Virus record (IMG/VR): IMGVR_UViG_3300050190_000082 | Coordinates: 32,001-96,000 of that record | Direction: 5' to 3' (one strand) | DNA from: a virus | Length of the DNA stretch: 64,000 nucleotides | Part shown: positions 1-64,000 of the stretch, in pieces | How the letters are laid out: each line of letters starts with the position of its first letter | How positions within the stretch are numbered: position 1 is the stretch's first letter | Translations under genes and position numbers: made by a program | The notes under the pieces: generated by a model | Seen by the model: the letters and a program-made list of their open reading frames with translations, nothing else | Told to the model about the DNA's origin: nothing | The model's database searches: none

Positions 1-3
1 TAT

Positions 4-180
4 ATGCAAAAAGTAAGATTTTTACAAGACTTTGGTGCATTTGCGAAGGATTCATTTCGAGTAATTCTAGGAGAAGACGAATTATTTTATCAAGTGCAAA
101 CCGATTTACATAGCTGTCTATCGACATTATTTCATAAAAGCAACAATGGTGTGATATTTCAGGTGGTAGAAAGGAGTTAA
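4..180 (+). CDS. small hypothetical protein (58 aa; may begin before the window)
   Basis: Open frame ATG4..TAA180, followed by the RBS (GAAAGGAG) of the next gene. Confidence 0.5.
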   Translation: MQKVRFLQDFGAFAKDSFRVILGEDELFYQVQTDLHSCLSTLFHKSNNGVIFQVVERS

Positions 181-184
181 CTAT

Positions 185-373
185 ATGAATGCTAAAGACT
201 TAAAAATTGGTGACATTATAGATGCTTATATAGAAGACGAAAAGACACAGAGAGTTATGATAATTGAAGTTGGGGAAGAATTAGTCTATGGGATTAGTAG
301 TGATAATGAGGAATTTGCTATTGAGCCACGAAGTGAAGTTGAGAGAGTTATAGTTAATATTAATGATCTTTAA
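185..373 (+). CDS. hypothetical protein
   Basis: 62-aa ORF with an AAGGAG RBS. Confidence 0.65.
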   Translation: MNAKDLKIGDIIDAYIEDEKTQRVMIIEVGEELVYGISSDNEEFAIEPRSEVERVIVNINDL

Positions 374-400
374 CTAATGTTTGGATGATATATAATATAT

Positions 401-429
401 TTGACTTATGTATAAACAAGTAGTATAAT
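401..429 (+). promoter_or_regulatory. sigma-A promoter for the replication operon
   Basis: TTGACT-N17-TATAAT. Confidence 0.75.
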
Positions 430-593
430 GGGCATATGGAGTTAGGAAATAAATATTTAAAGAAAGGAAGTTTTGGTATTAAGAATACAGGAAACTGTTG
501 GAGACCAGTCAAGTTGAATAAATCACCCCCTCAATATTTTTAGCCTACACTAATTATAAATAATAAAAATATTGAAAGAAGGAATTAATACAT

Positions 594-1781
594 ATGAGCA
601 AGAAAGAAGATAAAAAACCACTAAAAAAGGGTCAATCATTATTTCAACTAATCGGAGAAGCTAAGATTACAGATTTCACATTCAAGATGGATGAGAGTTC
701 TAAGAAGTCAGATTGGATTTACAATGTACTAAATCTTGGTGTTGATTGTGGAGCAGGGAATGTAGTTTACGCAGACTTAATGGGTGGATTTGGATCTGAG
801 AGAGATAACATCCTTTATGTACATGGAAAGAAAGAAAATGATAAGGGTAAACATGTTGATGACTATGATAATAGATACACAATTGCATGGGAAGATCGGT
901 TTGATGAAGAGATTCTTGAAACTATCGGAAATCAATGTTTCTTAACTATTGGACTTGAGAAAGATGATAAAGGCAAGACATTTGCTAAGAAATTCTTATC
1001 TCCATATGATGCAATTGAATATGTTAAAGAGCATCTTGAAAATGGAATGGTTATCAATGTTAAAGGTGTTTTTAAATACACTACATATAATGACTCTATT
1101 CAAGTCAAAAAAGAAATTAATAGTATCTTCTTATCAAAGGTAGATGATGTTTCTAAGTATAAAGCAACATTTACACAAGCTATTCTTCTTGATAAAGATA
1201 GTGTTGGTAAATTGGATAAGGAGAAAGCAATCTATCCTATTTATGCAAGAGTTGTTGACTACACAAAAGAATATAATGGTAAAGAAGTAAAGCAAAATAT
1301 TACATTCAGTAAAACATTCGAATTAGAAGTAGATAAAGAGAAACCTGAGAATACTAAAAAGTTTATTGATAAGGTGTTAAAGGTTAAAAAAGATATCACA
1401 GAAGTTACTATTGAAGGGGATATTGTTGAGGGTCAATCCTTAGTAAATATTACCGAAGCTGATATTCCAGAAGATATCATGGAACTTATTGAAATGGGAG
1501 CTTATACTATGGAAGAAGCAGTAGACAAACTTGCTGTAGGTGGAAGTAAAGAGAAGAAAATGGTAATTCGTAAACCTGCTATTAAGATGGTCGGAAAGGA
1601 AGATGAAAAGAAACCAGTAATTCTTAAAACAGAAGGCGCATACACAGAGGATGATTTATTCTTTGACTTTATGATTGTTGCTGATGAGGAAGAAGAGGAA
1701 GAAGAAACACCTGAAAATACTGAGGAAGAAACAAAAGATGAAGATGACTTATCATGGATGGACGCACTAGACGAAGAGTAG
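594..1781 (+). CDS. putative ssDNA-binding/replication protein (SPbeta YorF position)
   Basis: First gene of the replisome operon; beta-rich with a very acidic C-tail ending DEDDLSWMDALDEE. Confidence 0.55.
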   Translation: MSKKEDKKPLKKGQSLFQLIGEAKITDFTFKMDESSKKSDWIYNVLNLGVDCGAGNVVYADLMGGFGSERDNILYVHGKKENDKGKHVDDYDNRYTIAWEDRFDEEILETIGNQCFLTIGLEKDDKGKTFAKKFLSPYDAIEYVKEHLENGMVINVKGVFKYTTYNDSIQVKKEINSIFLSKVDDVSKYKATFTQAILLDKDSVGKLDKEKAIYPIYARVVDYTKEYNGKEVKQNITFSKTFELEVDKEKPENTKKFIDKVLKVKKDITEVTIEGDIVEGQSLVNITEADIPEDIMELIEMGAYTMEEAVDKLAVGGSKEKKMVIRKPAIKMVGKEDEKKPVILKTEGAYTEDDLFFDFMIVADEEEEEEETPENTEEETKDEDDLSWMDALDEE

Positions 1782-1856
1782 GATTTAAATACTTTGGAGA
1801 GGGATATACCTTCTCCAAAGTGATATATAATATAATAATTGAAAGAAGGAATTTAA

Positions 1857-2993
1857 TTGTCAGGAAGAAAATTCGGTAAGAAAAATGTAATCAAGGTAGA
1901 CCCTTTAGCTTATAATTTAGGACTCATTGGAGAAAGTGGTATTGGTAAAACTACTCTCGCAAAAGAAGTATGTGAAAAACTTGTTGGTGAAAATGGTTAT
2001 ATGATTTTTAATATCGGAAAAGAGGATGGTATTGATGCCATCGCAGGAGCTATTTATGAAGACATTCCAGATTGGGATGCTTTTGAAGAAGTTACAGACG
2101 ATATTTTAGAGAATAAACTTACAGATTATAAGGATTTAAAAGTTATTATCTATGATACATTAGATGAATTATTCGAAATCGCTGAACCTGAAGTAATTCG
2201 TTTACATAATCGTGAAAATCCAGAAAAACCAACTCAATCAATTAAGGCTACTTTTGGTGGATATATGGCAGGAGAAGATAAGGCTGCTGAGATTATCCTA
2301 ACTAGAATGTGGGAACTTAAAAAGATTGGAGTTAGTATGTTTATCATTGGTCACACAAAAAAGAGGACAATGACAGACGTTGCTACAGGACTTGAATATG
2401 ATATGTTGACTACTAATATGTCACATAGGTATTTTAGTGCATTAAAGACAAAATTACATGTACTAGGAGTAGGTTCTATTGATAGGGAAATTACACAAAC
2501 TAAAACAGGAAGAAAAGTAGGTAAGGGCAAAGATAAAAAGGACGAAATCAAAGGGTCTATTGAAAATGAAACAAGGAAGATTACATTCAGAGATGATAAT
2601 TTCAACATAGATTCTAAATCAAGATTTTCTGAAATCGTTGATTCAATTGCTTTTAGTGCAGATGAATTTATCAGGGCAGTAGAAGAAGCTATTAAAATTG
2701 AGCATGATAAACAATCAGGTACTAAATCAATCGAAGATACTAAGGTAGAACAAGCAGAAGAAAAAGAAAAGATTGATGAAAAGAATGCAACTGAGAAGAA
2801 AGAGGAATTTGAATCAAAAGAAGTAGATCAACTTATTGCAATGATTACTAGTTTTGTTAAGGCTAACAAGACTAATCCACAATTATTAAAACCATTGCTC
2901 CTAAAAAGCAAAGAGTTAGGATATGTGAATCCTACAAAAGTAGATAACTTGAAAGATGCAAATATCTTATTCGATTTAATTGACGGTAAATAA
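1857..2993 (+). CDS. AAA-family NTPase (Sak4/YorG-like)
   Basis: Walker A GESGIGKT, IIYDT Walker B, IGH motif; synteny with SSB and helicase. Confidence 0.7.
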   Translation: MSGRKFGKKNVIKVDPLAYNLGLIGESGIGKTTLAKEVCEKLVGENGYMIFNIGKEDGIDAIAGAIYEDIPDWDAFEEVTDDILENKLTDYKDLKVIIYDTLDELFEIAEPEVIRLHNRENPEKPTQSIKATFGGYMAGEDKAAEIILTRMWELKKIGVSMFIIGHTKKRTMTDVATGLEYDMLTTNMSHRYFSALKTKLHVLGVGSIDREITQTKTGRKVGKGKDKKDEIKGSIENETRKITFRDDNFNIDSKSRFSEIVDSIAFSADEFIRAVEEAIKIEHDKQSGTKSIEDTKVEQAEEKEKIDEKNATEKKEEFESKEVDQLIAMITSFVKANKTNPQLLKPLLLKSKELGYVNPTKVDNLKDANILFDLIDGK

Positions 2994-3049
2994 ATTATAG
3001 TTATTAGGGAGGGAGTATATTCCTCCCTAAACTTTACAGAGGTGATAGT

Positions 3050-3502
3050 ATGTCTAAACCAAGGAAAGACCAAGACTGGTGCGACCTTTATGAATATGTA
3101 AAAAAGGAAATTATGGGATATTCTGAAGACTTAAAATTACCTAGCTATATGATATTGAGGTTAAAAGGTCTTAGTGAAGGTAAATTTCTTGCTAATAAAA
3201 AGGTTACACCTATGGCTAGTTATGATTTTACGACAATTTTATACACATTTAAAGCATATAGACAAAACATTATAGGTGGATTTAGAGCAAATAATACGAA
3301 ATTTACAGGAGAACAACACAAATTCAATTATGCTTTAGTTATTATCGAAAGCAATATTAATGATATGGTTATTAGATTGAAAAACGCAAAGTCAGCAAAG
3401 GACAAAGCAAAAAATATAGAGATGGATAATATCTTTCATGAAGGTGCTGAATACAAAACAAAGACTAAAGAAACCAGCAATGCATTAAAGGATCTATGGT
3501 AA
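3050..3502 (+). CDS. hypothetical replication protein (YorH position, possible helicase partner)
   Basis: 150-aa ORF with RBS GAGGTG directly before the helicase. Confidence 0.5.
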   Translation: MSKPRKDQDWCDLYEYVKKEIMGYSEDLKLPSYMILRLKGLSEGKFLANKKVTPMASYDFTTILYTFKAYRQNIIGGFRANNTKFTGEQHKFNYALVIIESNINDMVIRLKNAKSAKDKAKNIEMDNIFHEGAEYKTKTKETSNALKDLW

Positions 3503-3509
3503 AAGGTAG

Positions 3510-5030
3510 GTGACAACTATTACAGAAAGTAAGACGAAGACTACAAAGAAACTTACAGCATTTGAAGAAGAAACGATAAAAACTACTAAAGTGATTATGA
3601 CTTATAAACTAGCATGTGAAGCCAATATTGTTTCAATATGTTGGTCAATGCCAGAAATGTATTATACATATGATAAATTAAACAATAAATTATTTAATAG
3701 TAATTGTTGGAAGGTCTACTTTCAAATAGGTTATGACATCGTAATTAAGGAAAAGAAGCAAGTGCTTGATGATATTACTGTTGGGTTGTATCTTGAAAAG
3801 CATTTAAAACTCAAAGAGCAGTATGAAAAATACAAAGGTTATGAGACAATTGATAACGCAAAAGCATATGTAAAGACGGATAATATGGATGGATATATCA
3901 ATGAACTTTATAAATGGAATGCTGTGTTAGATTTATTGAAGAGAAAGTTTGCAATTTCCGATAGAATTAAAGACTTTGTGGATATGACATCGGAAGAAAT
4001 ATATGATGAATTTGAAGCAGTATTAAATCATGTGTTTGTTAATGTAGAGGGTAATGACTTCACCTATGACATTGCAGATGGTCTAGATGAGTTAATTGAG
4101 GAATTAGATCAAGGAACTGCAATAGGACTTCCATTACATAATGCACCAATTTTAAACAAAGAAATAGGCGGTAATCTTGAAGGGAATATTACTTTAGTTG
4201 GAGGTCTTAGTGGGGCAGGAAAGACAGCTATGAGTAGGACATTAATTATTCCAAGCATTATAGAGCATAAAGAAAAAATCGTAATCATGATAAACGAGGA
4301 AGGCAAAAAGAAATGGCAGAGGGAAATGCTAGTTTACATAGCCAATAATGTTTTTAAAGAAGATTTACAAAAATATGTTGTAAGAGACGGTAAATACAAA
4401 AAGGAAACCAAGGAATTATTACAAAAATGTTCTGAGTGGTTAAGACAATACAAAAATAATATTATTCTAAAACCATTCACTCAATATACTACTGCTAAAG
4501 CAATTAAGACAATTAAAAAATACTCCAGTATGGGTGTTAAATACTTTATTCTTGACACTTATAAAGCAGATGCAAACACTTCAAGTACAGAGGCATTTTG
4601 GTTCAGTATGCAACAGAATATGGTTGAGATAAACGATGTTATCAAAGCAGAAGCAAAAAATGTACATATTTGGATTACATTTCAGTTAAGTAAGGGTAGT
4701 TCTAAGCAGAGATATTATGATCAAGATAATATTGGTATGGCTAAAAATATTGTAGACGTGGCTTCAACTTGTCTTATGATTAGAAAGATATTTGATGATG
4801 AGTTAGAAGGTGGCAAAAGAGAGTTAGACGTTTACAAAAAAGAAAAAAGGCAAGGTAATATAGAATCACAAATACCTGTAAAATTAAAGAAAGGTAAGAA
4901 TTATCAGTTGATATTCATCGTTAAGAATCGTGAAGGTAGTACAAATGATTATCAGATAGTCGTGGAGCACGACCTTTCAAGAAATACATATAAAGAAATC
5001 GGTTATACTGTTGTCCCAGTAGACTTCTAG
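3510..5030 (+). CDS. DnaB-like replicative helicase
   Basis: Walker A GGLSGAGKT, FILDT Walker B, TFQL and KNREG motifs. Confidence 0.85.
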   Translation: MTTITESKTKTTKKLTAFEEETIKTTKVIMTYKLACEANIVSICWSMPEMYYTYDKLNNKLFNSNCWKVYFQIGYDIVIKEKKQVLDDITVGLYLEKHLKLKEQYEKYKGYETIDNAKAYVKTDNMDGYINELYKWNAVLDLLKRKFAISDRIKDFVDMTSEEIYDEFEAVLNHVFVNVEGNDFTYDIADGLDELIEELDQGTAIGLPLHNAPILNKEIGGNLEGNITLVGGLSGAGKTAMSRTLIIPSIIEHKEKIVIMINEEGKKKWQREMLVYIANNVFKEDLQKYVVRDGKYKKETKELLQKCSEWLRQYKNNIILKPFTQYTTAKAIKTIKKYSSMGVKYFILDTYKADANTSSTEAFWFSMQQNMVEINDVIKAEAKNVHIWITFQLSKGSSKQRYYDQDNIGMAKNIVDVASTCLMIRKIFDDELEGGKRELDVYKKEKRQGNIESQIPVKLKKGKNYQLIFIVKNREGSTNDYQIVVEHDLSRNTYKEIGYTVVPVDF

Positions 5031-5051
5031 AGAAAGGAGATTTATAAATAT

Positions 5052-5840
5052 ATGAAAAGAGTAAAAGATTTGACTGGTAATGTCTATGGGAAACTAACCG
5101 TAATTAAATTATCTCATATCAATAAAAAATATGAAAAATGTTGGACTGTTCAATGTGACTGCGAAGATAAAACAGAGTTTAGTTTAAGAGGAAGTAGTTT
5201 AACAAGTGGAAGAACTAAATCTTGTGGATGTTTAACTAGGAAAGCTACGTCAGAAAGACAATTAAAATTAAATATATATGATCTTACAGGGGAATATGGA
5301 ATTGGATATACCACAAAAGGGGAAGAATTTTACTTCGATTTAGAAGACTATGATAAAATTAAAGAATATTGTTGGTATATTGATAAGACAGGATATGTAA
5401 GAACAAATAGGGTTACTCCTAATTTAAAATTTCATACGCTTATATTAAATGAAAGATTAGTTGATCATATTGATGGGATAACAAATAATAATAGAAAATA
5501 CAATTTGAGATCAGCTAATGAAATGCAAAATGCACAAAATGCTCGATTGCGAACAGATAATACCTCTGGGGTAAAAGGTGTTAAATGGTTTAAACCAACT
5601 TCAATATGGATGGCACAAATTAATTATAATAATACAAGATATCACTTAGGTTATTTTGAATTTATTGAAGATGCAAAAAAAGTTAGGGAAATATCTGAGT
5701 TATATTTATTTGCTGAATATTCAAGGAGGTATAAAGAACTAAATATAATATATAAAGATATTAATCTTGACGATTTTGTAAAAAAATATATTCCTAAGAT
5801 ATATAACTTAAAAAAAGATAAAATTGATGTAGCGTTATGA
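5052..5840 (+). CDS. free-standing HNH homing endonuclease with AP2-like domain
   Basis: DLTG..YGKLTV/CDC/SCGC N-terminus, VDHIDG..NNRKYNLR HNH motif, SGVKGV..W.AQI..LGYF AP2 motif. Confidence 0.85.
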   Translation: MKRVKDLTGNVYGKLTVIKLSHINKKYEKCWTVQCDCEDKTEFSLRGSSLTSGRTKSCGCLTRKATSERQLKLNIYDLTGEYGIGYTTKGEEFYFDLEDYDKIKEYCWYIDKTGYVRTNRVTPNLKFHTLILNERLVDHIDGITNNNRKYNLRSANEMQNAQNARLRTDNTSGVKGVKWFKPTSIWMAQINYNNTRYHLGYFEFIEDAKKVREISELYLFAEYSRRYKELNIIYKDINLDDFVKKYIPKIYNLKKDKIDVAL

Positions 5841-6919
5841 CTATTATTGAAATCAAAAATCACATATTAGAAAATGAAAAAATTGAATTTATTCTCAAAG
5901 AGATAAAATGTCATGATATTAAATATCATAAAAAGGGATATTATACTTTCTCAAATTCAGATGGTGACAATAAAAATGCAGTAATTTTATACAATGATGA
6001 GAGTCTTAAATGTATTAATTACACAAGAAATATGAATGATAATAAATGTTCGGATTTGATCACTTTGGTCGGTTTTAATATGAATTTATCCTTTATAGAT
6101 TCTTTAAAATTCTTACATAAAATTTTGAAATTAGATTTCAAATTCCAAACAAAAAATATAGAAATAAATAAAAAAGATCCTTTAGAAATATTTAAGAAAA
6201 TAAAGAGAAAAAGACATACAATAAGTGAAGATATTGAAATATATGACGATAGTATTATTAAGGAATACATACAACTACCTCATATAGATTGGATACGTGA
6301 GGATGGCATTATGCCATTTACTTGCAACAAATTTAAGATAGGTTATAGTGCTGATAGAAAGAGAATAATTATTCCTCATCGGTGGTGGTGTGGTGATGAA
6401 AATGATTTCGTTGGCATTATGGGAAGGACTACAATTAAGGAATGGAAATTGCTTGACATACCTAAATATTTACCACTCAAAGCGTTCCCTAAAAGTATGA
6501 ACATATATGGTCTGCAAGAAAACTATCAGACAATACAAGAAGCAGGATATTGTGTCGTTTACGAAGCTGAAAAATCGACACTCAAGCGTCATAGCAGGAA
6601 TGATGGCACTGGAGTTGCAGTATGTTGTCATGACGTTTCTGATGAGCAAGTAAAGATACTGATTGGGTTAAATGTTGACGTAGTTATTGCTTTTGACAAG
6701 GGTATTTCAATAGAGCATATAAGAAGTACGTGTGATCGTTTTTATGGAGTCAGGACTGTTTATTACATATTTGATAAATATGACATACTTGAGGACAAAA
6801 TGAGTCCTGCGGATGCTACTAACAAAATTTTTAACTATCTGTTAAAATATAAAACACTATATGATGAGAAAGAAAGAAGGAAACATTTAGAATGGCTAGA
6901 AAAACTGGAGAAGAATTAG
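5837..6919 (+). CDS. DNA primase (TOPRIM)
   Basis: IIIPH..GIMGR, YGL, VYEAEKS and AFDKG TOPRIM motifs; lies between helicase and polymerase. Confidence 0.8.
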   Translation: MTIIEIKNHILENEKIEFILKEIKCHDIKYHKKGYYTFSNSDGDNKNAVILYNDESLKCINYTRNMNDNKCSDLITLVGFNMNLSFIDSLKFLHKILKLDFKFQTKNIEINKKDPLEIFKKIKRKRHTISEDIEIYDDSIIKEYIQLPHIDWIREDGIMPFTCNKFKIGYSADRKRIIIPHRWWCGDENDFVGIMGRTTIKEWKLLDIPKYLPLKAFPKSMNIYGLQENYQTIQEAGYCVVYEAEKSTLKRHSRNDGTGVAVCCHDVSDEQVKILIGLNVDVVIAFDKGISIEHIRSTCDRFYGVRTVYYIFDKYDILEDKMSPADATNKIFNYLLKYKTLYDEKERRKHLEWLEKLEKN

Positions 6920-8034
6920 AAGCGATTAAGAAGAAACTTAATGTCAGTAAACTTTGGAGTTGGAGTAGATACAATAACTACAAAAACAGTTCCTATGAAT
7001 ATTACCTTAAATACATAGCAAAAGTTAAAGAAGACAGAGATGATGCGATTTATGGTGTCAGTGGGAACGCGTGTCATACTATTTTAGAGAACTTTTATTC
7101 TAAGCAAATTAAGTATGATGATATGTTACAAGCATATGAAGACGCATTATTTACATTCAATTCAGGTGAATTGAAATATGATAGAACAAATGAAGAAAAG
7201 AATAATAATATAGCAAAAAAATATGAAAGTTCTATTAGACATTTCTTCAGTAATCATGATATAATAAATAAGAAAGTAGAGATAGAAAAATTCATTACAA
7301 TAAAGATTAACAAATTTGTTTTCCAGGGATATATTGACTTTATACATAAAGAAGATGGTTGTTTTATTATCACAGACTGGAAAACATCTAGTATTTACAC
7401 TGGAAAGAAGATTAATAAGGAGAAAGGACAGTTAGTTCTATATGCAGAAGGAATTAAACAACTAGGAGTCCCTTTAGAAAAGATAAAGATTAGATGGGAT
7501 TTTCTTAAATATGTGACGGTAGAGGTTTTACAAGCTAACGGTAAAATTACTGAGAGGAATATTGCTAGAAATATAATTGGTACTAGTCTGGTTTCAAATG
7601 CTAAGATGTGGTTAAAGAAAGAGAAATGTTACTCTGAAGAAGAAATTGATTCATATTTAGAATTATTGTCTATGACAAATGATTTATCTTGTCTTCCAGA
7701 CAATGTACAGTCTAAATATAAAGTTAAAGATTGCTTTGTATATATTCCTTTTACACAAGATGAAATTGACAATTTGAAAGCAGATATCGTTGATACTATC
7801 GTTGAAATTAGTAAAAAAGAGAGTGAATACCTTAAAACAAAGGATGAAAACGTATGGTGGGAGGAAATTAGTGATGCAGAATCATACTTCTTTGCAAACC
7901 TAAGTGGGTATAGTAGTTTCTTACATAAGCCCTATGCGGAATATTTAAATAAAAGAATGTCATTTAATAATTCTCAAGATAGTAAGGTAGATGATGAGGA
8001 TGACTTAAAATGGCTAGAAGGATTACTAGATTAG
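6892..8034 (+). CDS. PD-(D/E)XK nuclease (RecB/Cas4-like exonuclease)
   Basis: SWSR..GNACH..E, GYIDF, ITDWKT and QLVLYA motifs. Confidence 0.8.
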   Translation: MARKTGEELEAIKKKLNVSKLWSWSRYNNYKNSSYEYYLKYIAKVKEDRDDAIYGVSGNACHTILENFYSKQIKYDDMLQAYEDALFTFNSGELKYDRTNEEKNNNIAKKYESSIRHFFSNHDIINKKVEIEKFITIKINKFVFQGYIDFIHKEDGCFIITDWKTSSIYTGKKINKEKGQLVLYAEGIKQLGVPLEKIKIRWDFLKYVTVEVLQANGKITERNIARNIIGTSLVSNAKMWLKKEKCYSEEEIDSYLELLSMTNDLSCLPDNVQSKYKVKDCFVYIPFTQDEIDNLKADIVDTIVEISKKESEYLKTKDENVWWEEISDAESYFFANLSGYSSFLHKPYAEYLNKRMSFNNSQDSKVDDEDDLKWLEGLLD

Positions 8035-8045
8035 GAGGACTTATT

Positions 8046-11000
8046 TTGGATAATTTTACAGTTTATCACCTTCATGACGATACAAGTAATTGCAATGGTT
8101 ATGCAGATTCATGCTCTAATTATAAGGAATATATAAAATTGGCTAAAAAACAGAGCATGAAGTCAATTGCATTCTCCAATCACGGAGGAATGTACGATTG
8201 GATGAAGAAAAAACAGGATTGTGATAAAGCAGGGATTAAATATATACATGGTATTGAAGCGTATCTATGTACTAAATTTGAATCAGATGAAAGAGGATAC
8301 CATATTGGATTATATGCTAAAAACTATGAAGGGGTATTGGAGTTAAATTCATTAAATTCTAAATCTACATCCAAAGGCAAACTAGATGATAAAACTGATA
8401 GACGTATGTATTATAATCCTAGAATATCTCTTGAAGAATTAATGAATACAAGCGAGAATATTATTGTTACAACTGCTTGTTTAGCTTCGATCTTATGGAG
8501 AAAAAAAAATGACGAGGATGATTATGTACTGACGTTCCTTGAATGGATGTCTAAGAATAGTCATAGATGTTTTTTAGAGATCCAATATCACATTCATATA
8601 CAACAAGTTGAATATAATATGTTATTATGGAATTGGAGCAAACAATATAATATACCTCTAATTGCAGGTACGGATACACATTCATCTTCAAAATACAAAG
8701 CTGAATGCAGAAAAATTCTTCAAATATCAAAGGATAGTTTTTATGGAGATGAAGATGCGTTTGATTTAACGTGGAAGACCTTCGATGAATTAGTTGAATG
8801 TTTTAAAACCCAAAATGCATTACCAGAAGATGTGTGGATGTGTGCTATAGAAAATACAAACAAACTCGCTGATATGGTAGAGGAGTTTAAATTAGATAAA
8901 TCATTCAAATACCCTAATCTATATGGTGATAATGCAATAGATGTTTGGAAGAAATCTATTGGAAAGAAACTACAATATAAAGTTGTCAATAAAATAATTG
9001 ATGTTAAACGTATTGGGGAGTATAAATTAAAGATAAAAGAAGAATTCTCTGCTATGAAGAAACAAAACATGGAAAGTTTCATGATGTTTATGGCAGAGCT
9101 GGTTGATTATTGTAATAAAAATGATATTCCGTATGGTTTTTGTCGTGGTTCTGTTGGTGGTAGTGAAATTGCCTTTATTACAGATATTACTGATGTAGAT
9201 CCTCTAAGGTGGAATACTGTATTCTCAAGGTTCTGTAATGCAGAAAGGGTTTCTCTTGCGGATATTGACATAGATTTTGCGCCAGAAGACCGTGTAAAAG
9301 TTTATGAATTTATCATCAATAGATTTACACCTGAGAAAACCGCATATATATCATCGTTTTTAACATTGAAAGATAGAGGAACTATTGACGCATTAGCTAA
9401 AGGTTTAAAATATGAAGACTTAGATGAAGTAATGGGTATTAAAAATCAATTTGATAAGCTGTTTGATGAGTATTCTAAGATTATTCAAGAGGAGGTTAAC
9501 TTAGAAGAATTAGAAGAGGTGGATTCTAAGTCTGTTGACTTTGACTATCACGATGTTTATTGTAACAGAATAAGAAATATTAAGTCTTTAACTAGAGCAA
9601 ATAATTTAAAGAAGGAATTTCAAAATCTTAAAGATAGTAATAAGGATTTATTTTATTACTTTGATGGATTAAAAGGAACTATTATTGCAAAGGGCACTCA
9701 CCCAGCAGGTATTATTGGATCGCCTATTACACTTGCCGATAACTTAGGTGTTTATTACAAGAATGGAGATGAGTCTCAACCTGTATCAATATGTGCTATG
9801 AAAGCAGTAGACTCAGTGAACTTTGTTAAATTTGATATTCTAGGACTAAAAGCTGTTGGTATTATGAAAGATATATACAAATATATTAATTCTAATTATC
9901 TAAAAGCTCATGAAATTGATTGGAACGATAATAATGTTTGGGACAATATGGTTACATCAAGTGTTGGAGTCTTCCAATTTGAAGGTGATTATGCTTACTC
10001 GTTACTTAAAGACTTCAAACCGCGCTTTATTAATGATATGTCTTTGGTAAACGCTGCACTGCGTCCATCTGGAAAATCGTACAGGGATAGACTGATTAGA
10101 AAAGAACTTAATGTAAATCCTTCAGAACAATTAGATACTTTATTGCAAGATAATTATGGTTATCTGGTTTATCAGGAAGACACTATTAAATTCTTAACTG
10201 ATATTTGTGGTTTTAGTGGGTCTTTAGCAGACACTACAAGAAGAGCAATTGGAAAAAAAGATATTGTCTTACTTACTGAGCAACTACCAAAGATACTTGA
10301 AGGATATTGTAATAAGTCTAATAAACCAAGAGAAGAAGCAGAAGAAGAGGTAAAACAATTCCTTCAAATCATTGATGATAGTTCGGAATATCAATTTGGA
10401 TATAATCATTCCACGGGTTACAGTATGAATGGGTACGCAGAGACTAGACTAAGAACCTACTACCCTTTAGAATTTGTTACAGCATACTTAAATAGATCAG
10501 AAAACACTGAGGATACCAATAGAGGTATAGCACTTGCACAACAATTAAATATTAAGATTAATCCTATTTCATTTGGAAAATCAGTTGCAGAATATACATA
10601 TGATAAAAAAGAAAACAGTATCTACAAAGGTATTGCATCAATTAAATTTCTTAATGAACAAGTCCCAACTGAATTATATGCTTTAGCACAACAAAAGGAT
10701 TATGTAGATTTTATTGATTTACTGAGCGATATAAAAACCACTTGTGTAAATACTAGACAACTTAAAATTCTAACAGGATTGAATTTCTTTAGAAAGTTTG
10801 GTAAAAATAAAAAACTTCTACACATTATAGAATTATTTGACAAACTTGCTTCATGTAAACAAATTAACTTCAAGAATATTTCCAAACTTAATATTAATGA
10901 AAAAATGTTGCAAAAATATAGTAATAAAACAACGGAAACATTGTACAAAGAACTAGATATGATGGGATATATCAGAGAAGTAATTCAAACTTTTGAAGAT

Positions 11001-11342
11001 AAGCCATTATCAATCAAAGAACAGGTAAAATTTGAGATGGAGTTCCTAGAATACACAGAATACATAAATGAAAGTGCAGGAGAAGGATTTTATATTATCA
11101 CCAAATTTGAAACATACAAAGATAAAACTAAACCATATATAACTATGAGACAAGTAAAAACAGGGATAGATATGAAGACAAAAATTAAAGATGGTAAGAT
11201 TTATGTAGAAAATCCATTCAAACTGTATGATGTTTTAAAAGTAAACTCGTTTAAGACGCAATACAAAACTAAGAACGTAGGGGGTAAATGGATGAAATCA
11301 AATGAACTAGAAGAAATCCTTGTAGGTTATGAAGTATATTAA
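8046..11342 (+). CDS. dnaE: DNA polymerase III alpha subunit (PHP + DnaE)
   Basis: PHP HLH/NHG/DTH, RGSVGGS, DIDIDF catalytic motif, KFDILGL, YQE, GYNHS; start moved to TTG8046 behind AGGAGG. Confidence 0.95.
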   Translation: MDNFTVYHLHDDTSNCNGYADSCSNYKEYIKLAKKQSMKSIAFSNHGGMYDWMKKKQDCDKAGIKYIHGIEAYLCTKFESDERGYHIGLYAKNYEGVLELNSLNSKSTSKGKLDDKTDRRMYYNPRISLEELMNTSENIIVTTACLASILWRKKNDEDDYVLTFLEWMSKNSHRCFLEIQYHIHIQQVEYNMLLWNWSKQYNIPLIAGTDTHSSSKYKAECRKILQISKDSFYGDEDAFDLTWKTFDELVECFKTQNALPEDVWMCAIENTNKLADMVEEFKLDKSFKYPNLYGDNAIDVWKKSIGKKLQYKVVNKIIDVKRIGEYKLKIKEEFSAMKKQNMESFMMFMAELVDYCNKNDIPYGFCRGSVGGSEIAFITDITDVDPLRWNTVFSRFCNAERVSLADIDIDFAPEDRVKVYEFIINRFTPEKTAYISSFLTLKDRGTIDALAKGLKYEDLDEVMGIKNQFDKLFDEYSKIIQEEVNLEELEEVDSKSVDFDYHDVYCNRIRNIKSLTRANNLKKEFQNLKDSNKDLFYYFDGLKGTIIAKGTHPAGIIGSPITLADNLGVYYKNGDESQPVSICAMKAVDSVNFVKFDILGLKAVGIMKDIYKYINSNYLKAHEIDWNDNNVWDNMVTSSVGVFQFEGDYAYSLLKDFKPRFINDMSLVNAALRPSGKSYRDRLIRKELNVNPSEQLDTLLQDNYGYLVYQEDTIKFLTDICGFSGSLADTTRRAIGKKDIVLLTEQLPKILEGYCNKSNKPREEAEEEVKQFLQIIDDSSEYQFGYNHSTGYSMNGYAETRLRTYYPLEFVTAYLNRSENTEDTNRGIALAQQLNIKINPISFGKSVAEYTYDKKENSIYKGIASIKFLNEQVPTELYALAQQKDYVDFIDLLSDIKTTCVNTRQLKILTGLNFFRKFGKNKKLLHIIELFDKLASCKQINFKNISKLNINEKMLQKYSNKTTETLYKELDMMGYIREVIQTFEDKPLSIKEQVKFEMEFLEYTEYINESAGEGFYIITKFETYKDKTKPYITMRQVKTGIDMKTKIKDGKIYVENPFKLYDVLKVNSFKTQYKTKNVGGKWMKSNELEEILVGYEVY

Positions 11343-11370
11343 ATATGTATATTAGAAAGTAGGCGAAACA

Positions 11371-13626
11371 TTGAAAGATAAAAATATAGTGGAGTTTCAA
11401 GGTACTGTAGTGGCTAACCCATACAATACTGAAGATTTCAAAATATATGGGTTAAATGTTGATTACATTAAGTTCCCTAATATTAAGACGAATAAATATG
11501 GCAATGTGAGTCTTATTGGTAATCTACCAGACCTTGAAGATGGTGTTGAGTTTAGTATAAAAGCGGAAGAAACAAACGGTAAGAATGGAATCTCTTATAA
11601 GTTTATTAATATCAAACGAGATAGGCCCAAAACAGAAGCATCAACTAGATTATTCTTACAAAGTATATTAGATAGTAATAGTCATGTTGATGAAGTTATG
11701 CGTGAATATCCAGACATTATTGATAGAGTTATTAATAATCGTCTGGATGATATTGATTTAAAGAAGTTATATAATATTGGCGAATTTCGTTTTGAAGTTA
11801 TTAAACGTAAAATCATTGAAAACTTTGCACTTGCAGAACTCGTTAGTGAGTTTAAAGGATTCATAGAATTCAAAGTATTAAAGATTCTTTATGATAAATA
11901 TGGTTGTATTGAGAAGATATTAGAAAAATTACAAGATAACCCATATATGTGCTTGTGCGGTCTGTCAAGGATTGCTTTTAAAACAGCAGATAAGATACTC
12001 CTAGAGTTTAATAAAGAGTGCATTAACATGAAAGAGAAAGGAGAAAAACCACCTATTGATTTCACTTTTGATCTAGTAACTTCGAGTCAAAGACAGAAAT
12101 CAGCTATTATGTTTTTACTAGGAGAGAATGAGAATGATGGCAATACTAAGATTGATATAAAAACACTTAGAAAACAATCTGAGGCAATAGCTAATAAATG
12201 TATTGAACACTTTGTTGATATTATTAAAAATGATGAGGACATACACTTTGACAAAGATACTCATACTGTTGCATTAGAAGAAACATATGAAACTGAAGAG
12301 TATATTGCTAATAAAATTTTACAAGGTTTGAAGGTAGAGAATAAATGGGATATAGACACGGAGAAATACAAAGTCAATTCTGAAGTAACCCTTACAGATC
12401 AACAGTATCAAGTTCTTCCTATGGTATGTAATTCAAATATATGTATTCTAAATGGTTTCGCCGGATCAGGCAAAAGTCAAACAACTAAATCAATTATAGA
12501 TATGTTAAAAGCTAATAATAAATCATTTATCTTATTAGCTCCTACAGGAAGGGCTGCTAAGGTACTCTCTGAGTTCACGAATGAACCTGCATCTACAATA
12601 CATCGTGGATTAGCTTATATACCTCCAGAATGGGGTTACAATGAAAAATATCCATTGCATTACGATGTAGCATTGGTAGATGAATTTTCTATGTGTGATG
12701 TATTCCTTATGAAACATTTACTTGAAGCAATTAACTTTGATAAAACAAAATTATTAATGATTGGAGATAGTTCACAAATTCCTTCTGTTGGAGCAGGAAA
12801 CGCTTTTTTTGACTTAATAAACTCAAAGTTAATTCCAATTGTTTCACTCACACAGATATTCAGATATGGAGAAGGAGGAGTTCTAACAGTAGCAACAAAA
12901 ACAAGAAATAGTGAAAAGTTTTTATGTGACTCACAAAAACCACAAATATTTGGAGAAGACAAAGGATATGTATTTATACCAACACAACAAGAAAAACTTA
13001 TAAACAATGTAACTAGTTTGTATAAAAAACTATTAGGTTCAGGTACTTTAAAAGAGGATATAATGATATTATCTTCTTATAATGTAGGTGAATATGGTAC
13101 TATTAATATAAATAAACACCTTCAACCTATATCTAATCCCAATGTTCTAAGGGGTGGAATAAATATTCAACTTGGAGATACTAAATTTTATGAAAATGAT
13201 CTAGTAATACAAACTATGAATAATTATAAAGCGAAAAAGTATGATGATGGATGGGCAGATGAAGAAGAAAAAATATTCATTGCAAATGGAGAAATAGGTA
13301 AAATAGTCAAGATAGAGTATGGCAAAGTAATTATACAGTTCGATGAGTTAGTTATTTATACTAAAAGTGATTTGTTAAATGTCAAATTATCATATAGTAT
13401 TAGCACTTTTAAGGCTCAAGGGGGTCAAGCAAAAATAGTCATTCTTATCACTCCTAAAGCACATACATTTATGCTTAATAGTAATTTAATCTACGTAGGT
13501 CAAACTAGATCAAAACAAAAAGTATTTCACTTTGGAGAAATAGAAACAGTTAATAGAGCAATCAAAAAGAAAGCTGACTTCAACAGAAAAACATACCTAA
13601 AAGAATTAGTTACAAATAATATATAA
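11371..13626 (+). CDS. recD2: RecD2-like SF1B helicase
   Basis: GFAGSGKS, APTGRAA, DEFSM, GDSSQIPSVG, QIFR, YVGQTR motifs. Confidence 0.85.
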   Translation: MKDKNIVEFQGTVVANPYNTEDFKIYGLNVDYIKFPNIKTNKYGNVSLIGNLPDLEDGVEFSIKAEETNGKNGISYKFINIKRDRPKTEASTRLFLQSILDSNSHVDEVMREYPDIIDRVINNRLDDIDLKKLYNIGEFRFEVIKRKIIENFALAELVSEFKGFIEFKVLKILYDKYGCIEKILEKLQDNPYMCLCGLSRIAFKTADKILLEFNKECINMKEKGEKPPIDFTFDLVTSSQRQKSAIMFLLGENENDGNTKIDIKTLRKQSEAIANKCIEHFVDIIKNDEDIHFDKDTHTVALEETYETEEYIANKILQGLKVENKWDIDTEKYKVNSEVTLTDQQYQVLPMVCNSNICILNGFAGSGKSQTTKSIIDMLKANNKSFILLAPTGRAAKVLSEFTNEPASTIHRGLAYIPPEWGYNEKYPLHYDVALVDEFSMCDVFLMKHLLEAINFDKTKLLMIGDSSQIPSVGAGNAFFDLINSKLIPIVSLTQIFRYGEGGVLTVATKTRNSEKFLCDSQKPQIFGEDKGYVFIPTQQEKLINNVTSLYKKLLGSGTLKEDIMILSSYNVGEYGTININKHLQPISNPNVLRGGINIQLGDTKFYENDLVIQTMNNYKAKKYDDGWADEEEKIFIANGEIGKIVKIEYGKVIIQFDELVIYTKSDLLNVKLSYSISTFKAQGGQAKIVILITPKAHTFMLNSNLIYVGQTRSKQKVFHFGEIETVNRAIKKKADFNRKTYLKELVTNNI

Positions 13627-13631
13627 TATAT

Positions 13632-13660
13632 TTGACTTATTATATCCAACATGCTACAAT
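13632..13660 (+). promoter_or_regulatory. sigma-A promoter
   Basis: TTGACT-N17-TACAAT with extended TG. Confidence 0.65.
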
Positions 13661-13931
13661 AGTATACATAAGGATTCCATCCACAAAAACAAATTCTAAA
13701 CGAAAAGAGGTGGATTATCATGTGAATTTACATATTCTCAAATTATACATAAAGGTGGTGATAATGTGATATATGACCGTGAATGGCAAGAGTGTAGTAA
13801 AGAGGAGTACAATTTTCGGGATAGAATCAATTTTCGGTATGAAGTATGCGAAGCAAATGATGAAGTTACATATTTTAAGAGGAAAGTTAAAGTAATTACA
13901 TTCTACAATGATAAGGAGCGTGGAGAATAAG

Positions 13932-14150
13932 TTGGCCGACCTGTCCATGTGTAAGAATATCAATAATAACTGTCCTAAAGCAAATTCTTGTCATAGATTC
14001 TTAGCAGAGAAAAGTGAAGAACAGATATTTATGAAATTCCATAATATATGCAAGGAATCAAACAATTACAAGTGGTATTGGGAAGAGAAACAAGAGATAA
14101 CTGTAAAAGTAGAAGAACCAATTATTAAGGAAGAAAGTGATACTAATTAA
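13932..14150 (+). CDS. small Cys-rich hypothetical protein
   Basis: TTG start after GGAG; ADLSMC..CP...CHRF pattern common in phage ORFs. Confidence 0.55.
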   Translation: MADLSMCKNINNNCPKANSCHRFLAEKSEEQIFMKFHNICKESNNYKWYWEEKQEITVKVEEPIIKEESDTN

Positions 14151-14325
14151 GATTATGGTTGAGTGTATCCATGAATGTGAAGGGTATATTTTAGGAGAAA
14201 AATATAAAATGATCAGTTGTTCAGGACAATATATTGAGGTTGAAAATTCTACAGGTTTTAGAGAGATTATGTCAGATAAATATTTTAGTGGTGCAGGTAA
14301 AAGATTGAGTAAAAATAATAAATAA
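14137..14325 (+). CDS. hypothetical protein
   Basis: 62-aa ORF overlapping the previous gene. Confidence 0.5.
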   Translation: MILIKIMVECIHECEGYILGEKYKMISCSGQYIEVENSTGFREIMSDKYFSGAGKRLSKNNK

Positions 14326-14347
14326 TATAAAAGAATGGAGATAATAC

Positions 14348-16570
14348 ATGAATAATGTTACAAAAAGAGATGGCAGAATTATCACATTTAATAAGGATAA
14401 GATCACTAACGCAATTAAATTAGCAATGGTTAGGACAGAAAAGGGTATTGATGAAGCATTAGCTGTTGAAATATCAGAAAAAGTAAATAAAATGGACAAA
14501 AAAGAGATGAATGTTGAAGAAATTCAAGATTTAGTAGAACTTAAACTAATGGCAAGCTCAAGGAAAGATGTAGCAAAGGAGTTTATTACATATAGAAATA
14601 AAAGAAGTGAAGTAAGACAAAAAAATACAGAGTTAAATAAGAAGATTGAGAAAATTTTACTCTGTAATAATATTCAAAACTCTAATGCAAATGTTGATGA
14701 ATATTCTTTTGGTGGAAGAAAGTTTGAAAGTGCAGGATTATTACATAAAGATTTTGCAATGAATAATTTACTTAGAAGTGATGTTGCTGAAGCGTTTAAG
14801 GAAAATAGGATTTACATCCATGACTTTGATTCTTATGATATTGGAATGCATAATTGTTTATATATTGATATGGGTAAACTATTAAATGATGGATTTACAA
14901 CTAGAAATGGTGATGTAAGAGGAGCAAATTCAATCGGTAGTGCCATGCAATTAGTAGCAGTTATTTTTCAATGTCAATCGCAGATCCAGTTCGGGGGTGT
15001 AGGTAGTATTCACTTAGATATTGACCTAGCTCCTTTTGTAGCTAAATCTTTTAAAAAATTATTCTGCAAAGGATTGTTTTACTTCGATAGTATTAAAGAC
15101 CCAAAGGAATATATTGTTGCTAGTGAATTAGAAGTTAAATTAGATAATGTAAAATATTTGCAATATAAGTTTCCTAAAGCAACAAATTATGCTTTATTAG
15201 AATTAGATAAAGATGGGTTACAATCTGCTCAAGCAATGTTTCATAATCTAAACACTCTAGAATCTCGTCCAGGTTCACAATTACCTTTTACATCAGTTAA
15301 CTATGGTAGGGATATTACAACAGAAGGAAGGATGGTTTCTGAGTGGCTGTTGAAGGCTAGTATTGATGGTATTGGTAAATATCACACCACAAGTATTTTC
15401 CCTATCAGTATTTTTCAATATAAGAAAGGGACTAATGATGTTGTAGGGACTCCTAATTATGATATAAAAAGATTAGCAATTAAATCAATGTGTAAGAGGA
15501 TTTATCCTAACTGGGTTAATGGTGATTTCAGTAGCAATATTGAAGATGAAAATGATCCAAATACCTTCATGAGTACAATGGGTTGCCGAACTTCCATAGG
15601 GGATGATGTTCATGGATTAGGGTTTTCTAAACTTGGAAGAGGAAATATTTCACCTGTCACAATTGATTTGCCAAAGTTAGGGATTAAACATGGTATTTGT
15701 TTAGGTAATGAATTAGATTTAAAAGGATTCTGGGAAGAATTAGATGAAGTATTAAAACTTACTGTGCAAGCACTAGTCGATAGGTTTTATCATATCTGTA
15801 ATCAATCGGTTAAGTCTGCACCATTCATGTACAAAAATGGAACAGTCGCAGATTCAGAAAGTGCTTTGAAAAATGGTGTATATGAGTCAATGAAACATGG
15901 GACTAATGCAATAGGATATATCGGAGTTGCAGAAATGTGTCAAGCAATGTTTGGAAAGAATCATGCCGAATCTGAAGAAGTAAAGGAATTTGCATTAGAA
16001 GTAATTGTACATATGTGGGAACACGCAAAACAGGCTAATATTGATCACAATTTAAACTTTAGCCTTTATGCAACCCCAGCAGAAAACCTTTGTAAAACAA
16101 TGATGGTAGGACTTAAAGAGGAATTTGGTGTCATTCCTAATGTCACAGAAAAGGATTATCTTACAAATTCTCATCATGTTCCAGTATGGCAGGAAATTTC
16201 AATCTTTGATAAGTTAAAAGTAGAAGCTCCATTCTGTAAATATCCTACTGGTGGTTGCATTACATATGTTGAGTTAGATAGTTCAATTATTCATAATGAA
16301 GAAGCAGTAGAAAAGATTATTGACTATGCAATGGCATTAGATATTCCTTATATGGCATTTAACTTTCCAATTGATTCTTGCTTAGATTGTGGATACCAAA
16401 GTGAATTTAATAATGCTTGCCCTATTTGTATGAGTGAGAATATCCAACAACTACGAAGGGTTACAGGATATCTAAGCACAGACTTTAGAAACTTTAATGA
16501 AGGGAAGAAGCAAGAAATAAATGATAGGGTAAAGCATTCATTGTTTACAGACTTTACAAAAGGTGAATAA
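14348..16570 (+). CDS. nrdD: anaerobic (class III) ribonucleotide reductase with ATP cone
   Basis: VTKRDG ATP cone, HNCL, MGCRT, TPAENL, CxxC-CxxC, RVTGY glycyl-radical motif. Confidence 0.97.
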   Translation: MNNVTKRDGRIITFNKDKITNAIKLAMVRTEKGIDEALAVEISEKVNKMDKKEMNVEEIQDLVELKLMASSRKDVAKEFITYRNKRSEVRQKNTELNKKIEKILLCNNIQNSNANVDEYSFGGRKFESAGLLHKDFAMNNLLRSDVAEAFKENRIYIHDFDSYDIGMHNCLYIDMGKLLNDGFTTRNGDVRGANSIGSAMQLVAVIFQCQSQIQFGGVGSIHLDIDLAPFVAKSFKKLFCKGLFYFDSIKDPKEYIVASELEVKLDNVKYLQYKFPKATNYALLELDKDGLQSAQAMFHNLNTLESRPGSQLPFTSVNYGRDITTEGRMVSEWLLKASIDGIGKYHTTSIFPISIFQYKKGTNDVVGTPNYDIKRLAIKSMCKRIYPNWVNGDFSSNIEDENDPNTFMSTMGCRTSIGDDVHGLGFSKLGRGNISPVTIDLPKLGIKHGICLGNELDLKGFWEELDEVLKLTVQALVDRFYHICNQSVKSAPFMYKNGTVADSESALKNGVYESMKHGTNAIGYIGVAEMCQAMFGKNHAESEEVKEFALEVIVHMWEHAKQANIDHNLNFSLYATPAENLCKTMMVGLKEEFGVIPNVTEKDYLTNSHHVPVWQEISIFDKLKVEAPFCKYPTGGCITYVELDSSIIHNEEAVEKIIDYAMALDIPYMAFNFPIDSCLDCGYQSEFNNACPICMSENIQQLRRVTGYLSTDFRNFNEGKKQEINDRVKHSLFTDFTKGE

Positions 16571-17077
16571 ATGCATATAAGTGGACTTGTAAATGAAAGT
16601 TTAGTGGATGGAATAGGGATTAGGACAACCATTTTCATTAGTGGTTGTCGCCACTTCTGTAAAGGATGTCAGAATCCAGAGACACATAATTTTAAGAGAG
16701 GAGTTGAATTTGACGAAGAATTACAATGGAAAGTAATAGACGATATAAGGAATAATCCTCTTATCCAAGGTATTACATTATCGGGTGGAGACCCTATGTT
16801 CTCTGCAAAAGAATTAGTAGAGTTTGTTGAATTTGCTAAAAGTGAACTTAATAATATAAACATATGGTGCTACACTGGATTCACATATGAAATGATTAGA
16901 AGTGGCAATGACGTAGATATGATTGATTTACTTAAACTATGTAATGTTTTGGTTGATGGAAAATTTATATTAGAACAAAAAGATATTACATTATCATTTA
17001 GAGGTAGTGGGAATCAAAGAATTATTGATGTTAAAGAAAGTTTAAAGCAAGGTATTGTTATTAAGTTAATGGATTAA
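16571..17077 (+). CDS. nrdG: NrdD activase (radical SAM)
   Basis: DGIGIR, CRHFCKGC, SGGDP, FRGSGNQR. Confidence 0.95.
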   Translation: MHISGLVNESLVDGIGIRTTIFISGCRHFCKGCQNPETHNFKRGVEFDEELQWKVIDDIRNNPLIQGITLSGGDPMFSAKELVEFVEFAKSELNNINIWCYTGFTYEMIRSGNDVDMIDLLKLCNVLVDGKFILEQKDITLSFRGSGNQRIIDVKESLKQGIVIKLMD

Positions 17078-17101
17078 ATATAATAAAAGGAGTTTAGATA
17101 A

Positions 17102-17530
17102 ATGAACATTAAAATTAAATACTTCAGTAATGAAATCGAGAAAGTATCAAAAATTACTAATGGTGATTGGATTGATTTACGTTCTGCAATCAATCGTGTT
17201 ATTCCAAAAGGAGAATTTGCTTTAATTCCTCTAGGTGTTGGTATGATACTTCCTGAAGGATATGAGGCTCATATTGTTCCACGCTCAAGTACATATAAAA
17301 ACTTTGGAGTTATTCAAACTAATCATATGGGAGTAGTAGATGAATCATACAAAGGAGACCGAGATCAGTGGTTTTTCCCTGCATTTGCACTAAGAGATAC
17401 TGTAATTAAACTAAATGATAGGATTTGTCAGTTTAGGATTGAAAAGAAAATGCCAGAAGTAGAGTTTGAAGAAGTAGAATCTCTTGAAGATGTAAATCGT
17501 GGTGGATTTGGGAGTACAGGGGAAAATTAA
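17102..17530 (+). CDS. dut: trimeric dUTPase
   Basis: [29 protein letters not shown]. Confidence 0.95.
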
Positions 17531-17785
17531 GATCAATATTCCTTTAAAAGTAATATTTTAATGGAAAAGAAATTAGGGCTTTATAATTTAAGTATAAAAT
17601 CAGATATAAAGCCCTACAACCGTTGGTGCATAAGGGTTTCAGAGGTTGATTATTAAAATATCCTAAAACACTAGCAAAATGGCTATTTTAAGGTAAATAC
17701 CCATAATAGATTAAAACTTATCTTTTATTCTATAGTAAATCCAACAACAGGAAGGAGGTGACAGAAAAGAAAGGAGAAGAACATA

Positions 17786-17929
17786 ATGGACATATTAATT
17801 AAGTGGTTAACAAAACAAATAAACATTCCTAAAAATTTACATAATGAAAACACCTATATGTGGAGTAAAGGATATAGAAAAGCTTGCTCAGATATTTTAG
17901 AGTTTATAAATAAAATTGAAAATAAGTAA
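17786..17929 (+). CDS. small hypothetical protein (47 aa)
   Basis: AAGGAG RBS plus ATG; too short for the ORF track. Confidence 0.5.
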   Translation: MDILIKWLTKQINIPKNLHNENTYMWSKGYRKACSDILEFINKIENK

Positions 17930-17971
17930 GTTCAAATTTTAAAAGAAATTTTAAAGGCAATTAAGAAAGGA

Positions 17972-18205
17972 ATGATAAAAATGAAATTACTCTGTGTTAA
18001 TACAGTAATTATGTCGGTAAGTGGAGAACAGTCATTTACCAAAGGGAAAGAATATAAAAGTTATAAATCTACTCGTAAGGTTGATTATGATATTGAAAAA
18101 GTTATCTGTGCAAAGAATGATCATGGAGAAAGTCATATTATTAAAAATGAACAAAATTCTAGTTTAGATGATTTCTATTATCATAATTTTAAGGAGATAA
18201 AGTAA
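17972..18205 (+). CDS. hypothetical protein
   Basis: ORF with RBS in the accessory array. Confidence 0.6.
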   Translation: MIKMKLLCVNTVIMSVSGEQSFTKGKEYKSYKSTRKVDYDIEKVICAKNDHGESHIIKNEQNSSLDDFYYHNFKEIK

Positions 18206-18235
18206 TAATCTTGGAAATAGAAAGGATGTATTAAT

Positions 18236-18409
18236 ATAGAAGATAGACTGGTTACGTTCACAGAGGCTCTATTCGCAAAGAAACTTGGGTTTAAAATTTA
18301 CGGTGTCACTGATAAGGGAACGCCAACAAATTGGAATCCAGAAACTCAAAATATGGTTTCTTGGTACGCAGTAGAAAAAGGCAAATGGTATATCAAAGGT
18401 GGTGAATAA
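18236..18409 (+). CDS. small hypothetical protein with ATA start
   Basis: GAAAGGA RBS, 57-codon open frame, no canonical start. Confidence 0.4.
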   Translation: MEDRLVTFTEALFAKKLGFKIYGVTDKGTPTNWNPETQNMVSWYAVEKGKWYIKGGE

Positions 18410-18490
18410 TAAAAAAGTATTAGGTAAGTATAAATCTAGCTTAGAATAAATAACCATTCAAACCGAAATTTTATTTGGGGGAAGGAGGAC

Positions 18491-18533
18491 GGACAGAAAA
18501 GACCGTGGTGTTCAAATACGGTCTTTTCTGTCC
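18491..18533. terminator. perfect 16-bp inverted repeat (terminator-like)
   Basis: GGACAGAAAAGACCGT ... ACGGTCTTTTCTGTCC. Confidence 0.6.
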
Positions 18534-18652
18534 AAAACAGGATAATCTATTTCAGATGTCTTACTTGATAGCGATATTAGTATATCCTATTTAGAACTTT
18601 ATATACAAAGGTAAACAGAACATTTATAAAAAAATATAAGGGAGGAGTAAAA

Positions 18653-18847
18653 ATGATAATAAATAAAATGTTTACAGAGGAACAATATCAAACCTATGCA
18701 AATTTTTTAAATAAAATGGGGCAGGAGAGTCTCCTAGATTATTCTACATATGATGAATCTGAAAACTGGCTAAAAGAAAGTAATATTACTATTGCTATTC
18801 AAAATGCAATGGATGAAAGATTTTCAGTAGAGAATATAGAGCAATAA
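18653..18847 (+). CDS. hypothetical protein
   Basis: GGAGG RBS. Confidence 0.6.
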   Translation: MIINKMFTEEQYQTYANFLNKMGQESLLDYSTYDESENWLKESNITIAIQNAMDERFSVENIEQ

Positions 18848-18929
18848 TTCCCTAATATTTGAAAAGAAATGCTAAATTATGTGCCTGAATAAAAAACACA
18901 TTTTATCGTATAGAAAGGAGTAGATAAAA

Positions 18930-19028
18930 ATTACTTTATTTGACACTTTTTGTTTTTGGTTAATTTTGTCTTCTATATATGGGTTACTACTTGCCGTTGG
19001 TATTAAAATGAAAAAGAGAAGTATATGA
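18930..19028 (+). CDS. small membrane peptide with ATT start
   Basis: GAAAGGAG RBS; stop overlaps the next ATG (ATGA). Confidence 0.4.
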   Translation: MTLFDTFCFWLILSSIYGLLLAVGIKMKKRSI

Positions 19029-19342
19029 TAAATAATTATAAAGTAATTACCCTATGTGGGAGTACAAAGTTTAAAGATGAATTCCTAAAAGCACAAAAAG
19101 AATTAACTCTTCAAGGAAATATTGTTATCTCAGTAGGATTATTTGGTCATGCTGATGGAGATTATAAAACAGTTCTTACAGAAGAAATAAAAGTAATGTT
19201 AGATGATATGCACAAAAGAAAAATAGATATGGCAGATGAGATTTATGTAATTAATAAGAATGGATATGTAGGCAGTAATGCAAAAAGTGAAATAGAATAT
19301 GCAGAACATACAGGTAAAGTGATTAAATACTTGGAGGAGTAA
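19025..19342 (+). CDS. conserved phage protein (nucleoside deoxyribosyltransferase-like fold)
   Basis: ITLCGSTKF..H.RKIDMADEI.V.N..GYVG...EIEYA pattern. Confidence 0.55.
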   Translation: MINNYKVITLCGSTKFKDEFLKAQKELTLQGNIVISVGLFGHADGDYKTVLTEEIKVMLDDMHKRKIDMADEIYVINKNGYVGSNAKSEIEYAEHTGKVIKYLEE

Positions 19343-19346
19343 ATAA

Positions 19347-19523
19347 ATGATTATTATCAGTGGAACAAAAGAAGAATTATTAAAATTTACAGGTGAATTT
19401 ATTCCATCTGAATGTCCTAGAGATACAAAAACCATGAGTAAAGAAAAATGTTATATTTATCAAAATTGTGAAGAATGTGCATTAGATAACGAGAAAAGAT
19501 TCATTTATAAAATTATAGAGTAG
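19347..19523 (+). CDS. small Cys-rich hypothetical protein
   Basis: GGAGG RBS, 58 aa. Confidence 0.5.
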   Translation: MIIISGTKEELLKFTGEFIPSECPRDTKTMSKEKCYIYQNCEECALDNEKRFIYKIIE

Positions 19524-19533
19524 GAGGAAATAT

Positions 19534-19749
19534 ATTGGATTTATCACAGTGGTTAGTAGTTATTTATTTTGTTCCTTTATTATATCAATAATATATTTTA
19601 CAATGCTTAAAGTTGAAGATTTGTTTAAAGTTGAGAAATCATACTCCAAAGATAAACATTCATATTTAAAATGTATTGGTCTTTCCTTTATCCCCATCTT
19701 AAATATAGCAATCGCTTTGAAACTTAGTTGGAAACAAATTGTAGGTTAA
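19534..19749 (+). CDS. small membrane protein (likely ATT start)
   Basis: AGGAGG lies 6 nt before ATT, in frame with ORF 19549; two hydrophobic segments. Confidence 0.5.
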   Translation: MGFITVVSSYLFCSFIISIIYFTMLKVEDLFKVEKSYSKDKHSYLKCIGLSFIPILNIAIALKLSWKQIVG

Positions 19750-19773
19750 ATTTTAAATTGAGGAGATTAAAAT

Positions 19774-20118
19774 ATGAAAATTTATATTGATCACAATAAG
19801 AAAATTGACCATTCACCCTGCTATGATTGTGAAACGGGAGGAGGTAGCATAAGTAGTGGAAGAGATGAAAAAGGGGAATATACTGAAACAACTACTTGTC
19901 ATGATGATTGCATAAAACTTAAATCATATTATATGAATATCAAAGAAGATTCAAGTATATATTGTAATACCTTACATATCCCTAAACGATATAAAATTGA
20001 TTTTGATAAGGTTACTAATTTAGAAGATATCTTACTAATATTAAAATCACTAAATATTACAATATCTGAGGAGTCAATCATAGGAATTGAACACTTAGTT
20101 AAAGAAATTACATATTGA
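19774..20118 (+). CDS. hypothetical protein
   Basis: GAGGAG RBS. Confidence 0.6.
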   Translation: MKIYIDHNKKIDHSPCYDCETGGGSISSGRDEKGEYTETTTCHDDCIKLKSYYMNIKEDSSIYCNTLHIPKRYKIDFDKVTNLEDILLILKSLNITISEESIIGIEHLVKEITY

Positions 20119-20130
20119 AAGGAGTAAAAA

Positions 20131-20283
20131 ATGAGCTGGTTGAAGAAATTATTCTGTCGTCATGATTTTATTTGGGACGGGAAACATGTACATTTTATTC
20201 TTGAAGGAACAAAAACATATTACGTATGTACCAAATGTGGAAAAGAAAAGCAAGTTTGGTTAGGTAAAACTGGCAAAAAGTAA
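20131..20283 (+). CDS. small Zn-ribbon protein (DUF1660-like)
   Basis: KLFCRH...CTKCGK pattern; AAGGAG RBS. Confidence 0.55.
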   Translation: MSWLKKLFCRHDFIWDGKHVHFILEGTKTYYVCTKCGKEKQVWLGKTGKK

Positions 20284-20306
20284 ATAAAATATTAGGAGGA
20301 ATACAT

Positions 20307-20795
20307 ATGAATATAGAATTTTTAACAGGTAAAATGCTAGGTAAAGAAATTAAGATAGAAACATTTGATAAGGATGGTAATCTTGGCATACTTATTGATA
20401 ATTTAAAGGTTGATTCTGTAGAAATCATTAAAACAATGTGGGCAGGGTACAATATAAAAGTCAATGAAAATATCAACCTCTATTTTGATTCGTTAGAACC
20501 ATGTGATTATAATGACTTGGAATATAATAAGCACTGTCTTTGCCTATTTAGGGATGATGTTGAATTAGTAAACGTCTATTTACCAGAAGGAGACAGTTGG
20601 AATGAGATGAATCCTACTATTCAAGAGATGGCAGACGAAATTAATACTAAAATAATAGATACTAAAATTAACTTATGCAATTTTTGCATCTTCTGTCCAG
20701 CAGAATGTTTAGCAAAAGAAGAAGATGTTAAATATGGTGATGGTTATGGACTAGATAATATTTATAAATGTAAGACGTATGTCGAGGCTTGGTAA
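20307..20795 (+). CDS. hypothetical protein
   Basis: AGGAGG RBS. Confidence 0.6.
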   Translation: MNIEFLTGKMLGKEIKIETFDKDGNLGILIDNLKVDSVEIIKTMWAGYNIKVNENINLYFDSLEPCDYNDLEYNKHCLCLFRDDVELVNVYLPEGDSWNEMNPTIQEMADEINTKIIDTKINLCNFCIFCPAECLAKEEDVKYGDGYGLDNIYKCKTYVEAW

Positions 20796-20957
20796 TAGAA
20801 ATTAATGAAAATTTATGATTCTACAAGTCGCTGATAGCAAGGGTTTGAGAACTGTATAGGCACATATTCATAGTAAGGTTGAGTTTAAATATGATGAGGG
20901 TAGAATTATGTCAGATGATATTTTAAAAGGCTTAGAGCAAGCATTTAGGAGGATAAA

Positions 20958-21203
20958 ATGAATAAAAGACAAAATAAAAAGAAGATTAAATATGTCATAG
21001 ACAATATCCAAAAAGTTAATCTTGATGAAGGTGAATTCTTGGTTTTTCAATATGATAAGGAAAAATATCGTTTCCAAGACATTGCCGAGATGGCAGAATA
21101 TATTAAAAAAGGTCTTACTACTAAAGTTATTTTTCTACCAAGTGATTTTAAAATGAAGAAGGTAAAAGATAGGACTGAGGTTGCAGGATTTTTACAGTAT
21201 TGA
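20958..21203 (+). CDS. hypothetical protein
   Basis: AGGAGG RBS; MNKRQ.KK start typical of phage ORFs. Confidence 0.6.
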   Translation: MNKRQNKKKIKYVIDNIQKVNLDEGEFLVFQYDKEKYRFQDIAEMAEYIKKGLTTKVIFLPSDFKMKKVKDRTEVAGFLQY

Positions 21204-21215
21204 GAAAGATAAATC

Positions 21216-21244
21216 TTGACTTTACAAGTAATAAATAATATAAT
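21216..21244 (+). promoter_or_regulatory. sigma-A promoter
   Basis: TTGACT-N17-TATAAT. Confidence 0.7.
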
Positions 21245-21285
21245 ATATGTATACATATTAATGAATTTGGGAAGGAGGTTGAGTT

Positions 21286-21777
21286 GTGGGAAAGAGTTTA
21301 TTGAGTAAAACGAGTAAACCAAAGAAAGTAAATAAATATTCAGAAGTTAGCACAACTAAAAATGAATATAAGTTCAATTTGAAAGATAAGGTTGTTTATT
21401 TAGGTTTGGTTGACGAATATAAAGGGTTAGAGTGCATTATCATTAAAAAGAGTAGGAGGAAGATAATAGAGTATTATAAGGTGAAATTTGAGGATGGTGA
21501 AGAATTAGGAGATGTTGCAGGTGGCTTCCTAAGAACCAAAGAAGAATATGAGGATTTATTATTAGATCAAGAAAATAATAGCAATGAAGAAGATAGTACA
21601 AGTAATATGTCTGATGTAGAACTAAAGATTATTGAGTCTGGTTTAATTGCTATGAAGAACAAAAAATCCTGTATGTGCCAAATTTTATTTTATCAAAGAA
21701 GTTGTGAACAATGCCATTATGAAAATGTGTGTATATACTGGAAAAAAGGGATGTATGACAAGGTTAAATTTGACTAG
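21286..21777 (+). CDS. hypothetical protein (SH3-like N-terminus, Cys cluster at C-terminus)
   Basis: AGGAGG RBS with GTG start. Confidence 0.55.
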   Translation: MGKSLLSKTSKPKKVNKYSEVSTTKNEYKFNLKDKVVYLGLVDEYKGLECIIIKKSRRKIIEYYKVKFEDGEELGDVAGGFLRTKEEYEDLLLDQENNSNEEDSTSNMSDVELKIIESGLIAMKNKKSCMCQILFYQRSCEQCHYENVCIYWKKGMYDKVKFD

Positions 21778-21795
21778 AAGGGAGATATAATATAA

Positions 21796-22440
21796 TTGTC
21801 TATTAAACGCCCGTGTAGTGTTGAAAACTGTGTGTTACCTATAAAAGCTATGGGATATTGCGTCAAGCATTACACACAAATGAAAAGGCATGGAAAAATC
21901 TTAGAATATACAAGATTTGATAGTAATCAAATAATTATATTGGAAGATTTTATTGAAATAATTATTTTTCACAAAGACAAAAAATATACTGCAATAGTAT
22001 CAATGGATAAATTAGAATTAATCAAAAACCACAAGTGGAGGGTATATAAAAATTATGTACTAACAACTATTAATAATAAAAATATATATCTACATAGATT
22101 GTTGTTGAATATAGTAGACCCAAATGTAAAAGTTGATCACATTAATCATAATGGTTTAGATAATCTCAATGAGAATATAAGAGTATGTACTCAACGTGAA
22201 AATTTAATGAACACTTCAAAAAGAAAAGAAAACACATCAACTGTGATTGGGGTTGTATGGGATAAAGAAAGAAACAAGTGGAGGTCGCAAATGAGAATTA
22301 ATGGTAAGGTAACTAATTTAGGAAGATACGATAAATTTAAAGACGCTGTAAAAATAAGATTAGAAGCAGAAATAAAATATTTTCAGGAATTTGCACCACA
22401 AAAAAATTTATTTGAAGAATATGGAGTTGGTAATAAATGA
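21796..22440 (+). CDS. HNH homing endonuclease with AP2-like domain
   Basis: CSVENC..GYCVKHY Zn finger, LHR..VDHINHNGLDN..NIR, GVVW...W..LGRY. Confidence 0.85.
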   Translation: MSIKRPCSVENCVLPIKAMGYCVKHYTQMKRHGKILEYTRFDSNQIIILEDFIEIIIFHKDKKYTAIVSMDKLELIKNHKWRVYKNYVLTTINNKNIYLHRLLLNIVDPNVKVDHINHNGLDNLNENIRVCTQRENLMNTSKRKENTSTVIGVVWDKERNKWRSQMRINGKVTNLGRYDKFKDAVKIRLEAEIKYFQEFAPQKNLFEEYGVGNK

Positions 22441-23057
22441 TTAAGACTGAAAATATCTCAGTTATGAATTTTGAAAATGCCTTTCGTGGTATGCGCAATC
22501 CTCTTGCGAGTTGGGAACAGTCAGATAGTTATTGGGATGATTATGATAGGGAATATATCATAGGAGAAAAAGATTTAGCACTTGCGTTAAAACTCATTAA
22601 AGCAGGTTCAGACCACTCAAAATTCATGCGTCAGATATTAATATCTATGGACATTACCGCACCTCTGTATTGGTTTAAAGAGTTTGATACTTATAAGGTG
22701 AGTACAGTAGCTAACTCAACAAGTACAATGCACACACTACATAAAACAAAAATTACTCCTGAATTATTTTCCGTAGAAGGATTAGACGAAAGAAATTTTA
22801 TTCACTTTGATGATTATTGTTATTATTTAGAACTTCTAAGATGCCAATATCTCGAAACAAAAGATAAGGATATATGGATTCAGTTGATTCAAATGTTACC
22901 TTCTTCATTCAACCAAACTAGAACAGTAACATTTAATTATGCAGTAGCAAGTAATATTTATCCTTCTAGAGAGTTTCATAAACTTAGTGAGTGGCGTGAT
23001 TTTTGTAAGGTTATTAATTCATTACCATATAGTAATTTAATTACAGGAAAGGAGTAA
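22437..23057 (+). CDS. ThyX/Thy1-like protein (non-canonical)
   Basis: H.KFMRQI, APLYW.KEFDTYKV, STMH, LPSS..Q.R, R..HKL.EW; canonical RHR motif absent. Confidence 0.65.
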   Translation: MIKTENISVMNFENAFRGMRNPLASWEQSDSYWDDYDREYIIGEKDLALALKLIKAGSDHSKFMRQILISMDITAPLYWFKEFDTYKVSTVANSTSTMHTLHKTKITPELFSVEGLDERNFIHFDDYCYYLELLRCQYLETKDKDIWIQLIQMLPSSFNQTRTVTFNYAVASNIYPSREFHKLSEWRDFCKVINSLPYSNLITGKE

Positions 23058-23060
23058 ATA

Positions 23061-23612
23061 ATGAATAAAGTTAAAATTATAGGATTCTCGGCTAAAGCCC
23101 GTCATGGTAAAGACTCAAGTTGCTTAATACTAAAAAGAAAACTAGAAGAACAAGGCAATAAAGTATTAATCCTAGCTAACGCAAATTATGTAAAATATCT
23201 TGTTGCTACTTATTTTGGAGGGACATATGAAAGGACTCCAGAGAATCGCACTTTATGGCAAAAGTTTGGGACTGAAAAAGTTAGGACTATACAACCTGAT
23301 TTTTGGGTAAATACTCTTATTGACTTTGCAAAGGTATTTGGTCAAGACTACGATTATTTTTTATTGAGTGATTGTAGATTTTCTAATGAATTTGAAAAGT
23401 GGATGATTAAAGGGTTTGATGTTACTACTGTCAGAGTTGAAAGATTAGGATTTGAAAATGATTTAACTCCTGAACAAAGATCACATATTTCAGAAACAGC
23501 ATTAGATAATTACAACTTCGATTATTACATAAAAGCAGAAAATGGATTAAATAAGTTAGAGATTGAGATTGATAAATTTATTATCTGGATGAAGGAGAGT
23601 GCTGATTATTAA
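23061..23612 (+). CDS. deoxynucleoside monophosphate kinase-like protein
   Basis: SAKARHGKD P-loop, R.LWQ.FGT, SDCRF.NE, H.SE motifs. Confidence 0.75.
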   Translation: MNKVKIIGFSAKARHGKDSSCLILKRKLEEQGNKVLILANANYVKYLVATYFGGTYERTPENRTLWQKFGTEKVRTIQPDFWVNTLIDFAKVFGQDYDYFLLSDCRFSNEFEKWMIKGFDVTTVRVERLGFENDLTPEQRSHISETALDNYNFDYYIKAENGLNKLEIEIDKFIIWMKESADY

Positions 23613-24192
23613 GCCAAAATTGTTTCTTGATTTTGATAATACAATTGTAAACGCTACTCAAAAATTCTGCTCTTGCTACAATGAAATATATAAACATCAT
23701 CCTGATTTTGTTTATGCAGAATGGAAACTAGTAGACAAATGGAGTTTTTGTGATCAATGCCCCTTAGTAACTAGTGTTGAAGACATATTTAAAATGAGAA
23801 TGTTCTTTGATGATTTACCTTTTATCAATGAGAATACATATGAAGTCTTAAAAGAAGTTAATGAGAAATATCAAATCATATTAGTTTCAATCGGTAGTCA
23901 TGGTAATATAGCTTTAAAATCAAATTGGGTTCATGAGTATTTACCATTTATTAAGGAGTGTATATTTCTTGTTAATGATGGTTGCACAATGGATAAAAGT
24001 CTAGTAGATATGAGCATAAGAGATAATGAATATCACCCAATATTTATAGATGATGTTGTTTCAAATCTTGATAGTTCTAATGCTAAATATAAGGTGGCGT
24101 TTGGAGATATTCATGAATGGAACAGGAATTGGGATGGAGATAGGTGCATGAACTGGACTGAGATTGGTAATTTGCTATTAAAAGATAGGTAA
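23599..24192 (+). CDS. HAD-family 5'(3')-deoxyribonucleotidase
   Basis: FLDFDNTI motif I, K..W, FIDD, WN. Confidence 0.75.
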   Translation: MLIIKPKLFLDFDNTIVNATQKFCSCYNEIYKHHPDFVYAEWKLVDKWSFCDQCPLVTSVEDIFKMRMFFDDLPFINENTYEVLKEVNEKYQIILVSIGSHGNIALKSNWVHEYLPFIKECIFLVNDGCTMDKSLVDMSIRDNEYHPIFIDDVVSNLDSSNAKYKVAFGDIHEWNRNWDGDRCMNWTEIGNLLLKDR

Positions 24193-24233
24193 ACCAAATA
24201 TAATAATAATATAATAATAAAGGAGATTAAAAT

Positions 24234-24674
24234 ATGACAGTAGTGGATTATAATATTTCTCCATGCAAAAAATGTGAACGATTTGCTTCATCGTGTGATT
24301 TCCCTTGTCAACAATATTCTGATGCTGAATTAGAGCAGGATTTAGCAAAAAAGAATAGAGATATTGAATTAAGTTATGAGATAGAGAAAGAGACTGTTAA
24401 AGTTAATAACGATACAGATATTGAGAATTTTCTTGATTATTCTGTAGAAGATATAGAATGGTTTCAGATATTAAATGGCAAAAGAACATTTAATGAATTA
24501 TTTGATAAAAAAGCATTGTTAGAAATGATGTGGAAAAAGCATGAGAAATATTGTGAAGACAATGGTTTATGTCCTGAATGTAGAGGATTTATGGAGAAAT
24601 ATCCCTCTTATGAAGATGTTCGTGGAGCAAAAGGGTTAGTGGAGTATGAATATAAGTGTAGTAAGGGATGTTAG
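24234..24674 (+). CDS. hypothetical Cys-rich protein
   Basis: AAGGAG RBS; CxxC motifs. Confidence 0.6.
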   Translation: MTVVDYNISPCKKCERFASSCDFPCQQYSDAELEQDLAKKNRDIELSYEIEKETVKVNNDTDIENFLDYSVEDIEWFQILNGKRTFNELFDKKALLEMMWKKHEKYCEDNGLCPECRGFMEKYPSYEDVRGAKGLVEYEYKCSKGC

Positions 24675-24748
24675 GACAGTAAGTATTTGTAATAGACTTT
24701 ATGCTCAATATAGAGTGTGAAGTCTATTAAACTATATATAATATTAAC

Positions 24749-24777
24749 TTGACTTTAGTATGGATTAGTAGTATAAT
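24749..24777 (+). promoter_or_regulatory. sigma-A promoter of the endonuclease gene
   Basis: TTGACT-N17-TATAAT. Confidence 0.7.
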
Positions 24778-24822
24778 ATAGGTAGTGGTAAGTATGTTTA
24801 TTTCGAGGGAGGTTTAGAATTT

Positions 24823-26670
24823 ATGTTGATTACTAAAGAAGTTGAAGTGGGATTAAAATCACAAACCATAAAATGGTATGAAGATAAAGGTTATGAGATA
24901 CCAAGAAGGATAGATAAGTATGGGAAGAACCGTGTTAAAAAGGGAACAAAAATTAAAGTGAAAGTAGAGGATCTAACTGATAGTTCAGATGTGCCAGTTA
25001 ATGTTCAATGCGATGGTTGCGGAGAATTATTAGAAGATATAAGATGGCATTCCTATAAAAAATGTGTAAAACAAGATGGTAAATATTATTGCCTTAAATG
25101 TGCAATGAGATTATATGGTTCGGTAAATCTAAAGAAAACCTTATTAGAGAAGAGTATATCTTTCTACCAATGGTGTTATACTAATCTTTCTAAAGAATTA
25201 GCAGATTATATATTATTGAGATGGGATTATGATTTAAACATTGATGAATATGGTAAAAATATAAGCCCTGAAGATGTTTGTATTTGTTCTTCTCTTTCTA
25301 AGGGAAAGGGATATTGGTTTAAATGTTTAGATCATCCTGAACATGATTCTGAACAGAAAAGTATCATAGATTTTACAAGAAGACAAAAAACAAGTCTTAA
25401 TTGTATTCAATGTAACATGATAGTAGTAACTCACCCTGAATTGGTAAAATATTTAGTAAATAAAGAGGACGCATATAAATACTCCATAGGATCAAATGTC
25501 AAAATACCAATGAAATGCCCTAATTGTGGATTTGAAAAAATGATGTCCCTTAATACCTTATTTAGAGGATTTGGCTGTTCGAGGTGCTCTGATGGCGTGA
25601 GTTATCCTGAGAAGTTTTTATTTTCAATGTTGGAGCAGTTAGATGTAATTTTCAAGGTTCAGTTAAGTAGTAAAACCTTTGAATGGTGCAAAACTTATAA
25701 ATATGACAATTATATAGATAATATGAGTTGTATAATAGAAACTCATGGAATCCAACACTATGAAGAAATCAAGGGGAGTTGGAAGATGACTTTAGCTGAA
25801 ATACAAGAAAATGATAAATCTAAAGAAAAGATCGCTAAAGAAAACGGAATAATGAGTTATATAATTTTGGATTGTAAGCACTCAAATACTAAATGGATTA
25901 AGAATAGTATAATAGAAAGTGATTTACCGAGGGTATTAGGGTTTAAAGAAGATGATGTAAATTGGCTTGAATGCCATGAATTAGCTTGCTCAAGTTTAGT
26001 TAAAATAGCGTGTGAACTCTGGAATAGTGAAATTAAAAACACAACATATATAGCAGATAAATTAAAAGTAGATAAACATACAATTGTAAAATATTTAAAG
26101 CAAGGCGTTGAATTAGGTTGGTGTGATTACGATCCAGATGAAGAAAAAAAGAAAAGAAGTATTTCAATGAAAGAATTAAACTCTAGAAAAATGATTTGTT
26201 TAACGACTAAAGAAGTATTTGATTCTCAAACAGAAGCTGAGCAAAAATATTCTATAATAAATATATCTGCATGTTTTGGCAAAGGAAGACAAAAATCAGC
26301 AGGAAGACATCCTGAAACGGGTGAGAAATTAGTATGGATGTTCTATGATGAATATTTAGTTAAATCACAAATTATAGGGTGGTGTGAAGAATATATAAAC
26401 AGTCACAATGGTAAAATAATCTGTCTGACTACAAATGAAATCTTTAATCAGCAATCTGAAGCATGTAATAAATACAACATATCTCCTTCGTGCATATCTA
26501 TGTGTTGTAGCAATAAATACAAGTCAGCAGGCAAACATCCAGATACAGGAGAATTATTGAAGTGGATGAATTATGGTGAATACATTAAAGCTCAAAAATC
26601 AGATTTACCTCCTGTGGATAACTTTCAAAGCACAACCAATAATAATAGTAAGATAAACCATTTTGTATAA
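24823..26670 (+). CDS. multi-domain putative homing endonuclease (Zn ribbons, PD-(D/E)XK/Vsr-like core, two NUMOD-like repeats)
   Basis: CxxC repeats, YD.Y...IIETHG.QHY core, duplicated ICLTT.E.F...SAG.HP.TGE.L.WM repeats. Confidence 0.65.
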   Translation: MLITKEVEVGLKSQTIKWYEDKGYEIPRRIDKYGKNRVKKGTKIKVKVEDLTDSSDVPVNVQCDGCGELLEDIRWHSYKKCVKQDGKYYCLKCAMRLYGSVNLKKTLLEKSISFYQWCYTNLSKELADYILLRWDYDLNIDEYGKNISPEDVCICSSLSKGKGYWFKCLDHPEHDSEQKSIIDFTRRQKTSLNCIQCNMIVVTHPELVKYLVNKEDAYKYSIGSNVKIPMKCPNCGFEKMMSLNTLFRGFGCSRCSDGVSYPEKFLFSMLEQLDVIFKVQLSSKTFEWCKTYKYDNYIDNMSCIIETHGIQHYEEIKGSWKMTLAEIQENDKSKEKIAKENGIMSYIILDCKHSNTKWIKNSIIESDLPRVLGFKEDDVNWLECHELACSSLVKIACELWNSEIKNTTYIADKLKVDKHTIVKYLKQGVELGWCDYDPDEEKKKRSISMKELNSRKMICLTTKEVFDSQTEAEQKYSIINISACFGKGRQKSAGRHPETGEKLVWMFYDEYLVKSQIIGWCEEYINSHNGKIICLTTNEIFNQQSEACNKYNISPSCISMCCSNKYKSAGKHPDTGELLKWMNYGEYIKAQKSDLPPVDNFQSTTNNNSKINHFV

Positions 26671-26787
26671 GTGTCTTTTGTATGTCTAAATTCTAGACTA
26701 CCCCTGTCTAAATTCTAGACTAGTCTAAATTATTGACTAGTCTTTTCTGTGGATAAGTAGCACTTACCTAGTCTAGAATTTAGACTA
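26613..26787. promoter_or_regulatory. putative plasmid-type replication origin (iterons plus DnaA boxes)
   Basis: GTCTAAATTCTAGAC at 26684 and 26706, a variant at 26723, an inverted copy at 26771; perfect DnaA boxes TGTGGATAA at 26613 and 26748. Confidence 0.75.
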
Positions 26788-26796
26788 CTTGACATT

Positions 26797-27189
26797 TCAG
26801 ACTTTCCTCTCTTCCATCATAATTTCAAATAGTTTTTCTCCACTTATAATTCCCTCTTTTACCATCTTTTCAATTTCTTCAGTCTCCTCACTACATAGAA
26901 AATAGAGTTTTTTAATCTTACCCAGACTACCTGATTTAGAAGTCCATATATAACCATTGTCATCGAGCCACTTCATACCCGATATGACACTCTGTTTTGA
27001 TAAGCCTGTACTAGAAATGAGTTGAGAGATGCTTATATAATCTCCAGTCTTCCCCCAGCCCCAAGTTTTTCTGATCATGAGTAAATAACATTTCAATGCT
27101 GACAAATTACTTATTCTAGGAATTAACTCATCAAATACAATATTTGGAACTTCCATAAAGTTTTTCTGTGGTCTAGGTAATCTAAACAT
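26797..27189 (-). CDS. replication initiator, lambda O N-terminal (wHTH) family
   Basis: NF.EVPN.VFD..., IRKTWGW.K..DYISISQL...TGLSKQSV motif. Confidence 0.75.
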   Translation of the reverse strand: MFRLPRPQKNFMEVPNIVFDELIPRISNLSALKCYLLMIRKTWGWGKTGDYISISQLISSTGLSKQSVISGMKWLDDNGYIWTSKSGSLGKIKKLYFLCSEETEEIEKMVKEGIISGEKLFEIMMEERKV

Positions 27190-27276
27190 ATTTCTTTCCC
27201 TCTTTCTAACATTTTGCTTTTAAAGGCAATAGCAATGCTAGTAGACAAGAAGCTAAATTTCTGATAAAATAACATT

Positions 27277-27352
27277 ATAGAAATTCATCTCGTCTTCTAA
27301 TGCCATCTGCAAGTGTCAAGTTTTGCCGACACAACGCTTGCAGATGGTTTTT
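27277..27352 (+). ncRNA. candidate countertranscript (antisense) RNA 1 in the rep leader
   Basis: TAGACA-N17-TAAAAT promoter (27242-27270) and an 11-bp GC stem followed by T5. Confidence 0.55.
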
Positions 27353-27497
27353 GCATATACTTTATTAAATTTTGGACAAATTAAAAAGTTAGTAGCAAAA
27401 TGTATTTCTACACGCAACTACTAACTTTGACAAAACTTACTAAATTATTATCTAGATATAGACTTGATTTTATCTCTATATATAGTATAATCATTCT

Positions 27498-27580
27498 TAT
27501 AAGAAGTCCAAGCATTTGTTGTTGAAGAACATTTGCTAGATCAAAACCACTAAGTCCTTGCAAGACTAGTGGTTTTACTT
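27498..27580 (+). ncRNA. candidate countertranscript RNA 2 in the rep leader
   Basis: TTGATT-N16-TATAAT (27464-27491) and hairpin AAAACCACTA/TAGTGGTTTT. Confidence 0.4.
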
Positions 27581-27679
27581 ATTTTATTGGGTTGATAATA
27601 TATATTCTACATCTCGACACTATTCTCCTTCAATAGAAGAAATGATTCACTAAATATTAGTATACCTTATTTTCCCCCT

Positions 27680-27712
27680 TGTGGATAGACTTATATAGAA
27701 ACTTTATACACA
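27680..27712. promoter_or_regulatory. DnaA boxes upstream of rep
   Basis: TGTGGATAG (1 mismatch) and TTATACACA. Confidence 0.5.
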
Positions 27713-27731
27713 GGCATATTACGAGAAATAA

Positions 27732-27770
27732 GCCCAGTCGATCATACTATATGTATGCTTTCGACTGGGC
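27732..27770 (-). terminator. terminator of the parA operon
   Basis: GCCCAGTCGA/TCGACTGGGC stem just past the stop codon. Confidence 0.6.
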
Positions 27771-27785
27771 CTTTGCATTTTATCA

Positions 27786-28259
27786 CTACTTCCCTGCTTT
27801 GTTTTCCTTAAAATCTATATCTTCCATAAAACTATTTAACATAAATCTAACAAATGCACTTTCATTTTCAAATTTCTTACTCATTTCTTGTACAAATGTC
27901 TTTTGTTTTTTTGTAACATTTGCAACTAATCTTGACGAAAATTTTTCATTCTTAATCGGTATCTGTACACTATATTTCATAGGTGTTTGAATAGTATTTA
28001 TTGGGGTTTCTAGTGTAGTAGTTAGTGCACTACTCTGTTCACTTGTTAAGGTATTACTTGGTATACTATCTTTGTCTGTATTAAAGACATTTTCCTTGAC
28101 GCTACTTTGTTGTGTTACATTTACACTTTCATCCTTACTATCTTGGATAGTCTCACGTACAACATCTTTAATAGTATCTACTTCTGTATCTAATACAATG
28201 ATCTGTTCAGTATCCTTCTTTTTACCAAATCCTACTCCCTGAACAAGTTTCTTACTCAT
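27786..28259 (-). CDS. type Ib partition adaptor (C-terminal RHH-like domain)
   Basis: Overlaps the parA stop; basic N-terminus, low-complexity linker, C-terminal beta-helix-helix (RLVANVT..NESAFVRFML). Confidence 0.65.
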   Translation of the reverse strand: MSKKLVQGVGFGKKKDTEQIIVLDTEVDTIKDVVRETIQDSKDESVNVTQQSSVKENVFNTDKDSIPSNTLTSEQSSALTTTLETPINTIQTPMKYSVQIPIKNEKFSSRLVANVTKKQKTFVQEMSKKFENESAFVRFMLNSFMEDIDFKENKAGK

Positions 28260-29041
28260 AATGCTAAAACCTCCTCTGTAAAGCTTATATAGTCCATTAC
28301 AGCATCATTAGTAGGTGAATATATAATTGGTGGTTGTCCAACATATTGAGCTTCACCTATCCTTACACTTCTTCTGATTGCAGTTTTAAAAACATGAATA
28401 TTTCTTTGCTCACAAAACTTCTGAATCTCTTGTGAAACATTACTTGATAGATTTGTTCTTGCTTGAAATATTGTCATTAAAACCCCAAGAATATTTACAT
28501 TAGGATTATAATCATCCTTAACTATTTTCACAGTCTTTAATAAATCATTCAATCCAGATAATGCAAATTGTTCTGGAGGTGTAGGTATTATTATTCCATC
28601 AGTAGCCGACAAACAATTAATCGTAAGCCAACCCAACGAAGGAGGACAGTCAATAATTATAAAATCATAATTGTCTTTAATATCAGCAATAGCATTTTTC
28701 AACCAATGGGCAGGAGTATACTCTTCCCTATTGTGTTCAACTAACATATCAAAATTAGCTAAAGACAAATTGCTTGGTATTAGATCAACTTGATAATCCG
28801 TTTTTATAATTACATCTTTAATAGAATACTTGTCTACAAATACATCATAGATTGTTTTCTCTATGTCTTCAGGCTTGATCCCTATTGAAAGTGAGATATT
28901 TCCTTGAGGGTCAAAATCTATGATGAGAACCTTTTTCTTTTTCTTTGCTAAAGCTGTTGCTAGACAAACAACAGTTGTACTTTTACCGACTCCACCTTTC
29001 TGTAAACTCACGCATATGGTATTAGTCTTTACATTGCCCAT
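28256..29041 (-). CDS. parA: ParA/Soj Walker-type partition ATPase
   Basis: QKGGVGKST, IDFDPQGN, IIDCPPSLG motifs. Confidence 0.95.
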   Translation of the reverse strand: MGNVKTNTICVSLQKGGVGKSTTVVCLATALAKKKKKVLIIDFDPQGNISLSIGIKPEDIEKTIYDVFVDKYSIKDVIIKTDYQVDLIPSNLSLANFDMLVEHNREEYTPAHWLKNAIADIKDNYDFIIIDCPPSLGWLTINCLSATDGIIIPTPPEQFALSGLNDLLKTVKIVKDDYNPNVNILGVLMTIFQARTNLSSNVSQEIQKFCEQRNIHVFKTAIRRSVRIGEAQYVGQPPIIYSPTNDAVMDYISFTEEVLAL

Positions 29042-29154
29042 AATAATCTCCTTCATACTATTAAATATAGTGTTAAATGCTTGCCATTAGTTAGTGCACT
29101 GTGTAGTGTACTGTTTAAACAATTGCTTATTATGCTGATTATACCATAGAGTAG

Positions 29155-29203
29155 TCATAAATTAAATACCCTTGCATATATAAGTGTTAAACAAGTGTTA
29201 AAC
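29155..29203 (+). promoter_or_regulatory. sigma-E-like promoter with tandem AAGTGTTAAAC repeats (parC-like operator)
   Basis: TCATAAA-N13-CATATAT, then two 11-bp direct repeats at 29182 and 29193. Confidence 0.4.
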
Positions 29204-29224
29204 AAAACTAGGGAGGGATTATCC

Positions 29225-30121
29225 ATGTTGTTTTTTGATTGCGGTAATTCATACATTAAAGCAAGAAATTCTATAGGGAGGGAATTAATAAATTTATCTG
29301 TGGTAGGAAAAATTCAAGACACCTTCACAGAAAAAGAACTATTCCAAATAGACAATAAATACATTGGTGAAGATGCAATTTTGCATGGTTATGCACAAGA
29401 TTATTCATTAGATGAGATCAAAACAGAACAATCCACATTTAAAACTCTCACAAAATATGCTTTATGCAAGTACAAAGATGAAACTAAAATAGTTTTCTTA
29501 TTCCCTTTTGAATCATATTTTACAGAAAAGAAGCAAATAATAGAAATGTTCTCACGAAATATGGATATTGAATATAAAATCGGCAATACAACTTATACTC
29601 ATAGATTTAGACCTACTTTAATCAAAAGTCTCCCTCAAGGGTATTCTGCTGGAATGGATTATTTTCTTGATGACAAAGGCAAAATTAAAGAAGAAATCCC
29701 GAATATAACTCTAATAATTGATATAGGAATGGGTACTTGTAATCTGATTTATTTACTCAGGGGAGAAATAGTTAGAGAAATGAGTCATACAACTAAAAAT
29801 GGAATGCATCAGATTTACAAAAGAGCATTAAATGGTAGAAAGATTTATGAAGTTGACTTGTACAATGGTTATGATTCAGTAGCACCTTTGTATGATGACT
29901 TAGCAACATTAATAAAATCGGATATATCAACTTATTATGAAATTAAAAAAATAGATAAAATAGTTGTTGTAGGTGGAGGTGGAACTGCTATTTATAATTT
30001 CTTACCTTGGACGAATAAAGTCTCACATAAAGGGCAAATGACAAATATTAGAGGAGCTGAAAAGGTGGTGAAAAATTTATCATGGGGGAATTTAGAGCAT
30101 TCAGGGATGATAATGTCTTAA
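29225..30121 (+). CDS. ParM/Alp actin-like ATPase
   Basis: DCGNSYIK phosphate 1, PQG, IDIGMGT phosphate 2, VGGGG adenosine motif. Confidence 0.85.
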   Translation: MLFFDCGNSYIKARNSIGRELINLSVVGKIQDTFTEKELFQIDNKYIGEDAILHGYAQDYSLDEIKTEQSTFKTLTKYALCKYKDETKIVFLFPFESYFTEKKQIIEMFSRNMDIEYKIGNTTYTHRFRPTLIKSLPQGYSAGMDYFLDDKGKIKEEIPNITLIIDIGMGTCNLIYLLRGEIVREMSHTTKNGMHQIYKRALNGRKIYEVDLYNGYDSVAPLYDDLATLIKSDISTYYEIKKIDKIVVVGGGGTAIYNFLPWTNKVSHKGQMTNIRGAEKVVKNLSWGNLEHSGMIMS

Positions 30122-30312
30122 AACCTTTATTAGATGCAATTCCTAAGAAAAAAATGAGTAAAGTAATTAGGAGAGCATTATATGATTATTTTTTCAAAGG
30201 GAAAGATATAGTTATGGCAGAGGATGAAGATAGTTATATAGAAGAAATTAAACAAGTTGAAATTAAAATAGAACCTGTGAGAGAGATTAAATTTGATATG
30301 TTTGAAGATTAG
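30082..30312 (+). CDS. ParR-like RHH adaptor
   Basis: FRAFR..MSKVIRRALYDYF RHH pattern with acidic tail; overlaps the actin gene. Confidence 0.65.
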   Translation: MGEFRAFRDDNVLKPLLDAIPKKKMSKVIRRALYDYFFKGKDIVMAEDEDSYIEEIKQVEIKIEPVREIKFDMFED

Positions 30313-30337
30313 TCCTGATTTCTCAGGGCTTTTTCTT
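30311..30337. terminator. terminator between convergent genes
   Basis: AGTCCTGA/TCAGGGCT stem followed by a T-run. Confidence 0.55.
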
Positions 30338-30345
30338 TTACCCTT

Positions 30346-30447
30346 TTACCAATACCCAAGATTATGTGCCATTGCAATTGCTAAGAAACTATATGAAATT
30401 GTGAGTATAGCTATTATTGTGAGATTGTTTTTGGTGTTTGCAGTCAT
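30346..30447 (-). CDS. 33-aa membrane peptide
   Basis: GGAG RBS; MTANTKNNLTIIAILTISYSFLAIAMAHNLGYW. Confidence 0.55.
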   Translation of the reverse strand: MTANTKNNLTIIAILTISYSFLAIAMAHNLGYW

Positions 30448-30547
30448 TTGTTTATTCTCCTACTATTTTATTATTGATATTATTATGTCCTTTATTTTTG
30501 TATATATTGAGTTATTCTATTGGAATAAATTGGGGTGAATAATACAG

Positions 30548-30576
30548 GAATATGTACAATCTGCACTCTAATACTA
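30548..30576 (+). promoter_or_regulatory. sigma-G-like promoter
   Basis: GAATA-N17-AATACTA. Confidence 0.45.
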
Positions 30577-30612
30577 TTAACCATAGCCACAAACTAGTAA
30601 AGGGGTGAAAAC

Positions 30613-30846
30613 ATGATTACCGATAAACTCAACAAATCAGAGATCAAAGTTTTAGAAGTTTTAAAGGAGCATTTTACAGATACCGATTCTGCTACTAAAA
30701 TTTCAGTCTTAGCTGATATGACAGGATTAAGTTATTATTCCATTCGGAACATAGTGAAATCTCTTTATATCGCTGGTTTATGTTCTAAGGGCAGAAGGGA
30801 CGGAAATGGTGAAACATATTATTATGTTGATCAGAAATTAGTTTAA
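30613..30846 (+). CDS. winged-HTH DNA-binding protein
   Basis: LADMTGLSYYSIRNIVKSL..AGL helix-turn-helix with a beta wing. Confidence 0.7.
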   Translation: MITDKLNKSEIKVLEVLKEHFTDTDSATKISVLADMTGLSYYSIRNIVKSLYIAGLCSKGRRDGNGETYYYVDQKLV

Positions 30847-30858
30847 GGAGTTGATGTT

Positions 30859-31068
30859 ATGACTGATTTTATCAAGCCAGAATGTAAAATCATATGTAAT
30901 GAAGGGAAAGATGTCTATTATCTCATTAAAACTGTTGTGAAAAGTTTAAAGGAAGCAGGGTTTAAGGACAGAGCAAAAGATTTTGCAAGTAAAGTGGATA
31001 GTATGGAATATGACGATATTTTGAAATTGTGTTTAGAAAATGTTGAGTTTTGTTTTGTATATAGGTAG
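30859..31068 (+). CDS. hypothetical protein (common in MGE accessory regions)
   Basis: KP.CKI..GKD.Y...V.KSLKEAG..YDDIL pattern. Confidence 0.6.
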   Translation: MTDFIKPECKIICNEGKDVYYLIKTVVKSLKEAGFKDRAKDFASKVDSMEYDDILKLCLENVEFCFVYR

Positions 31069-31103
31069 GGGGATTTGGGATTAAATTTAAGGAGGAATTA
31101 TTA

Positions 31104-31370
31104 ATGAATTTAACATTTAGAATTATAGATTATGGTTATAAATTTTCATTGCCAAACACTTTTACAATTACTGATAGGGAATATTGGGGTGAGGTATCAT
31201 TTGATTATGAACCAACAAAAAGAGATGTTATTGAAGCATTAGTAGATAAAGGATTTTTTAAACCAAGAATAAATCAAGACCAAATTGAAGTTATTGATTG
31301 CAATGATGGATATGAATTGTTTGATAATCATTTGGATGGATTACCTTATTGCAAATTAGAAATTGTTTAA
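31104..31370 (+). CDS. hypothetical protein
   Basis: AGGAGG RBS. Confidence 0.6.
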   Translation: MNLTFRIIDYGYKFSLPNTFTITDREYWGEVSFDYEPTKRDVIEALVDKGFFKPRINQDQIEVIDCNDGYELFDNHLDGLPYCKLEIV

Positions 31371-31383
31371 GGAGGAATTGATA

Positions 31384-31653
31384 ATGGAAGCAGTTTTCAC
31401 AAGATTTGACAATGAGGACAATTGGGTTCAGGGTGAATGTGGTGGATTTAGTTTTGATGCAAAATTGTACAATAATCCTTCAAGATTTGGTATTGATGGT
31501 GGGAGAATCAGTAAGTTATGTATTCAAAATCAGTATGGAATGATGGCTAACTGGGATAGAGGATGGGATATTGAACCGAGTGAGGAGTTTATGGAAGAAT
31601 ATGAAGCTATTGTAGATTTGTTGGAGAATAGTGATGTTAGGGATTTTGGGTAG
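31384..31653 (+). CDS. hypothetical protein common on ICEs/phages
   Basis: W..G....F.AK.Y..PS.FGI.GGRISKL..WDRGWD motif. Confidence 0.65.
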   Translation: MEAVFTRFDNEDNWVQGECGGFSFDAKLYNNPSRFGIDGGRISKLCIQNQYGMMANWDRGWDIEPSEEFMEEYEAIVDLLENSDVRDFG

Positions 31654-31699
31654 GATTTGGGTTAGTGGTTGATTATTAAAATTAAGGAGGATGATTGAA

Positions 31700-31789
31700 A
31701 TGAGTAAACGTTTTTGGGGATGGTCATTTCTAATAACTTCGAGTTTAGCTGTAGTTTGTGTAGTTATTGAGATCAGTAAATTTTTCTAA
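31700..31789 (+). CDS. 29-aa membrane peptide
   Basis: AAGGAGG RBS; MSKRFWGWSFLITSSLAVVCVVIEISKFF. Confidence 0.55.
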   Translation: MSKRFWGWSFLITSSLAVVCVVIEISKFF

Positions 31790-31802
31790 TTAATGAAGGA
31801 GG

Positions 31803-32012
31803 ATGATTTTTATTATGAAGAAAACAATTGTATATTCGCTAGGTGTTATTTCAGTAATCGAATTTGGAAGGTTTTTAATGGTTTCATCTAATGTATGGTT
31901 AGGGTGTGTTGGAATTGTTGTTTCACTAACTGGAATAGGGTTGACTGGATTATTCATTTACAAAAGGACACCAATATTGATAAATGAATTTAAAAGACTA
32001 CAAAAACGGTAA
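31803..32012 (+). CDS. small two-TM membrane protein
   Basis: AGGAGG RBS; hydrophobic. Confidence 0.6.
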   Translation: MIFIMKKTIVYSLGVISVIEFGRFLMVSSNVWLGCVGIVVSLTGIGLTGLFIYKRTPILINEFKRLQKR

Positions 32013-32020
32013 AAGTATAA

Positions 32021-32047
32021 AAAATACCCCTCATTTGAGGGGGTATC
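32021..32047. terminator. bidirectional terminator
   Basis: AAAAATACCCCTCA/TGAGGGGGTAT stem. Confidence 0.55.
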
Positions 32048-32136
32048 GGGTAAGGGTATACTCTAACCATGTTTCACCTGCATGAAATACTTCATACAAA
32101 TGAATATGCCCTACTTATTTGTATTATGCCAGGACA

Positions 32137-32232
32137 CTACCTTAAAAGCTGACTGCCAATATTTACTATTTCATAAAGGGAAAATCCTAATCCAGTTACT
32201 CCAGTTAAAATCAAGCCAATTCCTAAAAACAT
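32137..32232 (-). CDS. 31-aa membrane peptide
   Basis: GAAGGA RBS; MFLGIGLILTGVTGLGFSLYEIVNIGSQLLR. Confidence 0.55.
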   Translation of the reverse strand: MFLGIGLILTGVTGLGFSLYEIVNIGSQLLR

Positions 32233-32305
32233 ATTAATTCCTTCTTTCAATTTTTATTTTATTTCTCTTTAGTGGATTTCAATTTCTTGCTCACGACCAT
32301 AATTG

Positions 32306-32334
32306 TAGTATGACCCAATTCAAATATTCTATAC
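32306..32334 (-). promoter_or_regulatory. sigma-G consensus promoter
   Basis: Minus strand GTATA-N17-CATACTA. Confidence 0.55.
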
Positions 32335-32390
32335 ACAGGAAAAGAAAAATTAAAGAAGTAAACTCATTAAGAAAATTGGAGGGAATATTT

Positions 32391-32507
32391 ATGATGAAGT
32401 TACTAGAGACACTTTTGAATATCGCTTCTTATGGGATTCTAGCAATGATGTGTGTCACAGTCATTAAAATTGGAATAAAGGTTGTAGGTTATAGAAAGAG
32501 GAGGTAA
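32391..32507 (+). CDS. small membrane peptide
   Basis: GGAGGG RBS before ATG32391; one TM segment. Confidence 0.55.
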   Translation: MMKLLETLLNIASYGILAMMCVTVIKIGIKVVGYRKRR

Positions 32508-32512
32508 TCACT

Positions 32513-32740
32513 ATGCTTCTTGACGCTTTTGAAAAAACTATATTCCCTTACTTAGTGCAAATTGGAGGAATTCTCTTTATATATTCAATCATAGCAAGTG
32601 GCTACGTAGTAATGCGTAAACATGATATGAGGGAGTTAGTAGAAAAACTTCGTGCTCTTGTTGTTGGCTATACACTAGTAAAAGGCGGTTTTGTGATCTT
32701 AGCTTTTATTAATAAATTGATTGAGAATATGAAAGTTTGA
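32513..32740 (+). CDS. VirB2/TrbC pilin-like two-TM protein
   Basis: 75 aa, two TM helices around a charged loop, upstream of a transfer-type ATPase. Confidence 0.45.
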   Translation: MLLDAFEKTIFPYLVQIGGILFIYSIIASGYVVMRKHDMRELVEKLRALVVGYTLVKGGFVILAFINKLIENMKV

Positions 32741-32750
32741 GGTGACAGAA

Positions 32751-33089
32751 ATGGCAGGATTTTTTGGAGATATTGTAAACCCATTTATTGCTAATCCATC
32801 TTTAAACACACCAGAGCAATCTAACTTTATTGAAAGAGGGATTAGCAATGGAATTGAAAAAGGTTTTGGTGCAGTTGGAGATAAAATTATACATGCAGGA
32901 CAGCTAAAAGCTCAGAGTTTTGCAGAGAATTTGCCACAATTACTAGGAATGGGATTAATTTGTTTCTATTGTTATGTCGGATATAAGACTATGTTTAGTC
33001 CTGCAAAGAATGATTTATCAAAAGTATTCCCAGTTACAATGGTGTATATCATTTTCAGACTTTTCTGGAAAGTAGTATTGCATATATAG
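32751..33089 (+). CDS. membrane protein (two C-terminal TMs)
   Basis: Hydrophobic segments; operonic with the ATPase. Confidence 0.55.
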   Translation: MAGFFGDIVNPFIANPSLNTPEQSNFIERGISNGIEKGFGAVGDKIIHAGQLKAQSFAENLPQLLGMGLICFYCYVGYKTMFSPAKNDLSKVFPVTMVYIIFRLFWKVVLHI

Positions 33090-33101
33090 GGGGTTTTTAG
33101 A

Positions 33102-35483
33102 ATGTTAGAGCAACTTAATTTTAGGGGTAAAGAATTATTTCGCAAAGAAAAAAATCAATATGAAGTATTTGAAATTACCCCATCTAGATATATAGACCCA
33201 GCAAAAGCATTAGAGGAAGTATTGAATCAAATGACTGCTTGTTACGAAGGCAATTTGCGATGGAATTATGAAACTAAGTCCTTTGTGTATAGCAATAGTC
33301 CAATATATTATGAGATACTTTATTCAGAAGGGAAAATTCATTTTAACTATGTATTGCCACATAAATATTCCAAAATTATTACAAGAAAGATAGATAAGAT
33401 TTTTAGGGTAGCAGGTATAAACCAAAAAGAAGATTACTTTCCTAAGATGTTCGGAAATACACAATCTTGTTCTTTCCACCAATCTCGCCACTTCATGTTT
33501 AGTCTTTCAACTGATATAAAGGAAACTGGACTTCTTGATGGATTAATGTCTATTGTTGATAATTTAGAAAAAACCGATAATGTACTTCTCCAAATAGGAA
33601 TTGCTCCACAGGAAGATCATTGGAAAGCAGAGTGGCTTAAAGCTAATCAAAGATTTAAGGCTGGAGATGCTTTAAATGTTCAAGGAAGTATACTTCTTGA
33701 TGCTGTAGATAAGACATTTAAAATAGGTGATAGTTTCTTTAATCTAGTGGATAGTTTGCTAGGAGTGGATACAAAGAAAAAAGAAACATCTAGAATGGAT
33801 ATGCAATCAAGAAGATTTGAAATGATGGGGAATACAAATTATAGACACGCACATATGACTACAGCAAAAGTTAATTGGAATGGTTATCTAGTAAGCATAA
33901 AAGTATTCTGTGATAATTCTAGTCGAACTAAATATTACTCAAGACTATTCAACGCTGCATTCAGAATTTTAGATGCTGATCAAGAGCTTAGGATTGGAGA
34001 TATAAAAGGATTTAAAAGTAAGGAAAGAGTTTTTGATTCACAGATATTTGATAGAAATATATGGAGTTGTAAGGAACTCAGTCAGTTTCTAAGACTACCA
34101 GACCGAAGGATGCAATTAGACTATAAATCAAGTATGAAGAGTATTGAAGTGACAGAGAATCCAATTCCCGAAGAATTACTTAGTGGTAAAATTAAGATTG
34201 GTGATGCTAGTTACAAGGGTGTAAAAATTCCTGTATATTATCCTGAAGAATATGCCATGAAAGCAATGCCCAAAGTCCTTGTAGGCCCGATGAGAGCAGG
34301 TAAGACAGAGAAATTAAAACATTTCATAATTGAAGCTATAAAATCAGGGAACAGTGTAATTTGTATTGACACAATCAAATCCTGTGAAGTAGTTGAGGAT
34401 GTTCGGGATTATATGCCTGAAGAGTTTAAGGATAAGTTGGTAATATTAGATTATAGTAATATTAGACTTAGACTACCTTTAGCATTTAATGAACTAGTTG
34501 ATGTTAAATTTGTAGACCATATTGACGAAATGATGGCTGCTTCCCATCTCACAGGAAGTTTAATAGGATTTGTAAATGCTGTATCTGGATTTGATGATGA
34601 ATTAACCCCTAAAATGAAGAGAAATCTTAGTGTTGCAGGTAAGGTAGTTTTATCTCAAAAAAATTCAACAATCAAGAATGTTTTCGATGTACTAGAAGAA
34701 TGTGATATTAGAGAACAATTTATTCAATCTTCTGGACTCCCAGAAAGCAATAGCATGATACAACAATTAAGATTATTAGATGATGGAAAGGGTGGAACAA
34801 ATTATTCAATGGTATCTGGAATCCTTGACAGGGCAAGTGCAATTATGAATGATTATTGTTCAGAAATTCTTTTATCTACCCCTAGTAATCCAGAGATAAA
34901 CTTTACTAAATTTGCTAATGAGGGGAAATGCGTTCTTATAAAAATGAGCGAAAATGTATTTGACAGAGAAGCATTAAGACCACTTGTTACATTCCTATAT
35001 TTTAAAATTTGGTTAGCTGTTGCAACTGCTAGAGCAAATATAGATAAACCAAAAATGTGCTTTTTAGTATTAGACGAAATACATCAATATCCAGAGATAG
35101 CGACATTCTTATCTTCTAAGGCTAAGGAAAGTGCAAAATTTGGACTATCTTATATGCTTACTTCCCATTATTTACCAGATATGAAACGTCTTTTACCAAA
35201 TTTAAAATCAGCAGGAACAAATTTTATTTTACTAGGTGGAACATCCAAAGAAAATTATAAACTGCTAGAAACTGAATTAATGCAAGGGGATGTAAATCTT
35301 GAGGAAGCAATGCAAACTAAACCTTTTTATTCTCTAAACATCATAAATTATAATAGAAAATATGCTATTTTTACAACAAAATCATACCCTGAGTGGAAGA
35401 AATGTGGTTGGCTTAAAAAAGTAGATAGAAGTAGACTAGATTTAGAACATTCAAAGAAATATGGAGTTCCATTTGAAGGATAG
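33102..35483 (+). CDS. TraG/VirD4/VirB4/HerA-superfamily P-loop ATPase
   Basis: Walker A GPMRAGKT, Walker B FLVLDEIHQ, ESAKFGLSYMLTSH segment. Confidence 0.75.
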   Translation: MLEQLNFRGKELFRKEKNQYEVFEITPSRYIDPAKALEEVLNQMTACYEGNLRWNYETKSFVYSNSPIYYEILYSEGKIHFNYVLPHKYSKIITRKIDKIFRVAGINQKEDYFPKMFGNTQSCSFHQSRHFMFSLSTDIKETGLLDGLMSIVDNLEKTDNVLLQIGIAPQEDHWKAEWLKANQRFKAGDALNVQGSILLDAVDKTFKIGDSFFNLVDSLLGVDTKKKETSRMDMQSRRFEMMGNTNYRHAHMTTAKVNWNGYLVSIKVFCDNSSRTKYYSRLFNAAFRILDADQELRIGDIKGFKSKERVFDSQIFDRNIWSCKELSQFLRLPDRRMQLDYKSSMKSIEVTENPIPEELLSGKIKIGDASYKGVKIPVYYPEEYAMKAMPKVLVGPMRAGKTEKLKHFIIEAIKSGNSVICIDTIKSCEVVEDVRDYMPEEFKDKLVILDYSNIRLRLPLAFNELVDVKFVDHIDEMMAASHLTGSLIGFVNAVSGFDDELTPKMKRNLSVAGKVVLSQKNSTIKNVFDVLEECDIREQFIQSSGLPESNSMIQQLRLLDDGKGGTNYSMVSGILDRASAIMNDYCSEILLSTPSNPEINFTKFANEGKCVLIKMSENVFDREALRPLVTFLYFKIWLAVATARANIDKPKMCFLVLDEIHQYPEIATFLSSKAKESAKFGLSYMLTSHYLPDMKRLLPNLKSAGTNFILLGGTSKENYKLLETELMQGDVNLEEAMQTKPFYSLNIINYNRKYAIFTTKSYPEWKKCGWLKKVDRSRLDLEHSKKYGVPFEG

Positions 35484-35495
35484 GAGGGGATAGAT

Positions 35496-36038
35496 ATGTC
35501 TGAGTTAACTGATAATACTCGAATAACCACTAATTGGAATGAAGTAGATAGCTTTCACAAAACTCCCCATAAAGGTGTGGATTTGAGTACGAAAACTGGA
35601 ACAAAAATTATTGCACAAGACCCAGGACAAGTCCAAATAACAACTGACCAATGGATAGGAGTGGGAATTAGACTTAAAATGGCAAATGGAGATATTGTAG
35701 TTTATGGTCATACTTCAGAACAGGATGTTGCTAATGGACAAATGGTTAATGCAGGTGACTTGTTAGGGCTTACAGGGGGTGCTGTGGGTAGTAAAAATAG
35801 CGGTTTGACCACAGGTGAACACGTTCATGTAGCCCTCATACACGAAGGGGTTTTATCAGATCCGACAAACTATCTATTTCATCATGGACAAGTACAAACT
35901 AATTCAAGTCCTAGTAGTCCATTTCTGTTTCCAGTAATACTTATATTATTAGCAATAATCTTTTATAAATTTCGTAAATTCTTCATCTATGGAGCATTAG
36001 CAACATTGGTTTTGGGTATTATATTTATAGTATCCTAA
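35496..36038 (+). CDS. M23 peptidoglycan endopeptidase with C-terminal membrane anchor
   Basis: HKGVD, YGH, TGEHVH zinc motifs; two C-terminal TMs. Confidence 0.85.
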   Translation: MSELTDNTRITTNWNEVDSFHKTPHKGVDLSTKTGTKIIAQDPGQVQITTDQWIGVGIRLKMANGDIVVYGHTSEQDVANGQMVNAGDLLGLTGGAVGSKNSGLTTGEHVHVALIHEGVLSDPTNYLFHHGQVQTNSSPSSPFLFPVILILLAIIFYKFRKFFIYGALATLVLGIIFIVS

Positions 36039-36114
36039 ATGAAAATGAAATAAGGACATATTATTTATATTCTTATTTCATTTTAAAACTTAATATAAAG
36101 AGGTGTAATATAAT

Positions 36115-36279
36115 ATGGGTTATATAAGAAATATATTTAATGGGATTAATAGACTAACTATTAGTAAAAGTCAGATGATTGATTATATAGGTGAAAGGGT
36201 AAATATTGATGAAGAAATTATAGATCAGATTCTAAATGAAGAGAAGAATTTTCTGAAAGAGAAAAACATTATGTATTAA
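36115..36279 (+). CDS. small hypothetical protein (54 aa)
   Basis: GAGGTG RBS; open frame. Confidence 0.45.
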   Translation: MGYIRNIFNGINRLTISKSQMIDYIGERVNIDEEIIDQILNEEKNFLKEKNIMY

Positions 36280-36403
36280 AATTAACGTTTTTGGTCTATT
36301 TAAGTTGATTTATGGATACTCTTAATATATACTCAAAAGAAGGGAATTGATTTATATGGAATTAGTGCCAAAAATATAATTTTTAATGGAGGGTGAATAC
36401 GAA

Positions 36404-37750
36404 ATGAGTAGAAAAAATAAATCACAAGAAGAAACATCTGCAACGTCAGAAATTGAGAATGATGCTATATGGGATAAGGGTACAAGAGATGGAGATAGTA
36501 CAGAGGAAGAGGAGGGGAAGGAAATGCCCCCATTATTATCCCTAAGTGAAAAACTGAGAATAGAAGAAGACAATAGTAAATCAGACAACGGCTTAGTTGA
36601 ATGGGAATTAGAGAATTGCCAACCTGTAATAATTAATAAAATAGTAGGTAAATATTCAGTCCCAATATCTGGGGGATTATTAGCTACTATGGCAAATGAT
36701 CTTTTGCTTCATTATAATGAGAAAACACAAAGGGGCAAAAAGCTACGAGCTAAGGGTGAAGTTCCTTACCTTATGGTTTCAAAAGTTAAAAAGATTTATG
36801 AAAAACTTATTTCTGGAGAGCTAAATGGAATGCTCATCAGTTTGAATTCCAGAATAATAAAAAACGAGAATGGGGAAATATTAAATCCCCTAAATTATGA
36901 TTCAGATTCACAAACTCTTAATGGCTCAGGGGAATTAGATGTGGTAGATGGGTGGCACAGAATTTCCGCATGTCAATACTGGCTTAAAAAATGGAAAATT
37001 AAAAAGAACAGAAAAATCATCCCTAGTCCTTGGGATTACGAGTTTATCACAGCAATTGAACATAAAGAAGAAGAAAATGCAGGTCTATTATTTGTTGAGT
37101 ATGGTTCTACTCAATTAAAAATTCAAACATCTAAAATTAAGTTTCTTGATGTTTTTGATTATGCAAATATGATCACTAGAAACCTGATGAAGGGGTCATT
37201 AAGAGACAAGATAGAAATAGATAAAAATAGAACAAAGGGTACGAATAATATTGTCACATTTGCTACATTAAATGATGCAATAAATGATAACTTTAAAATT
37301 CCAGTAGAGGAAGATGTTGAAAAAATAAGTACCTATTTGAACTTATTTTTCACTAAATTAATTAATATTTTCCCTGAGTATTTTGGTAATATGTCAAAAG
37401 AGGACAGATCAATAATGAGGACTAAGGATTTGAATCTTGAATTATTGATGTTTAGAGGTTATGTTGCTATTAGTTCTAGATTGTATGGAAAAGAAAATTG
37501 GGAAGATAGTTTGTCAAAACTTAGAAGTGTAATTCAAATCGGTTCATGGCGTGGTACTATACTGCAATCCGATTGTCCTATATGGGATAGAATTTTCAGA
37601 GGGGGAGATGAGCGTAAGATAGTTAGTGGAAGTACAACCGTTAAATATTGCAGTAATGTATTAGGCGATTATATTGAATTTGGCATTGATGAAACACTTA
37701 GGAAAATTAAAGAAGCTGATGAAGAGAAGTTTAGAAAATTGAACAAGTAA
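36404..37750 (+). CDS. DGQHR/DndB-like (ParB-superfamily) protein
   Basis: LDVVDGWHR motif, E...LF...G..Q pattern; acidic disordered N-terminus. Confidence 0.7.
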   Translation: MSRKNKSQEETSATSEIENDAIWDKGTRDGDSTEEEEGKEMPPLLSLSEKLRIEEDNSKSDNGLVEWELENCQPVIINKIVGKYSVPISGGLLATMANDLLLHYNEKTQRGKKLRAKGEVPYLMVSKVKKIYEKLISGELNGMLISLNSRIIKNENGEILNPLNYDSDSQTLNGSGELDVVDGWHRISACQYWLKKWKIKKNRKIIPSPWDYEFITAIEHKEEENAGLLFVEYGSTQLKIQTSKIKFLDVFDYANMITRNLMKGSLRDKIEIDKNRTKGTNNIVTFATLNDAINDNFKIPVEEDVEKISTYLNLFFTKLINIFPEYFGNMSKEDRSIMRTKDLNLELLMFRGYVAISSRLYGKENWEDSLSKLRSVIQIGSWRGTILQSDCPIWDRIFRGGDERKIVSGSTTVKYCSNVLGDYIEFGIDETLRKIKEADEEKFRKLNK

Positions 37751-37760
37751 AAGGGATAAA

Positions 37761-37796
37761 AAAGAGACTAATACTATAAAAAGTATTAGTCTCTTT
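37761..37796. terminator. bidirectional terminator
   Basis: 15-bp perfect stem between convergent genes. Confidence 0.75.
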
Positions 37797-37807
37797 CAAA
37801 TTTATCA

Positions 37808-38968
37808 TTATTTTATTTTTAATTTGTTTATGTATTCATCTAAGATAGTTTCCACGTTATCTATATCATAGTACCAAATTTCCAGAAAATTATATCTATT
37901 TTTAAGAGCGTATTCTTTCTTACGTATGTCGTGTTCTTTTTGCTTTTCTAGATTTTGTTTCATAAAATAGTTCCCTTTTCCATCGTTACCATCATGGAAT
38001 TCCCCTTGGTATTCTATAAGTAGTTTATATTGAGGCAAGTAAAAGTCATAAGATAATAATCCATTACCTAAACCAACAAGACCATCAAATTTTTTCTGAG
38101 GTATGTAATATTCTTTTCTTAAATCAAAAACCCTCTTGCATTCTCTTTCACCTTTTGATGTACTACATTCTGGACAACCACTATTAAATCCTCCATTTCT
38201 ACTCCCAATACTAGCTTCCCACTCATGTCTACACTCTTTACATTTCCACCAAACATATTTCTTACTTCTTCGTGTATATTCTTTAGGTGATTTGTCATTT
38301 TTATTGTAATCCCATTCTTTACAAAGTTCAGGATTATCTAATAATAAATTGTAATCATCACTTGGTAATATATGATTACAATATGGGCACCCACTATTTT
38401 GACTTGTTCTATTATTTAAGCTAACTTTCCATTCATGCTTTGAGTTATTTTTACATTGCCACCATATATCTCTCGGTAATCCGCAAGTTACATCAAAAGG
38501 AGTCAAATCTCCATTTAATGTTGGATGCCATTCGGATGCTAATTCAGGATTAAGTGTTGCTAAACAGTTTGATAAACCAACTAATTTCCCAGCACAATAT
38601 GGGCAACCTTTATTAAAATGTATTTTTGCCCACGTAGAATTGAATATCTCACAACATTTTATATTTAAACATTGCCATTTCATATCTATATCGTTTGCAT
38701 TATATATTTGATTCTCAATTAATTTAAATGGTTTATTATTATTTTTAACCCACAAGTTGATATTTTGAATTGTATAAGGATTTGTTTTTTGAAATTTTTC
38801 AGGGAGTGATTTTAAATTATTTAACTTTGTAAAGTAAAAATAACCTTCTATATCTTTAAATACTAATTTTTGTTTATTATTTATATATTCTTTGCTAACT
38901 AATTCAATTCCTAACTCTAAATTCGAAACAATTTCCCTAACCTCTTCAATTGTTTTCTTTCTTGACAT
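37808..38968 (-). CDS. Zn-ribbon repeat / Vsr-like putative homing endonuclease
   Basis: GCPYC repeats, PELASEWHPT.NG, LSYDFY..LIEYQG.FH..D..K..YA..LEIWY. Confidence 0.75.
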   Translation of the reverse strand: MSRKKTIEEVREIVSNLELGIELVSKEYINNKQKLVFKDIEGYFYFTKLNNLKSLPEKFQKTNPYTIQNINLWVKNNNKPFKLIENQIYNANDIDMKWQCLNIKCCEIFNSTWAKIHFNKGCPYCAGKLVGLSNCLATLNPELASEWHPTLNGDLTPFDVTCGLPRDIWWQCKNNSKHEWKVSLNNRTSQNSGCPYCNHILPSDDYNLLLDNPELCKEWDYNKNDKSPKEYTRRSKKYVWWKCKECRHEWEASIGSRNGGFNSGCPECSTSKGERECKRVFDLRKEYYIPQKKFDGLVGLGNGLLSYDFYLPQYKLLIEYQGEFHDGNDGKGNYFMKQNLEKQKEHDIRKKEYALKNRYNFLEIWYYDIDNVETILDEYINKLKIK

Positions 38969-39092
38969 AATCTTTTATCAATCCTTCCTTAATAGGTCTA
39001 TAATTTGGAATAAGACACTCAAACTCTAAGGAAAGTTCAAGCATCTCGTTTTAAAAGTTACAGACTTCGAACCCTGCAACTCAACCAAAAAT
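38969..39092 (-). ncRNA. structured cis-regulatory leader (T-loop hairpin plus pseudoknot), copy 1
   Basis: Stems with G-U pairs only on the minus strand; loop UUCCUUA complementary to UAAGGAA at the RBS. Confidence 0.6.
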
Positions 39093-39587
39093 TAATTTCA
39101 AATTTTTAAATCTACATAAAATAGAGACTTCTTTAAAAGCTCAAAACTTACCTCACTCATGCTCTCATATGCTTCCATTTACTCCAATTCCCTAGCATAC
39201 AAATAAGTTAAAATCTCCCTTTTATTTGAAGGTAACAAAACTTTTTAAGCAAAATATAGTTTTGCTAATACAATTTTTTGTTCTTAAATCCGCACAACAA
39301 AAAGGAGAGTTATATTTCAACTCTCCTTAAAACATAATTAACTTATTTTTACAATATCAATCAATCCCATTTCACAAAACTCAAATTTAGCGTATAATAA
39401 ACATAATAGTTAAGTAATATATTGAAAATCAAGAAAAATAACATTTGTATATATTATTTATTAGTAGTATAATAATTAATAAGGAGGTGAGGACTGTTAG
39501 GGATATCTTTTAGAAATATCTTTGGTAAGAAACAGGACCATCCATTCGCTAAAAAAATATCCAAAAGAAGAGAGGGGAAAACACTAC

Positions 39588-40997
39588 ATGAAAAAAACTA
39601 AAAAGTTCTTAGCTAGTTTGGTAATTATGGGTATGGTTGCTACCATGGTCCCACTAAATGTTTTGGCAGCAACAGGGGTAACAACGGATCGAATTGGTGG
39701 TGCAGACAGATATCAAACTGCTAATGCCGTAGCAGATAAGATTGTATCTCCGACTACTGCAATCCTTGCCCCAGCTGAAAATGATAACTTGGTAGATGCC
39801 TTAGCGGCAGCACCATTAGCTGGAACCAAATCTCCTATTTTACTGACGCAAAGCAACACCCTGACTGCTGCTACAAAAACTGAACTGGCTAAACTAGGCG
39901 TTACAAAGGTCTATGTAGTTGGAGCAATCAGCAAAACAGTCGTCGACCAAGTAAGTGCAATGGGTATTACAGTTACCACTCTCCAAGGCGCTGATCGTAT
40001 TGCAACTGCGGCTATGATTTCTTCTAAACTCACCACCGCACCAGCAGGTTCATTCGTAGTTGGCTATAATGCTTTGGCAGATGCATTGTCGGTAGCTTCT
40101 TATGCAGCAGCTAATAACTATTCTATCTTAGTAGCAAATCCTGATGGAAGCCTTCCGGTATCCGAGGCCACTTATAAAGGTGCTAAAGTTTACACCGTCG
40201 GTGGACCTAAACTCGTAGCAGACATCGCTGGTGCTACTCGTCTCGCGGATACAGATCGATTCGCTACGAATAAAGTCGTGCTCGAAACTCTTGGTTACAC
40301 CTATAACAAAGTCTATGTTGCTAACGGAACACAGGCACACTTAGTTGACTCACTCGTTGCTTCATCCTTAGCTGCCTTAGATGGCGCTCCAATCGTTCTG
40401 ACAGACACATTTACTGGCGGGGATGCTACTGCAGCTGCCATCGGTACTAAACTTGCTGACAATGCGGTAGTGGTTGCACTTGGTGGAGATCAGGTTGTTA
40501 CGAATGAAACTTTGGCGAAGGTTACCAAAATAGATTATACTTACACTGTAACAGACGGTAAAGCCCAAATTACGAGGTACACAGGGGATGGTGGAGCTAT
40601 TGCAATACCAAGTACATTAGGTGGAGTTCCTGTCATAAGCATCGGCTACGACGCTTTTTTCTATTGCACAGGCTTAACTAGTATTAGTATTCCGCAAGGA
40701 GTCACAAGTATCGGTGACGGGGCTTTTGCCTTTTGCACAGGCTTAATTAGCATTACCATTCCTAAAGGAGTCACAAATGTATCCAGCTATGTCTTTTACT
40801 ATTGTCCAAACTTAACTACTATTAACTTTAACTCGGCAACAACAACTATATATGATGATTCATACACAATTCCAGACACAACAAAGATTATAGGATATGC
40901 CTCATCTACCGCAAAAGATTACGCTACAAAATATGGAAACACGTTCGAAGTTATACCAGAAACGTTAGCTGCTTTAATGGACAGGATTCATACTTAA
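39588..40997 (+). CDS. cell wall-binding repeat 2 (CWB2) surface protein with BspA-type LRR
   Basis: Signal peptide, three G.DR..T / PILL repeats, IG..AF..C..L.SI.IP repeats; higher GC than flanks. Confidence 0.85.
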   Translation: MKKTKKFLASLVIMGMVATMVPLNVLAATGVTTDRIGGADRYQTANAVADKIVSPTTAILAPAENDNLVDALAAAPLAGTKSPILLTQSNTLTAATKTELAKLGVTKVYVVGAISKTVVDQVSAMGITVTTLQGADRIATAAMISSKLTTAPAGSFVVGYNALADALSVASYAAANNYSILVANPDGSLPVSEATYKGAKVYTVGGPKLVADIAGATRLADTDRFATNKVVLETLGYTYNKVYVANGTQAHLVDSLVASSLAALDGAPIVLTDTFTGGDATAAAIGTKLADNAVVVALGGDQVVTNETLAKVTKIDYTYTVTDGKAQITRYTGDGGAIAIPSTLGGVPVISIGYDAFFYCTGLTSISIPQGVTSIGDGAFAFCTGLISITIPKGVTNVSSYVFYYCPNLTTINFNSATTTIYDDSYTIPDTTKIIGYASSTAKDYATKYGNTFEVIPETLAALMDRIHT

Positions 40998-41099
40998 ATA
41001 TACACAACAAAAAAGAAGAGTAAAACTCTCCTTTAAGCTAAACTATAATTTCCACATATTCCCTATTGTAAATAAACCATAACCATGTTACATTTACCT

Positions 41100-41209
41100 T
41101 GCTTGATACCAAAGCAACCAAGTGTAGAATATTGTTCTACATTCTTCAAAGGAGATTATGCCTTCTTTGAAGAGGGAAGAAGATCATATTAATTTATGGT
41201 CTTCTTTTT
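41100..41209 (+). ncRNA. candidate sRNA (four hairpins)
   Basis: TTGTAA-N17-TACATT promoter, stacked hairpins, U-tailed terminator. Confidence 0.4.
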
Positions 41210-41258
41210 AATTATCTATTTTGAATCTAGGTTTTGATACGTTGGTTCATTTTCGATC

Positions 41259-41888
41259 CTAAATACTTTTAATATACCTTAACCCATTAGTAGAACTACC
41301 AGTATATAGGACTTCACAATCAACAATTTTATTTATGCGTTGAGTTGCTAAATTTACTTCCTTTGCATCAATTTGTATAAGTGTAATATCATTCTCTATA
41401 CAAAATGCAAGTTTATTCTTTTTAACTGGAGATGTATTATTTACTTCCACAGCAATTTCTATTTTACCTTTGTGAGAAAATGCAATATCAAATATAAAGA
41501 TACAATCAGCTACTCCTTTATATTTGCAAAAATTACATGGATGAGACTTAAAATATGTATAGTCTTCATCCATAATTAAAATATTTTGATTCCACTTGCC
41601 ACGTTCACTATCTGAAAATCTTGTATCAAATAATTCACAATCTTCTTCATAGGTATATGCTTTAATACATTGACAACACTGACCACTATGATAAGGTTCC
41701 ATTACACCTGATTCTTTATAGACATAGGATTCCATTGACCCAAATCCCATTCTGTCTATATCTATATGAAATCTGTATCCTTCTTGGTCTTGAAAAATAA
41801 CATCTTTATTGACAATCCAGTCCATTAGATACCCTTTGTTGTAATAATGTAATCCACCTTCATTTGACTTTAGTTCTGTAATCTTCAA
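41259..41888 (-). CDS. PD-(D/E)XK-like (CoiA-like) protein
   Basis: FDIA....IAVEV..T....K......I..I.I motif; GAAGGAG RBS. Confidence 0.5.
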   Translation of the reverse strand: MKITELKSNEGGLHYYNKGYLMDWIVNKDVIFQDQEGYRFHIDIDRMGFGSMESYVYKESGVMEPYHSGQCCQCIKAYTYEEDCELFDTRFSDSERGKWNQNILIMDEDYTYFKSHPCNFCKYKGVADCIFIFDIAFSHKGKIEIAVEVNNTSPVKKNKLAFCIENDITLIQIDAKEVNLATQRINKIVDCEVLYTGSSTNGLRYIKSI

Positions 41889-42125
41889 AATTTAAACATC
41901 TCCTTCAAAATTGATATAAAAATAAGAGAGTATTATAACTCTCAAAATATAAATTCAAATTCTGGACATAAATATTGAGCTTGTCTCAATATTTTGGACA
42001 GAGATTATGACGCTTCATAATCTAACCTGCTTCGTCGTCCCTATATCCCTAATTCATACACTTATCTATAAGCAAAAGGGGATTCTCTGTATTAAAGTAT
42101 AGAGAAGTCCCCTTAACAATATATA

Positions 42126-44087
42126 TTAGAAATTTATGTATCTTCTATTAGATTCTATATCCATATTATTATCTTTTAAATATTGCAACATAATTGGTTT
42201 AATCATTGACTTCTTAAATGTATCAGATTTAATATCCAATAATTCTTTTACTTTTGCTTTACTTAATCCTTGTTCAAGTAGTGTTTCATTCAAAATCAAT
42301 CCATCTCTATAATCTTCATCTGCTAAAACTTTATCAAAGAACTCAATCAAAGTTTCAACTACATCTTTTTTATTCTCTACAACCTTACCACTTTTCTTTG
42401 ATTGATATTTTAATCCCCAATTATATGTAATTTGGATATCAGGCATAGCTTTTTCAATAAGAGCATCAACTTCTTTATCTCTGTTTATCAAATAAGCATA
42501 AGTTTCAGGACAACCACCATCTACATATCCACGAGATTTAACTCTATTTAATGTTTGTACTATTAATGAACTAATCACAGATACTTTAACTTTCTCAAAT
42601 TCCTCTTGTTTGTATTTTCTATTGCCTTTGATTGGAATAAGAGTAGTATCTAAAGAATTAAATTTATCTGCTGATAGTTCATTCTCACTTACTGAACTTG
42701 TAAAATACATTAATGGATATATTGCATCTGGTAAAAGTTGAATCCCTAATACAAATATTAAATCAAACTCACTCCATTTATTACTTCCTATTGTCCTTCC
42801 ATAATGAGTAATATCAATTTGATCTATTTTCTCATATCCTTTAAATGCTTCTCTAATAATCTTATCTCTTTCTTCACCATTAGTAACTATCAATACTTTT
42901 TCAGCATCAGTTATTTTGCTTTTAATATCTTCAATAATTGTATCTAATAACCCATCCTCTAATCCTTTTCTCATTGATGCAGAAGAACCAGTTACTCCAT
43001 TAAAAATGTTTAAGTGCATATTCTTATATGATTTAATTTGTGGTAAATCTCTTACATCTGACTTGTTGTTAATCTCATATAAATAGTTAATACCTGATGT
43101 AGCGTCTAATGTTACTTTGTAGAAATAAGGATTATCCATATCAATGTACTTATATGTAATTATGGATTTATATTTTATATCGTCACTAATATTTACATAC
43201 CCACCAGTAGCTAACATTGTTCTAATTGCCAGATATGATTCTTTTGCTTGTTTATCTTTGCAAGTGAAGAATAATTCATCTAGTCCTTCAGGCACTTCAA
43301 TATTTTCAAAGGTAGAAAAGAATACGCTATTTTTCTTTATGTCATATGGCTTTAAAAATTCCTTCTTAATCTTAGTTACAAAACCATTAAATCTATCATA
43401 AATATCTTCATTACCCATATTCATAATTGCATTTTCCATTGCACAGATTGAGTTCATGCTGACTGTCATAAATTGAACATTGTTTATGGCTTCATCCACA
43501 ATCAATCTCTCCCTATAAAAAGTATTATATTTACCATGTTTAGTGTTAATTCTTTTATCAGACCACTCACATAATTTATTTACTTCATCTTTGTCAATCA
43601 ATTGTAGAAATCCATTATGAGTTAATACAATCACTGGATATTCTTTTAATTCTTCATTATCAATGGAGTTTCTTTTTCTATCATTAAGTTTATCAAATCC
43701 ACTGTGATAAGCATAAGCTAATTCTATTCCTGCTTTTCTATTAATTGATCTCACAGTTTCATCGCAATCTTCTTTTGTAAGTTTTAATATAATTGTCCCA
43801 GAATATGGTTGTAATAATTTGTTGTTTAACATGTAGGAAATACCATTATTCATTGCTGTAGATTTTCCACAACCAGTAGGAAAGTTGACTATTGCTTTCT
43901 TATCTCTGATAGGGTAAAACATAATGTAATAAAGTAATTGTTTAAGTCCTTTGTAGTATTCTCCACCACTAGGAATAATGACGTTGTAAGTTGCTAATTC
44001 TTTGATTGTTAATTCTGTTGCTTCTGCTACATGTTTCTTTTTTGTTTCAAGTTCCATCTTTTCTAGAAATTCTTTGTAATTCATCAT
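42126..44087 (-). CDS. divergent SF2 helicase-like / origin-binding-type protein
   Basis: PTGCGKST, LTH, IVDEA, LDAT, G.N.W, Q..NR motifs. Confidence 0.6.
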   Translation of the reverse strand: MMNYKEFLEKMELETKKKHVAEATELTIKELATYNVIIPSGGEYYKGLKQLLYYIMFYPIRDKKAIVNFPTGCGKSTAMNNGISYMLNNKLLQPYSGTIILKLTKEDCDETVRSINRKAGIELAYAYHSGFDKLNDRKRNSIDNEELKEYPVIVLTHNGFLQLIDKDEVNKLCEWSDKRINTKHGKYNTFYRERLIVDEAINNVQFMTVSMNSICAMENAIMNMGNEDIYDRFNGFVTKIKKEFLKPYDIKKNSVFFSTFENIEVPEGLDELFFTCKDKQAKESYLAIRTMLATGGYVNISDDIKYKSIITYKYIDMDNPYFYKVTLDATSGINYLYEINNKSDVRDLPQIKSYKNMHLNIFNGVTGSSASMRKGLEDGLLDTIIEDIKSKITDAEKVLIVTNGEERDKIIREAFKGYEKIDQIDITHYGRTIGSNKWSEFDLIFVLGIQLLPDAIYPLMYFTSSVSENELSADKFNSLDTTLIPIKGNRKYKQEEFEKVKVSVISSLIVQTLNRVKSRGYVDGGCPETYAYLINRDKEVDALIEKAMPDIQITYNWGLKYQSKKSGKVVENKKDVVETLIEFFDKVLADEDYRDGLILNETLLEQGLSKAKVKELLDIKSDTFKKSMIKPIMLQYLKDNNMDIESNRRYINF

Positions 44088-44099
44088 TGTTAACATCTC

Positions 44100-44185
44100 C
44101 TTCAATATTGTCCTTAAAAATATAATAAACAGACAGGCACTAAGGATTGTGCTTTTCGGATGGCCTACCCTAGTCTGTTTATTTG
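44100..44185 (-). ncRNA. three-way-junction RNA leader with pseudoknot near the RBS
   Basis: P1 AAUAAACAGAC/GUCUGUUUAUU, GAAAA junction, loop UCCUUA complementary to downstream UAAGGA. Confidence 0.55.
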
Positions 44186-44572
44186 TGCCAAATTAAGACA
44201 CACAAAAAGCACCTCAATAAGAAGTGTTTTTAATCTGCCATAATTTTTTAATAAAAGGAGAGCTATTTTAACAATAACTCCCCTAAACCCTATAAAATCA
44301 TTTTACACTTTTAGAATACCATTATTTACGTCACTCATGCTCCTATTTACTCCATAATGCTTCCATATACTACCCAATCTGTTTTGAAAATCACGATCAA
44401 TTAAAATTCCAATTTTAATCTGTTAGAGATTATGTAAGTCAATTACACTAATATGAGCCATATTTAAGAGTTTGAAGTATAATGTGATACATAAATTGGT
44501 ATAAGATGTAGAAATTTTACTTAGAATATTTGACATAATTATTTCTCCTTTTATAATTATTATTGATTTGAA

Positions 44573-45256
44573 TTATACTGTTGGAGTAATGCTTTTTTGT
44601 ACATTTTCAATAACATGTTTAATTGCTACTTCTGCATCTGCCGTAGCCTTAGCTAAAACTTGATTATAAATTTCCTTCATCATATCTTCTGATACAACAA
44701 TAGGAGATACACTAACAGGCGTAGGAATAACTTCTACTGGAGTCTGAATTTCTGGTGTAATTGGAGTTTCTGGAACTATTTCAGGAATGTCTTCAATCAC
44801 AGGAATAGCAGGTGCTTCAGAGGTTTGGATATCTTCAGGAATACTTGGAACTTCGTCTAAAATAGGCTGTATTGAGTTGAATTGTTCAGTTTGGATGATT
44901 GGTTGGGTATCAATATTTGGAACGCTTAGAACATCATTTAAACCTTGTTTTAGTTGATTAACGCAAGGCTCAATTAATGATTTCCATTGATCTGATGTCA
45001 ACTTAATACCATACTTCTCAGCAATTATTTGGGCTGATGCTAATGCAGAATTTAGTTTCTGTTCATTATTAAGTCCCAACTCTTTTGAAATTTGATTTGA
45101 GTATGCAACCGCATTTAGCGATATGACCTTTGCTGTTTCAAGTTGCTTTGTTGATAGATGTTGACGAATAAAAATAACCAAATAACCCACAAGAATAGGT
45201 GTAGCCGTAGTAACGATAGTGAGAATCAAATTGTACAAAATTGTAGTAAAATCCAT
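44573..45256 (-). CDS. phage holin (LL-H-like) with Pro/Glu-rich extension
   Basis: N-terminal TM, AV...Q......KL..A......GI......LIE..V pattern. Confidence 0.65.
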   Translation of the reverse strand: MDFTTILYNLILTIVTTATPILVGYLVIFIRQHLSTKQLETAKVISLNAVAYSNQISKELGLNNEQKLNSALASAQIIAEKYGIKLTSDQWKSLIEPCVNQLKQGLNDVLSVPNIDTQPIIQTEQFNSIQPILDEVPSIPEDIQTSEAPAIPVIEDIPEIVPETPITPEIQTPVEVIPTPVSVSPIVVSEDMMKEIYNQVLAKATADAEVAIKHVIENVQKSITPTV

Positions 45257-45285
45257 GTTCTTACATCTCCTAATTATTTATTTGT

Positions 45286-46449
45286 TTATATTAAAAAAGA
45301 ATTACCTTTGTTAGATAATTCTTTAAGATAGTTGTCCAATATTGTTTCAATATTATCAAAATCCCAATACCAAATCTCTAAAAAATTATATCCATTAGAT
45401 AATGCATATTCTTTCTTACGCTTATCATGTTCTTGTTGTCTTGCGAATTGTTTTTCTGCAAATTCTAGTCCTTTGCCTTTAAAATCTATTGGCTTCTCAT
45501 GTTGTTCTCCTTGAAATTCTATCAAAAGATTATATTTTGGGACATAAAAATCGTATGATAATAAACCACCACCTAAACCAATAAGCCCTTTAAATTCTTT
45601 TTGAGGTATGAAATAAATATTATTTTTATTATTGAATAATTTAATTGCTTTTTCTCCTACTGATTTGTTACATTCTGGGCAACCGTTATTATTTCTTTTA
45701 CATATGGGCGTTTCCCATTCATGTCCACATTCTTTACATAACCACCATGCGTATTTGCCACTTCCACATGTTACATCATAAGGAGTCAAATCTCCATTCT
45801 TAGTAGGATGCCATTCTTTAGCTAGTTCAGGATTAAGTGTTGCTAAACAATTCGATAACCCTACTTGTCTTCCAGCACAAAATGGGCAACCTGCACCAAT
45901 ACTAATATGCCCCCAATCACATTTAAATTTTTCCCCACATTTTAGACACTGCCATTCTAATTTTTTATCAGACCCATTATATTCTTTGCTAACAAGTATA
46001 AATGGTTTATTATTAAACGTACACCATAATTCTATGTTTTGAAGTGTATATGGGTTTGTTTTACCAAATATTTCAGGCACTCCTTGTTGTTGTAAGGTTA
46101 CTAAGGATAAGGCATAGAAATACCCTTCACTATCTTTAAATATCAATTTATTATAAGCTCTTATATATATATCACTTATTAACTCTAATGGTATATTATT
46201 TAATTCTATTAAGAGTTTAATATTTTGTATTGTATATGAGTTAGATTTATGAAATTTTCTCGCTTTTTTATTAGTAATAAGATTATTCAATTCAACCTCA
46301 TAATAGTAACCATCTTTATCTTTTATTAATAATTTTTGGTAATTATTTATGTAATATTTAGTTAGCAATTCATATCCCAAACTATTAATAATTTCTTCAA
46401 CCTCTTGGATAGTATGTTTCTGTGAGTTTTTACGTCCTCTATCTGACAT
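45286..46449 (-). CDS. Zn-ribbon / Vsr-like putative homing endonuclease (paralog of 37808)
   Basis: Shares CLATLNPELA.EWHPT.NGDLTP.DVTCG and LSYDFY..LIEFQG.QH. Confidence 0.75.
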   Translation of the reverse strand: MSDRGRKNSQKHTIQEVEEIINSLGYELLTKYYINNYQKLLIKDKDGYYYEVELNNLITNKKARKFHKSNSYTIQNIKLLIELNNIPLELISDIYIRAYNKLIFKDSEGYFYALSLVTLQQQGVPEIFGKTNPYTLQNIELWCTFNNKPFILVSKEYNGSDKKLEWQCLKCGEKFKCDWGHISIGAGCPFCAGRQVGLSNCLATLNPELAKEWHPTKNGDLTPYDVTCGSGKYAWWLCKECGHEWETPICKRNNNGCPECNKSVGEKAIKLFNNKNNIYFIPQKEFKGLIGLGGGLLSYDFYVPKYNLLIEFQGEQHEKPIDFKGKGLEFAEKQFARQQEHDKRKKEYALSNGYNFLEIWYWDFDNIETILDNYLKELSNKGNSFLI

Positions 46450-46570
46450 TATTTAATTTCCCCTTCCGTCATAGAAAAGCACAAATGGAAGAAGAGACCC
46501 ATGTAACGGCATAAGTCTCTAGTTTTACACTTATTAGACTTCGAACCCTAATAAGAAACCATATATTTAT
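46450..46570 (-). ncRNA. structured cis-regulatory leader, copy 2
   Basis: Same AGGGUUCGAAGUCU hairpin; loop CCGUUA complementary to UGACGG next to the RBS. Confidence 0.6.
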
Positions 46571-46968
46571 TATTTATTTAACATTGAAATTATGGAATCT
46601 AATTTATCTTTATTTTCAAGTCTAGTTTCCATAGCAAACGCTTGTTCATCCTGAATGAGAGAAATTAATTCTTTGATTCTATCAAATTCATCATTCTGTT
46701 TTGAAAGTTCTTGCATCGTATTATCATCAATTCGCTGTATTAGTTTTTGTGTAGCTCTAGATTGGACATCTCCTCCTACCATGATGATAGGTAAAAATAC
46801 CAATTGGAGAAATGCACTAGAAATGAAGAAAATTATGGTTTGAGCAGGAGGGTAAATGATTGCAAATAAAATCATTACTGTGAATAAATACGCACTCCAC
46901 ATTGTGCCAACTTTTAATGTGATTTGAGTAGCTATATATTCATTAAAACTATTTATTTTATTTTTCAT
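46570..46968 (-). CDS. membrane protein (DUF1003-like) with coiled coil
   Basis: IA..IT..VGTMW.AY.F...LQLV.LP.IMVG pattern. Confidence 0.6.
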   Translation of the reverse strand: MKNKINSFNEYIATQITLKVGTMWSAYLFTVMILFAIIYPPAQTIIFFISSAFLQLVFLPIIMVGGDVQSRATQKLIQRIDDNTMQELSKQNDEFDRIKELISLIQDEQAFAMETRLENKDKLDSIISMLNK

Positions 46969-47458
46969 TACTTAACTCCTTAAATTCCTCCAACACCTTA
47001 TCTGGATTTTCACCATCTTGTGGAACAACATTTTCTTTGTCTAAGCAGAGTTTCTGCATAATAAACGTTGGGAATGTGACATTATGAATTCCATTTGCAG
47101 CACCGTCTTTGTCTCCAGAAACATGATGCTGAAAACAGAGGGCTAACATGTTCCTCACGTCATCCGCATTTTTTATATCCGTATTTTTAAGAAGTCTGGA
47201 ATAACCATATACATCAAATTCCAAGAGAAATTGCTTCAGTTTTGTAAAGTCGCAAACATTTTGGAGACTCCATTCGCAACCCAGATGGTGGATTTGGATA
47301 TTTTCTTCAGTCCCACAAATATAGCATCTGTAGTGTCCGTCTGCTTTAAGTCTCTCTTTACTATGTCTAAAGTCAGGAGATTCTACACGGTCAATATGCT
47401 CTGGTATAATTACTGTTTCTGTGAAATGCTTAGTCATTTCATGTGCTTCAACTGTCAT
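46958..47458 (-). CDS. HNH-like Zn-binding protein
   Basis: CYICG....IQIHH...N.LALC..HH..GIH. Confidence 0.55.
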   Translation of the reverse strand: MTVEAHEMTKHFTETVIIPEHIDRVESPDFRHSKERLKADGHYRCYICGTEENIQIHHLGCEWSLQNVCDFTKLKQFLLEFDVYGYSRLLKNTDIKNADDVRNMLALCFQHHVSGDKDGAANGIHNVTFPTFIMQKLCLDKENVVPQDGENPDKVLEEFKELSNEK

Positions 47459-47475
47459 TTAATTCTCCTTCTATC

Positions 47476-47847
47476 TTATTTTCTTGTCAAAAGATAAACT
47501 ATTGTTGAAATCAAGCCAGAAATTAAAGCTGTTAACCACCAAGGTGGCTTAGACATCCAGTTATTTTTTTGGGTATTTAATTGCTCTGCTAAAGTGGTAA
47601 ATTGAAAAGCAAATTGATTCATTAATTCTTTAGTTTTTTCATCTGATTTTGCTATAAAATTATTAATAGTTTCCTCAATACGAGTAATTCTTTTATCTGT
47701 TTCACTTTGGGCTTTTTCGAATTGTGTCGTTTGAGCATCTTCATGGTCTTTTTTCCATATTTTTAAATTGTCAACTTCTTGCTTTAACAGTGCAAATTTT
47801 ATAGCTTGATCTTGTTTATCTTCTGATTCACCCATGCTTAAAATCAA
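47476..47847 (-). CDS. coiled-coil protein with C-terminal TM (holin/XhlA-like)
   Basis: Coiled coil followed by PPWW..TM; directly downstream of the endolysin. Confidence 0.55.
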   Translation of the reverse strand: MILSMGESEDKQDQAIKFALLKQEVDNLKIWKKDHEDAQTTQFEKAQSETDKRITRIEETINNFIAKSDEKTKELMNQFAFQFTTLAEQLNTQKNNWMSKPPWWLTALISGLISTIVYLLTRK

Positions 47848-47890
47848 CTCTCTTTCTTTACTTTTGTCCCTCCTTCATATATAATGTATG

Positions 47891-47967
47891 TAGCCAATCA
47901 TTTGTAACGAAGGATTGGTTAAGATAGATAGCAGGAAGGACAAATTTCTGCTATCTATTGTTTTATT
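47891..47967 (+). ncRNA. candidate antisense sRNA within the lysis operon
   Basis: TTTACT-N17-TATAAT (47857-47885), hairpin and terminator with plus-strand G-U pairs. Confidence 0.4.
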
Positions 47968-47995
47968 TCGTAGAGAGATGTTGATTATATTAAAA

Positions 47996-48817
47996 TTACT
48001 TTCCTTGTAAATAATTACTTACTGCGATAAGAGTCTTAGCTGAATCAGCACCTGATAAATAAACTTCTCCTGCTACTCCTAATTTTGGCCCACCTACAGT
48101 AATAATTTTTAAAGACTTCATAGCGTCAGCATGAACAGCAGGTAAAGAATTTCTACAAAACATAGCACAGTTTCCGTTTAATCTACTTAAAATAAGAGCA
48201 CTTGAAAAGTCAGAGGGAGAAAAATATACAATACAAACATCCATTTTAAAATCGACTCCTTTATTATTATTTATTATTGGTTTGATGATTGGTTTAACTG
48301 GGGTAGGTACTGGCGTTGGTTTAGGAACAACTGGACTACTCTTCACAGCAGTTTCAAATGCGTCATAATTCCATCCACCCTTTAATGCAGGAACTTTACT
48401 ATAAGTACATCCTGGGCATTGGGTTAGTGTAACTTGCCCATGAGGATAACAATTATCAAGTGTCAAATTATATTGACTCATTAATTTCTTGACTAATTCA
48501 ACTAAACCATTAAATTGTGCTATTGGCATAGGAAATTTAGTAAAGTCTCCTGCAATGCCTATTCCAATAGAATTTTGATTCCACCACTGATCTCCTTTTT
48601 GAGAATATGGCGGTTTATCACTTAAACAATGAGAACCTTGATAATTTAATGGTCTTCCTTGTCTAATTGTTCCATCTGCTTCAACACCAAAATCATATTC
48701 TGGAAATTGATATGCGTGAGGATTCCATCGTTTAAGAATAGAAACACTTGGAGATTGACCATCACCCATGTGGTGTAGAACGATTGCTTGAATTTTACGG
48801 TTATATAATGTTGACAT
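47996..48817 (-). CDS. endolysin, N-acetylmuramoyl-L-alanine amidase (Amidase_2) with C-terminal cell-wall-binding domain
   Basis: IVLHH, Y.F....DG....GRP, N..SIGI..GDF, H.....T.CPG; Pro-rich linker. Confidence 0.9.
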   Translation of the reverse strand: MSTLYNRKIQAIVLHHMGDGQSPSVSILKRWNPHAYQFPEYDFGVEADGTIRQGRPLNYQGSHCLSDKPPYSQKGDQWWNQNSIGIGIAGDFTKFPMPIAQFNGLVELVKKLMSQYNLTLDNCYPHGQVTLTQCPGCTYSKVPALKGGWNYDAFETAVKSSPVVPKPTPVPTPVKPIIKPIINNNKGVDFKMDVCIVYFSPSDFSSALILSRLNGNCAMFCRNSLPAVHADAMKSLKIITVGGPKLGVAGEVYLSGADSAKTLIAVSNYLQGK

Positions 48818-48861
48818 TATTTCACCTTTCATCTCCTATAAATTTTAAAGAACTTTTATTT

Positions 48862-50463
48862 TTAATAATACAAAATAACATTTGCTATTCCCTTAGCAGT
48901 TAATTTATCAGAATTTACTTTTGCTGATGCTTCTGTTGAACTAGCTACTATTTGACTTGAAATAGTTGAGTAAACATTATATCCTAGTGCCTTTAACTCT
49001 TCCTGTTGTTTTTGAATTTCTGCTGTCTTAGTAGAATTTATTGGAATCGTTTGCACATGATATAATTTATTATTATCAGGTATTGGTTTTGGAGCATCCA
49101 CAACAACCACATTCAATACAGTATTCATCCCTTTATAACTTATAGTAACTAAACAATTTCCAGCTACTAATCCATTTATATTCCCATTATTAAAACTAAC
49201 ATTAGCATTCGAAAATACAAAAGTTGATAATCCTGTAATAACTGATGCAGTATTATCTGAGTATTTAGCTATAATTGAAATCGGGGAAAAAGTTCCTACT
49301 GTCAAAGTTAATGTCAAAGGATCAACATTAATTGATACTAAACTTGGAGTGGGAATAGGTTGAGGATTTGGATTTTTCCATGTAGCAGTAGCACTTGCTG
49401 TGTGAGAAATATTATCAGGAGAAACCCATGTTGTATTAACTTCAATTTCTTCTTCTGTGCTAGATTGAAATGCAATTATTATTACTCCATTATTATCAGC
49501 AATATTAGGAGTATATATTTGACCACTACGCTTGACTTGAATACTCACATTTTGGTTAATAACTGGAGTTAAACCATCCATTGTAGATATTGTAACATTG
49601 TTATTTGCTCCATCATTAACCATAGATGATTGAAATGTAGTTGTAAGTTTATAATCATGAGTGATAGGAGTAGGATTTGGCTGAGGCTCTGGTTGAATAT
49701 CTCCATCAGTCATAGAATACATTACAACTACAAGAGGGAGGAAATCTGCTCCCATCCAAAAATAGCCATTATCTCCCCATGAATTTCCCCATGAATTTAA
49801 AATTTTAAATAGCCCTTGTTTATATCCTGTGATCGTGGTCTCATGATATCCTGCAAGTGTTTCTTTAGTTGTATCTGGAATAGGGATAGTAGAATTTTGG
49901 GAATTTATGGAATAAAATGAACTCCATACAGGAATTTCTATAGTGACTGGATTTTTTAAAGTAATTAATGCGTTTTTAATATCATCACTTGTTTTTACTG
50001 CTGCATAACCAGTAATTTTATGAGGGGTAGCATTAAGAATTAGCGAGTCTTTAATAGGATTAAAATCATTTAAGATTGCTGGATATTCTTCATTAACTGG
50101 AAAACTAGTATAGTCACAGATACCAAAATCCACTAATTCTTGTAGTGCATCTTGAGGCATCATTCCAACGCCTTGATAAGAACCAATCTTTCGGCAGGCG
50201 TATACAAATCCAACAGATAATTGCGTATATTTACCTAGTTGCTGTTCTTCACCTATTTCTCTACAATAAGCTAGACTATGTGCAACACAACTGCTTACTG
50301 CTCCTTGGTTCTTGATAGGATAATTATATGGTAATTCAAATTCATCTGGGAAAACTACTGTTGTTTGTGATGGTGGTATTAGTCTAGATATGTGCCAATC
50401 TCTTGGATCTGGAATTGATTTTTCTTGACGTAAAGGAATAGATTTGTAATCAAATTCTAACAT
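48862..50463 (-). CDS. papain-like C1 cysteine protease with Ig-like (Big_2) and SPOR-like C-terminal domains
   Basis: NQG.VSSC.AH (Cys), GYH...ITGY (His), NSWG..WG..GY (Asn); YHVQ...LKALGY..L.AKG C-terminus. Confidence 0.8.
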   Translation of the reverse strand: MLEFDYKSIPLRQEKSIPDPRDWHISRLIPPSQTTVVFPDEFELPYNYPIKNQGAVSSCVAHSLAYCREIGEEQQLGKYTQLSVGFVYACRKIGSYQGVGMMPQDALQELVDFGICDYTSFPVNEEYPAILNDFNPIKDSLILNATPHKITGYAAVKTSDDIKNALITLKNPVTIEIPVWSSFYSINSQNSTIPIPDTTKETLAGYHETTITGYKQGLFKILNSWGNSWGDNGYFWMGADFLPLVVVMYSMTDGDIQPEPQPNPTPITHDYKLTTTFQSSMVNDGANNNVTISTMDGLTPVINQNVSIQVKRSGQIYTPNIADNNGVIIIAFQSSTEEEIEVNTTWVSPDNISHTASATATWKNPNPQPIPTPSLVSINVDPLTLTLTVGTFSPISIIAKYSDNTASVITGLSTFVFSNANVSFNNGNINGLVAGNCLVTISYKGMNTVLNVVVVDAPKPIPDNNKLYHVQTIPINSTKTAEIQKQQEELKALGYNVYSTISSQIVASSTEASAKVNSDKLTAKGIANVILYY

Positions 50464-50510
50464 ATTTTCATCTCCTAAGTTTTAAAATATAATAAATTAT
50501 AGTAAAAAGA

Positions 50511-50598
50511 AGATAGCACTAAACTATCTCCTAATCACTAAAACATGAAATTATCCATTTCTGAAACGTAGGTTACAAGCCACTTACAGAGGTTGAAA
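50511..50598. repeat. 88-bp direct repeat, copy A
   Basis: About 74/88 identity to 56718-56805 by manual alignment. Confidence 0.8.
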
Positions 50599-50889
50599 AA
50601 TCGTACCAAATAAAAGAACGATTTGAAAGGGTTAAACTATATAATATTATTTATTAGTTATATAAATCACCATATTATTTATCTATGTTATCTATTTTTT
50701 AATATGATAAAATATTATTTTGCGTTTTTATTTCTTATAAAAATAGACTAAAATAAAAAACAAGCATTAAAGTTTTTAAAATAATATAGCAGATTCTAAT
50801 TGAGAATGAGAGTATATTTCATACTCCATTCTCATATTTAATAATACTTTGTGAATAATAAATTTCCGTCGGATAATACATCGAATACG

Positions 50890-52062
50890 TCATACTTCTA
50901 ATCTTAACATCTTCTTTATAACTTTTTTAATAGTCCTTTTTAAAATACTTTTATTCATGGGTTTCAAATATTTTCTGATAATAAACTCATAGTCCTTTTT
51001 ATGAAAATCTTCATAAAAGTTCTTATAACATTTATCCTTTTTAATAACTCCATAAACTAATCTTCTGTTGATTCTTGATGCGTCTTCAAATTTCCCAGGC
51101 TTAACAGTTATATTCTTAATAGACTTTAGTACATCATCCCCTTTTTGCGAATTACATAATACTACAGATGTCCCTTCACTATTTTTTAATGCCTCTGGAA
51201 CTCCCCAGAAGTCTCCGATTGTAATATCTGCATTTCTAGGCATCTTAGCAAATTGGCAATCATGACAAGATTCTCTGCTATAAACTGAACGTAAAAATCC
51301 AACAGTAAAGGGATCATCGTTTACAAGACTAAAATACTCCTTATTGTTTTCAAAGATAACTTTCATTCCGGAATTTTCCCATCCTACTTTCTTATCCCTG
51401 AAACTAACTTTGGAAATTTTAGAATCATATTTTCGTTCTAGATATTCTAGGTATGCGGTATATGCTATCTCTGATGGTACGCTATGGCATATGATTTCGC
51501 AGGTGATAATGTTATCTGCGATATCATCCGTTACAAAAGTATTTAACGCAGCTATTTGACATGGGGTACCCGAAAACAAAACTATGTTTTTTTTCGCAAT
51601 TTTAGTAGCTTCTTTATAACTATCATTCACATGACTTTGAATGTACTTTGCTCCCCTGAGCCTATGCAAGTCATTTTCATTATTTATGCATATATGCTTT
51701 GCTAGAAAACTTTCATCAAGAGCAACTCCATAAACATAACCATTACGGGAAACAATCTGCTTTGCTAATTCTGTGAAAACTCCGCCAGATGTACTAGCTT
51801 TAATAGTTTCAATATCCTTACTATAAACTGCATAAACGTAAGGGTTCTCATTTTGGATTAACTGTTTTTTATTAAGTAGGGGACAGTGTTTAGCACAGTT
51901 TCCACATCTACTACAATTCTCATTTACAATAGGGTGTATAAAACCTTTCTCGTTTAATTCCATGGAAATTGCATTTTTGGGGCAAGCATTATAGCATCCA
52001 GAACACCCTGTGCACGTTCCAGAATTAACAACTTCAACGATTTGCAAATTTCCCTTTTTCAT
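50890..52062 (-). CDS. 4Fe-4S / F420 hydrogenase beta-subunit (FrhB)-like protein of polysaccharide loci
   Basis: Two CxxCxxCxxxCP clusters, STSGG.F, KY.QS, GTPCQ, ICH.VPS, R.SC..C, DITIGDFWG. Confidence 0.85.
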   Translation of the reverse strand: MKKGNLQIVEVVNSGTCTGCSGCYNACPKNAISMELNEKGFIHPIVNENCSRCGNCAKHCPLLNKKQLIQNENPYVYAVYSKDIETIKASTSGGVFTELAKQIVSRNGYVYGVALDESFLAKHICINNENDLHRLRGAKYIQSHVNDSYKEATKIAKKNIVLFSGTPCQIAALNTFVTDDIADNIITCEIICHSVPSEIAYTAYLEYLERKYDSKISKVSFRDKKVGWENSGMKVIFENNKEYFSLVNDDPFTVGFLRSVYSRESCHDCQFAKMPRNADITIGDFWGVPEALKNSEGTSVVLCNSQKGDDVLKSIKNITVKPGKFEDASRINRRLVYGVIKKDKCYKNFYEDFHKKDYEFIIRKYLKPMNKSILKRTIKKVIKKMLRLEV

Positions 52063-52158
52063 CGAACATGACCTCCTAAATATTTCTATATTATGTTATG
52101 TTCGACACGGAATGACCAAAACCTTTTGATTGAAAAGATACATTAACTCTTCGTTCAA

Positions 52159-53304
52159 CTACGTCATAAAATTTATTCTATTTCTTTTGTCATTATTCTC
52201 ATTCTTTTTTCCAATTAGTTTAGGGAACCATTTATTTATTACATACACAAAAGGAACGCATATTAAAAGTTCAACAAGTATTACTCCTAAATATATTAAA
52301 AAAGAAAGTGTACCAAATTTACTAAAATATAAAATTACTAAATGCGCTATCCTAGAATTAAAATTGTAAATTAATCCATTACAACCTAGGAATATAATAC
52401 TATTTTTAGATATATATGATAATGATTTTGTAGGCAACGACAGTTTAGACAACATAACGATAAATATTACTCCCGAAATAGAGGTAAGTAAAAATAAAAT
52501 TGGATTACCATGGCTAGATGATGCCATCACTACCACCGGGTCATGAAATGTAAAAAAATCATTATTTAGTTGAAATGTGAAGCTAACAACAACCAGTGAT
52601 GTTACCATTGCTATTAATCGTTTAGATAAGGAAATTTTTTGACTAAATAAGTTGAATTTGCTAAAAATGATACCCAATAGATATAATGAATAAGCAAATA
52701 TAGACTCTTTAACATACCAAAAGTTTCTCGCTGGAATACCCTTCAATTCTAAAAAATAATTAATTGTCCAACCCGTTGCGAAAAAGCAACTTGCAATAAT
52801 TACGATTTTTTGAATAGTTGTAGCATACTTACCAACAAAATAATGTATAACCTCTACGCTAAACAAGCATACAAGAAACCAAGTAACTGCATTAAAGAAT
52901 GGTGTCCCTGATATGATCATTTTCGCAAACCCTTTAGCATAGAAAACTATATCTACAGAACTATGTTTCCAAATTAACAAAAATATAGCATTAATTATAT
53001 TAAAGAAAAACATTGGAATTATTCTAGTCATGAATTTTAATTTAAAATATCTCTTAAATGATATATCTGTATTTGTTTTAGATACATATCCAGCCAGTAC
53101 AAAAAACAATGGCATATGGAATGAATATATGAACTTAAATTGCATAAATTCTTCCGAAATATTACCTTTAATAGTTGCCACTTGTTCGATAAAATGACCA
53201 TAGAATACAAGTATCATTCCATATGCTTTAGCAATATCAAGCCAAACTATACGTTTTTTGTCATTTATCATAAAAACCCCCTGACTATGAATTATATTAT
53301 ACAC
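52159..53304 (-). CDS. acyltransferase family 3 (O-acetyltransferase)
   Basis: R..WLD.AK...M..V..GH, IYSFHMPLFF..AGY, WFL..LF; about 10 TMs. Confidence 0.9.
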   Translation of the reverse strand: MYNIIHSQGVFMINDKKRIVWLDIAKAYGMILVFYGHFIEQVATIKGNISEEFMQFKFIYSFHMPLFFVLAGYVSKTNTDISFKRYFKLKFMTRIIPMFFFNIINAIFLLIWKHSSVDIVFYAKGFAKMIISGTPFFNAVTWFLVCLFSVEVIHYFVGKYATTIQKIVIIASCFFATGWTINYFLELKGIPARNFWYVKESIFAYSLYLLGIIFSKFNLFSQKISLSKRLIAMVTSLVVVSFTFQLNNDFFTFHDPVVVMASSSHGNPILFLLTSISGVIFIVMLSKLSLPTKSLSYISKNSIIFLGCNGLIYNFNSRIAHLVILYFSKFGTLSFLIYLGVILVELLICVPFVYVINKWFPKLIGKKNENNDKRNRINFMT

Positions 53305-53361
53305 TTTTTTAGCCAGGGAGTCTATGCTAAATATTCTTCGGTTAATGCGTCAACTGTAAAA

Positions 53362-55893
53362 TTACTTAATAACCGTGCCTGTTCCCCTGTCAATAACTTG
53401 CGAAACATCATACCCTTGAAGTATCGTACCCGTTGCACCTGTTTCAACAATAATCAAGTTCGATAAAGTTGCTGTGGAATAGCAATTTATAACTCTGTTA
53501 TTATTCCCTGTGATATAAATAGGTTTGTTAATTGTGCAATCTCGTAGAATATTATTGTTTCCGTCAACTTCTACACTATTACTATTAACCGCTGTGACAA
53601 CATCATTGTTAGAGAACTTCATGCTATTTCCACTAATTAGCACGCAATCATCAGCACCAAAATAGTTATTTATAATTTGGTTTGCACTACCTCGAAATAT
53701 AGCAGAGTGACCTGTTGCCTTATCGATTATATTGTCAACTACCATACATGTTGTCCCATCTAAGATAAGCCCTGTAGCAATCACTGTGTGCTTTGTCGGT
53801 GTCACTCCGTCACCGACAGTAAAGTATTCAGACCAATTACCAGTATCGACAATTTGGCAATTACTGATTCTAGATTTATCGACCCCTGTTATCAGCGCAC
53901 TCGCCGCTTCACTTTCTAGTAATTGTGTTGATGTAATCCCTCCACAATTCCTAACAAGCACAAGTCCGTCGAGTATAAGCGTCGATATTGGATCAGTTAC
54001 TTTCCCTACCCAAATACCCTGTGATGGGCAATCGGCAATAATGCTGTCTTTTATCTTCGTGTAATAGCTACCACGTGGATGAAAATAGATACCCACATTA
54101 CAACCGTCTGTGTTCACTCTATCAATCAAACACGCATCGATGTAACCATAAGCCGAAATACCCACCGCTAAGCCTGTGCAGGTAATACGATATAATTCGC
54201 ATTGATCTGCGCCAGTTAATAAACTTATGCCACAGTGTTTGCCATTATTTGCTACACTAAACAACCCTTGGGTATTGGAATTTAAGACCATGCCTTGTAT
54301 CCCAATCTGAGCAATCCTTACGCCATATGCACCAATTGTTGATAACTCAATGGCTGCTATATTTGCGTTAAGTAGTGCTAGTTTAGACCCCATTTCCGAG
54401 GGATAAACTCCGTTTGGATAACCACTATAGTTCCAAATGTCGCCTTCAATATGAACATTCGTGGTAACTCTTACGGCGGTACTCACGGAGAAGGTTTTAG
54501 CTGGGACTCTTACTTTCCCACCTCTAGTCCCGAATGATGCTATAGTCTGAGGAAAACCCGCAAATCCGTCACTTGCAACATAGGGGTCTGTGGCACTCCC
54601 CGATCCAGTACAGTAGACGGAAGGGTCTCCATCTGCTTTAAATGGCACACCATTGATATTGGTCACTTTTCCACCTGTTGTGGAATCTGATATTCCTAGT
54701 ATGACTGCTAAGCCTGATGTCGTTCCATAGCTTAATGCAAAAGTAACTGCCCCTGTCGGTATTGCAAAGGTTCCATTGGGAGTTGCAGTGGAATAATTGG
54801 CAGATCCTGTTGGCTTTATTTTTGTGCTTGAAATATCGTAAAAAATTAAGGCACTTGACCATGTTGAGCGACCAACGATAGTTAAGTACTTAGATAAGCC
54901 ACAAGCTAATTTGTTCGTCGTTACTCCACCTGGGGATGACACGTTATTACCTGTACTATAATCAATGCCTGTTTCTGAAATAGTAGCTCCAACTATTACA
55001 CTGGTTGAAATGGTTGGCATATTTGTTTCATTGGCAGAGATCCGAGCCGTATTACTATCAATGAGATCGCTTGTATTTGATAAGACGAAACAATCTAACA
55101 CTTTGATTGTTGTAATTTTTGTTGCTGACGAAACATGTCCCACCGTCAATTTCGCGTATAAAAACGAATCCCCTACTTGTAGAGTGAAATTTGCACCAAA
55201 GAGCCAATCGGTATCATTAAGTTGTATCGTTGGTGCGGAAGAATCAATACTTAATGCAGTAACAACACCGTTGCGCTTAATACTCAGGATTCGAGGTAAT
55301 GGCGATAAACTTGCAATATCGTTCGTGCTAATTTTAAAATACAAAGTCACGGACATATTTTTAGCAACAAGTCCTACAACTTCATTCTTGAATTTAAAGT
55401 AACTTCCATCACCTGTCGATCCTATAGGGATTGAAAAAGTTTTTGATGGCGTGTCGTAAGTTGCACCATTAAGGGGCGCGGTTCCATCATCAGTAAGAAC
55501 GACTGTTTTATATTTTCCACTGGTGATTAATGGGTCTTGCATAGCTGAGGCAATATTATAGTAATTTGTACCATTAACGGCAAGGGCTGTGCTTTGATAC
55601 ACTCCCCCTGCTGTCCATGCTGAACCGTTCCAGTAGTACCATTTACCGTCTGCTGTTACTATATAAATCCCTGTTGTTCCTGTTGGGAAAGCTGTTTGTA
55701 GTAATGCTAATGTAGCATAGGTCGCTTTAGGTGATCCACTTGCAATACTTGCAATTTGTGCATTAATATCTACTTGATTAGCCTTTAAATTAAGTTGTGT
55801 CAGATTATCCGCCTGTAGTTGATTAGTTTGGGCTATCTGTGTCGTATGGGTATTAACTAAATCTTGTATATTTCTAATTACTGGTTTAGACAT
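53362..55893 (-). CDS. tailspike / pectin-lyase-like beta-helix depolymerase
   Basis: N-terminal ASGSPK..Y.....L..A.P.G..GIY...DG.WYYWNG anchor, then GG.V.VP...F and beta-helix repeats; elevated GC. Confidence 0.7.
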   Translation of the reverse strand: MSKPVIRNIQDLVNTHTTQIAQTNQLQADNLTQLNLKANQVDINAQIASIASGSPKATYATLALLQTAFPTGTTGIYIVTADGKWYYWNGSAWTAGGVYQSTALAVNGTNYYNIASAMQDPLITSGKYKTVVLTDDGTAPLNGATYDTPSKTFSIPIGSTGDGSYFKFKNEVVGLVAKNMSVTLYFKISTNDIASLSPLPRILSIKRNGVVTALSIDSSAPTIQLNDTDWLFGANFTLQVGDSFLYAKLTVGHVSSATKITTIKVLDCFVLSNTSDLIDSNTARISANETNMPTISTSVIVGATISETGIDYSTGNNVSSPGGVTTNKLACGLSKYLTIVGRSTWSSALIFYDISSTKIKPTGSANYSTATPNGTFAIPTGAVTFALSYGTTSGLAVILGISDSTTGGKVTNINGVPFKADGDPSVYCTGSGSATDPYVASDGFAGFPQTIASFGTRGGKVRVPAKTFSVSTAVRVTTNVHIEGDIWNYSGYPNGVYPSEMGSKLALLNANIAAIELSTIGAYGVRIAQIGIQGMVLNSNTQGLFSVANNGKHCGISLLTGADQCELYRITCTGLAVGISAYGYIDACLIDRVNTDGCNVGIYFHPRGSYYTKIKDSIIADCPSQGIWVGKVTDPISTLILDGLVLVRNCGGITSTQLLESEAASALITGVDKSRISNCQIVDTGNWSEYFTVGDGVTPTKHTVIATGLILDGTTCMVVDNIIDKATGHSAIFRGSANQIINNYFGADDCVLISGNSMKFSNNDVVTAVNSNSVEVDGNNNILRDCTINKPIYITGNNNRVINCYSTATLSNLIIVETGATGTILQGYDVSQVIDRGTGTVIK

Positions 55894-56067
55894 TTATTTA
55901 GCCTCCTTAATTAATTTCCCGATATTGTCAGGAATATCTTCAATATAATAGATCTTAAATTTACGACAATTATCTCTATACGATCGCCAATTCTTTAAAA
56001 TTAGGCACAAAAATAGACAGATAATTAATCTGCCTAAATCTACATATAACCTCCAATTTAATTAAAT

Positions 56068-56361
56068 TTATTTAACATTCTTTGTGAGGCGAAAATTAAT
56101 TTTGTCGCCAATATTTAAAGACCACCCAATTAAATCAATGGAAATTAAATTAGCATTTTCTGAATAACTATCTCCTACGGACAATTGTTGACCAAAAGTT
56201 AAATCCGTCACATTTAAATCGTCTGTAATAGGGTTGTAACTTAGGCTATGCACCACATTTGATATCCCACTTGAAACTGCGGTATATGTCATTATCTTTA
56301 TTTTAGTAGCCATCAAAGCATTTGTAGTAGAAACATCTACACTATTATGAAAAAATCCCAC
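56068..56361 (-). CDS. hypothetical (tail-associated) protein
   Basis: GGGGAG RBS with GTG start. Confidence 0.55.
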   Translation of the reverse strand: MGFFHNSVDVSTTNALMATKIKIMTYTAVSSGISNVVHSLSYNPITDDLNVTDLTFGQQLSVGDSYSENANLISIDLIGWSLNIGDKINFRLTKNVK

Positions 56362-56397
56362 TGTTCATCTCCCCTTTTTGTAATTTCTAATATTGTA

Positions 56398-56670
56398 TTA
56401 AGATAACTCCCCTAAAAAATTAAACGTAATACCACCCTCTACGATTACAAAACTACTTATAAGATAATCTTTCGTAGTAGCATCAAATCCTTGACTTGCT
56501 CTAAAAAATATTGGATCACTATTATTGATTTTTACATGACAACTTTGATCATTTAAAAAACTAAATTTACGAAATGATTCATAAGAAACCGATAATATTA
56601 TAAGTTCTTGATTGGGTGTGGAAGTTTGAAGATCACTAGACCCCATAAATTGACTCATATTTTGACTCAT
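56398..56670 (-). CDS. hypothetical (tail-associated) protein
   Basis: AGGAGG RBS. Confidence 0.6.
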   Translation of the reverse strand: MSQNMSQFMGSSDLQTSTPNQELIILSVSYESFRKFSFLNDQSCHVKINNSDPIFFRASQGFDATTKDYLISSFVIVEGGITFNFLGELS

Positions 56671-56717
56671 AAAAATTCCTCCTTTTTACAATGTATAATA
56701 ATCGCGATTACAAAGAG

Positions 56718-56805
56718 AGATAGCTTAAAACTGTCTCCAAATCACTAAAATATGAAATTAACCGTTTTTGAAACATAGGCTACAAGCCACTTTGCGAGGT
56801 TGAAA
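56718..56805. repeat. 88-bp direct repeat, copy B
   Basis: See copy A. Confidence 0.8.
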
Positions 56806-56832
56806 TTACATTAAAAGATGCCTTTTATTTGT

Positions 56833-56979
56833 TTATTTTACTTCATCTTTTTTCGCACTTAATTCTGCTATTTGTTTTTGTAATATTTCTATTTGTGTGT
56901 CCTTCATAGCTATATTTAGAGATAACTTTCCAATTTGATCAGATAATTTTTCTATTACCAAATTTGCGTCTACATTCAT
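56833..56979 (-). CDS. small coiled-coil protein (48 aa)
   Basis: AAGGA RBS; MNVDANLVIEKLSDQIGKL... Confidence 0.55.
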   Translation of the reverse strand: MNVDANLVIEKLSDQIGKLSLNIAMKDTQIEILQKQIAELSAKKDEVK

Positions 56980-57012
56980 TTTTATACCCATCCTTTATCT
57001 TGAATTCTTGAA

Positions 57013-57159
57013 TTACACAACAGTCATTTGCGGAGTTGCTAAGATTGCATCACATTCTGTCTGAGTTATACGAGTGGGAATTTTTTCTTGAACATATGCT
57101 CCATCAATCGTTCTCATAACCCACATATTAAGAATTAGTCTATATGCTGGACTATTCAT
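57013..57159 (-). CDS. XkdX-like small protein (48 aa)
   Basis: Follows an XkdW-like ORF after the tail fibre; ...YV......IT..E...IL pattern. Confidence 0.5.
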   Translation of the reverse strand: MNSPAYRLILNMWVMRTIDGAYVQEKIPTRITQTECDAILATPQMTVV

Positions 57160-57183
57160 AAGTTTTCATCTCATCTTTCATTA

Positions 57184-57462
57184 TTATAGTAATGAAGTTA
57201 TAAATTCTTCTATAGCTGAAAGTCTGTCTGAATCACTTGGAGGGGGTACTATAACGACAGGAGTAATTTCAACAAATGCTGAAGTTGTATAATCATACAT
57301 ATGGGTATCATACTGAACAGTGCTATTTTCACTATTCAGTATGGGTATAATTTCTGTACCATCAGGTAATATGATATTTGAGGGATAGGGTTCGTCGTTA
57401 CCCCATCCCTGAATTGATAATATTTTTCCTGTAGCTTCAACAACAGACGCGAACTCTCTCAC
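57184..57462 (-). CDS. tail fibre chaperone-like (XkdW-like) protein
   Basis: Ends PPPS..DRLSAIEE.I..LL; immediately after the tail fibre. Confidence 0.5.
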   Translation of the reverse strand: MREFASVVEATGKILSIQGWGNDEPYPSNIILPDGTEIIPILNSENSTVQYDTHMYDYTTSAFVEITPVVIVPPPSDSDRLSAIEEFITSLL

Positions 57463-57482
57463 AAATTTAATCTCCTCTCTTC

Positions 57483-60400
57483 TTAATACAGGTAAACTGT
57501 TCCTGCGAACCCAGATGCTCCTCCAAATATAGTAATCGTGTTAACATCCACATTGTAATAACCAGGAGTATAACCTCCAGCATCTTGAGCAAACATTACT
57601 ATTGGTCTGTAACCTAAATTGTGCGTAAAGTTTATAGATGAGCTTGATGTGACAGTTCCCGCCCAGTATGTCATGTAATTTCTACCTGTTTTATTATAAC
57701 CTAATGCAGAGGTCATAATACCAGAACAAGTAATATTGCCAGTTGCTGTTAGTGTACCCCCTACAGAAACAGTGGCTCCATAGAAATAGCAACTATTGTC
57801 GAAAGAAGATATATCTGTATGTATTACTCCACCTGCATCCATACTCGCGACATTAAGACTATCCCCACCCTGTGCTACCGAATGTATCATAGTTAGGTAT
57901 GGAAGATTGTATGAACCGCTAGCTCCGATACCCATTTCGAAACATTGTGTTGTTCCGTTGAACCCTTGTATTGTAGACTGCTGTATTGATACATAATTTG
58001 AATCCGCAGTCTGTAGGGTTGACCCTGTAATAGTTACCCCTGAAATAGTCCCAGCTATCAAATTTCCAGGAATTGAAACATTTCCATCTGCACTAATGGT
58101 AACAGGATTCTTACCTGTCATACCAAACTGAGCAGAGCCATCTACATTAAGCATAAATGTTGGTTGATTAGCATTATATGTAACTATACCGATTGTGGAA
58201 TTTGTTCCACCTAAGACATCCCTTCCCATTGCAACACCTGTTAATATTGGTGATGATGCCGTTCCAGCGTTACCGTTAACATAGGTGCGACCCTCAAATG
58301 ATCCGTTTATACCAGCAAATATCTTAGGTGTTATGATTGAATCACCTGAGATCGTTACCTTTAATCCATTCCATTCTGATACCCAATCTAATAGGTTAGC
58401 ATCTACTCCGTTTGTCCCATTCATTCCATTTGTACCGTCAGTGCCTTTGATTAACGCCCATATATACATACTGACTGATAAGGAATCCGCTAACGTAAAG
58501 TCTGTATATTGACCTAAATAAGTACCCACAGTTTCGCCAGAATTTGCAGTAAATGTAGCTCCCCCATCATTAGAATATTTTATATGGAGATAAGATGTTT
58601 GACCATTTGTTCCATTTACCCCAGGAGTTCCGTTTGTCCCATTATTCCCGTTTAATCCATCAATTCCTTTAATTAAGTTCCAGTTATATGCAGATGGTGA
58701 ACCAGAACTACTAGAGGTATAATCAACATATGTCCCTATATAAGTTCCACTTGTATAATTAAATCCAGATGAACCATCTGAACTATTCGCATATGCTACA
58801 TGAAAATAAGTCGTTTGACCAGTTGCGCCCGTATTACCTTGGACTCCTTGAGCCCCTGTGTTACCAGTATCCCCTTTTGCTACTATACATATCCAGTAAG
58901 ATGGATTACCAACTGGTATTACTCCATAGCTAGTAGCTGACACACAAGCATATAAACTTCCTAAATAATTTACTGTGTCAATATATGACGTGTTATTTAC
59001 ATAGGTTGTACCAGACATCCATGCTCCCATATTACGATAACTTACACCTGTTGCACCAGTTGCTCCACCAGAAGGTCCTATTGGTCCTATTGGTCCTTGT
59101 GCGCCTTGGATAGCCAATGTTCCCCAATAGGTAGTATCTGATACTGGGTGATTTAAGTTATTGTCCACTTCGCAATAATATGAACTAGCTCCATCTGTTA
59201 CAATGTCTGTATAGAGTAAATTGTTGGCATAAGTTGTTGAAGCATTCCATATACCCATTGCTCGAAAACTCTTCCCTGTTGCTCCTGTTGCTCCTAACGT
59301 CCCATTTATACCATTCGCTCCAGGTGTTCCTGTAGAACCTTGTTTAGCTTTACTATAAGTAAACCGTTTTGTACCAATTAATGTTCCAACACCAGCAGAT
59401 TTAATATCTAAGTCAATATAACCAGAATCGACAGTAGAGGGAACATAAGTTATAGTAACTGATCCACTTGTTCCATCAGATGAAGTAATAGCAGGACTTA
59501 ATATTATTCCTGAGTCTGATTTTGTGTTAAGATAAGCTACATAATTTGTACTAACATCTGTTGAACCCTGATAGACCTTAAATCCCGTACTCGCTCCTGT
59601 ATAAGATGTTACATTCCCACTATTGTCTGCAACTAATGTAACATCTTCATTGGTTAGGAAAATACTGAAACTATCAGAACCATCTTGAACTTGCACTAAT
59701 GTTACTGTATCAGTTAATGTATCACATACAACACTATTACTATTCGCCCCCGATACAACACATTTATAAGCATGTTGTTTGTCAGTAATAGCGAAATCAG
59801 ATGAATTTGAAACAGTATAACTACTAGAAACAGCATTAGATATTAATACACCATCTTTATACCAAGTATAAATTGGAATTGGAGTAGCATCAATATTTTG
59901 TAAATTTGCTGTTAAAGTAATTGCAGAGGGAGTTACTATTCCTGCTTTATTCATACTAAAAACTTGTCCAGAAAAACCTAATGCCATGTCATAAGCTAAA
60001 CCATCTTTACCATTATATACATCATTGATTGTGATTTGACCTCTTGCTATATTAATTGGCGTAGTCAATGTTTGAATATCACACACAAATGTTGCTTTTC
60101 CATCTACATCAAGATCAGTAATAGTTATTGATTTATATGTCGCACCAGTACCTTCCCAGCTACCTGTGCCTTTCCATACATGGTCAAGTGTTCCATCCTT
60201 ATCATAACGAGTCCAAATGTATGTATATTCAACACCTGTAAGATCAACCTCAACTCCTGATTTCCATATGTTTGTAGTTAAATTTGTTGACCCCACACCT
60301 TGAAGGAAAACTATACCATTACTTGCTGAAATATCAATTTGAAGTGGGTCAGTTTTATCAATAAAACTAATAATATCAAAACATGATTGTCCAATAGTTG

Positions 60401-61046
60401 AACTACCAGCCATATTATCTGTGATAATGCATTTAAATGATTCATAATTTAGTACAGTTGTATCCATAATTGTTAATTCATTCGTATTATATCCAGAACA
60501 TCCAGAGAATGTTGCATCTGCATTAATAGGAGTCCATACTCCTTCAACTATAATATACCATTGATAAGATACACCAGAAGTCTCTATTACTGATCCTCTC
60601 CACATATCACAATGAGCTTGTAAAGAAGGTGAAGCACCATTATTGAAAATCGCTCCATTAGGGGCATAGGCTACAGCCATAATTGTTGTTCCTTCATTTA
60701 TAGAACCCCCAGTGATAGGTGAACTATTACTAGAATTTTTATCTATATAAATATCAGAAATATCTCCAAATGGGGAAGTTAATAATACTACATCATTAAT
60801 CTGAAGAACTACTCCTGATTTATTTGATAAATGTGCTAATAATGAGGAAGTAGTACCATGATTTACTGATATATCAGCGTAAGTATCATTATCATAAGTT
60901 TGTACAATAGTACCATAATAATGTTTTGCTATTGGTTGACTATCAATTCCCTGTTTAACCCATTTTTTAACTTCTTTCATAAATTGATTCTGTTGTTTGA
61001 AATTTAATACCTGTTTTGATGGTGCTGTCGTTATTTTTGTTGTCAC
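57483..61046 (-). CDS. tail fibre / host-specificity protein with collagen-like repeats
   Basis: GxxG triplets interspersed with YFHVAYANS.DG and YLHIKYS.DGG modules and G.W...T.Y...D.V carbohydrate-binding repeats. Confidence 0.8.
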   Translation of the reverse strand: MTTKITTAPSKQVLNFKQQNQFMKEVKKWVKQGIDSQPIAKHYYGTIVQTYDNDTYADISVNHGTTSSLLAHLSNKSGVVLQINDVVLLTSPFGDISDIYIDKNSSNSSPITGGSINEGTTIMAVAYAPNGAIFNNGASPSLQAHCDMWRGSVIETSGVSYQWYIIVEGVWTPINADATFSGCSGYNTNELTIMDTTVLNYESFKCIITDNMAGSSTIGQSCFDIISFIDKTDPLQIDISASNGIVFLQGVGSTNLTTNIWKSGVEVDLTGVEYTYIWTRYDKDGTLDHVWKGTGSWEGTGATYKSITITDLDVDGKATFVCDIQTLTTPINIARGQITINDVYNGKDGLAYDMALGFSGQVFSMNKAGIVTPSAITLTANLQNIDATPIPIYTWYKDGVLISNAVSSSYTVSNSSDFAITDKQHAYKCVVSGANSNSVVCDTLTDTVTLVQVQDGSDSFSIFLTNEDVTLVADNSGNVTSYTGASTGFKVYQGSTDVSTNYVAYLNTKSDSGIILSPAITSSDGTSGSVTITYVPSTVDSGYIDLDIKSAGVGTLIGTKRFTYSKAKQGSTGTPGANGINGTLGATGATGKSFRAMGIWNASTTYANNLLYTDIVTDGASSYYCEVDNNLNHPVSDTTYWGTLAIQGAQGPIGPIGPSGGATGATGVSYRNMGAWMSGTTYVNNTSYIDTVNYLGSLYACVSATSYGVIPVGNPSYWICIVAKGDTGNTGAQGVQGNTGATGQTTYFHVAYANSSDGSSGFNYTSGTYIGTYVDYTSSSSGSPSAYNWNLIKGIDGLNGNNGTNGTPGVNGTNGQTSYLHIKYSNDGGATFTANSGETVGTYLGQYTDFTLADSLSVSMYIWALIKGTDGTNGMNGTNGVDANLLDWVSEWNGLKVTISGDSIITPKIFAGINGSFEGRTYVNGNAGTASSPILTGVAMGRDVLGGTNSTIGIVTYNANQPTFMLNVDGSAQFGMTGKNPVTISADGNVSIPGNLIAGTISGVTITGSTLQTADSNYVSIQQSTIQGFNGTTQCFEMGIGASGSYNLPYLTMIHSVAQGGDSLNVASMDAGGVIHTDISSFDNSCYFYGATVSVGGTLTATGNITCSGIMTSALGYNKTGRNYMTYWAGTVTSSSSINFTHNLGYRPIVMFAQDAGGYTPGYYNVDVNTITIFGGASGFAGTVYLY

Positions 61047-61081
61047 TTATATTTCACCCCATTGGAATAATTATTTATTAC

Positions 61082-62242
61082 TTATATGGTGGTCATAGTT
61101 AATCTGTCTTCAAAATCAGATGAATCGGAAAATAAGAATCCAGTTATTGTCATTGGTGATTTAGCCGTTAAACCTAGTTGAAACTGCTGGATTATATATT
61201 TCTTTGCGTAACATCCAATAGAGTCATCTGATATAATAATTGCCTTATTAACATCTAGATGAAGTAAATTTATACTACTTATTGATATATTTTCTTGTAC
61301 TCGTTTTGCTTTAATACCTTCCATTTTTGCTCTTTGATTACATAATTCATTAGAACTTATTTTTGAATCTGTAATTACTGGCATAGGTTTATCGCCTATT
61401 AATTGAACTCTAGTATTTGATGTTAAATCATCATTAATATATTCACCTGTATATGTAATTCCACTTGATGACGAATTTCCAACAACATAAACGTGATTGA
61501 AGGTTTGTGAGTATTTCAAAATTCTGCTTGAACCCATATAAGCTACTTGATCTGTAGAAAAGGTATATATCGTTTCAACTACACTGGCATCGCTAAATTC
61601 TTTAAATACAAAATGTCCTGTTGTGTCATAATATACTTCTCTGCTATAAAGATTAGCTAGACTTTTTAATACATCTCCATAAGTAGAACTTTCTGCCCAA
61701 CGAAGGTCAAAGGGAGGGGCATCAGGTAAATCTTGTAATATGGGAGCTTTCTTATCTCCAACTAATTCTAATATGCTTCTTATAGCATTAACAACGGAAG
61801 AGCCAGAGGGGATAATATATATATGTCCTATTGGAATATCAAGTAGACTCCACTTATCTTGACAGTTTAAAGTAACCTTTTTCTCACTAAAATTACTAGT
61901 AATAGAAGGATCTGAATTAAAAACACAGAAGATACCTTGTGGAAACCAAACTTCATTATCTTGACCGTCTTTATATCCTAAATATAATTGGAATTTAAAT
62001 CCTATCCATAGCGAATCTATCGAGGGCAAAAAATCTTTATTACTATTATCTAATATTAAAGATAAACTTCTTCTAACCCCATTTGTAATATCACAAGTTA
62101 GAGAAGATGAATCTAGGGGAAGTTTAATTATTGATGATTGAGCAGATTCGTCATTTCTCAGAAACTCTAAACGACATAATGGGAAAAGTATTCTTGAGTT
62201 TAAGCACTGAATATATTGCTCAAATGACATTTGATTTGCCAA
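61082..62242 (-). CDS. baseplate hub/tail protein (DUF5048-like)
   Basis: RRS..L.L.N, W...K.Q.Y.G, QGIF, DK.S.L, YYD..G.F patterns; position in the tail module. Confidence 0.6.
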   Translation of the reverse strand: MANQMSFEQYIQCLNSRILFPLCRLEFLRNDESAQSSIIKLPLDSSSLTCDITNGVRRSLSLILDNSNKDFLPSIDSLWIGFKFQLYLGYKDGQDNEVWFPQGIFCVFNSDPSITSNFSEKKVTLNCQDKWSLLDIPIGHIYIIPSGSSVVNAIRSILELVGDKKAPILQDLPDAPPFDLRWAESSTYGDVLKSLANLYSREVYYDTTGHFVFKEFSDASVVETIYTFSTDQVAYMGSSRILKYSQTFNHVYVVGNSSSSGITYTGEYINDDLTSNTRVQLIGDKPMPVITDSKISSNELCNQRAKMEGIKAKRVQENISISSINLLHLDVNKAIIISDDSIGCYAKKYIIQQFQLGLTAKSPMTITGFLFSDSSDFEDRLTMTTI

Positions 62243-62274
62243 ATTATATCACCTTCTTGCTATCATATCTTTTA

Positions 62275-63204
62275 TTATACGTCTCCTACTTCATTCCAAG
62301 GTATTGTTACATCTACAAGAGATTGTGCATTATCGCCTACCGCAATTACATCATTTAATTTATAATCAAATGTATTTGCAGTAGATTCAGTAATCACCTT
62401 AATCAATTGCCCTGTTTTGCTCTTTAGGTACTTATATTTTTTATCATGCAAAAATGTACCTAAACTTTCTAAGTAATCGCTCCACCGAATTTTTGCATCA
62501 AAATCCAACAAACCATTAGAATCGAAGGGAATTAACTTTGAAGTTATCGCACCAGACCTAAAATTTCTATTACTTACAACGAATGTATCAAATTTTGTAT
62601 AATTCTGAAGCATTGTAGTATTTGAGTTAATCGTTACTTTATCGCTCGTTGTATCAATATCAAATTTATACACCTCAACATTAGAATTAATATCAACATC
62701 CATACTATCTGCGTCCTGAGAAATTATAAAATATCCATAGAATGATGTCTTCTGAATGTCCGTAATTATGGGTTCACTTATCTGAGTAGCAGAATTAGCA
62801 AATAATAAATATTCATAGGATTGATTCCCTTCACATTTATAATCAATCCAACTCGTTATATCAGGATTTACTGTCGTAACTAAAGTTAATATATCACCCT
62901 CATATATTCTTCTATATAGTGACCAACTTACAGGGCTATCTACCAGTCCGAATATATTACTTCCATCTAAAGTATTATTAAAACTTGCTAGAAATTTTAC
63001 ATCAGGAGTCCATGATGGTAATGTACTTATGCTTGTAGTTAAAACTTGTGAATCTGTTTTTACATAGTTTTGTATTGCTATTGAATCTAATGTACAGTTA
63101 CCATTAAAGGTAAAACCAGTATGTACTTCATTATGCAAAGACACATCAGTTATAATTGTCTGGATTCCCGAAGAATCCATTAAAAATCCATTATTAGTTG
63201 ACAT
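62275..63204 (-). CDS. tail/baseplate protein
   Basis: Position; W.LYRR, YEY.L, C-terminal W.EVG motif of distal tail proteins. Confidence 0.55.
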   Translation of the reverse strand: MSTNNGFLMDSSGIQTIITDVSLHNEVHTGFTFNGNCTLDSIAIQNYVKTDSQVLTTSISTLPSWTPDVKFLASFNNTLDGSNIFGLVDSPVSWSLYRRIYEGDILTLVTTVNPDITSWIDYKCEGNQSYEYLLFANSATQISEPIITDIQKTSFYGYFIISQDADSMDVDINSNVEVYKFDIDTTSDKVTINSNTTMLQNYTKFDTFVVSNRNFRSGAITSKLIPFDSNGLLDFDAKIRWSDYLESLGTFLHDKKYKYLKSKTGQLIKVITESTANTFDYKLNDVIAVGDNAQSLVDVTIPWNEVGDV

Positions 63205-63239
63205 AATTTATCACCATCCAAAAGCTACATATTGGTATT

Positions 63240-63728
63240 CTAACCATAGTAACTTATTCCAACTTGCAAGATTGTTGCTGTTACTGTAATTCCGAAAGTA
63301 TTCTCATTAGTGTTTTGCACTACAGTCCTAACAGTCGTTGAGTTAAGTCTAGAATAACTTAGTAGCCGTACTGATTGAACGTAGTTAGGTGTCTTCAATC
63401 TAACACAAATATGATCATCATCATACACCTTAAAAGGAGATGGCATAGTAATATCAATGGTACGAGTCTCAAAGGGATTTAACGTTGGTGTAACATGACT
63501 TTCTACAAGAGTGTTATACCCATATTTCTTAGTTACGCTTTGTGCGTCATGGACTATGGAACTTTCATTAAGTTTTGTCGTTGTTGTGAGCATAGAATTG
63601 GAAGCACTTGCAATAGCATCAGAAGCATTTGCATTAGCTATTACTGCTCCTACTATATCTCCAAAGCTATCTGTGCTTGCAGAACTACCTGTATCTGGTA
63701 TCTGTATTCCATTTGCCGTAGTTTTCAT
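63240..63728 (-). CDS. hypothetical structural protein
   Basis: AGGAGG RBS; MKTT.NG.Q.P start typical of tail proteins. Confidence 0.55.
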   Translation of the reverse strand: MKTTANGIQIPDTGSSASTDSFGDIVGAVIANANASDAIASASNSMLTTTTKLNESSIVHDAQSVTKKYGYNTLVESHVTPTLNPFETRTIDITMPSPFKVYDDDHICVRLKTPNYVQSVRLLSYSRLNSTTVRTVVQNTNENTFGITVTATILQVGISYYG

Positions 63729-64000
63729 AAATGATACCCCTCCTTTATTAATATGTTATCTAATTATTTGTTTGTACCATAAAAGCAACAGGATAAGTAA
63801 ACATGTCAGAGACTTTTAAATCAACTATATTTTTAACTTTATTGTATACGTTATATTGTCTAATTATTGCTCGATCAGGAAGACAAATTATATAGAATGG
63901 ATTTTCTGTAATTTTAATCAATTCGCTGTAATTTGTTATCCCATTTATTATTGTGTAGAATTTTTGTTGACTAAGATTATATCCAATCTGATATTTGCTA

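Follow-up and report, generated by a model that had tools for sequence, protein, structure and literature searches.

Phage homing-endonuclease-like genes carry a conserved, covarying pseudoknotted leader RNA

In a stretch of viral DNA of 64,000 nucleotides (the whole stretch analysed, hereafter the window), two homing-endonuclease-like genes are each preceded by a conserved, covarying, pseudoknotted RNA that lies in the 5' leader and stands outside the families of Rfam. A preliminary description of the two leaders had proposed such an RNA, and the observation is confirmed as real and, with the 18 distinct copies now assembled, as far stronger than two copies alone could show. The element has a conserved fold, holds its position at the ribosome-binding site and is linked exclusively to homing-endonuclease-like genes, from which we infer an effect on translation, the direction of that effect and a possible role for one of its hairpins (P2). 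It probably acts in cis, as a structured 5' leader on the mRNAs of free-standing homing endonucleases, in which a three-way junction and a kissing contact on the side of the Shine-Dalgarno (SD) site lower translation.

Structure and covariation of the leader RNA

The products of the two genes, designated A and B, owe their endonuclease label to a PHROG family assignment. Searches of the PDB by sequence and by profile gave matches confined to the DUF4379 zinc-ribbon region and none for the C-terminal nuclease-like domain, for which the only Pfam match was to DUF559, below threshold. Relatives of the holin flanking gene B were sought as an indication of the presence or absence of gene B, and none were found. 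The genes, the leaders and their parts are as follows.

37808–38968, minus strand: gene A, homing-endonuclease-like, 386 aa, with two DUF4379 zinc fingers and a C-terminal nuclease-like domain
38968, minus strand: start codon ATG of gene A
38969–39089, minus strand: leader A as a whole, from the 5' strand of P1 to the last base before ATG; covariance-model matches of 46.2 bits (R1) and 61 bits (R2)
39089–39085 and 39008–39004, minus strand: P1 of leader A, UUUGG paired with CCAAA
39055–39082, minus strand: P2 hairpin of leader A, 10 bp, with the self-complementary loop G-UUCGAA-G at 39065–39072, which reads GUUCGAAG (39072–39065)
39054–39048, minus strand: linker UUAAAAC between P2 and P3 of leader A
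39012–39047, minus strand: P3 hairpin of leader A, its loop UUCCUUA (39027–39033) being the 5' strand of the pseudoknot
38982–38991, minus strand: pseudoknot 3' strand UAAGGAA (38985–38991) and the overlapping SD GGAAGGA (38982–38988) of leader A
45286–46449, minus strand: gene B, homing-endonuclease-like, 387 aa, 44% identity to A
46449, minus strand: start codon ATG of gene B
46450–46562, minus strand: leader B as a whole, from the 5' strand of P1 to the last base before ATG; covariance-model matches of 91.4 bits (R1) and 86.4 bits (R2)
46562–46559 and 46488–46485, minus strand: P1 of leader B, AUGG paired with CCAU
46530–46555, minus strand: P2 hairpin of leader B, 8–9 bp, with the loop G-UUCGAA-G at 46539–46546
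46529–46521, minus strand: linker UGUAAAACU between P2 and P3 of leader B
46493–46520, minus strand: P3 hairpin of leader B, 11 bp including two G-U pairs, with the loop CCGUUA (46504–46509)
46459–46471, minus strand: pseudoknot 3' strand UGACGG (46466–46471) of leader B, leading into the SD GGAAGGGGA (46459–46467)

Both leaders lie on the minus strand at the positions originally given. The remark that their G-U pairs work only on the coding strand also holds: for leader A, the coding strand gives a folding energy of −28.5 kcal/mol (z −3.8) and the opposite strand −11.7 kcal/mol (z −0.7), and for leader B the values are −22.8 and −18.6 kcal/mol. The second hairpin had been given as 11–12 bp, whereas P3 of leader A has 13–16 bp.

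A covariance-model search for further homologs, together with pattern scans, brought the total to 18 distinct copies, two in the window and the others on viral or metagenome contigs. One copy from a Clostridium sp. MAG (L108), identical to another locus of the set (L061), is the only true one among the bacterial-genome-contig matches listed, the remaining pattern matches on such contigs being judged due to chance. A pattern match within coding DNA (L196) was not accepted as a member of the family, and the single match to a first, short search pattern, inside a coding region, was attributed to chance. A blastn search of leaders A and B against deposited phages returned no match, and in Rfam the leaders gave noise only, whether the cut-off was the gathering score or E up to 10.

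The order of parts is the same in all copies, namely P1 (UGG/CCA), UU, P2, an A-rich linker, P3, and pairing of the P3 loop (L3) near the SD. P1, P2 and P3 each covary: in the alignment of the 18 copies, paired cells amount to 97.2%, both sides have changed in 23 of 28 pairs, and none of 500 shuffles equalled this covariation. While the stems, including those of P2 and P3, vary freely, the unpaired bases are kept across all copies, comprising UU in J1/2, GUAAAAC or GUAAUUAAAAG in J2/3, and the 8-nt loop of P2. An invariant sequence had been noted in the first hairpin; invariance applies to this loop, G-UUSSAA-R, and not to the AGG/YCU closing pairs, which covary in other copies. The loop is G-UUCGAA-R in nine copies and G-UUGCAA-R in the other nine, the central CG flipping to GC with self-complementarity kept; the two labels change six times on the best tree, and well-supported branches force at least two of these changes. 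When both central loop bases were left free, a scan yielded no further true member, and no cis partner for the loop was found within −300 to +500 nt. The former comparison with a T-loop has to be abandoned, since the UUGCAA variants break the T-loop consensus at the tRNA-type C56 position and ARAGORN finds no tRNA in the window.

In all copies, L3 pairs with 5–7 nt that lie immediately 5' of the SD site or overlap it, and the pseudoknot positions are 90.9% paired although they are outside the covariance model. About 10 sequence versions of this pairing occur, among them CCUAUA:UAUAGG and CCUAAUA:UAUUAGG, where an extra loop base is matched by an extra target base. Pairing of the second loop at the ribosome-binding site, with compensatory change, was a central claim for the two leaders, and it is borne out by a full-length L3–target match in 9 of 9 cognate combinations versus 3 of 70 non-cognate ones and 5.4% of shuffles. 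The target runs directly into AAGGAG or GGAGG in most copies, and the distance from its 3' end to the start codon downstream is 9–28 nt (mostly 15–18 nt), as counted from the copy sequences. The ribosome-binding site of the homing-endonuclease gene is accordingly involved in the structure, with the 3' strand of the pseudoknot adjoining or overlapping the SD, a position that supports the proposed fit for ribosome-binding-site control; in the two window copies, the pseudoknot covers just the first 2–4 SD bases. In 15 of 17 copies, fold prediction at the ribosome site gives a hairpin between an anti-SD tract and the SD whose loop contains the target; this hairpin is weak in leader B (−1.4 kcal/mol) and absent from leader A. 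The preliminary description contained neither the covariation of P1 nor the weak anti-SD/SD hairpin whose loop holds the target in most relatives, nor the topology shared with the int-alpA RNA discussed below.

Downstream genes and transcription

The genes downstream of the leaders are homing-endonuclease-like in 18 of 18 cases and fall into at least four families. Near-identical leaders at two loci (L060a and L197) precede different genes, and another copy (L064) is located 3' of an integrase gene and 5' of an HNH gene. In two relatives, L009 and L010 (51% identical to B), the leader is missing and the ribosome site is an ordinary one, so the element is not obligatory. A leader common to at least four unrelated nuclease families speaks against an autoregulatory site specific to one protein and against an RNA cofactor, and it does not support the proposal of an RNA travelling with a single nuclease family. 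Self-cleavage, which had also been considered, is not borne out, as no ribozyme family matched.

A sigma-70-like promoter lies 12–25 nt upstream of the element in five copies, which places the entire element within the 5' UTR. The promoters that can be seen sit upstream of P1, and a sigma-70-type scan detected none inside the leaders, a result specific to that promoter type, from which the late promoters of these phages may differ. A candidate promoter that would combine the P2 loop (TTGCAA) with the linker was rejected for its spacing of just 12 nt. Several copies begin 4–8 nt past the preceding stop codon, without space for a promoter of their own. In the 8 nt that follow P3, 4–6 U are present in 13 of the 18 distinct copies and 2–3 U in five, and P3 of leader B was scored as terminator-like. 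A mini-ORF of the form NUG-GUU-...-UAG extends over P1 and P2 in many copies; it has no preceding SD and was judged coincidental, since its in-frame stop results from the fixed stem length and its NUG is explained by the covariation of P1.

The int-alpA RNA as closest relative by topology

The closest relative by topology is int-alpA (Rfam RF02996), an orphan candidate RNA of Rfam type 'sRNA', of which a true copy is present in the window at 44112–44180 (54 bits, with a gathering threshold of 35.8 bits). With E values up to 10 allowed, the int-alpA model matched neither leaders A and B nor any of 12 related loci. The order P1, 2-nt joint, P2, A-rich joint and P3 is common to both RNAs, as are a CC-containing P3 loop, a 2-nt joint, P1', a spacer and a loop-complementary segment ending in GG near the ribosome site; the P2 loop of int-alpA is likewise self-complementary (consensus ACGU, GGCC in the window copy). 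The A-rich joint is GAAAA in int-alpA and GUAAAA in the leaders, P1 has 8 bp in the former and 3–5 bp in the latter, and P2 has 4 bp with a 5-nt loop compared with 8–11 bp and an 8-nt loop. In addition, P3 is longer in the leaders, and their L3 and target vary freely, in contrast to the fixed CCUU/AAGG of int-alpA. The genetic context also differs, with homing-endonuclease genes behind 18 of 18 leaders and integrase or alpA genes for int-alpA, as inferred from the family name.

Candidate functions and their implications

As selfish nucleases, homing endonucleases have to be restrained by the phage that carries them. As a brake on translation, the three-way junction of P1, P2 and P3 would present the P3 loop for pairing at the 5' edge of the SD. 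In most relatives, the pyrimidine tract UCUCUU and the SD AAGGAGA would form a weak hairpin with the target in its loop, and the L3–target pairing would be a loop–loop kiss locking this SD-sequestering hairpin. The folded leader would then hinder 30S binding and keep the synthesis of a potentially harmful nuclease low, and P3 followed by UUUUCC may also terminate a share of the transcripts. The brake is probably set or relieved by a second input acting through the self-complementary P2 loop and the conserved junction bases, for which pairing with another leader copy and binding of a common factor are candidates. A precedent counted in favour of this reading is provided by the T-even phages, in which hairpins sequestering the ribosome-binding site control I-TevI, I-TevII, I-TevIII, segB and Aeh1 mobE (PMC2988022). 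There, as here, an RNA structure involving the ribosome-binding site lies just upstream of the homing-endonuclease start, presumably to limit nuclease synthesis or to time it. The T-even leaders, however, are single local hairpins without a common sequence family, and a late promoter located within the hairpin relieves them (PMC2988022). The present leaders combine a conserved multi-helix fold with long-range loop pairing, have their visible promoters upstream of the whole element and belong to hosts of Clostridia type. Several points weigh against the brake. The SD hairpin is weak or absent in the window copies, where the pseudoknot takes in few SD bases, and L009 and L010 do without the leader; the L3–target pairing could equally keep the SD open against the anti-SD tract, acting as an activator; and neither the conserved junction bases nor the P2 loop would be accounted for by a simple brake.

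These conserved unpaired bases in J1/2, J2/3 and the P2 loop, set among freely varying stems, form the pattern of an aptamer or a protein operator, and the junction might therefore be a switch that senses a small molecule, as a riboswitch does, or a phage or host RNA-binding protein, with binding deciding the hold of L3 on the ribosome site. The expression platform would be merged with the fold, as in preQ1-I, preQ1-II and SAM-II, which are riboswitches with an SD-sequestering pseudoknot; in these, as in the leader, the pseudoknot helix includes the first SD bases and sensor and platform are one fold, but the leader has a three-way junction and an additional conserved hairpin and matches no Rfam family. 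The regulated genes, mobile nucleases only, share no metabolic theme and hence offer no ligand clue, the search gave no ligand or protein candidate, the unrelatedness of the nucleases makes a gene product unlikely as common binder, and binding of either kind would leave the self-complementary loop unexplained; we regard such a switch as rather unlikely.

A trans-acting small RNA of ~90 nt, transcribed from its own promoter, stopping at P3 and the U-run and using L3 as antisense on the ribosome sites of read-through or other cognate mRNAs, would accommodate the terminator-like P3 of leader B, the U-rich stretch after P3 in 13 of 18 copies, the promoters of some copies and the sRNA type given to the topologically similar int-alpA. 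It is nevertheless improbable, considering that the U-run is short and broken by CC, that five copies have few U after P3, that others leave no promoter space behind a stop codon, and that the target always lies 10–25 nt downstream on the same strand and in the same unit, so that pairing in cis is kinetically favoured. The centre of P2, TTCGAA or TTGCAA, is also palindromic as DNA, and in one copy (L214b) the palindrome extends without a mismatch over all 28 nt of the arm; that P2 might be a palindromic operator, a cruciform or a homing-related site, with the RNA folds incidental, is nonetheless highly improbable, because the G-U pairs of P2 and P3 function on the coding strand only, the stem sequences vary among copies and leave no common half-site, and the covariation of L3 with its target would be meaningless in DNA.

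The flip of the P2 loop with self-complementarity kept hints, from the sequence, at RNA–RNA kissing. The dimerisation initiation site of HIV-1 is a kissing loop with a self-complementary hexamer and flanking purines. P2 resembles it in bearing a purine-flanked six-base self-complementary word in a hairpin loop, with variants arising by paired changes that keep self-complementarity (here UUCGAA and UUGCAA), although the one belongs to a viral genome and the other to a phage mRNA, and the leader loop is AU-rich with a weak predicted kiss. Two leaders might thus kiss tip to tip through P2, making translation or RNase III processing depend on the amount of message; int-alpA might do likewise, and the two would together constitute a general class of dimerising anti-SD leaders on mobile genetic elements, an idea put forward tentatively and with some doubt.

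To our knowledge, almost nothing is known about the control of homing endonucleases outside the T-even phages. Here, in Clostridia-type phages, one intricate RNA is found on at least four unrelated nuclease families, and its service to all of them implies a portable control module moving between mobile genes. The leader fold, with its strong support from covariation, hints at what the orphan int-alpA motif may do, and the self-complementary loop raises the possibility of mRNA–mRNA dimerisation as a regulatory input, for which we know of no precedent in phage or bacterial messages. The L3/target pair is free to change while remaining matched, and a set of orthogonal translational brakes could be built from it.

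Leader copies and their fold

A leader of about 115-120 nt heads each of two nuclease genes in the window, and the parts listed in the preliminary description were confirmed in it at the positions given there: a short stem (P1), a hairpin with an 8-nt loop (P2), an A-rich joint, a second hairpin (P3), and a target segment at the Shine-Dalgarno (SD) site that pairs with the P3 loop.

Features of the window
36386-37750 (+), DndB-like gene (DNA-sulfur-modification-associated, E 1.3e-10), adjoining nuclease gene A, convergent
37808-38968 (-), nuclease gene A
38969-39089 (-), leader A
39302-39328 (-), terminator-like hairpin, 11 pairs and a U-run, ~210 nt upstream of leader A
44112-44180 (-), int-alpA RNA (RF02996, 54 bits)
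44573-45256 (-), holin-like ORF, 227 aa
45286-46449 (-), nuclease gene B
46450-46562 (-), leader B

The window lies in a 153.8-kb uncultured virus record whose gene content, including a CWB2 wall-binding protein and an LLH holin, points to a Clostridia-type host. The nucleases are paralogues of 386/387 aa (44% identical), each with two DUF4379 zinc fingers, and both match the PHROG homing-endonuclease families phrog_559, phrog_9084, and phrog_7140; their C-terminal domain has only a sub-threshold DUF559 match. A third, distant relative outside the window (G000:C1:3054-3473 (+), 37% identity over 150 aa, within a 611-aa open frame) yielded no leader with either covariance model. No minus-strand gene precedes the terminator-like hairpin, and the interval from it to leader A holds a possible 26-codon ORF with an SD. 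In the holin-like ORF, the Holin_LLH match spans residues 8-104 only; the C-terminal half could be assigned to no family, and viral contigs yielded no close relative.

Covariation was measured on a model-based alignment of 19 hits, in which standard pairs occupy 97.2% of aligned cells and 23 of 28 pairs show double-sided changes, including every pair of P2 and P3 (nine each), although the P1-P3 figures are somewhat inflated because the alignment was fitted to these stems. None of 500 shuffles reached any of the measures, and shifting partner columns by 1-3 lowered pairing to 36-49%. The fourth P1 pair covaries (A-U, G-C, U-A, G-U), and the pseudoknot is absent from the model, yet is 90.9% paired. 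It is nearly certain that the fold is genuine.

Loop pairings

Matched versions of the P3 loop and its target were read by direct inspection.

P3 loop:target versions
CCGUUA:UGACGG
CCGUUA:UAACGG
UUCCUUA:UAAGGAA
CCUAUA:UAUAGG
CCUAAUA:UAUUAGG (inserted base matched by inserted base)
CCGAUA:UAUCGG
CCGAU:AUCGG
CCUGAA:UUCAGG
CUGUCA:UGACAG
(A)CCUUUA:UAAAGG(U)

Loop and target are complementary over their full length in 9/9 cognate pairs, 3/70 non-cognate pairs, and 5.4% of shuffled targets; the pseudoknot is therefore real, and the compensatory change first proposed from the two window copies extends to many versions. In most copies the bases directly 3' of the target are AAGGAG, GGAGG, or a comparable SD. 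The SD is predicted to pair, in 15 of 17 copies, with a pyrimidine tract (usually UCUCUU) located 2-3 nt 5' of the target. The result is a weak hairpin with the target in its loop, so that the P3 loop:target pairing becomes a loop-loop kiss. In the window this hairpin is marginal in B and absent in A; in these two copies the initial two to four bases of the SD are taken up by the pseudoknot itself.

The conserved part of P2 is only its loop, G-UUSSAA-R, while the closing pairs covary in the copies L060b, L068b, and L214b. The loop had been called T-loop-like, a label that the UUGCAA form, which is no tRNA-type T-loop, does not bear out. Its centre is CG in nine copies and GC in nine, never otherwise, and the hexamer is thus always self-complementary. 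CG and GC copies intermingle on the tree: the best one requires 6 changes between them, of which well-supported branches impose at least 2. The loop is also palindromic in three copies that only the model detected, and a scan with both central bases free found no further true member. No nearby cis partner was found, and the simplest explanation would be that the P2 loops of two copies pair with each other.

Distribution and gene context

The window's phage carries exactly two copies. Protein relatives in viral contigs led to two homologous leaders (L011, L012); L009 and L010, 51% identical to B, lack one. Scanning viral contigs with a pattern brought in L052, L061, L064, and L070. A covariance-model search of the kind suggested initially, with a model built from five copies, recovered L060b and L068b on already-matched contigs, where the pattern had missed them, and with a metagenome scan L197, L201, L209, L214b, L219, L222, L225, and L227. 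At least one true copy was present among the listed matches in bacterial genomes, in a Clostridium sp. MAG. The total is 18 distinct sequences.

All 18 precede a homing-endonuclease-like gene of zinc-finger/phrog_559, phrog_12131/phrog_3339, HNH/endonuclease VII-like (phrog_1035), or GIY-YIG (phrog_314) type. A good sigma-70-type promoter lies 12-25 nt upstream in five copies; others begin 4-8 nt past the preceding gene's stop codon. A possible mini-ORF, NUG-GUU-NNN-NNN-UAG, spans P1 and P2 (window 46562-46548 (-), equivalent place in most copies), its first base being A, G, or U, never C. It has no SD in front and was judged coincidental, but may be relevant in copies where an upstream ORF ends 4-8 nt before it. 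A simpler leader precedes a GIY-YIG homing-endonuclease gene (308 aa) at L068:2825-2934 (+) in IMGVR_UViG_3300024999_000132: a hairpin with the loop UCCUUUC, which could pair with either of two GAAAGGA sites, the second being the SD of this gene. The successive models R1 and R2 give this leader only 21.7 and 26.3 bits.

Known relatives and probable function

The suggestion of a possible new motif held in that no Rfam family matches the leaders, and full-text searches of a PMC/bioRxiv collection found no description of the element. The int-alpA consensus shares their order of parts, A-rich P2-P3 joint, CCUU loop complementary to a downstream AAGG, and self-complementary P2 loop (ACGU; GGCC in the window copy). 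In architecture, then, the leaders are a long-armed, AT-rich variant, but their scores do not make them members. Downstream of the window's int-alpA copy is a 659-aa ORF that matches a DEAD helicase weakly. The P3 loop of this copy, UCCUUA, complements UAAGGA at 44116-44111, which is followed after a few bases by a second SD-like sequence, GAAGGAG, and an ATG near 44086. The nearest functional precedent is a set of simple, local hairpins that sequester the RBS of T-even homing-endonuclease genes and are relieved by a late promoter inside the hairpin (PMC2988022); a sigma-70-type scan showed no promoter inside the leaders.

As first described, the coding strand is favoured, much in copy A (-28.5 versus -11.7 kcal/mol on the opposite strand) and somewhat in B (-22.8 versus -18.6 kcal/mol); a role at the DNA level is unlikely. 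The suggestion of an RNA cofactor or of a binding site for a single nuclease is opposed by L060a and L197, nearly identical leaders before different genes; the leader looks like a portable control module. Two rival readings carry some weight, though less than the main one: a switch operated by a ligand or protein and, less likely still, a small RNA that ends at P3 and acts in trans. Judged from sequence, the best-supported function is probably control of translation initiation in cis, with a brake as its likeliest form, in which the loop-loop kiss would stabilise the SD-sequestering hairpin.

Follow-up and report, generated by a model that had tools for sequence, protein, structure and literature searches.

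Two paralogous endonuclease genes lie on the minus strand of the window (the whole 64,000-nt stretch analysed here, positions 32,001 to 96,000 of IMG/VR virus record IMGVR_UViG_3300050190_000082), and each is headed by a leader of the same layout, which raises the question of what such an element does in front of a nuclease gene. According to the comparisons described below, it most likely sets the amount of enzyme produced, and pairing between two copies of the RNA may be how it does so.

The two leaders and their relatives

Both leaders are present on the minus strand where an initial annotation had placed them, with the parts in the order it had described: first UGG and a hairpin in which differing outer stems enclose a shared 14-mer, then UAAAAC, a second hairpin and UUCCA, and lastly a complement of the second loop at the ribosome-binding site (RBS).

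37808..38968, minus strand: endonuclease gene after leader copy 1 (386 aa, free-standing; DUF4379 zinc fingers and a DUF559/Vsr-like C-terminal domain, E..D..ExxGxxH..D)
38969..39088, minus strand: leader copy 1 (W1), predicted three-way junction P1/P2/P3 with pseudoknot partner and weak P4 (42.5 bits, E 2e-5)
39085..39088, minus strand: W1 P1 5′ strand (partner strand 39005-39008)
39055..39082, minus strand: W1 P2 hairpin, 10 bp; 8-nt loop (39065-39072) with palindromic hexamer
39012..39047, minus strand: W1 P3 hairpin, 15-16 bp; pseudoknot strand 39027-39033
38982..38996, minus strand: W1 pseudoknot partner region; the partner (38985-38991) adjoins and overlaps an SD-like AAGGA (38982-38986)
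45286..46449, minus strand: paralogous endonuclease gene after leader copy 2 (387 aa, 44% identical to the W1 protein)
46450..46562, minus strand: leader copy 2 (W2), same architecture as W1
46530..46555, minus strand: W2 P2 hairpin, 9 bp; loop (46539-46546) with a palindromic hexamer identical to that of W1
46493..46520, minus strand: W2 P3 hairpin, 11 bp; 6-nt loop (46504-46509)
46485..46490, minus strand: W2 P1 3′ strand (pairs with 46559-46562)
46460..46479, minus strand: W2 P4 hairpin; anti-SD 46474-46479, loop with pseudoknot partner 46466-46471, SD 46460-46465

The first reading of this fold needs two corrections. Firstly, the 5′ UGG and the 3′ CCA form a helix of their own (P1), so that the fold closes as a three-way junction. 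Secondly, a hairpin that had been overlooked, P4, masks the Shine-Dalgarno sequence (SD) and holds the pseudoknot partner in its loop; in W1 it comprises 3 bp only (about −1.8 kcal/mol). The length given for the second hairpin (P3), 11-12 bp, is right for W2 but too short for W1 when G-U pairs are included, and the top 1-2 pairs of the latter must open to expose the full 7-nt pseudoknot strand. The folding z-score of the coding strand is −2.5 for W1 and for W2.

Within the 153,759-bp genome the shared 14-mer occurs only twice, even with two mismatches allowed, and a covariance model built without W1 recovers W1 at E = 2e-5, the next match having an E-value of 6.8. An exact scan of viral contigs for the 14-mer gave 112 matches, all but four of which are due to chance; the 14-mer is thus not what defines the family. 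About 70 distinct relatives of the leaders were nevertheless found in phage contigs, a count of non-independent members, as a few related metagenomes supply most of them. A pattern scan of GTDB yielded one true member, on the contig of a Clostridium MAG, among 25 matches, and blastn gave no match among isolated phages. Rfam scans with gathering and E-value thresholds returned nothing on either copy. The motif may be one of the 8,495 unnamed candidates from IMG/VR (PMC10690425).

The relatives also show the covariation that had been predicted for a conserved RNA. In P2 and P3 both sides have changed in 15 of 24 pairs, and the covariation score of 0.56 stands against 0.24 for shuffled controls (0/500) and no more than 0.16 when the register is slid; P1 is almost invariant, so this evidence covers P2 and P3. 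Median P3 length across members is 12 bp. The claim that G-U pairs favour the coding strand is borne out by 42 G-U versus 8 A-C cells. Covariation thus shows the leaders to be real folded RNA with a predicted three-way junction, and we are highly confident that the element acts as RNA. The proposal of a conserved cis-regulatory RNA, absent from Rfam, whose covarying pseudoknot involves the RBS is supported.

A self-complementary loop and a pseudoknot at the RBS

The hairpin bearing the 14-mer had been described as invariant and T-loop-like, neither of which holds across the family. Related leaders use unrelated palindromic hexamers in the P2 loop. Measured against a T-loop (7-nt loop, purine at position 4 as in UUCRA, conserved sequence), the P2 loop has 8 nt, and the hexamer UUGCAA, found in 49 of 73 members, lacks the purine at that position. 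What persists is self-complementarity: palindromes of at least 6 nt occur in 11 of 14 distinct P2 loops that were collected blind to loop sequence (shuffle control: mean 1.5, maximum 6 in 20,000), compared with none in P3 loops (0/16 and 0/32). A CG/GC double change within the palindrome requires at least five independent events, or 13 by parsimony. Loop inversion as the source of this swap was rejected because an inverted palindrome reads the same. As far as such comparisons can show it, the P2 loop keeps its self-complementarity while its sequence changes.

Purines flank the core of the loop, the 5′ flank being C in some loops of the wider family. Some palindromes are weak, with an all-A/U hexamer duplex contributing only −0.4 kcal/mol. 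In some members the loop has only 4 nt and the tip of P2 forms a perfect palindrome; an extended duplex or a DNA palindrome would account for this no less well than a kissing interaction. By computation, the extended duplex is favoured over two monomers by 15 kcal/mol, as would be so for any such hairpin. Where one contig carries several copies, their palindromes are the same in four cases and different in three, and are thus neither consistently shared nor avoided. On balance we lean slightly towards the view that P2 loops pair between RNA copies.

The second loop had been said to pair with the RBS segment through compensatory change, and each P3 loop indeed matches its own downstream partner: among 37 distinct loops, cognate combinations form 6.2 Watson-Crick pairs and non-cognate ones 3.9 (0/2000 permutations). 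In 47 of 55 members there is a single complementary site. It lies immediately upstream of the SD, within the 30S footprint, and its end mostly falls 10-19 nt ahead of the start codon; it overlaps the SD in W1 and in three relatives (L235, L216 and L303). The length of P3 does not correlate with that of the spacer (rho 0.13, p 0.35), and pseudoknot sequences of copies on one contig differ as expected by chance. These matches show a predicted pairing of the P3 loop, by 6-7 covarying pairs, with the segment directly 5′ of the SD. P4 averages 5.98 bp, compared with 5.16 for swapped and 4.54 for shuffled arms (0/500 each), has a median stability of about −4.2 kcal/mol and is absent in L303. By the same kind of evidence, the partner segment is shown to form the loop of a weak predicted hairpin, P4, with the SD in its 3′ strand.

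Nuclease cassettes and the proposed control of their expression

The gene for the 387-aa endonuclease is located in the lysis region, between a 132-aa ORF and a holin. EDxHD homing endonucleases are characterised by a C-terminal E..D..xH..D catalytic motif (PMC3239194), and residues E266, D300, E311, H317 and D342 of the 387-aa protein fit this Vsr-like motif; the DUF559 match is weak. All of these except E266 are invariant in 21 homologues. A profile search of the nuclease against I-Bth0305I or Vsr structures gave no match, nor did a PDB search with the nuclease domain. The suggestion that the RNA travels with this nuclease family proved too narrow, since the leader also heads genes for HNH, GIY-YIG/NUMOD and EndoVII-like proteins. 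In relatives, the 5′ end of the leader is the exact point at which filled and empty sites part, and this points to mobile cassettes whose 5′ end is the leader itself. For the two cassettes in the window no empty site is available, since a relative of the gene upstream of W2 was searched for and not found. The ORFs that precede the leaders terminate 5-88 nt (median 21) ahead of P1, at a distance of about 120 nt from the RBS, and a promoter scan remained at chance level (59 vs 59).

We consider it probable that the leader controls translation of the downstream nuclease. In the mechanism we favour, the cassette would insert where a late gene of the phage ends, after its stop codon. Rough steric arithmetic suggests that one molecule can hardly hold the pseudoknot together with an intact P4: a median tether of 5 nt cannot span the approximately 24 bp of P3, kissing helix and P4, so that the two should be mutually exclusive in cis and the pseudoknot should melt P4 and free the SD. 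A single RNA would then be translated, as for ColIb-P9 repZ. Two copies, however, might dock via their palindromic P2 loops, whereupon the P3 loop of each could kiss the intact P4 loop of its partner, lock the SD and turn translation off. The net effect would be a negative feedback that caps a toxic nuclease as the late transcript builds up. Such an arrangement, on as monomer and off as dimer with swapped P3 loops, would make a protein-free mRNA leader that senses its own concentration, a scheme that we regard as tentative and somewhat doubtful in this specific form. To the wider reading, that the RNA is a built-in translational controller of a mobile free-standing nuclease cassette with a monomer/dimer switch as the full account, we give a little less than even credence.

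Alternatively, the leader might be a static translational damper, in which pseudoknot and P4, jointly or alternately, keep the RBS mostly closed and hold nuclease output low and constant on a strong late message, like the T4 I-TevI and segB hairpins, the P2 palindrome being secondary. The partner's confinement to the P4 loop, clear of the stem, is what one would expect were both structures to form together, its position in the 30S footprint and partly over the SD would suit this role, and RBS masking is a known control of homing endonuclease genes (PMC2988022). Yet the damper leaves a maintained palindrome unexplained, the short tether makes a kiss in cis on an intact P4 hard, and a plain hairpin would suffice; we therefore consider it rather unlikely. 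It is improbable that the fold is an autoregulatory site at which the nuclease itself, or some shared protein of host or phage, blocks initiation. Conserved helix lengths and junction bases on stems of varying sequence would suit a bound protein, T4 gp32 on its own leader pseudoknot provides a precedent (PMC10690425), and an N-terminal motif resembling MLITKEV is common to many downstream proteins; this motif is, however, missing in many others, including both window proteins, the downstream catalytic and DNA-binding domains are unrelated, and a variable palindrome is given no reason.

An element acting as DNA, with the P2 inverted repeat and its palindromic centre as operator or cassette-end signal and RNA folding incidental, would agree with the position of the leader at the 5′ cassette border and with those P2 stems that are perfect DNA palindromes. 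The excess of G-U over A-C cells, a pseudoknot and P4 that are meaningful only on the coding strand at the RBS, and a palindrome that changes freely, unlike a protein-binding site, make this distinctly improbable. Very improbable, too, is a transcription attenuator, with P3 and a U-rich tail as a leaky terminator that curbs read-through into the nuclease gene and perhaps gives rise to a small RNA (cf. C4, CI). The P3 of W2 scores terminator-like and U-rich tails occur in the wider family, but W1 lacks a terminator score, the tail is interrupted by the CCA that is itself paired in P1, and transcription would stop before it reached the pseudoknot partner; moreover, the cassettes reside inside operons, W2 just upstream of the holin, where strong termination would cut off needed genes. 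Finally, the initial annotation's RNA cofactor, or a guide (HEARO/omega-like) or self-cleaving ribozyme, matches a compact, multi-stem pseudoknotted fold always directly 5′ of a nuclease ORF but is the least credible reading, as the same RNA heads DUF559/Vsr-like, HNH, GIY-YIG and EndoVII-like enzymes of several unrelated families, none with the RuvC domain by which IscB-type HEARO/omega systems are recognised, its variable segment fits the RBS region of the same RNA, searches at E up to 5-10 match no ribozyme or omega family, and unpaired invariant bases are few.

Relation to int-alpA and other known systems

Between W1 and W2 lies an RNA of the same topology that is recognised by Rfam:

44112..44180, minus strand: canonical int-alpA RNA (54 bits), heading a 659-aa helicase-like ORF

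The same phage carries two canonical int-alpA copies. This class (RF02996) is reportedly one of 224 motifs of a single survey. The RF02996 model does not match W1 or W2 at E up to 10 (threshold 35.8 bits), and Rfam models including RF02996 find no match at E up to 5 on 20 loci of relatives. Nor was RF02996 found when 150 genomes of the Clostridium MAG's family were sampled, controls being equally silent. A functional test of int-alpA was not found in the literature, and the main text of PMC5737381 does not name it.

Both RNAs share the P1/P2/P3 three-way junction, a P3 loop whose complement lies close to the RBS downstream, a self-complementary P2 loop (at least 4 nt in 6 of 9 distinct canonical-type loops; p 2e-4) and a position at the head of optional phage genes. 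They differ in the junction bases (CUAG before and CGAAAAG after P2 in int-alpA; UU and UAAAAC or UAAUUA in the leader subtype), in the length of P2 (3-4 vs 9-11 bp) and P3 (5 vs about 12 bp) and in the additional SD-masking stem P4 of the leader subtype. Moreover, int-alpA has a decoy and an SD site (18/22), both anti-SD, whereas the leader subtype has one site (47/55) whose partner lies 5′ of the SD and is free to vary; the former class is characterised by a place upstream of integrase or AlpA-type genes, the latter heads homing-type nucleases. Intermediate forms (L267, L276, L279, L355 and L362) combine an int-alpA-like UAG/UGANAAG junction with the long P2 and loop of the leader subtype. 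The motif is therefore new at the subtype level, where Rfam has no match, but not beyond it. Judged from these shared and intermediate features, the leader is a single-site variant of the orphan int-alpA class that lacks the decoy site.

Free-standing homing-type nucleases must stay low on strong late transcripts, for which the known T-even solution is a simple RBS hairpin. The leader appears to be a portable controller of four helices, which travels as part of the nuclease cassette and passes between nucleases that are unrelated to one another. If our reading is correct, it represents an RNA-dimerisation switch for selfish nuclease genes and offers a mechanism for the orphan int-alpA class. 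The variable pseudoknot supplies natural compensatory pairs, so that the unexplained function of this class becomes directly testable. Should the self-complementary loop work as proposed, dimerisation of an mRNA leader would be a regulatory input in a phage, of which we found no description in the literature searched.

Small junction RNAs in phage leaders whose loop pairs near a downstream RBS are known from the C4 antisense RNA of P1 and P7 and the CI RNA of P4 (RF01695). The leader resembles them in these respects and differs in having no Rfam match. Kissing loops dimerise viral genomes in HIV-1 (DIS) and MoMuLV (GACG; PMC7357161). The purine-flanked palindromic hexamer in a 7-9-nt loop recalls the DIS, and GACG loops occur in some int-alpA-type relatives, but leader hexamers are A/U-richer and the leader dimer is only predicted. 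In T-even phages, homing endonuclease genes (I-TevI/II/III, segB, Aeh1 mobE) carry single hairpins that sequester the RBS and are relieved by an internal late promoter (PMC2988022). Common to both is that a selfish endonuclease gene on long transcripts has its RBS in structured RNA. The leader, in contrast, combines a junction with a covarying pseudoknot and a palindromic loop, and the promoter scan brought out no internal promoter. In the activating pseudoknot of repZ/repA in IncI/IncB plasmids, a loop for which an antisense RNA competes pairs 5′ of a hairpin-masked SD (RF01089 PK-repBA; PMC4705826). The leader differs in lacking a leader peptide overlapping the RBS, in the location of the partner in the P4 loop and in not matching the RF01089 model; repZ is a functional analogue only. 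The likeness is that the loop of an upstream hairpin pairs right in front of an SD which a second hairpin, in W1 a weak P4, would otherwise mask.

Two leader RNAs and their genes

The window covers bases 32001–96000 of the virus record, which comprises 153,759 bp with 30.6% G+C. Its gene content (DNA polymerase, NrdD, tail, amidase, holin, and a CWB2 cell-wall-binding protein) suggests a Firmicute host. Two leaders, W1 and W2, each precede an endonuclease ORF:

38969–39088 (−), leader W1
37808–38968 (−), W1-led ORF, 386 aa
46450–46562 (−), leader W2
45286–46449 (−), W2-led ORF, 387 aa

The two products share 44% identity. Each combines DUF4379 zinc fingers with a DUF559/Vsr-like domain at the C-terminus, in which the acidic residues and the histidine are kept across 21 homologues. 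The 387-aa ORF lies inside the lysis region, with the holin 29 nt downstream. The W1 cassette opposes the local gene direction and is flanked by genes for a DndB-domain protein and a CWB2/LRR surface protein (36386–37750 and 39522–40997, both +). A 26-codon ORF with its own Shine-Dalgarno (SD) sequence (39098–39178, −), which ends about 10 nt 5′ of W1 and lies 3′ of a terminator (39302–39328), may encode a leader peptide or represent the remnant of a gene. A third nuclease of the same broad family (615 aa; 24823–26670, +) is preceded by a 17-bp hairpin and a promoter-like stretch; the junction leader is absent 5′ of this ORF.

All leader parts named in the initial annotation are present in both copies, and a 14-mer shared by them occurs nowhere else in the genome. 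Folding of their coding strands beats shuffled sequences (z −2.5), and an Rfam scan of W1 and W2 returned no family match. Relatives were gathered by protein-anchored searches, pattern searches, and a covariance model (R2), and the search of phage genomes proposed earlier indeed yielded further homologues: roughly 70 distinct subtype members, many of them drawn from a few related samples. Nearly all reside on phage or metagenome contigs, one in a Clostridium MAG. R2, built without W1, recovered W1 at an E-value of 2e-5 and no other credible match in the genome. Across 19 aligned sequences, the proportion of paired cells is 93%, and both sides change in 15 of 24 pairs; the covariation score of 0.56 exceeds that of shuffles (0.24) and of slid registers (0.16 at most), which bears out the covariation originally described. 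Helix P1 (UGG with CCA) is conserved yet unproven by covariation, because it is almost invariant. G-U cells outnumber A-C cells (42 vs. 8), which supports an RNA on the coding strand; a DNA signal is the less likely explanation. The leader is real, and comparative evidence speaks strongly for its structure.

Pairing of the P3 loop and possible pairing of the P2 loop

The suggested pairing of the P3 loop with a segment near the ribosome-binding site (RBS), including its compensatory change, holds across the family. On average, 37 distinct P3 loops form at best 6.2 Watson–Crick pairs with their own downstream segment, but 3.9 with those of other members; the observed total was not attained in any of 2000 permutations. 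About twenty different loop–partner sequences occur. A single pseudoknot site is present in 47 of 55 members; in most cases its end lies 10–19 nt from the start codon, immediately upstream of the SD. The partner usually lies within the loop of a hairpin overlooked initially, P4, whose 3′ strand contains the SD. P4 averages 5.98 bp, compared to 5.16 when members exchange arms and 4.54 when the arms are shuffled (0/500 each), and has a median stability of about −4.2 kcal/mol; it measures 6 bp in W2 and only 3 bp in W1. P3 is kept near 12 bp, with spacers of about 13 nt from P1 to the partner and about 5 nt from P1 to the start of P4. In one related contig (L303:2465–2595, +), P3 has 21 bp and the gap between P1 and partner only 7 nt, so that pairing in cis could hardly form; this leader offers a natural test of trans pairing.

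The P2 loop, previously taken for an invariant T-loop-like element, cannot be upheld as such: it is 8 nt long and reads UUGCAA in most members instead of UUCGAA. Both hexamers are palindromes, and the double change between them requires at least five independent events on a poorly resolved tree (13 by parsimony). Members found without specifying the loop still have a self-complementary P2 centre. A wider family of leaders resembling the Rfam family int-alpA (RF02996) was assembled without regard to the P2 loop; 11 of its 14 distinct P2 loops carry a palindrome of 6 nt or more (shuffle expectation: mean 1.5, maximum 6 in 20,000), whereas its P3 loops have no such palindromes. Taken together, the sets contain eight different palindromic hexamers. 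Canonical int-alpA-type P2 loops follow the same trend, some with GACG, a loop that kisses through two pairs in MoMuLV (PMC7357161). The simplest reading is a putative pairing of P2 loops between RNA copies.

The leader as part of a mobile cassette

Leaders start 5–88 nt (median 21) 3′ of the stop codon of a co-oriented gene. Between a filled (L223) and an empty site (L282) of related phages, the end of the upstream gene is 97% identical and 12 nt after its stop are common, with divergence at the leader start; the pairs L273/L458, L316/L459, and L274/L288 give a similar picture. A single insertion site can carry different nucleases, and a single nuclease can occupy different sites. Since empty sites diverge at the leader start and nucleases and sites are exchanged, the leader is, judged from these comparisons, the 5′ end of a mobile cassette; the same observations led us to reject it as a 3′ element of the upstream gene. 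DUF4379 occurs in 27 of 60 distinct downstream proteins, others having GIY-YIG, HNH, NUMOD, or EndoVII-like domains. With several nuclease types downstream and interchangeable sites, the RNA cofactor travelling with one nuclease family that had been envisaged is unlikely; a cofactor or ribozyme role in general is less likely than translational control. An N-terminal motif resembling MLITKEV recurs in many nucleases whose catalytic domains are unrelated (e.g., L276:493–1875, L292:10768–11847), which suggests that leader and first codons form a single module in shuffling. Some truncated leaders (L237:5351–5449, L282:779–876, L299:4520–4609; all −) consist of P2 alone and lack the pseudoknot; no nuclease was found directly behind them, and they are possibly scars of cassette loss.

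Probable translational control and known RNAs

The phage also encodes two canonical int-alpA RNAs:

44112–44180 (−), between W1 and W2, with their topology; heads a 659-aa helicase-like ORF (42126–44105)
117575–117642 (−) of the whole record; heads a 556-aa nuclease

The RBS regions downstream of these two RNAs are almost the same, and their P2-loop palindromes measure 4 and 6 nt. Directly 5′ of both lies a 21-bp imperfect inverted repeat (44183–44203; 117643–117663 of the record), a weak signal with two genome matches against 0.9 by chance. Further leader-like folds precede nuclease ORFs at 124790–125977, 134887–135885, and 141618–142688 (all −) of the record. One of these folds is a three-way junction whose loop is palindromic, another a two-way form whose exposed strand matches its own RBS region; the four plus-strand nuclease-like ORFs of the genome all lack such a leader. 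The subtype shares topology, loop-to-RBS pairing, and the self-complementary P2 loop with int-alpA, but fails its model and junction sequence and was therefore not filed as a member. Intermediate forms mix features of both, and the subtype is best regarded as an int-alpA-class variant with long arms and a single site. The possibly new motif of the initial annotation is thus uncatalogued, but new only at the subtype level. We found no paper on the subtype or on int-alpA function; the motif may be among the 8,495 viral candidates left unnamed in PMC10690425.

Most likely, the leader controls nuclease translation from a long late transcript. For P3 to kiss an intact P4 in cis, a 5-nt tether would need to bridge about 24 bp; a cis pseudoknot is therefore expected to open P4 and expose the SD. 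Two copies docked via P2 would allow a P3–P4 kiss free of this limit, which would lock the SD; the net effect would be negative feedback on transcript level. Such a switch, on as monomer and off as dimer, would also fit the wider family (a proximal decoy and the SD itself serve as two sites in 18 of 22 leaders), but as a specific mechanism we consider it tentative and rather doubtful. Its main rival is a static damper of the kind provided by the T-even hairpins (PMC2988022); protein binding and attenuation are less likely. Translational control by the leader finds a parallel in repZ, where the pseudoknot is activating and, as in the leader, a loop pairs just 5′ of a hairpin-masked SD (PMC4705826).
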